From a virus (taxonomy: Duplodnaviria > Heunggongvirae > Uroviricota > Caudoviricetes), in the IMG/VR virus record IMGVR_UViG_2541047945_000002: a stretch of 5,707 bases of DNA; one strand, 5' to 3'. The notes beneath the pieces were generated by a model. That model was not told the origin of the DNA. It saw only the letters and a list, made by a program, of their open reading frames with translations, and made no database searches. Numbering within the stretch: position 1 is the first letter of the stretch; every line of letters starts with the position of its first letter. This document shows positions 1 through 5,707 of the stretch, piece after piece. Position numbers and translations under genes: made by a program.

Positions 1-2
1 AA

Positions 3-53
3 GCAGAAAAAGCTTATTATGCTTCCATCGGAAACGATGATCTGGCAGCCTGA
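3..53 (+). CDS. C-terminal fragment of IS3-family transposase OrfB (5'-partial, runs off window start)
   Basis: Frame 3 translation ...[16 protein letters not shown] stop (TGA 51-53), immediately upstream of the terminal inverted repeat. Assignment from recalled IS3-family OrfB C-termini; not searched. Confidence 0.5.
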
Positions 54-70
54 GTTCACAGATAAAATAC

Positions 71-95
71 TCTCCAGGAAACCCGGGGCGGTTCA
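71..95 (+). repeat. Right terminal inverted repeat (IRR) of the IS629-like element
   Basis: Reverse complement tgaaccgccccgggtttcctggaga matches 5478-5502 tgaaccgccccgggaatcctggaga at 22 of 25 positions. Confidence 0.75.
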
Positions 96-1929
96 GTCTG
101 AGTTCAATTCCTTCCTGTTGTCGCTTGTTGTAATCGTTTATTGATGAATTTAGGACGTCCTGAGCAATTTTTTCTGCTTGAAGTACGCCCAATTGCTGCT
201 TTAATCGTGCCAGCCTTTTATTTTGAGCTCCGCCATCTCCAATGCCACCTAACCCGAAAACTCCGGGTCGGGTATTTTTTTCTATTTCATCAATTTGACG
301 GAGAACATCTGAGATTTTTTGATCAAGGGAGGCCTCACGGCCAATGTCCAGCATGGAATCCCATGCCCATTTTGCGGAGTCTGCGACAGCTTTCCATGCA
401 GTCTCAAGATAACCAAGATTTTCTTTAATCTGGTTGGTGCGCTGGATCATTGAGGATGAGTATGCTTCTGTCGCAATGCGGGCGGCCTCCTGCTGGTTCC
501 CTTCATCCTGTAGCGCCTTAATCTGGTTATAAGTCGCAATTGTCAGAAAATGGTACTGATCATTAAGTTTTGATATGGCACTGACAGGATCCTTTGCAAT
601 TTCATTGAAGTCATTAACCAGTTGTTCGGTTGATATTCCTGTTACTTCGCTCGTTTTTACTATCGCTGTCGTCACTTGCTCCAGCGAACTGCTCGCTACC
701 TTTCCCGAACGCACAAGCTGGTTTAATACTGCCGCCGCAGCGCCAGTTGTCGAATCAGCCGCATTCCCGGCACGTTGAGCTATATCGGCCAATTGCCCGC
801 TGGTTGTCCCCAACTGATTTCCGGTAAGAATAAGAGATTTATTAAATTCGTCCTGCTCCTGAGAGCCTTTATAGTAAGCCAGTCCTAAGACCCCAACGGC
901 TGCTGCGGCCAGGGTAAAAGGATTAATTAATCCCAGCACATAAGAACCTACACCTTTGATCGCCGGGCCAATCCCACCGAACATATCTTTTAGCTGGCCG
1001 CCCTGCTGCATTAACACCATAAATGGCGACTGACCAGTGGACAACCCAACAACAATATCCGTCATTTGTGCAGGCAACATGCGCATAGCAAAAGCCGTTT
1101 GTTTTGCCGACATTCCGGTTTTGCTTAATTGTGATTGAGTAACCTCAAGCTCACTCCGCATAGCACGAAGTTTTCCAGAAAGCTCCTCATACATTTCAGG
1201 AGAAAGCATCCCCTTAGCTTTTGCTTCATTGAGCTGTTTCTGTTGTTCTACCAGACGATTAAAAGCAGTTCCGACAGGATCAAGTTGAGCAATCAGACGT
1301 TGCAAAGCAACAACCTGTTCATCATGCGCTTTTGCTGCTTCTCGCTCTGCCTGAGCCTCTCCGGTAAGCTCTCGCCGTGTTTCCTGTATTTTTCGGCTAT
1401 AATTCTCAAACTGAGAACCATTTATTTTCCCGGATGCAAACGCAGCATTAAGTTCATCATGCTGTTGTTCAAGATTTCTTAGCGCCGCAGCCAGAGGGTC
1501 GATCTTGTCCAGCATTCTTTGAAAGGCCTGAGCCTGCGCTTCCTGCTGGGCGGCAGCAAGTTTTCCGGCCTTCTCGGCTTCTCTCTGCGCTTGCGCAACC
1601 CCGCTCAATTCCTCTGTGGTTTCATTAAGTTTACGGACAAGAAATTCATATTCTTCTTTATCAATAAGCCCTTTATCGAAAAATTTCTTTAATTCAGAAT
1701 AGCGTCGACCGACAGTATCAATTGCGGCACCAACTGGATCAATAGCTGCTTTTAATTTTGCGAGCGCGTTCTTCTCATCTTCTGTTGCCTTAGTCACTTT
1801 CCCTGCGCTATTTGCAGCAGTTTCCCCAGCCTGCGTCATTTTGACTAATGAGGAGGTCAGATTGTCAGCATTATTTTTCGCTCCAGTGCTATCAATAATT
1901 ATTGCGAGACGCGAGGTTTGCTCTGCCAT
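96..1929 (-). CDS. Tail tape measure protein (lambda gpH-like), N-terminal ~611 codons; reading frame runs into the IS at 95/96, so the gene is interrupted
   Basis: ATG at 1929-1927 with AGGAG 9 nt upstream. Translation [20 protein letters not shown]... contains [40 protein letters not shown] and [29 protein letters not shown], which closely resemble conserved lambda gpH blocks (recalled, not searched). Hydrophobic [33 protein letters not shown] segment and coiled-coil-like repeats are typical of tape measure proteins. No stop before the IS junction. Missing from the ORF track because the frame is open to the window edge. Confidence 0.85.
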
Positions 1930-1944
1930 TTATTAAAACTCCTG

Positions 1945-1975
1945 ACAACAAAAAACCCACCGCGAAGTGGGTTTC
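1945..1975 (-). terminator. Putative rho-independent terminator/attenuator between the chaperone genes and the tape measure gene
   Basis: Minus-strand RNA reads GAAACCCAC-TTCGCG-GTGGGTTTTTTGTTGT: a GC-rich stem (CCCAC/GTGGG, extendable to 8 bp) followed by a T6 run, about 20 nt upstream of the tape measure SD. Confidence 0.4.
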
Positions 1976-2094
1976 AGGCGACATAATAGTAGATATAGCG
2001 ATTACGAGGCCACGCAATGCTTTTCTCCAGGAGCATCATCGATTTAATTAAAGACACCATCACATCTCTGTAACAGAGTGTACGTAATTAACAA

Positions 2095-2415
2095 CTACAC
2101 ACACTGCTCCTGAAAATACTGGTCATCCAGTGCAAAGATCACTGCTTCAAATTCATCGCGCTCAATCAATACCGGATGAGTGGCTAAATATTCATTTATC
2201 TCTGTCAGAGATAAAGGCAAAGGCACCCCAGCCATTCCAGCATAACGTCGGGCACGGGATATTACCGAATAGGCGTACAACAACTCCTTAAGCACCGGGT
2301 CTATTTCTGGTTCCGGTATCGGTGGCAACCTGAGTTTTTCTCGCTTCCATCTTGCCTTTTCCCCCCTTTCTCCCCCGAACTCCGATAACCACCGCTGGGC
2401 AGCTATGGCTTTTTT
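2095..2415 (-). CDS. gpT-like extension of the tail assembly chaperone, expressed as a G-T fusion by -1 frameshift; no convincing independent start
   Basis: The -1 frame relative to the gpG-like gene is open from the slippery site (2409-2415) to TAG at 2097-2095, encoding KKAIAAQRWLSEFGGERGEKARWKREKLRLPPIPEPEIDPVLKELLYAYS...QEQCV. The ORF track's 77-aa ORF starts at a TTG inside this frame. Position between chaperone and tape measure matches lambda G/T organisation. Confidence 0.7.
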   Translation of the reverse strand, partial: KKAIAAQRWLSEFGGERGEKARWKREKLRLPPIPEPEIDPVLKELLYAYSVISRARRYAGMAGVPLPLSLTEINEYLATHPVLIERDEFEAVIFALDDQYFQEQCV

Positions 2416-2864
2416 ATCGTATCCTGCTTCTGCTGCTCTTTACCCTGGGCGATGCTGGCTGCTTCTGCAAGGATCTGCCAGTACAACTCTGGATTCTGCT
2501 TAAGCAGCGCGATCCCTCGTTCTGCCGTATATTCCAGTGCAACCTCAACACCATTAACCAGTTCACCAACCCCTTTCCAGTCTTTCAGCAGATAACGAGC
2601 GGCATTATCAATGAGTAAATCATCAACAGAATCCACCTCGGAAACCTTTGAAATATCAAACTCCTTCGTTCCGACGTGCAAACTGGCATCCATTTTCTCA
2701 ATGTGGCGACGGATTAATGCATTACGGGAGCGATACTGATCGTTATCGCTGCTTGCCACCAACAGTTTTAACCCGTCTACAGGTTTTAAGTCCTTCATTG
2801 GCGTAAACCAGCGTTCTCCACCAATGATAATTTTCTGATTAAGAATAAACATCCATAACCTCAT
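2403..2864 (-). CDS. Tail assembly chaperone (lambda gpG-like); start may be the second ATG at 2852
   Basis: 153-codon ORF directly between major tail and tape measure genes, acidic C-terminal half, ends in the slippery site. GAGG lies 6 nt upstream of the second ATG (MFILNQ...), so the true start may be 2852. Confidence 0.7.
   Translation of the reverse strand: MRLWMFILNQKIIIGGERWFTPMKDLKPVDGLKLLVASSDNDQYRSRNALIRRHIEKMDASLHVGTKEFDISKVSEVDSVDDLLIDNAARYLLKDWKGVGELVNGVEVALEYTAERGIALLKQNPELYWQILAEAASIAQGKEQQKQDTIKKP
2409..2415 (-). other. Programmed -1 ribosomal frameshift slippery heptamer A AAA AAG
   Basis: Minus-strand ...ACG ATA AAA AAG CCA TAG: an X XXY YYZ heptamer in the last codons of the gpG-like frame, with the -1 frame open for about 100 further codons. 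Confidence 0.65.
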
Positions 2865-2912
2865 TCAATGCGTCCCCCTGTAGGGCAGTACCACAGGAGG
2901 AATAACGGAAAA

Positions 2913-3875
2913 TCAACTAATCGCCTCAGCACTGGCTTTTGCGATCACGGCAGCCGGGGAATTTTTTTTTCTGGTTATCGTAGGTGCTTCATCTGCTGCG
3001 GTAATGCTCAATTGAACCTGGATAATGTCGCTATTACCCCCATCAGGCCATTCACCTGACACCTGAACCTTCGGGAAACTGAAAGTGTATGCCCCCTCTC
3101 CATTCGAAAGCGTGAAGCTGAACGGAACTGTTTCTCCAGTCAGTGTTTTACTCCAGATTTCCCACGCGGCTTTAGACCATGAAAGCGTCACCGTACCGGA
3201 CGGTGTAAAAGTAGTCGGAATATTTGCTCCTGCATAAGGCGAGCCAGTCCCGATACAACGCTGTGTCTGGAGTTTGTTATCGAACTGAATATCAAAACTG
3301 TCGATACAAAAACCGTTACCTCCGGCAACACCATTCAGGCTTACTGCTGAAACCTCCTTAAACGAATAACGTAGCTTTCCTGCACTATCCACAGGTTCGC
3401 CTTTGATAAAATTCGTATCATCGGCCTTTGATTCCCAGTCCAGTCCGGCAAAGGTTACGGTCGCTGTAATATCGCCGTCGTTAGGGATCTGCATTTTCCA
3501 TGAGCCAACCTGCGCTCCTCTGACGACAGAGGCAATTCCGACATCGGACGCATAGGTCGCCAGAGAAAATGTTATTCGCTCATTCCCCATTGTCAGAGAA
3601 TCGCCTGACCATTCCGCGCCGAAACAGGATGCAAGAAAATCATCATGTTGACCCCAGCGAAATTTGGTACCAACATCACCGCCGACATCCACAGTGCCAG
3701 GCGTCGCCCCCTGAGCCATCCGGGAGCCACCAATCTCATTATTTTCGCCTTTATTCTGGGTGGGTTTTACTCCCCAGCTTGTGCGTTTTAATAAACTCCA
3801 GTCACCACTTGCTGGCGTAGTGCCTGCAACCGTCTCCCGGATAAATGCCGAGATAACCTTTGCACCTGAACTCAC
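2913..3875 (-). CDS. Major tail tube protein (320 codons, GTG start)
   Basis: Largest ORF, sited between tail terminator-like and chaperone genes. Start is GTG (plus 3873-3875 cac) with AGGAGG 6 nt upstream. Gly/Thr/Ser-rich, beta-rich composition typical of tail tube proteins. Assignment by synteny and composition. Confidence 0.65.
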   Translation of the reverse strand: MSSGAKVISAFIRETVAGTTPASGDWSLLKRTSWGVKPTQNKGENNEIGGSRMAQGATPGTVDVGGDVGTKFRWGQHDDFLASCFGAEWSGDSLTMGNERITFSLATYASDVGIASVVRGAQVGSWKMQIPNDGDITATVTFAGLDWESKADDTNFIKGEPVDSAGKLRYSFKEVSAVSLNGVAGGNGFCIDSFDIQFDNKLQTQRCIGTGSPYAGANIPTTFTPSGTVTLSWSKAAWEIWSKTLTGETVPFSFTLSNGEGAYTFSFPKVQVSGEWPDGGNSDIIQVQLSITAADEAPTITRKKNSPAAVIAKASAEAIS

Positions 3876-3901
3876 AGGAGCCTCCTATGTCATTAATTGC
3901 G

Positions 3902-4294
3902 CTAGAGCGCGCGATATGGAATTTGAAGATTAAGCTGGAACCAGCCATTCTTTTCGCCAACGGCTATTGAGGAAACAGCCTGGTAACTGAGACGATCGTC
4001 ATCCTGAAACTCAAACAGTTCCCGCAATTTATCGGCTGTCTCAGTAATGAGTTTTGAACCAGAACCTGCGGGGACAAATAACTGAATAATGATTATCCCC
4101 GTGCGATAAACAACCGGCCCCGCGCCAATTTCATTAACTCCAGCCTGCCCGGGAATATTACTTAACCGCGCCCAGATTAACTTACCGGAAGGATCGAACG
4201 TTGGCCCGTTCGGATACAATACGTCTTTTCCATCAATAATCGTCTGTGCCGTCATTCTGGAAATAACCGTATTTCTGATTTCAGTAAACTTCAT
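3902..4294 (-). CDS. Tail terminator protein (lambda gpU-like)
   Basis: 130 codons immediately upstream of the major tail gene. N-terminus MKFTEIRNTVISRM resembles the gpU N-terminus as recalled (MKHTELRAAV...). ATGA start/stop overlap with the upstream gene. Confidence 0.55.
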   Translation of the reverse strand: MKFTEIRNTVISRMTAQTIIDGKDVLYPNGPTFDPSGKLIWARLSNIPGQAGVNEIGAGPVVYRTGIIIIQLFVPAGSGSKLITETADKLRELFEFQDDDRLSYQAVSSIAVGEKNGWFQLNLQIPYRAL

Positions 4295-4671
4295 TTGTAA
4301 GCCTGTAAAACACCATGAAAAGCGTTGGCATACACGCCAGTTGGCGCTTGTTGTGAATGACCGTTTTCAAGAGCCTCTGCATAAGGAAGGTTATTCTGGA
4401 TATAAATAACCCCGTAATTTGCAGCTTTCGAAATAACCCCGATCCCACGCTGAACAGCAATCGTACCGTTCGGATCCACGTTATCAGATATACCAAAATC
4501 GGGATGCTGTAACGACACCAGGTTGTTATTTCTGAAACGTCCGGTATCAACCGGAGCAGCAATATCAATAGCAGTAAGAATCTGCATAGCGATGTAGCGA
4601 ATCTTCAGCCCTACATCTTCCTCAATCATCCCGGCAAATATTGACGGTTCTATATCCCATGCCTTTGCCAT
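4291..4671 (-). CDS. Tail completion / head-tail joining protein (HK97 gp10-like)
   Basis: 126 codons; position and size fit the HK97 gp10 / lambda gpZ slot. TAAATG junction with the upstream gene and ATGA overlap with the downstream gene indicate translational coupling. Confidence 0.5.
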   Translation of the reverse strand: MAKAWDIEPSIFAGMIEEDVGLKIRYIAMQILTAIDIAAPVDTGRFRNNNLVSLQHPDFGISDNVDPNGTIAVQRGIGVISKAANYGVIYIQNNLPYAEALENGHSQQAPTGVYANAFHGVLQAYK

Positions 4672-5055
4672 TTACGCTCTCCTTAACTGGATAGAGTAAA
4701 CTGATGCGGAAGGATCTACACTTGCTGTAATTACCTCGTATCGTTGTAACTGCCTTGATACAGGATCATAAATCTCAATAATATGGTCGACAGCTGGTTT
4801 ATCCGTAACCTCGCATACCAGAGCGGTTAATTTAAGGTCACCATGCAAAATATTAATCCCATCAATTCTGCCCAGCTTATAACGTGTCAACACGCCTCGC
4901 CCGGTATAGATTGCGGTGGATTCGCCGCCAGTTTCCGTCACAGGATCCCAGTGCCGGTGCGTAACGTAAGAACCAGAAAAATCACTCACGGCGTCCGCTA
5001 AATCCTCATCAAAAGCAGCGGCAACCTCTGACTGAATCTCTTCACGAAGCCCCAT
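4672..5055 (-). CDS. Head-tail adaptor / head closure protein (putative)
   Basis: 127 codons; start overlaps the upstream stop (TAATG). Synteny with HK97-like head-tail joining genes; no sequence motif confidently recognised. Confidence 0.45.
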   Translation of the reverse strand: MGLREEIQSEVAAAFDEDLADAVSDFSGSYVTHRHWDPVTETGGESTAIYTGRGVLTRYKLGRIDGINILHGDLKLTALVCEVTDKPAVDHIIEIYDPVSRQLQRYEVITASVDPSASVYSIQLRRA

Positions 5056-5450
5056 TATCCCCCCCTCACAACCCTGACTTGTGAGCGACTAAGTCCGTAC
5101 GGTTTCAGCAGTGCTATCGCAAGCTGTAAATCGGGTTCAAGCAATGCAGTGCTGTTTGCTGGCAACTCAGAAAATGATTTCGATACACTGACCCCGTCAG
5201 CCGACACGGCTTTACTGATAACAACGCCAGAATCATTTTTCTGCTGAAACAACTTACCGAATGAGGCAATTCTGGCTGCATATGCTCCCGCAAGTTTTAC
5301 CTCTTCCGGAATACGGGATGGGTTAATTTTCAGGTTGAAGCCATTAAGCCAGGCATTAGCCATTAAAACAGCTTTATTTTTAGCGTTCTCACTCGTCCAG
5401 GCGTTCCCAAACGCATTATCAACGTCATCACAGGTCACGTAAGTGATCAT
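5055..5450 (-). CDS. Head-tail connector protein (gp6-like, putative)
   Basis: 131 codons; ATG at 5450-5448 with AGGAG 8 nt upstream. First gene of the head-tail joining block; N-terminal flavour of gp6-like connector proteins. Assignment mainly by position. Confidence 0.45.
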   Translation of the reverse strand: MITYVTCDDVDNAFGNAWTSENAKNKAVLMANAWLNGFNLKINPSRIPEEVKLAGAYAARIASFGKLFQQKNDSGVVISKAVSADGVSVSKSFSELPANSTALLEPDLQLAIALLKPYGLSRSQVRVVRGG

Positions 5451-5477
5451 GTGTTACTCCTGAGTTTTCCAGCCCAT

Positions 5478-5502
5478 TGAACCGCCCCGGGAATCCTGGA
5501 GA
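5478..5502 (+). repeat. Left terminal inverted repeat (IRL) of the IS629-like element
   Basis: 25-nt sequence matching the reverse complement of 71-95 at 22/25 positions. Confidence 0.8.
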
Positions 5503-5531
5503 CTAAACTTCCTGAGAAAGAGGTAAACAGG

Positions 5532-5707
5532 ATGACTAAAAATACTCGTTTTTCCCCTGAAGTCCGTCAACGGGCAGTCCGTATGGTTCTGGAAAGTCAG
5601 GGCGAATATGACTCACAATGGGCGACAATTTGTTCCATTGCTCCAAAGATTGGCTGTACGCCGGAGACTCTGCGTGTCTGGGTTCGCCAGCATGAGCGGG
5701 ATACCGG
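5532..5707 (+). CDS. IS629-like transposase OrfA, N-terminal part (3'-partial)
   Basis: ATG at 5532; 58 codons with the helix-turn-helix-containing N-terminus characteristic of IS3-family OrfA; open to the window edge. Confidence 0.85.

Follow-up and report, generated by a model that had tools for sequence, protein, structure and literature searches.

IS629 abuts a truncated tail tape measure gene in a Rac-type prophage of Escherichia coli UMEA 3609-1

The tape measure protein of phage lambda, gpH, initiates polymerisation of the tail tube and sets its length, and its C-terminal helix lies in the tail tip, where a trimer of gpI holds it (PMC10721106). For phage TP901-1, the C-terminal 60 residues of the tape measure are required for infectivity (PMC5099701). 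The insertion sequence IS629 has been described from enterohaemorrhagic E. coli (EHEC) O157:H7, including the Sp and SpLE elements of strain Sakai, where it shows a preference for prophages, inactivates genes and is associated with adjacent deletions (PMC3271280, PMC9943667). In O157 genomes 62% of the IS629 copies lie in prophages, and the target duplications are 3-4 bp in length (PMC3271280); in EHEC strains, precise excision of the element is promoted by IEE (PMC9943667). A further point of comparison is the Rac prophage of E. coli K-12, whose ynaA (tmpR), located next to ydaY, is a truncated copy of the gene treated here. It is cut at residue 311, its remnant overlaps lomR, no IS is found at the junction, and the nearest one, IS5Y, lies within lomR.

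The window, meaning the whole stretch of DNA that was analysed (5,707 nt), is an entire draft contig of E. coli UMEA 3609-1, both ends of which fall inside copies of IS629; the IMG/VR entry is the same contig, trimmed, and equals window positions 1-5572. The element is the one known from O157:H7, whereas the host is a Swedish clinical isolate (UMEA series) and the target is a tail gene of a Rac-type prophage. K-12 Rac YnaA is identical at 311 of 312 positions to the start of the window protein, and ydaY lies in the same neighborhood. By these two markers the prophage is of the Rac type, is fuller than K-12 Rac, and carries a different truncation of the same gene, at 611 residues and at the tip of an IS629 rather than at residue 311. 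It retains tail tube, terminator, and head-tail genes. In K-12 and in the window alike, the gene is truncated within a decaying prophage.

Open reading frames and a Pfam profile search show the minus strand of the window to be a phage head-tail and tail module. Reading from the head side, it begins with four small genes (5450-5055, 5055-4672, 4671-4291, and 4294-3902), the last of which is a tail terminator. Next comes an intact tail tube gene (2913-3875; Phage_tube_2, E=9e-32), the exact product of which is common in E. coli. The intact ydaY gene (2403-2864), encoding 153 amino acids, stands where lambda has its G-type tail assembly chaperone; NCBI gives the name YdaY to the identical protein, seen on at least 1000 contigs, and the name is used also in RefSeq annotation of relatives. 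Frame analysis identifies a T-like frame (2095-2439) overlapping the end of ydaY, with a similarity to Phage_TAC_18 (E=3e-4) that falls below the curated cut-off. A slippery sequence, A_AAA_AAG, occurs in frame at 2415-2409 on the minus strand, two codons before the ydaY stop, and a -1 slip opens the frame at 2439-2095. The arrangement resembles the programmed frameshift conserved in G/GT-type tail chaperone pairs, and is located just upstream of the tape measure gene. In RefSeq, this region is annotated with ydaY only; some relatives (E28 and FDAARGOS_1249) have in addition a short hypothetical gene in the gap that precedes the tape measure gene. Seven complete genes or ORFs of the window, other than the tape measure gene, were looked up, and all are common, intact variants, each found on at least 1000 contigs.

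The tape measure gene starts with an ATG at 1929-1927 on the minus strand, and its frame remains open for 643 codons, as far as window position 1. The first 611 of these (96-1929) are the 5' part of the gene, cut at codon 611/612, and the encoded residues differ at two of 611 positions from the intact 1077-residue protein of strain 144. Pfam model TMP_2 matches residues 267-471 (E=3.9e-82) with 275 bits, where the cut-off is 30.2. Absent from the frame are the C-terminal 466 of the 1077 residues (43%). The two domains found beyond the break in the intact orthologue are TMP_4 (671-748) and Tape_meas_lam_C (858-932, E=3.9e-26). The latter has no Pfam match in the 611 residues of the window and is present only in intact orthologues; its absence is the lesion itself, and so is not evidence against homology.

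Gene order supports the same assignment. The progression from tail tube through ydaY and the T-like frame to the tape measure, and then, in intact relatives, to the tail tip genes, fits a lambda-family tape measure; in these relatives the 1077-residue protein is followed by M, L, K, a tail assembly protein in the position of lambda I, and J. Lambda gpH has the same role and the same position, after the G/GT-type chaperone pair and before M-L-K-I-J, and it shares the C-terminal domain Tape_meas_lam_C with the intact orthologue, although the part retained in the window is recognised by TMP_2 and by no lambda-specific model; the comparison with gpH covers position and domains. Lambda gpH is 853 residues long, shorter than the 1077 residues of the intact orthologue. 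By gene order and domain content together, the gene is a lambda-family tail tape measure. A first-pass annotation, made from the DNA letters alone, had described a gpH-like tape measure gene starting at 1929, open for about 611 codons, and running into an IS3-family, IS629-like terminus at 95/96 with gtc at 96-98. Translation and alignment to the intact gene show each of these positions to be exact, and membership of the lambda family is borne out by the retained TMP_2 domain and by Tape_meas_lam_C in the intact orthologues. The same annotation had held the C-terminal part of the protein to be displaced or lost, and had proposed aligning the 611 residues to intact tape measure proteins as a way of estimating how much is missing. 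That alignment gives 609 of 611 residues identical, with 466 of 1077, including both TMP_4 and Tape_meas_lam_C, cut off from the frame.

For the insertion sequence, the reference was the 1310-bp element on pO145_10942_1 (L004:1501-2810), whose CDSs are annotated as IS629 OrfA and OrfB. Window positions 1-95 (plus strand) are identical to the last 95 nt of this reference at 94 of 95 positions, and match a 1310-bp IS copy in strain E28 equally well (94/95). This right end begins with the last 17 codons of OrfB and their stop codon (1-53), the stop ending at 53. After these comes the terminal inverted repeat of the right side (about 55-95), whose final letters, ...CCGGGGCGGTTCA, end at 95. At the opposite end of the window, positions 5478-5707 agree throughout with the reference over its first 230 nt (230/230). 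Over both ends, then, 324 of 325 visible nucleotides agree with annotated IS629, a comparison covering 25% of the length of the element. Under the ISfinder convention, copies of the same IS share about 95% nucleotide identity or more. The element is IS629 itself rather than merely IS629-like, a refinement of the family assignment made in the first pass. Both tips carry TGAACCGCCCCGG, of the TG...CA type, and the two arms (55-95 and 5478-5518; 41 nt) are 78% complementary. The coding content of the element within the window is restricted to orfA codons 1-58 (5532-5707) and the 17 codons at the end of orfB. Full IS629-type copies in relatives are annotated with a programmed frameshift and an ALIL pseudoknot feature (spelled AL1L in the records); an Rfam scan of the window gave no match, and the pseudoknot falls outside the 230 nt present.

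Where the intact gene of strain 144 reads ...CTCTCT|GTCTGAGTTC (CTCTCT|GTCTGAG), the window reads ...GGGGCGGTTCA|GTCTGAGTTC, with the junction at 95/96 and the join between prophage and IS falling exactly at the IS629 tip (...GGTTCA). On the prophage side, positions 96-400 match annotated phage tail tape measure genes with 99.7% identity, and hundreds of the 5426 complete E. coli genomes searched carry such a match. On the IS side, positions 1-95 match IS3-family transposase loci in 4173 of the 5426, and therefore represent a repeat and not a chance resemblance. The first-pass annotation had allowed that the tape measure frame might natively continue through 1-95 in related phages. We rejected positions 1-95 as native tape measure sequence because the gene runs uninterrupted across the site, with different sequence at that point, in 693 of the 720 complete genomes that contain the surrounding 400 nt. 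The insertion site of the window itself occurs in none of the 5426 genomes. The exact left junction (GGCGGTTCAGTCTGAGTTCAATTC) likewise has no match in GTDB species-representative genomes, in JGI metagenomes, or in the complete E. coli genomes, and in IMG/VR it is found only on the trimmed version of this contig. For the ORFs that span the two junctions, 19-141 (plus strand) and 5457-5570 (minus strand), look-up gave no called gene.

The window contains two copies of a 9-mer, CTGAGTTCA, one in the right end of IS629 (50-58) and the other in the target flank (98-106), two nucleotides from the junction. It is expected 0.04 times per window, and no sequence among 200 shuffles contained two copies; it was noticed post hoc. 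The repeat could be chance, or could be a hint that the element inserted beside an IS-like sequence.

The second IS629 end (5478-5707, plus strand) is a left end in the same orientation as the first. Its left inverted repeat starts at 5478, the ATG of orfA is at 5532, and the element runs off the contig; the segment also gives 100% matches to CDSs named IS629 transposase OrfA. Adjoining it on the minus strand are the last seven codons and stop of a head-side gene (5454-5477), intact in strain 144 as a gene of 58 codons (L002:11360-11536). The cut falls after codon 51, at a junction that reads ...CCCAT|AGCC. Because this second end, 5.4 kb from the first, interrupts another gene, the IS lesions of the prophage number at least two. 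The 5.4-kb block of prophage DNA is thus bracketed by two IS629 ends in the same orientation, facing outward from the block, and this two-ended pattern is typical of short-read assemblies that break at a multi-copy IS. Such a contig offers a general lesson: where a short contig carries the two ends of one IS at its own ends, an assembly break is what it records, and the DNA beyond cannot be read from it.

The tape measure frame passes into the IS terminal repeat with no stop codon between the junction and the window edge, as the first-pass annotation had claimed, giving an open fusion frame (1-1929, minus strand) of 611 tape measure codons plus 32 antisense IS629 codons that runs off the contig. 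Since the frame leaves the contig inside the IS, its stop codon was inferred from other copies: extended with two independent full IS629 copies, one at a time, the frame is in both cases predicted to stop 21 codons past the contig edge, for a product of 664 residues, 611 from the tape measure and 53 derived from the antisense strand of the IS. The partial product of 643 residues is already on record as EQZ27867.1 and EQZ32715.1 (E. coli UMEA 3609-1, hypothetical protein, partial), from two NCBI contigs, and the predicted 664-residue product is found verbatim on one separate NCBI contig of 10,664 nt. The exact fusion allele is therefore known from GenBank/NCBI already. These records confirm the predicted stop, and they make misassembly unlikely. 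A search with the C-terminal 174 residues of the fusion returned mostly unrelated genes fused to the same IS629 tail; because many unrelated E. coli proteins end in it, the 53-residue tail represents the usual read-through of an in-frame IS629 right end. The current name of EQZ27867.1, hypothetical protein, partial, should be revised to tape measure protein, disrupted by IS629.

The same records bear on the suspicion that the assembly wrongly fused prophage reads to a collapsed IS629 repeat, the gene in reality being intact. The source is a short-read draft contig with a multi-copy repeat at each end, just where contigs typically break. Against this, the join is placed exactly at the IS629 tip, as transposition yields; the identical fusion appears under two protein accessions, and in its complete 664-residue form on the separate contig; and comparable junctions exist in finished genomes. 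We consider an assembly artefact exceedingly improbable.

Two other accounts, of about equal weight, concern what lies on the far side of the IS. Under a simple insertion, for which we estimate a chance slightly short of even, the remaining 466 codons and then M, L, K, I, and J continue directly beyond a 1310-bp IS629, behind a duplicated GTC, the GTC that adjoins the IS tip (96-98) being the candidate 3-bp target duplication. The lesion would then be recent and, in principle, reversible by precise excision. Several observations fit a young event: the prophage DNA flanking the junction is 99.9% identical to copies in which the gene is intact, the seven other genes or ORFs are common intact variants, and the IS ends are nearly identical to the reference IS629. 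Strain FDAARGOS_1249, in addition, has IS elements within the same gene with all of the gene pieces retained. A simple insertion predicts an IS629 left end (TGAACCGCCCCGGGAATCC...) joined to ...GCATCTGCTCTCTGTC, with the GTC duplication. The reciprocal junction, sought in IMG/VR as CTGCTCTCTGTC, zero to two further nucleotides, and TGAACCGCCCCGG (corresponding to a duplication of 3-5 bp), was not found there, although the collection includes this contig; the absence counts weakly against this account. Target duplications, moreover, are retained at fewer than half of the sites that IS629 occupies in O157 genomes (21 of 47; PMC3271280).

Alternatively, the right end of IS629 may mark the edge of a deletion or of recombination between two IS copies, with the 3' remainder of the gene, and perhaps M, L, K, I, and J too, gone or moved, a possibility that we rate no higher and no lower than simple insertion. 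Where complete genomes have an IS629-type right end no more than 90 bp from this one, downstream tail DNA has been lost every time, in five cases out of five. All five resemble the window in gene, IS family, and IS orientation, and differ from it in that the sequence beyond the IS is known, with the downstream tail genes deleted. Z1323CEC0004 and Z1323CEC0002 have their junction 2 bp away, with a second IS copy after it and then gpK; M and L are absent. For E28, E09, and WP7-S18-ESBL-09 the distance is 87 bp, and the far side of the IS in E28 abuts a gpJ without its N-terminus. The tape measure of K-12 Rac, truncated at residue 311 and joined to lomR, is a further case of loss, and the two direct-orientation IS629 ends that bracket the window are a substrate for such deletions. 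The cases in other strains, however, are independent events with other junctions and other IS isoforms, and they say nothing direct about this strain. Even the nearest of them, the Z1323 junction, was considered as the same event and rejected: it is offset by 2 bp, its junction bases differ, and its IS isoform differs from that of the window at three of 95 terminal positions.

Under either account of the far side, we hold with high confidence that IS629 abuts codon 611/612 of a 1077-codon Rac-type tape measure gene and that the truncated fusion probably blocks the formation of infectious tailed particles. Transcription and translation of the tail operon would yield the 664-residue product, its 611 tape measure residues followed by 53 antisense IS residues. 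That product would keep the N-terminal region and TMP_2, and would be without the C-terminal 466 residues that include TMP_4 and Tape_meas_lam_C. Because the C-terminus of the lambda tape measure sits in the tail tip, tail assembly would probably fail, the truncated protein probably being unable to nucleate assembly on the tip complex, and the prophage in turn probably being unable to make infectious tailed particles. That the prophage is tail-defective, as was proposed in the first pass, is probable, a sound reading of the known roles of tape measure C-termini. The defect need not be permanent: in strains that carry IEE, precise excision of IS629 could restore the gene should its 3' part follow the element directly, whereas any loss of DNA on the far side would preclude reversion. 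A Rac-type prophage may also be defective for other reasons that lie outside a 5.7-kb piece.

The same gene has been struck independently in other strains by IS1, IS5, and IS629. An IS1 is found near residue 585 (in a cluster of 41 sequences), an IS5/ISKpn26 near residue 634, and an oppositely oriented IS629 at about residue 667; the IS1 and IS5 assignments come from the read-through tails of those proteins, compared with IS end sequences. FDAARGOS_1249 contains nested ISKpn26 and IS629 insertions in this gene, with ISKpn26 named in the annotation. Counting that of the window (positions 90-100), there are three independent IS629-type right-end junctions, in the same orientation, within 87 bp, two of them 2 bp apart (L001:6001-6100 and L003:6001-6190 for the other two). 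Codons 585-667 of the tape measure gene might on this basis, and from the 9-mer shared between IS end and target flank, be proposed as a regional hot spot for IS elements, IS629 in particular, or the 5.4-kb block might be proposed to move, amplify, or excise as a unit, proposals to which we give little credence. Ascertainment bias, together with a long target gene that is not under selection, explains the clustering of junctions just as well. The case is real but is ordinary prophage decay, with no new biology; the locus serves as a clear, datable example of IS629 probably disabling a Rac-type prophage, and is otherwise of little import.

Some smaller features were seen alongside. A terminator-like hairpin at 1952-1975 on the minus strand, with a 10-bp stem (GAAACCCAC...GTGGGTTT) followed by a T run, sits within the tail operon, between the chaperone genes and the ribosome-binding site of the tape measure gene. 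Among the terminator-like sites of the window, whose total is not above that in shuffles, this one is the best. The non-coding stretch at 1943-2000, upstream of the tape measure start, contains an indel relative to strain 144 that shifts the base-by-base register, while the genes to either side are otherwise nearly identical in the two strains. Z1323CEC0004 (L001:3610-6095) has a full 1310-bp IS629-type copy and, immediately after it, a copy of 1176 bp that lacks its left end, so that tandem or IS-in-IS copies stand next to the truncated tape measure gene; they differ by about 4% from the copy in E28.

Follow-up and report, generated by a model that had tools for sequence, protein, structure and literature searches.

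The phage segment and its genes

The window, by which we mean the whole stretch of 5,707 nucleotides analysed here, consists of a phage segment (positions 96-5477) with insertion sequence (IS) termini on either side. The segment (5,382 bp) is part of a lambdoid, non-Stx prophage that is very common in E. coli. Uninterrupted prophages match it at 99.98% identity, at least 700 complete genomes carry it, and ten deposited phage records match it at 99% or more.

All phage genes described here are read on the minus strand. At the right margin lie the seven last codons and the stop (5454-5477) of a 58-aa phage gene that sits between the capsid and adaptor genes and that the IS interrupts after codon 52; the intact gene is present in L001, L018 and L019-L028. 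Next come the genes for a head-tail adaptor, Ad1 (5055-5450, 131 aa; phrog_493), a head closure protein, Hc1 (4672-5055, 127 aa; phrog_161), a tail completion or Neck1 protein (4291-4671, 126 aa; phrog_169, E 2.8e-55), a tail terminator (3902-4294, 130 aa; PF13554, phrog_179) and a tail tube protein (2913-3875, 320 aa; PF18906 Phage_tube_2, phrog_290, RefSeq 'phage tail tube protein'). A look-up of the 131-aa adaptor, a protein listed in 39,509 index blocks, returned only intact prophages and no IS-flanked context.

The tail assembly chaperone pair (2095-2852; PF27119 Phage_YdaY, phrog_313 and phrog_1189) was resolved by frame analysis into a first frame, a YdaY-type ORF of 149 aa (2403-2852), and a -1 frame extension via a 77-aa ORF (2095-2328), with a slippery heptamer A AAA AAG at 2415-2409. 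The last gene is that of the tape-measure protein (96-1929; PF06791 TMP_2, phrog_24), of which codons 1-611 of 1077 are present, with 0 differences from residues 1-611 of the EC7 tape-measure protein. The IS interrupts the gene after codon 611; the reading frame stays open through the IS sequence to the contig end, giving a partial product of 643 aa.

The order of adaptor, head closure, neck, terminator, tube, chaperone with -1 frameshift and tape measure is that of a lambda-like siphovirus module, as in intact prophages. The sequence-only reading had called the segment a whole tail module, a description that does not hold: the segment begins at tape-measure codon 611/612 of 1077 and is devoid of distal tail genes, the homologues of M, L, K, I and J found in intact copies being missing. 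What it carries is the first 57% of the tape-measure gene, a G/GT-type chaperone, the tube gene and the head-tail connector genes, the last making up four of its eight genes.

IS629-type termini and their junctions

The left margin of the window (1-95, plus strand) is the right end of an IS629-type element of the IS3 family, corresponding to IS positions 1216-1310, and contains the 16 last codons and TGA of orfB (3-53) as well as the right inverted repeat (about 55-95). The right margin (5478-5707, plus strand) is an IS629-type left end (IS positions 1-230) that contains the left inverted repeat; orfA opens at position 5532 and is present for 58 codons, which match the Pfam HTH_Tnp_1 model. 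Positions 1 and 5707 are also the two ends of the contig, so that the IS sequence within the window amounts to 325 of 1310 nt (95 + 230). The -1 frameshift site that joins orfA and orfB in IS3-family elements, and the DDE transposase domain of orfB, fall beyond the contig. The terminal inverted repeat is imperfect, positions 55-95 and 5478-5518 being 78% complementary over 41 nt. The termini begin with 5'-TG, in TGAACCGCCCCGGG at 5478, and finish with CA-3', in CCCGGGGCGGTTCA ending at 95, as in the IS3 family.

The full-length copy of L001 (E. coli FDAARGOS_1249) was taken as the reference IS because the first IS629-labelled copy fetched, in L029, is truncated. Both ends in the window match those of this one 1310-bp copy at 100% identity (7225-7319 for the right end and 6010-6239 for the left), which bears out the coordinates and the shared plus orientation given to them from the sequence alone. 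For the left end, identity is 99.1% to a copy labelled 'IS629 family' in RefSeq, against 94.8% to 'IS1203 family' copies. Elsewhere, copies of the same IS type are flanked by 3-bp target duplications (GAT in L001, GGG in L003 and AAG in L016), and truncated and nested forms occur in L002 and L029.

Alignment to uninterrupted prophages places the IS/phage boundaries between positions 95 and 96 and between 5477 and 5478. The junctions have different flanks, GTC and CAT, which an intact prophage carries at a distance of 5.4 kb; one simple insertion cannot account for both ends, which must come from two distinct IS copies or fragments. The bracketing thus agrees with the proposal: the phage segment is preceded by an IS right end and followed by an IS left end, both in the same orientation, and two elements are involved instead of one.

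Neither exact junction was found in 5,426 complete E. coli genomes, and the exact junction patterns were likewise not found in GTDB species-representative genomes or JGI metagenomes. In other strains, independent IS insertions occur 2 bp and about 33 bp from the sites in the window.

The window as a draft contig

An exact-protein look-up showed that the window is record KE702421.1 in full (5707 bp), from GCA_000461395.1, the short-read draft genome of E. coli UMEA 3609-1, a non-O157 clinical isolate. The fusion of tape measure and IS is EQZ27867.1 (643 aa, 'partial', UMEA 3609-1), which is present on two contigs only, the longest of 5707 bp. KE702421.1 remained a singleton after scaffolding of the assembly. 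A second version of the contig in IMG/VR (L004, 5572 bp) matches window positions 1-5572 without a mismatch; both begin at the identical base, and L004 has IS sequence at both ends, exactly 95 nt each. Since the contig is a whole record and its second version ends in 95 nt of IS on either side, we conclude that the ends of the window are assembler break points in a collapsed repeat. The assembler was unable to cross these multicopy repeats, which is why the contig reaches 95 and 230 nt into them. Presumably the Broad UMEA genomes are ALLPATHS-LG assemblies, for which a K of 96 would yield 95-nt overlaps.

This is the standard artefact of short-read assemblies, in which contigs break at repeats, and the window does not differ from it: its ends lie inside a multicopy IS, and many unrelated assemblies stop at the identical IS position. 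The 58-aa truncated orfA product was found at contig ends in many assemblies (311 index blocks); only the longest contigs of this look-up were read, and all contigs returned came from assemblies other than GCA_000461395.1. The artefact restricts what can be concluded, yet both IS/prophage junctions remain real.

Origin of the arrangement and comparison with related strains

We consider it probable, at about 80%, that two ordinary IS629-type copies interrupt an otherwise collinear common prophage and that the contig was broken at both. One IS has its right end inside the tape-measure gene, and the other has its left end inside the 58-codon gene beside the capsid gene. Both copies, visible for 95 and 230 nt, are most likely full length (1310 bp) and derived from simple insertions. 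Each would have entered by a separate copy-out/paste-in transposition that duplicated 3 bp of target, GTC at one junction and CAT at the other. As each insertion would destroy a gene required for virion assembly, the prophage would be defective.

Two simple insertions would leave outer junctions in which CTCTCTGTC is followed by the IS left end and the IS right end is followed by CATAGCCTTCC. With a collinear prophage, one neighbouring contig would be expected to end in GCATCTGCTCTCTGTC and then TGAACCGCCCCGGG, and the other to begin with CCCGGGGCGGTTCA and then CATAGCCTTCCAGTTG. The predicted outer junctions, queried with gaps of 0-8 nt, were not found in IMG/VR, and synthetic outer-junction queries of the complete E. 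coli genomes gave no exact match, only near and non-identical insertions.

A simple second insertion would also shorten the product of the small gene to exactly 52 aa, with the IS terminus providing the TGA stop. This exact 52-aa product was found on 17 contigs, including other genomes of the same accession series (EQZ40303.1 and EQZ44252.1). None of the four accessions shown for it is near EQZ27867.1, so that it need not occur in UMEA 3609-1 itself. A 401-aa ORF for the tape-measure C-terminus (54 contigs) was dropped as evidence, given that any upstream disruption of the gene would generate the same ORF.

The junctions might instead be scars of IS-mediated deletion, inversion or recombination with another IS629 copy, one or both of them, leaving the 5.4-kb piece as an orphan remnant joined to unrelated DNA, with the remainder of the prophage lost or located elsewhere. 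The same module is scarred in three other strains (DXMF6-3R, LR-71-1 and FDAARGOS_1249), the outer junctions were missing from IMG/VR and the complete genomes, and the contig has no scaffold link to neighbours, all of which agree with such a history. The occurrence of the 52-aa product within the same accession series argues against it, as does the description of IS629 copies in prophages as mostly simple insertions (PMC3271280), and we regard scars as unlikely here.

Considerably less probable is a composite transposon that took the phage genes out of the prophage and into a different locus or replicon. Tn3411/IS3411 exemplifies composite elements whose IS629-type copies are direct repeats, and the direct orientation of IS629-type ends around a cargo in the window is compatible with such a unit. 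Unlike Tn3411/IS3411, the window has a gene fragment as its cargo and shows its IS for 95 and 230 nt, and neither an outer target duplication nor a second context of the unit was found. The cargo is non-functional and offers no selectable trait, the segment is on 0 of 72,556 plasmids, and in the 5,426 complete genomes and the sampled contexts it always lies within an intact prophage. Neither junction recurs in these E. coli genomes, GTDB species representatives or JGI metagenomes. The suggested composite-transposon-like mobilisation has thus left no sign, and it is very improbable that a mobile unit has gone from its prophage and now resides elsewhere in the UMEA 3609-1 genome. If true, such a unit would have IS3-family elements moving phage structural genes between prophages.

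It is scarcely credible that there is one IS copy only, with the contig being an assembly-graph loop that stands for a circle of 6.7 kb or for tandemly amplified copies of the IS and the segment. Right and left ends at opposite ends of the contig in the same orientation are also the pattern of a circular permutation, and both match a single IS variant at 100%. Against this stand the GTC and CAT flanks, 5.4 kb apart in the prophage, which do not fit one insertion and led us to reject a single-IS circle; a circle would further require an excision event and would be without a replication function. To our knowledge, circles of the IS3 family hold the IS alone, which counts against a circle containing a phage segment.

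On the favoured reading of two simple insertions, the two copies could, like any direct repeats, recombine and delete the interval; nothing points to such a deletion in UMEA 3609-1, nor to movement of the unit. The sequence-only reading had anticipated, in related strains, a deletion of exactly this interval leaving a single IS. The exact product was not found in the 5,426 complete E. coli genomes. An IS-associated deletion of the same module is present in DXMF6-3R (NZ_CM139232.1). There a single 1310-bp IS1203, without target duplication, replaces 6.5 kb of the same module, with end points 69 nt from the 3' end of the tape-measure gene and at about window position 5249. A single IS of the same family thus stands in place of the tape-measure-to-adaptor genes, which resembles the predicted outcome; it is of IS1203 type, however, with 52 differences per 1310 nt from the variant in the window, and the end points differ. 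The DXMF6-3R deletion is not derived from the arrangement in the window.

Other strains show further IS activity in this region. An IS26 connects the tube gene to an rfb cluster in LR-71-1, and nested IS elements lie within the tape-measure gene of FDAARGOS_1249. The proposal that IS629-type elements repeatedly target this prophage is supported by the independent insertions across strains, and agrees with the reported location of 62% of the O157:H7 IS629 copies in prophages (PMC3271280). IS-mediated deletions have been reported as well (PMC3271280, PMC7430833). The IS629 insertions in the Sp/SpLE elements of O157:H7 Sakai share with those of the window the type of IS and the habit of landing in prophages, whereas the present host is non-O157, its prophage is a common non-Stx lambdoid one, and both insertion sites are absent from the complete genomes searched.

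The two real IS/prophage junctions represent biology that is already known, and their import beyond UMEA 3609-1 is small: a routine disabling of a prophage by IS629-type elements, together with breakage of a short-read contig at the IS. IS termini at the ends of a window that is a whole contig show flanking repeats, and not two complete copies in a collinear locus. At the population level, the connector and tail region of a common prophage has been struck repeatedly and independently by IS629/IS1203, with at least one IS-associated deletion. Such repeated insertion and deletion is consistent with the known part of these elements in prophage decay.

IS ends and their junctions with the phage segment

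The window is made up of three parts, namely an IS end, a phage segment (96-5477) and a further IS end. In local BLAST against a full 1310-bp IS3-family element of E. coli FDAARGOS_1249 (locus L001, 6010-7319), positions 1-95 corresponded to its right end (IS positions 1216-1310) and positions 5478-5707 to its left end (IS positions 1-230), both on the plus strand and at 100% identity, and the coordinates, naming and orientation of the ends proposed in the sequence-only reading were therefore right. The right end terminates in CCCGGGGCGGTTCA and the left end opens with TGAACCGCCCCGGG; the two termini form an imperfect inverted repeat of 41 nt (78% complementary). Comparison with RefSeq CDS placed the last 16 codons and TGA of orfB at 3-53, while the first 58 codons of orfA, with a Pfam HTH_Tnp_1 match, start from 5532. 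The left end was 99.1% identical to a truncated copy labelled 'IS629 family' in RefSeq (L029) and 94.8% identical to copies labelled 'IS1203 family' (L016 and L017, from strains LR-71-1 and DXMF6-3R).

The flank at junction A (95|96) reads ...GGTTCA|GTCTGAG and that at junction B (5477|5478) reads ...CCAGCCCAT|TGAACC. Both junctions are real and, in the intact prophage, they lie 5.4 kb apart with different flanks, which rules them out as two ends of one simple insertion. The segment must therefore adjoin two or more IS copies or fragments that share one orientation, as had been claimed from the sequence alone. Outer junctions were predicted from the 3-bp duplications made by this IS type in related loci (GAT in L001, GGG in L003 and AAG in L016), and were not found in IMG/VR or the complete E. 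coli genomes. Junctions A and B were not found in complete E. coli genomes, GTDB species representatives or JGI metagenomes.

At junction B, the IS interrupts a 58-codon gene, located between the capsid and adaptor genes, after codon 52. Given a CAT duplication, the outer side of this gene would have 52 codons followed by a TGA supplied by the IS, and the exact 52-aa protein was present on 17 contigs in the protein collection, with accessions that include EQZ40303.1 and EQZ44252.1 from the same series as the source. Its occurrence is an indirect and only suggestive pointer to a simple insertion at junction B, since none of the four accessions shown for it is near EQZ27867.1 of the source. The left flanks just outside the IS were alike in two unrelated insertions, CCAGCTGAT|IS (L001 5998-6009) and CCAGCCCAT|IS (window 5466-5477); the likeness is probably due to chance, since the motif was absent from ten other left flanks (L006-L015).

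Content and occurrence of the phage segment

Eight minus-strand genes lie within 96-5477, encoding the head-tail adaptor Ad1 (5055-5450), head closure Hc1 (4672-5055), Neck1/tail completion (4291-4671), tail terminator (3902-4294), tail tube (2913-3875), a YdaY-type tail assembly chaperone (2403-2852), a downstream extension ORF of the chaperone (2095-2328) and the tape measure (ATG at 1929), which is cut by the IS. Of the 1077 residues of the intact tape measure, the window encodes 1-611, all of which match strain EC7; past residue 611 the frame enters the IS and then leaves the contig. Beyond the segment, intact copies continue into tail genes M, L, K, I, J and fibre genes on one side and into capsid, scaffold, portal and terminase genes on the other. 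Because intact copies extend on both sides and the tape-measure gene is cut, the earlier description of a whole tail module was inaccurate, and the segment is instead a connector and proximal-tail fragment with a truncated tape-measure gene.

A slippery heptamer of the canonical -1 type (A AAA AAG, 2415-2409, minus strand) is located two codons ahead of the chaperone TAG, and the -1 frame from it passes through the 77-aa extension ORF (2095-2328), which would yield a fusion of the lambda G/GT type, about 250 aa long. In other strains, the RefSeq annotation of this region consists solely of 'ydaY' (119 aa) and a hypothetical protein listed separately. A terminator-like hairpin with 10 pairs, a 4-nt loop and a T run (1975-1952, minus strand) lies between the chaperone and tape-measure genes, some 20 nt ahead of the ATG of the latter; terminator-like sites were not enriched in the scan (6, against a shuffled-sequence mean of 6.0). 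Near the 3' end of the tail tube gene is a T9 run (2962-2970; A9 on the coding strand), which has 8 bases in locus L019, with a product of 309 aa versus 320 aa, and 9 in fourteen other loci.

Of 5,426 complete E. coli genomes, at least 700 carry the same 5.4 kb without interruption (identity up to 99.98%), and ten deposited phage records match it at ≥99%. Composite-transposon-like mobilisation of the IS-segment-IS unit, also put forward in the sequence-only reading, is highly improbable: the segment was on none of the 72,556 plasmids searched, it was always embedded in an intact prophage in the complete genomes and contexts sampled, and what the unit would carry is a gene fragment without function.

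The window as a contig broken in a repeat

By exact protein look-up, only two contigs carry the 643-aa tape-measure/IS fusion product. The longer, KE702421.1 (assembly GCA_000461395.1, 5707 bp, range 1-5707), is the window itself and its protein is EQZ27867.1, 'hypothetical protein G979_05013, partial [Escherichia coli UMEA 3609-1]', with EQZ32715.1 listed alongside. The IMG/VR sister contig (L004, 5572 bp) is identical to window 1-5572, with the same first base, and both of its ends hold exactly 95 nt of IS. Many unrelated assemblies likewise have contigs that terminate in the cut 58-aa form of orfA (311 index blocks). It follows that the assembler broke off inside a collapsed multicopy repeat at either end of the window, and these ends are not biological boundaries. 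Assembly with ALLPATHS-LG (K = 96), presumably used for the Broad UMEA genomes, would account for the 95-nt overhangs. Contigs of many unrelated assemblies end 229-230 nt into the IS (window 5707; position 10174/10175 in L006-L015), further than expected from k-mer length alone. The nested IS copy in strain Z1323CEC0004 begins at IS position 134, and an assembly-graph branch point near this position, common to the assemblies, may lie behind these stops.

Insertions in related strains and overall reading

Repeated IS629 targeting of this prophage, as the sequence-only reading suggested, was borne out by independent IS629/IS1203-type insertions in the module of several strains. In Z1323CEC0004, an IS right end lies 2 bp from junction A (window 95/96; L002 8489/8490); this copy is 5% divergent from the window variant and nested with a truncated copy, and such an independent IS3-family insertion may reflect a local target preference in the tape-measure gene. 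An IS1203 with an AAG duplication lies about 33 bp from junction B in LR-71-1, a strain whose tube gene is also cut by an IS26; LD91-1 has an IS copy within the tube gene, and FDAARGOS_1249 and MS 196-1 have copies within the tape-measure gene. In DXMF6-3R, a stretch of 6,485 bp (tape measure through adaptor gene), which begins 69 nt short of the tape-measure stop and reaches the counterpart of window ~5249, is replaced by one IS1203 without target duplication (L017 7786-9095), identical to the LR-71-1 copy and at a different site. The kind of IS-associated deletion anticipated for the window is thus seen in DXMF6-3R, although the end points and the IS variant are different there. These strain comparisons agree with published work on O157:H7, in which 62% of IS629 sites are reported to be in prophages or prophage-like elements and IS-mediated deletions are also reported (PMC3271280; see also PMC7430833).

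In the best-supported reading, a common lambdoid prophage of E. coli UMEA 3609-1 would have received two IS629-type copies, oriented alike, in separate insertions, one of which broke the tape-measure gene and the other the small gene adjoining the capsid gene; either insertion would disable virion building by the prophage. The short-read assembler set apart the DNA between the two copies as a contig of 5.7 kb. It is likely that both copies have full length and that the locus is collinear. The finding is real, though ordinary, and the appearance of a bracketed module owes most to the position of the assembly breaks.

What the first reader, a model, noticed from the sequence alone, without database searches (positions are those of the whole stretch)
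1930..2094. Unusually long 165-bp spacer with a terminator-like hairpin between the chaperone genes and the tape measure gene
In lambda the T and H genes are nearly contiguous. Here 165 nt of non-coding sequence separates them and contains GAAACCCAC-TTCGCG-GTGGG followed by a T6 run (minus strand, about 1975-1945), just upstream of the tape measure SD. A partial terminator would lower tape measure expression relative to the major tail protein, which is stoichiometrically sensible. A decayed moron or small RNA is an alternative.
Basis: seen in the sequence. Interest (0 to 1): 0.4.

Follow-up and report, generated by a model that had tools for sequence, protein, structure and literature searches.

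The report
Moron-slot remnant with terminator before tape-measure gene
The 165-base gap is real and ends in a good transcription terminator, but it is one version of a known phage hotspot for extra "moron" genes, here nearly empty, so the finding is largely ordinary.

Summary
Observation confirmed. On the minus strand the chaperone GT frame stops at 2097-2095 and the tape measure ATG is at 1929. The 165 nt between them hold a 10-pair hairpin (1975-1952, -12.3 kcal/mol) followed by a T-run, 5 nt before the AGGAG ribosome-binding site.

The window is the tail module of a Rac-type lambdoid prophage. The spacer is 100% identical in E. coli K-12 (ydaY-ynaA/tmpR) and occurs in 1046 of 5426 complete E. 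coli genomes.

In relatives with homologous chaperone and tape measure genes, the same junction is 38-39 nt, 163-165 nt, or 485-2532 nt. The long versions carry cargo genes: an Ail/Lom outer membrane protein, a KilA-N protein, a membrane zinc-ribbon protein and others. This is the position of HK97 gene 15, the first element ever called a moron, which is also followed by a terminator just before the tape measure ATG.

Nearly every version, including the empty one, has a hairpin plus T-run ending 21-28 nt before the ATG, with unrelated stems.

Best reading: a cargo-poor moron-slot allele whose terminator insulates the distal tail genes in the lysogen and is read through by Q-modified polymerase in lytic growth. 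The attenuator idea is weakly supported.

The 119 nt before the hairpin have no homologue yet are oddly invariant. That part is unexplained.

The parts
2403..2864 (-). Tail assembly chaperone G (153 codons as read from the first ATG)
   Evidence: PHROG 313 'tail assembly chaperone', E 4e-46. Translation.
2409..2415 (-). Slippery heptamer A_AAA_AAG for the -1 frameshift that makes the GT fusion
   Evidence: Read. The -1 frame is open from here to 2095. Inference from sequence, not tested experimentally.
2095..2409 (-). T part of the GT frameshift product, ending at TAG 2097-2095
   Evidence: translation. PHROG 1189 E 1.6e-36 and Pfam Phage_TAC_18.
1930..2094 (-). The 165-nt GT-to-tape-measure spacer: the Rac-type allele of a hypervariable moron slot
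   Evidence: Present in 1046 of 5426 E. coli genomes. GC 0.40 against 0.47 for the window.
1976..2094 (-). Orphan 119-nt AT-rich segment before the hairpin; no homologue, no family match, unusually invariant
   Evidence: No Rfam hit and no tRNA. No DNA or translated match outside this context. No similarity to other slot alleles. At least 99% identical in 1044 of 1046 genomes. Variable columns 5/119 against 36/243 at flanking third codon positions, Fisher p = 0.002.
1974..2060 (-). 28-codon ORF (MVSLIKSMMLLEKSIAWPRNRYIYYYVA) whose TGA overlaps the 5' arm of the hairpin; probably not a gene
   Evidence: Read. Only a weak GAGA upstream as SD. ATG->ATA in 7 of 41 haplotypes, plus one TGG->TGA nonsense variant. 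Called as a gene in only 2 public records. No PHROG hit.
1952..1975 (-). Intrinsic-terminator hairpin, 10 pairs, loop UCGC
   Evidence: -12.3 kcal/mol, z -4.0. In 23 of 41 haplotypes a 2-nt loop deletion leaves C(UUCG)G with the stem intact.
1945..1955 (-). U-rich tail: T6 at 1955-1950 (the first four also pair in the stem), then GTTGT
   Evidence: T-run length varies from 5 to 8 among haplotypes.
1939..1943 (-). Shine-Dalgarno AGGAG of the tape measure gene, 9 nt before the ATG
96..1929 (-). Tape measure gene, 5' part; cut at about position 95/96 by IS629-like sequence
   Evidence: Pfam TMP_2 E 4e-82. Homology to the intact prophage stops at window 96.

Best explanation
The spacer is the Rac-type version of a moron insertion slot between the tail assembly chaperone GT gene and the tape measure gene. 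In this family of lambdoid tails, everything between the GT stop codon and the T-run in front of the tape measure ribosome-binding site is replaceable.

The known states of the slot are:
- almost empty (38-39 nt);
- filled with one to several cargo genes (485-2532 nt);
- as here, filled with 119 nt of orphan AT-rich DNA plus an intrinsic terminator.

The Rac allele is most simply a cargo-poor or decayed moron that has kept its terminator.

Inferred mechanism, not shown: in a lysogen the hairpin and U-run stop ordinary RNA polymerase that enters from the slot or from upstream. The tape measure and the roughly 13 kb of distal tail genes then stay silent. After induction, polymerase modified by the phage Q-type antiterminator reads through this terminator, as it must read through the other terminators in the late region. 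The terminator therefore does little to set tape measure dosage.
For: Slot variability. Across 80 + 8 + 25 related loci, the distance from GT stop to tape measure ATG takes at least 15 states:
- 38-39 nt;
- 163-165 nt;
- 485, 500, 535, 570, 669, 746-797, 1159, 1301, 1783, 2311 and 2532 nt.

Cargo genes:
- an Ail/Lom outer membrane protein (Pfam Ail_Lom E 4e-27; PHROG 108);
- a KilA-N protein;
- a DUF2545 plus zinc-ribbon membrane protein;
- several proteins of unknown function.
PGAP annotates the Ail/Lom gene directly upstream of the tape measure gene in 19 E. coli genomes.

Known precedent:
- HK97 gene 15 lies between the chaperone and tape measure genes and was the first element called a moron (PMC3594210).
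- Its GenBank record annotates a putative terminator at 8398-8422, 12 nt before the tape measure ATG.
- The HK97 hairpin folds at -12.4 kcal/mol, against -12.3 here.
- HK022 has 19 nt at this junction, and in lambda the two genes overlap by 8 nt.

Terminator position:
- 26 of 29 distinct spacers have a terminator-like site ending 21-28 nt before the ATG, against a 3% background.
- The new alleles follow the same pattern.
- At least seven unrelated stem sequences occur. The T-run and SD leader downstream are shared, so the exchange boundary lies at the T-run.

Moron-like composition: the spacer is 0.40 GC against 0.47, in the lowest 6% of 119-nt windows.

Late-operon context, from the intact relative L093:
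- A DUF1133 protein sits directly upstream of the holin and also scores above the cut-off for Pfam Phage_antitermQ (27.1 against 26 bits).
- About eight sense-strand intergenic terminator-like hairpins occur in the late region: after that gene, before the holin, after trkG, after the minor head gene, after the major capsid gene, in this slot, after J and after lom.
Against: - No promoter-like site lies on the sense strand in or just upstream of the spacer, and no convincing cargo gene is present. The moron label therefore rests on position, composition and the terminator.
- The cargo-free 38-39 nt allele also carries a hairpin and T-run. That fits a terminator selected for its own sake at least as well as a relic left by cargo.
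- The 119-nt orphan segment is not decaying. It varies less than flanking third codon positions (5/119 against 36/243, p = 0.002) and is at least 99% identical in 99.8% of E. coli carriers, against 91% and 77% for equal-length flanking coding segments.
- No transcript data for this site were found, so neither termination nor read-through has been shown.
- The Q-like protein has no sequence match to a solved Q structure. Its role is inferred from its position and a borderline Pfam hit.
Confidence: 0.6

Rival explanations
1. Attenuator. The hairpin is a leaky terminator that works during lytic growth. It lowers transcription of the tape measure and distal tail genes relative to the tube and chaperone genes, and so sets the stoichiometry.
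For: The hairpin and U-run are well formed. A terminator sits at a fixed 21-28 nt from the ATG in nearly all alleles, including the cargo-free one. This suggests that termination in front of this gene is itself selected. A similar hairpin follows the major capsid gene in the intact relative.
Against: - Lambdoid late operons are transcribed by Q-modified, terminator-resistant polymerase (established knowledge; PMC9388147 abstract).
- A Q-type candidate is present in the intact relative, and about eight such hairpins occur in its late region.
- The hairpin follows GT, which is itself needed in small amounts, not the tube gene.
- HK022 and lambda make tails with no such element.
- The stems are unrelated between alleles, as expected if each cargo brought its own terminator.
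Confidence: 0.15
2. Functional mini-moron. The 119-nt segment plus the terminator encodes something used by the lysogen or the phage. Candidates are a small RNA, possibly derived from the 3' UTR of the GT message, or the 28-residue peptide, by analogy with the 62-residue HK97 gp15 exclusion protein.
For: - The segment is less variable than neighbouring synonymous-type sites.
- It is almost invariant across 1046 E. coli genomes (compared).
- The ORF ends at the terminator, as HK97 gene 15 does.
- The spacer folds better than shuffles (z -2.3, 1 of 200).
Against: - No sense-strand promoter-like site and only a weak SD.
- Start-codon loss in 7 of 41 haplotypes and one nonsense variant.
- No Rfam family and no homologue anywhere else.
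- Nothing annotated there in the curated K-12 record.
- Absent from the held Term-seq, RIL-seq-based and CLASH supplements.
- The low variability could also come from recent spread by recombination among only about three haplotype groups.
Confidence: 0.12
3. RNA stability element. The hairpin mainly acts after cleavage of the long late transcript, as a 3' protective stem-loop for the upstream tube-G-GT message or as part of the tape measure 5' leader. It would affect mRNA half-life or translation rather than transcription.
For: Hairpins also follow the capsid and J genes in the intact relative. In some predicted folds the SD pairs with CCUG just 5' of the hairpin, or with CUCCUG 85 nt upstream.
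Against: The predicted SD pairing changes partner between haplotypes and is lost in the CTGGAG variant, with no compensating change. A U-run directly after the stem marks a terminator and is not needed for a stabiliser.
Confidence: 0.08

Closest known systems
HK97 gene 15 moron (Juhala/Hendrix; Cumby et al.; reviewed in PMC3594210)
   Same: [quoted passage not shown] Same layout: extra DNA, a short ORF ending just before a hairpin with a T-run, then 12-25 nt holding the SD and the tape measure ATG. Hairpin energy is alike (-12.4 against -12.3 kcal/mol). Related phages lack the insert.
   Different: HK97 carries a 62-codon gene for an inner membrane superinfection exclusion protein. Here there is only a 28-codon ORF with a weak SD, start-loss and nonsense variants and no homologue. 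There is no sequence similarity to HK97. The tail module is a different lineage (Rac type).
Lambda lom / bor type morons (Ail/Lom outer membrane proteins expressed from prophages)
   Same: In 19 E. coli genomes and several viral contigs, this very slot holds an Ail/Lom gene followed by a strong terminator (GGCCCCGC...GCGGGGCU plus a T-run) in place of the 119-nt segment.
   Different: The window's allele has no such gene and shows no detectable similarity to the flanks of the Lom allele.
Intrinsic terminators inside Q-antiterminated lambdoid late operons (for example tR' and moron terminators)
   Same: A GC stem plus U-run on the sense strand between late genes. An intact relative has a Q-type candidate and several such sites.
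   Different: Read-through by Q-modified polymerase is assumed here from knowledge of lambdoid phages and was not measured.

Membership tests
Moron (extra transcription unit in a phage late operon) | Extra DNA between two genes that are adjacent in related phages | tested here: met
   Relatives with homologous G/GT and tape measure genes have 38-39 nt at this junction. HK022 has 19 nt and lambda an 8-nt overlap.
Moron (extra transcription unit in a phage late operon) | Carries a protein-coding gene | tested here: inconclusive
   Only a 28-codon ORF (2060-1974). It has a weak SD, ATG->ATA in 7 of 41 haplotypes, one nonsense variant, no family hit and no homologue.
Moron (extra transcription unit in a phage late operon) | Own promoter | tested here: inconclusive
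   No sense-strand promoter-like site in the spacer. The same scan also finds none upstream of HK97 gene 15 or of the Lom cargo, so the test has little power.
Moron (extra transcription unit in a phage late operon) | Own terminator at the downstream end | tested here: met
   Hairpin 1975-1952 plus T-run.
Moron (extra transcription unit in a phage late operon) | Base composition different from the neighbouring genes | tested here: met
   GC 0.395-0.40 against 0.47, the lowest 6% of 119-nt windows. The difference is modest.
Moron (extra transcription unit in a phage late operon) | Expressed from the repressed prophage | not testable with these tools
   No transcript data found for K-12 coordinates 1426289-1426453 in the supplements held.
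Intrinsic (Rho-independent) terminator | GC-containing stem-loop directly followed by a U-run on the transcribed strand | tested here: met
   10 pairs (4 G-C), loop of 4, -12.3 kcal/mol, then U6 and GUUGU.
Intrinsic (Rho-independent) terminator | Transcripts actually end there | not testable with these tools
   Needs 3'-end mapping or in vitro transcription.
Small regulatory RNA gene | Match to a described RNA family, or own promoter plus terminator giving a discrete transcript | tested here: not met
   No Rfam match in the spacer even at E <= 1. No promoter-like site. No RNA gene annotated in K-12 at this place.

The most novel reading that the evidence does not exclude
The 119-nt orphan segment together with its terminator is a functional unit kept by selection in Rac-type prophages. 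It would be either a small RNA released from the end of the chaperone message or a 28-residue peptide, acting for the lysogen as HK97 gp15 does (for example in superinfection exclusion). This would explain why it is almost invariant in more than a thousand E. coli genomes while the coding DNA on both sides varies more.
Probability: 0.12. Interest if true: 0.5.

Novelty: new member of a known kind. Interest (0 to 1): 0.2.

Why it matters
The result explains an odd-looking gap in a very common E. coli prophage, present in about a fifth of complete genomes including K-12, without needing a new mechanism.

Two modest points go beyond the textbook picture:
- In this tail lineage the chaperone/tape-measure junction is a busy exchange point, with at least 15 alleles. 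The exchange boundary sits at the terminator's T-run.
- A terminator is kept at a fixed distance in front of the tape measure gene whatever the cargo, even with none.

These make the slot a convenient natural system for asking whether moron terminators are insulators for the lysogen or dosage devices for the phage. The unusually invariant 119-nt segment is a cheap target for a deletion or Northern experiment in K-12 relatives.

Tried and rejected
- **Rfam and tRNA.** An Rfam scan of the whole window at E <= 1 gave only two weak chance hits elsewhere and nothing in the spacer. ARAGORN found no tRNA or tmRNA.
- **Remnant of a larger gene or of another slot allele.**
  - blastn of the spacer against 50,697 phage records found only the same context.
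  - tblastn of the 37-codon open frame found only itself.
  - Local alignment of the pre-hairpin 122 nt against 17 other slot alleles gave z <= 1.2. This overturned a resemblance to the Lom promoter region that I thought I saw by eye.
  - The large protein database could not be searched because the peptide is below the 40-aa minimum.
- **SD-sequestering long-range helix.** The predicted partner of the SD differs between haplotypes, and the CAGGAG->CTGGAG variant is not compensated. Not pursued.
- **K-12 transcript evidence.** I searched for 3' ends or sRNA records at 14263xx-14264xx, ydaY, ynaA and tmpR in the supplements of PMC7815308, PMC12207403, PMC9023263, PMC8175672 and PMC7213987.
  - Nothing relevant turned up. 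One antisense 3' end inside ynaA lies at 1426769, outside the spacer.
  - Rac late genes are probably silent in K-12, and some files are truncated, so absence says little.
- **Q protein identity.** The DUF1133 protein of the intact relative has no phmmer match in the PDB.
- **Promoters in the cargo alleles and in HK97.** The consensus scan found none, so the missing promoter here cannot be taken as strong evidence.
- **Genome collection scan.** The GTDB genome scan gave only 8 loci. It added Citrobacter alleles but no divergent copy of the Rac spacer.

Full report
**What is in the window**

All genes lie on the minus strand and form the head-tail joining and tail module of a siphovirus-type prophage:
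- head-tail adaptor, 5450-5055;
- head closure protein, 5055-4672;
- tail completion protein, 4671-4291;
- tail terminator, 4294-3902;
- tail tube protein, 3875-2913;
- tail assembly chaperone G, 2864-2403;
- the -1 frame T extension, ending at TAG 2097-2095;
- the tape measure gene, from ATG 1929.

G ends with the slippery heptamer A_AAA_AAG at 2415-2409. The -1 frame stays open for 104 more codons and matches chaperone families. The G/GT pair is therefore intact.

The DNA is 99-100% identical to Rac-type prophages of E. coli, Shigella and one Salmonella phage record. In E. coli K-12 the spacer is 100% identical and lies between ydaY and ynaA (tmpR) of cryptic prophage Rac, at about 1426289-1426453. 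Nothing is annotated there.

**The observation**

The gap is exactly 1930-2094 (165 nt). A TAA directly in frame upstream of the tape measure ATG rules out an earlier start. It is by far the largest intergenic gap in the window.

The hairpin GAAACCCACU-UCGC-GGUGGGUUUU (1975-1952) is followed by UUGUUGU and then AGGAG (1943-1939).
- It is the best terminator-like site in the window.
- It folds at -12.3 kcal/mol, z -4.0.
- It is one-directional.
- In 23 of 41 haplotypes a 2-nt deletion in the loop gives a C(UUCG)G tetraloop and leaves the stem intact.

**Comparison with relatives**

I collected loci that encode a G homologue and located the GT stop and the tape measure start in each. The distance between them is hypervariable.

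| Length (nt) | Content |
|---|---|
| 38-39 | no cargo |
| 163-165 | Rac type, near-identical copies |
| 485 | 120-codon ORF |
| 500 | 103-codon ORF |
| 535 | 136-codon ORF |
| 570 | DUF2545 plus zinc-ribbon membrane protein |
| 669 | 188-codon ORF on the opposite strand |
| 746-796 | Ail/Lom outer membrane protein |
| 797 | 132-residue membrane protein |
| 1159, 1301 | several ORFs |
| 1783 | KilA-N protein plus the DUF2545 protein |
| 2311, 2532 | several ORFs (Citrobacter prophages) |

In complete E. coli genomes the Rac allele is found in 1046 and the Lom allele in 19. In the latter, PGAP annotates an Ail/Lom gene directly upstream of the tape measure gene.

**The known precedent**

The review PMC3594210 states that the word moron was first used for the element containing HK97 gene 15. 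[quoted passage not shown]

The HK97 record shows:
- GT ending at 8145;
- gene 15 at 8203-8391;
- a putative terminator at 8398-8422 (GACCCGCUAUCAAGCGGGUU plus U8);
- the tape measure ATG at 8435.

HK022 has 19 nt and no hairpin at this junction. In lambda, T and H overlap by 8 nt.

The window's spacer has the same layout as the HK97 moron, with a hairpin of the same strength. It lacks a convincing gene.

**The terminator is a constant of the slot**

In 26 of 29 distinct spacers a terminator-like site ends 21-28 nt before the tape measure ATG. The background chance for a 45-nt window in the same loci is about 3%. The additional alleles show the same pattern.

At least seven unrelated stems occur. 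The T-run and the SD leader after it are shared between alleles...UUUUUAUGCCCGGAGAUCGCA-AUG in the Citrobacter-type lineage, and UGUC(A/C)GGAG... in the E. coli lineage. The boundary of the exchangeable DNA is therefore the T-run.

The cargo-free 38-39 nt allele also has a hairpin and T-run. This is the best point in favour of a terminator selected for its own sake.

**Why I favour insulation over attenuation**

The intact relative L093 has the usual lambdoid order. A DUF1133 protein, which also passes the Pfam cut-off for Phage_antitermQ, sits directly upstream of the holin, endolysin and spanin genes. These are followed by trkG (itself an inserted gene), terminase, head genes, this tail module, J, lom and the fibre genes.

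Its late region carries about eight sense-strand intergenic terminator-like hairpins, including ones after trkG, after the capsid gene, after J and after lom. A single transcript can cross all of these only if polymerase is made terminator-resistant, as Q proteins do (established knowledge; abstracts).

The slot terminator is then one of several. It would matter mostly when polymerase is not modified, that is, in the lysogen.

These last steps are inferred. I found no transcript data for this site.

**The 119 nt before the hairpin**

The segment has no Rfam match and no tRNA. It has no sense-strand promoter-like site. It has no homologue in phage records at the DNA or translated level. It shows no similarity to any other slot allele.

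It contains a 28-codon ORF (2060-1974) whose stop overlaps the hairpin.
- The SD is weak.
- The ATG is ATA in 7 of 41 haplotypes, although in-frame GTG codons flank it.
- One haplotype has a nonsense change.
- Only two public records call it a gene.

I do not think it is a gene, but I cannot exclude it.

What remains unexplained is how little the segment varies:
- 5 variable columns in 119, against 36 of 243 flanking third codon positions (p = 0.002), 63 of 729 flanking positions overall (p = 0.10), and 7 of 46 in the hairpin-to-ATG part;
- at least 99% identity in 99.8% of E. coli copies, against 91% for the last 119 nt of GT and 77% for the first 119 nt of the tape measure gene.

The copies fall into only about three haplotype groups and recombination is rife. 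This is suggestive of constraint, not proof of it.

**Verdict**

The feature is a new, cargo-poor member of a well-known kind, so interest is low. Two small open questions remain: why a terminator is always kept in front of this tape measure gene, and why the orphan 119 nt are so invariant.

Noticed in passing
window 1-95 and 5478-5707: Both ends of the window match the two opposite ends of IS629 (IS3 family). Homology to intact Rac-type prophages covers only 96-5477. The tape measure gene is therefore cut after about 611 codons, and the small head-side gene upstream of the adaptor is cut too. The window is a prophage fragment bracketed by IS629 copies.
   Followed up: partly
window 2409-2415 (minus strand): The G/GT frameshift site is A_AAA_AAG, the dnaX-type heptamer, two codons before the G stop. 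Public annotations of this region mostly miss the fusion and call the T part a separate 'hypothetical protein'.
   Followed up: partly
L074/L083/L078, 38-39 nt slot (for example L083:3789-3827): The cargo-free allele can form two mutually exclusive hairpins. One is GCCCGG/CCGGGU, the terminator form followed by the U-run. The other is CCGGGUAU/AUGCCCGG, which uses the U-run as its loop and abuts the SD. RNAfold prefers the second (-19.5 kcal/mol). It looks like a possible switch.
   Followed up: no
L093 (E. coli FDAARGOS_497 prophage) 3400-34100: The late region of the intact relative has about eight sense-strand intergenic terminator-like hairpins. One comes right after the major capsid gene (16489-16502) and one after the minor head protein gene (14391-14410). 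trkG sits as an inserted gene between the lysis and terminase genes with its own hairpin (7535-7558).
   Followed up: partly
L176 (E. coli KMi012, NZ_CP147125.1) about 1789-2516: An IS1A element lies directly upstream of the tape measure gene. Homology to the window starts at window 1944, just after the terminator's T-run, so the IS-associated rearrangement boundary coincides with the slot boundary.
   Followed up: no
L064:3001-3459: The G homologue in this viral contig has an internal stop codon, so it is probably a pseudogene in a decaying prophage.
   Followed up: no
window 2088-2117 (plus strand): A weak antisense promoter-like site (TTAACA-18-GAAAAT) straddles the GT stop and points back into the chaperone gene. 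The same site is present in the intact relative. It scores 9 of 12, and promoter-like sites are no more frequent than in shuffles.
   Followed up: no
L087/L076 slot start (for example L087:4292-4320): In the 1783-nt allele a second terminator-like hairpin (CCCGCCGGGGCUUUUUU) follows the GT stop directly, so this slot is bracketed by terminators on both sides of the cargo.
   Followed up: no

What the first reader, a model, noticed from the sequence alone, without database searches (positions are those of the whole stretch)
5451..5707. Second IS629-like copy inserted 27 bp upstream of the head-tail joining genes, severing the 3' end of the upstream gene
The IS left end at 5478 lies 27 bp upstream of the ATG at 5450. 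In the 27 bp between are the last codons of an upstream minus-strand gene: either ...MGWKTQE-TAA, or ...WAGKLRSNT-TGA overlapping the next start as ATGA. That gene, probably a capsid or head-completion gene, has lost its body to the IS. The insertion also separates the whole tail module from any upstream late promoter, so expression would depend on read-through or an IS-borne outward promoter.
Basis: partly seen in the sequence, partly recalled or inferred. Interest (0 to 1): 0.55.

Follow-up and report, generated by a model that had tools for sequence, protein, structure and literature searches.

The report
IS629 insertion in defective Rac-type prophage
The end of this window is the start of an ordinary IS629 insertion sequence that jumped into a tiny gene of unknown function between the capsid and neck genes of a decaying Rac-type prophage of E. 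coli; this is routine mobile-element damage, not a new kind of feature.

Summary
Bases 5478-5707 are the first 230 nt of IS629, 100% identical to annotated IS629 copies. Homology to intact prophages stops exactly at 5477.

This is not a capsid or head-completion gene. The ribosome-binding site and start of the next gene, the head-tail adaptor Ad1, are untouched.

The reciprocal junction exists in a related assembly and as an exact 52-aa product on 17 public contigs. It reads IS end, CAT, then the rest of the gene. So the junction arose by simple transposition with a 3-bp CAT duplication, and only six codons were cut off.

The window is the whole 5707-bp scaffold KE702421.1 of E. coli UMEA 3609-1. 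It is bounded at both ends by collapsed IS629 repeats. The other end truncates the tape-measure gene, so the prophage is defective anyway.

I could not show that this genome still carries the head side, and indirect evidence is mixed. No outward promoter-like site was found.

Verdict: already known, low interest.

The parts
5478..5707 (+). First 230 nt of IS629 (IS3 family). The left inverted repeat is 5478-5502. The rest of the element lies beyond the scaffold end.
   Evidence: 100% identity to E. coli IS copies and to features annotated IS629. IRL/IRR match 23/25. Only 94.8% identical to the copy annotated IS1203 in LR-71-1.
5532..5707 (+). N-terminal 58 codons of IS629 orfA (helix-turn-helix part of the transposase). 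The ORF runs off the scaffold.
   Evidence: PF01527 HTH_Tnp_1, E = 6.5e-8. ORF listing. Called as a 59-residue partial gene in the NCBI record.
5475..5477 (.). CAT, the near-side copy of the 3-bp target-site duplication. On the minus strand it is ATG, codon 52 of the interrupted gene.
   Evidence: The intact sequence is GCC-CAT-AGCC. The window has CAT|TGAACC. The related far side has TCA|CAT|AGCC. Six other IS629/IS1203 insertions in this prophage family all have 3-bp duplications.
5454..5477 (-). 3' remnant of the 58-codon gene (WP_000908084.1 family, phrog_1514): codons 52-58, MGWKTQE, plus TAA.
   Evidence: Translations. Annotation of intact relatives. PHROG hit E = 3.5e-43.
5457..5461 (-). 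AGGAG Shine-Dalgarno sequence of the Ad1 gene, 6 nt before its ATG. It lies inside the last codons of the interrupted gene and is intact, 16 nt from the IS end.
   Evidence: Read directly from the sequence. Its function is inferred.
5055..5450 (-). Head-tail adaptor Ad1 gene (131 aa), the first gene after the insertion. It is intact.
   Evidence: phrog_493 'head-tail adaptor Ad1', E = 7.4e-49. The identical protein is indexed in 39,509 blocks of the public assembly collection, and of the ten contexts shown nine have the called 58-aa gene just upstream.
2913..5055 (-). Rest of the neck and tail-tube module: Hc1 (4672-5055), Neck1/tail completion (4291-4671), tail terminator (3902-4294) and tail tube (2913-3875).
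   Evidence: PHROG hits. Pfam Phage_tail_terminator_5. Annotation of relatives.
96..1929 (-). N-terminal 611 codons of the tape-measure gene (full length 1077 aa). The gene is cut by the other IS629 junction, and the ORF reads on through the IS end to the scaffold edge.
   Evidence: 643-aa open frame. (1077-aa intact product). (the exact partial product is on record as G979_05013, E. coli UMEA 3609-1).
1..95 (+). Last 95 nt of an IS629 copy, in the same orientation as the one at 5478. It forms the left boundary of the scaffold.
   Evidence: The IMG/VR copy of the contig stops 95 nt into the IS at both ends.

Best explanation
**What it is.** Positions 5478-5707 are the left end of an IS629 element, with its transposase on the + strand and so antisense to the phage late genes.

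**What it hit.** IS629 transposed into a Rac-family lambdoid prophage of E. coli UMEA 3609-1. It landed between codons 52 and 53 of a conserved 58-codon gene of unknown function. That gene lies between the major capsid gene and the head-tail adaptor gene.

**Shown.**
- The identity of the element.
- The exact breakpoint.
- The native reading frame of the 27-bp remnant.
- Complementary near-side and far-side junctions that both carry CAT. The insertion therefore made a 3-bp duplication, as IS3-family elements do.
- On the far side the gene keeps 52 codons and is terminated by the TGA of the IS terminus.
- The adaptor gene keeps its start codon and AGGAG site.

**Inferred.**
- The element is a full 1310-bp copy.
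- It moved by the copy-out/paste-in route of IS3-family elements.
- It adds 1.3 kb of antisense DNA to the late operon.

**Context.** The window is a complete short-read scaffold that ends in collapsed IS629 repeats on both sides. The other junction truncates the tape-measure gene at codon 611 of 1077. The prophage therefore cannot make tails whatever happens to transcription.
For: **Element and breakpoint**
- 230/230 nt identity to IS629.
- IRL/IRR match 23/25, and orfA carries an HTH domain.
- Homology to 755 of 5426 complete E. coli genomes ends exactly at 5477.
- Intact relatives continue with the 58-aa gene and then the capsid gene.

**Reciprocal junction**
- UViG 2541047945_000009 ends TCA|CAT|AGCCTTCC.
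- It is followed by a head module 99.98% identical to that of strain FDAARGOS_1249. That strain's tail module has 0 mismatches to window 96-5477.
- That genome shares another unique IS629 junction with the genome holding the window's contig.
- The exact 52-aa product ...NWKAM is on 17 public contigs.

**Family behaviour**
- Six other IS629/IS1203 insertions in this prophage family have 3-bp duplications.
- IS629 is reported to sit mostly in prophages and to duplicate 3-4 bp (PMC3271280).

**Source**
- The window equals scaffold KE702421.1 of GCA_000461395.1.
Against: - Both junctions were not seen in one assembly.
- The 52-aa product carries accessions EQZ40303.1 and EQZ44252.1. The window's tape-measure fragment carries EQZ27867.1 and EQZ32715.1. 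The gap is more than 12,000 numbers, so these appear to be other genomes of the same batch.
- In IMG/VR the near side occurs only in genome 2541047946 and the far side only in 2541047945.
- Only 230 nt of the element are visible, so its completeness is unverified.
- The near-side junction is absent from the 5426 complete E. coli genomes, and the far-side junction was not found in them either.
Confidence: 0.9

Rival explanations
1. Present-day rearrangement. The junction arose by insertion, but in this genome the head side has since been lost. The route would be an IS629-adjacent deletion or recombination with another directly oriented IS629 copy. The 5.4-kb neck/tail segment would then be an orphan fragment between two IS629 copies, and the rest of the 58-codon gene would no longer lie beyond the IS.
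For: - The exact 52-aa far-side product is not recorded under accession numbers near those of the window's genome.
- IMG/VR holds no head-module or far-side sequence for genome 2541047946.
- Three of nine IS629/IS1203 copies examined in relatives of this prophage flank deletions rather than duplications (TB354, Z1323CEC0004, E28).
- Only 21 of 47 IS629 sites in O157 genomes keep a duplication (PMC3271280).
- IEE-dependent IS629-adjacent deletions are described (PMC9330008).
Against: - All of this evidence is absence of evidence.
- The IMG/VR copy holds each junction once although NCBI has each in two assemblies, so it is incomplete or de-duplicated.
- At most four accession numbers are displayed per protein.
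- A 52-aa ORF next to a contig end may simply not have been called.
Confidence: 0.5
2. Assembly artefact. The phage-IS join at 5477/5478 is a chimeric join made by the assembler at a repeat and is not a real junction.
For: The scaffold ends in collapsed IS629 repeats on both sides. The IMG/VR version stops exactly 95 nt into the IS at each end, which looks like a K-1 overlap.
Against: - The break falls on the first base of the IS terminal repeat.
- The same contig, identified by its 643-aa tape-measure fragment, is on record in two NCBI assemblies. IMG/VR holds a 100%-identical copy that contains the junction itself.
- A reciprocal junction with the matching 3-bp duplication exists elsewhere.
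Confidence: 0.02
3. Functional rewiring. The IS provides an outward promoter that now drives the neck/tail genes. Alternatively, the two direct IS629 copies make the 5.4-kb module a composite transposon.
For: - The adaptor gene's ribosome-binding site and start are intact, 16-27 nt from the IS end.
- Two IS629 ends in direct orientation bracket the segment.
Against: - No sigma-70-like site on either strand in 5300-5707 or in a full-length copy.
- The transposase points away from the phage genes.
- No paper in the library reports an IS629 outward promoter.
- The module carries a truncated tape-measure gene, so it has no obvious selectable function.
Confidence: 0.03

Closest known systems
IS629 (IS3 family) insertions in lambdoid prophages of E. 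coli O157:H7 and other STEC
   Same: - The same element at 100% identity over the 230 nt seen.
- The same habit: 62% of IS629 copies in four O157 genomes lie in prophages or prophage-like elements, and they duplicate 3-4 bp (PMC3271280).
- Gene disruption in a prophage, as in phiPA2 (PMC10810198).
   Different: - The host is a non-STEC clinical isolate (UMEA 3609-1), and the target is a Rac-family prophage, not an Stx phage.
- This exact site is absent from 5426 complete E. coli genomes.
Independent IS629/IS1203 insertions in the same Rac-family prophage (strains LR-71-1, LD91-1, 23CRST009, GDSC2239PM, DXMF6-3R and others)
   Same: - The same prophage module, the same IS group and 3-bp duplications.
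- LR-71-1 has a copy only 32 bp away in the same orientation, inside the first codons of Ad1. DXMF6-3R has one about 220 bp away.
   Different: - They sit at different nucleotides and so are separate events.
- The LR-71-1 copy is the IS1203 variant, 94.8% identical to the window's IS.
Rac cryptic prophage of E. coli K-12
   Same: The same chromosomal prophage family. Intact relatives carry kilR, sieB, ydaE/F/T/V, trkG and ydaY, with uspF/ompN-type neighbours. Like Rac, it is a defective remnant.
   Different: From my own knowledge, K-12 Rac has lost most of the head and tail module. Here the neck/tail module is still present but is cut by IS629 at both ends.
IS629-associated adjacent deletions (IEE-dependent) and IS-by-IS recombination
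   Same: Relatives show IS629/IS1203 copies flanking deletions inside this prophage. The literature describes such deletions (PMC9330008). This is the likely fate, or perhaps the present state, of this locus.
   Different: No deletion is demonstrated at this copy. No iee gene was looked for.

Membership tests
IS629 (IS3 family insertion sequence) | Near-identity of nucleotide sequence to the reference IS629 | tested here: met
   230/230 nt identical to copies annotated 'insertion sequence: IS3 family IS629' (H119) and to many E. coli copies. Only the first 230 of 1310 nt are available.
IS629 (IS3 family insertion sequence) | Terminal imperfect inverted repeats beginning 5'-TG and ending CA-3' | tested here: met
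   The IRL at 5478 starts TGAACC. The right end at window 90-95 ends GGTTCA. 23 of the first 25 nt match. The two ends seen belong to different copies.
IS629 (IS3 family insertion sequence) | orfA with a helix-turn-helix domain, followed by orfB (DDE/rve) reached by a programmed -1 frameshift | tested here: inconclusive
   The orfA N-terminus hits PF01527. The frameshift site and orfB lie beyond the scaffold end. Full copies in relatives are annotated with a programmed frameshift.
IS629 (IS3 family insertion sequence) | 3-4 bp target-site duplication | tested here: met
   CAT is on the near side in the window and on the far side in L071. The exact 52-aa product implied by ATG-TGA is on 17 contigs. 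The two sides were not seen in the same assembly.
Rac-family lambdoid prophage late operon (neck/tail module) | Gene order capsid, small ORF, Ad1, Hc1, Neck1, terminator, tube, chaperone, tape measure, within a prophage carrying Rac marker genes | tested here: met
   PHROG assignments. Synteny in intact relatives. kilR, sieB, ydaE/F/T/V, trkG and ydaY in strain 7/2.
Composite transposon | The same IS-flanked unit is found at more than one genomic location, with a duplication flanking the whole unit | not testable with these tools
   The outer flanks of both IS copies lie outside the scaffold. The unit occurs once in IMG/VR and in two NCBI assemblies as the same scaffold.

The most novel reading that the evidence does not exclude
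The related UMEA genomes may be snapshots of stepwise IS629-driven dismantling of one prophage. One group would keep only the IS-flanked 5.4-kb neck/tail fragment, with the near-side junction. Another group would keep only the head and early half, with the far-side junction. Each would be the product of a different recombination or adjacent deletion at the same IS629 copy. A variant of this reading is that the IS629-bracketed neck/tail cassette is itself mobile as a composite unit.
Probability: 0.15. Interest if true: 0.3.

Novelty: already known. Interest (0 to 1): 0.07.

Why it matters
It matters little beyond annotation.
- It shows that this scaffold is a repeat-bounded fragment of a defective Rac-type prophage.
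- The 27-bp stretch is the tail of a small conserved ORF, not of a capsid gene.
- The tail module cannot be functional, because its tape-measure gene is cut.
- It adds one more site to the many IS629/IS1203 insertions that erode this prophage family. This could serve as a strain-typing marker for the UMEA lineage.

Tried and rejected
**Looking for the junctions elsewhere**
- Exact near-side junction pattern: 0 hits in GTDB representative genomes and JGI metagenomes. One hit in IMG/VR, which is the same contig.
- Far-side pattern requiring 14 nt of IS: 0 hits in all three collections. This was misleading, because the one far-side contig in IMG/VR is trimmed at the stop codon and keeps only 3 nt of IS.
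- Synthetic far-side query against complete E. coli genomes: only two nearby but different insertions.

**Looking up products**
- The 38-aa chimeric ORF across the junction (5454-5570) is not on record anywhere.
- One cluster look-up was wasted. The 415-aa junction product of L107 was pasted truncated to 400 aa.
- The truncated-capsid product of L087 belongs to unrelated strains.

**Other leads**
- The other IS629 right-end flanks in genome 2541047946 (L100, L107, L117, L123) are not parts of the Rac prophage, so none is an obvious alternative far side.
- Other truncated tape-measure products in the same protein cluster come from different junctions.
- The 58-aa protein has no match in Pfam, NCBIfam or PDB sequences.

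**Rejected ideas**
- An apparent bias of IS copies towards the + orientation in relatives. It is an artefact of the search, which joins only same-strand pieces.
It is not the native frame.

Full report
**What is in the window.**
- The window is a block of phage neck and tail genes on the minus strand, bracketed by two IS ends on the plus strand.
- Positions 1-95 are the last 95 nt of an IS3-family element, ending GGTTCA.
- Positions 5478-5707 are the first 230 nt of the same kind of element, starting TGAACC.
- The two ends are in the same orientation, and their first 25 nt match 23/25 as inverted repeats.
- PHROG profiles identify the genes in between, listed here from the right end of the window to the left:

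| Coordinates (minus strand) | Gene |
|---|---|
| 5055-5450 | head-tail adaptor Ad1 |
| 4672-5055 | head closure Hc1 |
| 4291-4671 | Neck1 / tail completion |
| 3902-4294 | tail terminator |
| 2913-3875 | tail tube |
| 2403-2864 | YdaY-type tail assembly chaperone |
| 96-1929 | first 611 codons of a tape-measure gene |

- The intact tape-measure product is 1077 aa.

**Check of the observation.**
- The 230 nt from 5478 are 100% identical to many E. coli IS copies. They are also 100% identical to elements explicitly annotated IS629 in phage records.
- They are only 94.8% identical to the copy annotated IS1203 in strain LR-71-1.
- orfA begins at 5532 and carries the HTH_Tnp_1 domain.
- The phage part 93/96-5477 is 99-100% identical to a prophage present in 755 of 5426 complete E. 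coli genomes. The identity stops exactly at 5477.
- In intact copies the sequence continues ...CCAGCCCAT|AGCCTTCCAGTTG.

**Which gene was hit.**
- In intact relatives, the gene just upstream of Ad1 is a 177-bp ORF, WP_000908084.1. The P22-type major capsid gene lies further upstream.
- Its product is MAGLTKEQRAQREAAQKTQIELVVMVTDYQMFPGAPTIANVHPDEVDNWKAMGWKTQE.
- The IS sits between codon 52 (ATG) and codon 53, counting the duplicated ATG on both sides.
- The protein belongs to phrog_1514, of unknown function. It has no Pfam, NCBIfam or PDB-sequence match. Calling it a capsid or head-completion gene is not supported.
- The AGGAG site of Ad1 (5457-5461, 6 nt before the ATG) lies inside the last codons of the small gene and is intact.

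**Where the window comes from.**
- The 643-aa open frame of the truncated tape-measure gene is on record as 'G979_05013, partial [Escherichia coli UMEA 3609-1]'.
- The window is identical to the reverse complement of the whole 5707-bp scaffold KE702421.1 of GCA_000461395.1.
- An IMG/VR copy of the contig (L017) is identical over 1-5572. It stops exactly 95 nt into the IS at both ends.
- The window is thus a short-read contig that ends where the assembler met the collapsed IS629 repeat. The far side of the IS cannot be read from it.
- Intact relatives carry kilR, sieB, ydaE/F/T/V, trkG and ydaY, so this is a Rac-family lambdoid prophage.

**The far side.**
- The exact near-side junction is absent from 5426 complete E. 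coli genomes, from GTDB representatives and from JGI metagenomes.
- My first far-side pattern found nothing.
- A scan with a rare head-module k-mer then found UViG 2541047945_000009. Read in window orientation, its last bases are TCA|CAT|AGCCTTCCAGTTG....
  - TCA is the end of the IS629 right repeat.
  - CAT is the same triplet that ends the phage sequence in the window.
  - The rest is the remainder of the 58-codon gene, followed by the head module.
- That head module is 99.98% identical to the one in strain FDAARGOS_1249. The tail module of that strain has no mismatch to window 96-5477.
- The UViG is trimmed at the stop codon of the truncated gene, ...AAG GCT ATG TGA, which explains why the longer pattern failed.
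- The genome holding this UViG shares a unique IS629 junction and 2.4 kb of identical flank with the genome holding L017.
- Independently, the exact 52-aa product ending ...NWKAM is on 17 public contigs, the longest 3.96 Mb. The native codon 53 is GGC, so a point mutation to a stop would need two changes. The IS terminus is the natural explanation.
- Together, the near and far junctions show a simple transposition with a 3-bp duplication, CAT.
- Six other IS629/IS1203 insertions in this prophage family also have 3-bp duplications. PMC3271280 reports 3-4 bp for IS629.

**What remains open.**
- I could not show both junctions in one assembly.
- The 52-aa product carries EQZ40303.1 and EQZ44252.1. 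The window's tape-measure fragment carries EQZ27867.1 and EQZ32715.1. That distance is larger than one genome's worth of proteins.
- In IMG/VR the near side, the Ad1 region and a tail k-mer occur only in genome 2541047946. The far side and the head k-mer occur only in 2541047945.
- This could mean that the window's genome has since lost the head side. Three of nine IS629/IS1203 copies examined in relatives flank deletions, and such deletions are described for IS629 (PMC9330008).
- It could also be a data artefact. The IMG/VR copy holds each junction once although NCBI has each in two assemblies. Only four accession numbers are shown per protein.
- I put the chance that the head side is still attached in this genome at about 40-50%.

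**Consequences and mechanism.**
- Shown:
  - The small gene loses six codons on the far-side copy.
  - The window keeps a seven-codon remnant.
  - Ad1 keeps its translation signals.
  - The IS transposase points away from the phage genes.
- No sigma-70-like promoter was found on either strand in 5300-5707 or in a full-length copy.
- Two weak terminator-like sites were found in the full copy, which is no more than chance predicts.
- Inferred from general knowledge of lambdoid phages: the late genes are one operon read by an antiterminated polymerase, and antitermination is known to relieve IS polarity. A 1.3-kb antisense insertion therefore need not silence downstream genes.
- The gene order in strain 7/2 runs in one direction: holin, lysozyme, Rz, trkG, terminase, head, neck, tail. 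This fits a single late operon.
- The point is largely moot, because the tape-measure gene is cut after codon 611 by the other IS629 junction.

**Comparison and verdict.**
- This is a textbook IS629 insertion in a prophage. The element is known, and the behaviour is known: 62% of IS629 copies in O157 genomes lie in prophages (PMC3271280).
- The same prophage family carries many independent IS629/IS1203 insertions, including one 32 bp away in LR-71-1 and one about 220 bp away in DXMF6-3R.
- Nothing here is new in kind.
- The only mildly interesting possibility is that related UMEA genomes preserve reciprocal decay products of one IS629-marked prophage.

Noticed in passing
window 1-95 and 96-1929: The left IS629 junction cuts the tape-measure gene after ...QQEGIELR (codon 611 of 1077). 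The ORF then reads through the IS end to the scaffold edge without a stop. The same junction nucleotide occurs in strain Z1323CEC0004 (L004). There it adjoins a 5'-truncated IS copy, a second full copy and a deletion reaching the C40 peptidase gene. That prophage differs by 14 SNPs over 5.4 kb and 3/95 in the IS end, so this is either an old shared insertion or a recurrent one.
   Followed up: partly
whole window: The window is the entire scaffold KE702421.1 (5707 bp) of GCA_000461395.1, E. coli UMEA 3609-1. The IMG/VR version is 135 nt shorter at the right end, with exactly 95 nt of IS at each end. That looks like a K-1 overlap of the assembler.
   Followed up: yes
L002 8245-9554 (strain LR-71-1); record NZ_CM139232.1 near 820475-821006 (strain DXMF6-3R): Two further independent IS1203-type insertions lie within about 250 bp of the window's site. 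One is 32 bp away inside the first codons of Ad1 (duplication AAG). The other is about 220 bp away. Whether this stretch is a preferred target was not tested, and my searches were biased towards this region and towards one orientation.
   Followed up: partly
L087 (IMG/VR 2606217117_000010) and protein P0061: Another IS629 copy with the same right-end variant is joined to the major capsid gene 401 bp to the right of the window's insertion site. The resulting 324-aa capsid-IS fusion product is annotated in E. coli 2-222-05_S3_C2/C3. It is a separate event in the same prophage haplotype.
   Followed up: partly
window 2095-2864, minus strand: The YdaY-type tail assembly chaperone ORF (153 aa from the first start; annotated as 119 or 149 aa in relatives) is followed by a 77-aa ORF (phrog_1189), just before the tape-measure gene. 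That is the position where lambdoid phages have the G/GT frameshift pair. No slippery site was looked for.
   Followed up: no
L135-L138 (IMG/VR), position equivalent to window 5475-5477: An allelic form of the 58-codon gene has CAG instead of CAT at the insertion triplet (Leu instead of Met at codon 52), along with other nearby substitutions. The small ORF stays open in all 62 uninterrupted IMG/VR copies I looked at only in part.
   Followed up: no
annotations of relatives (L002, L003 and hits H49-H66): The Ad1 homologue is variously named 'protein singed', 'glutamate 5-kinase' or 'hypothetical protein' in RefSeq records. The PHROG profile clearly makes it a head-tail adaptor.
   Followed up: no
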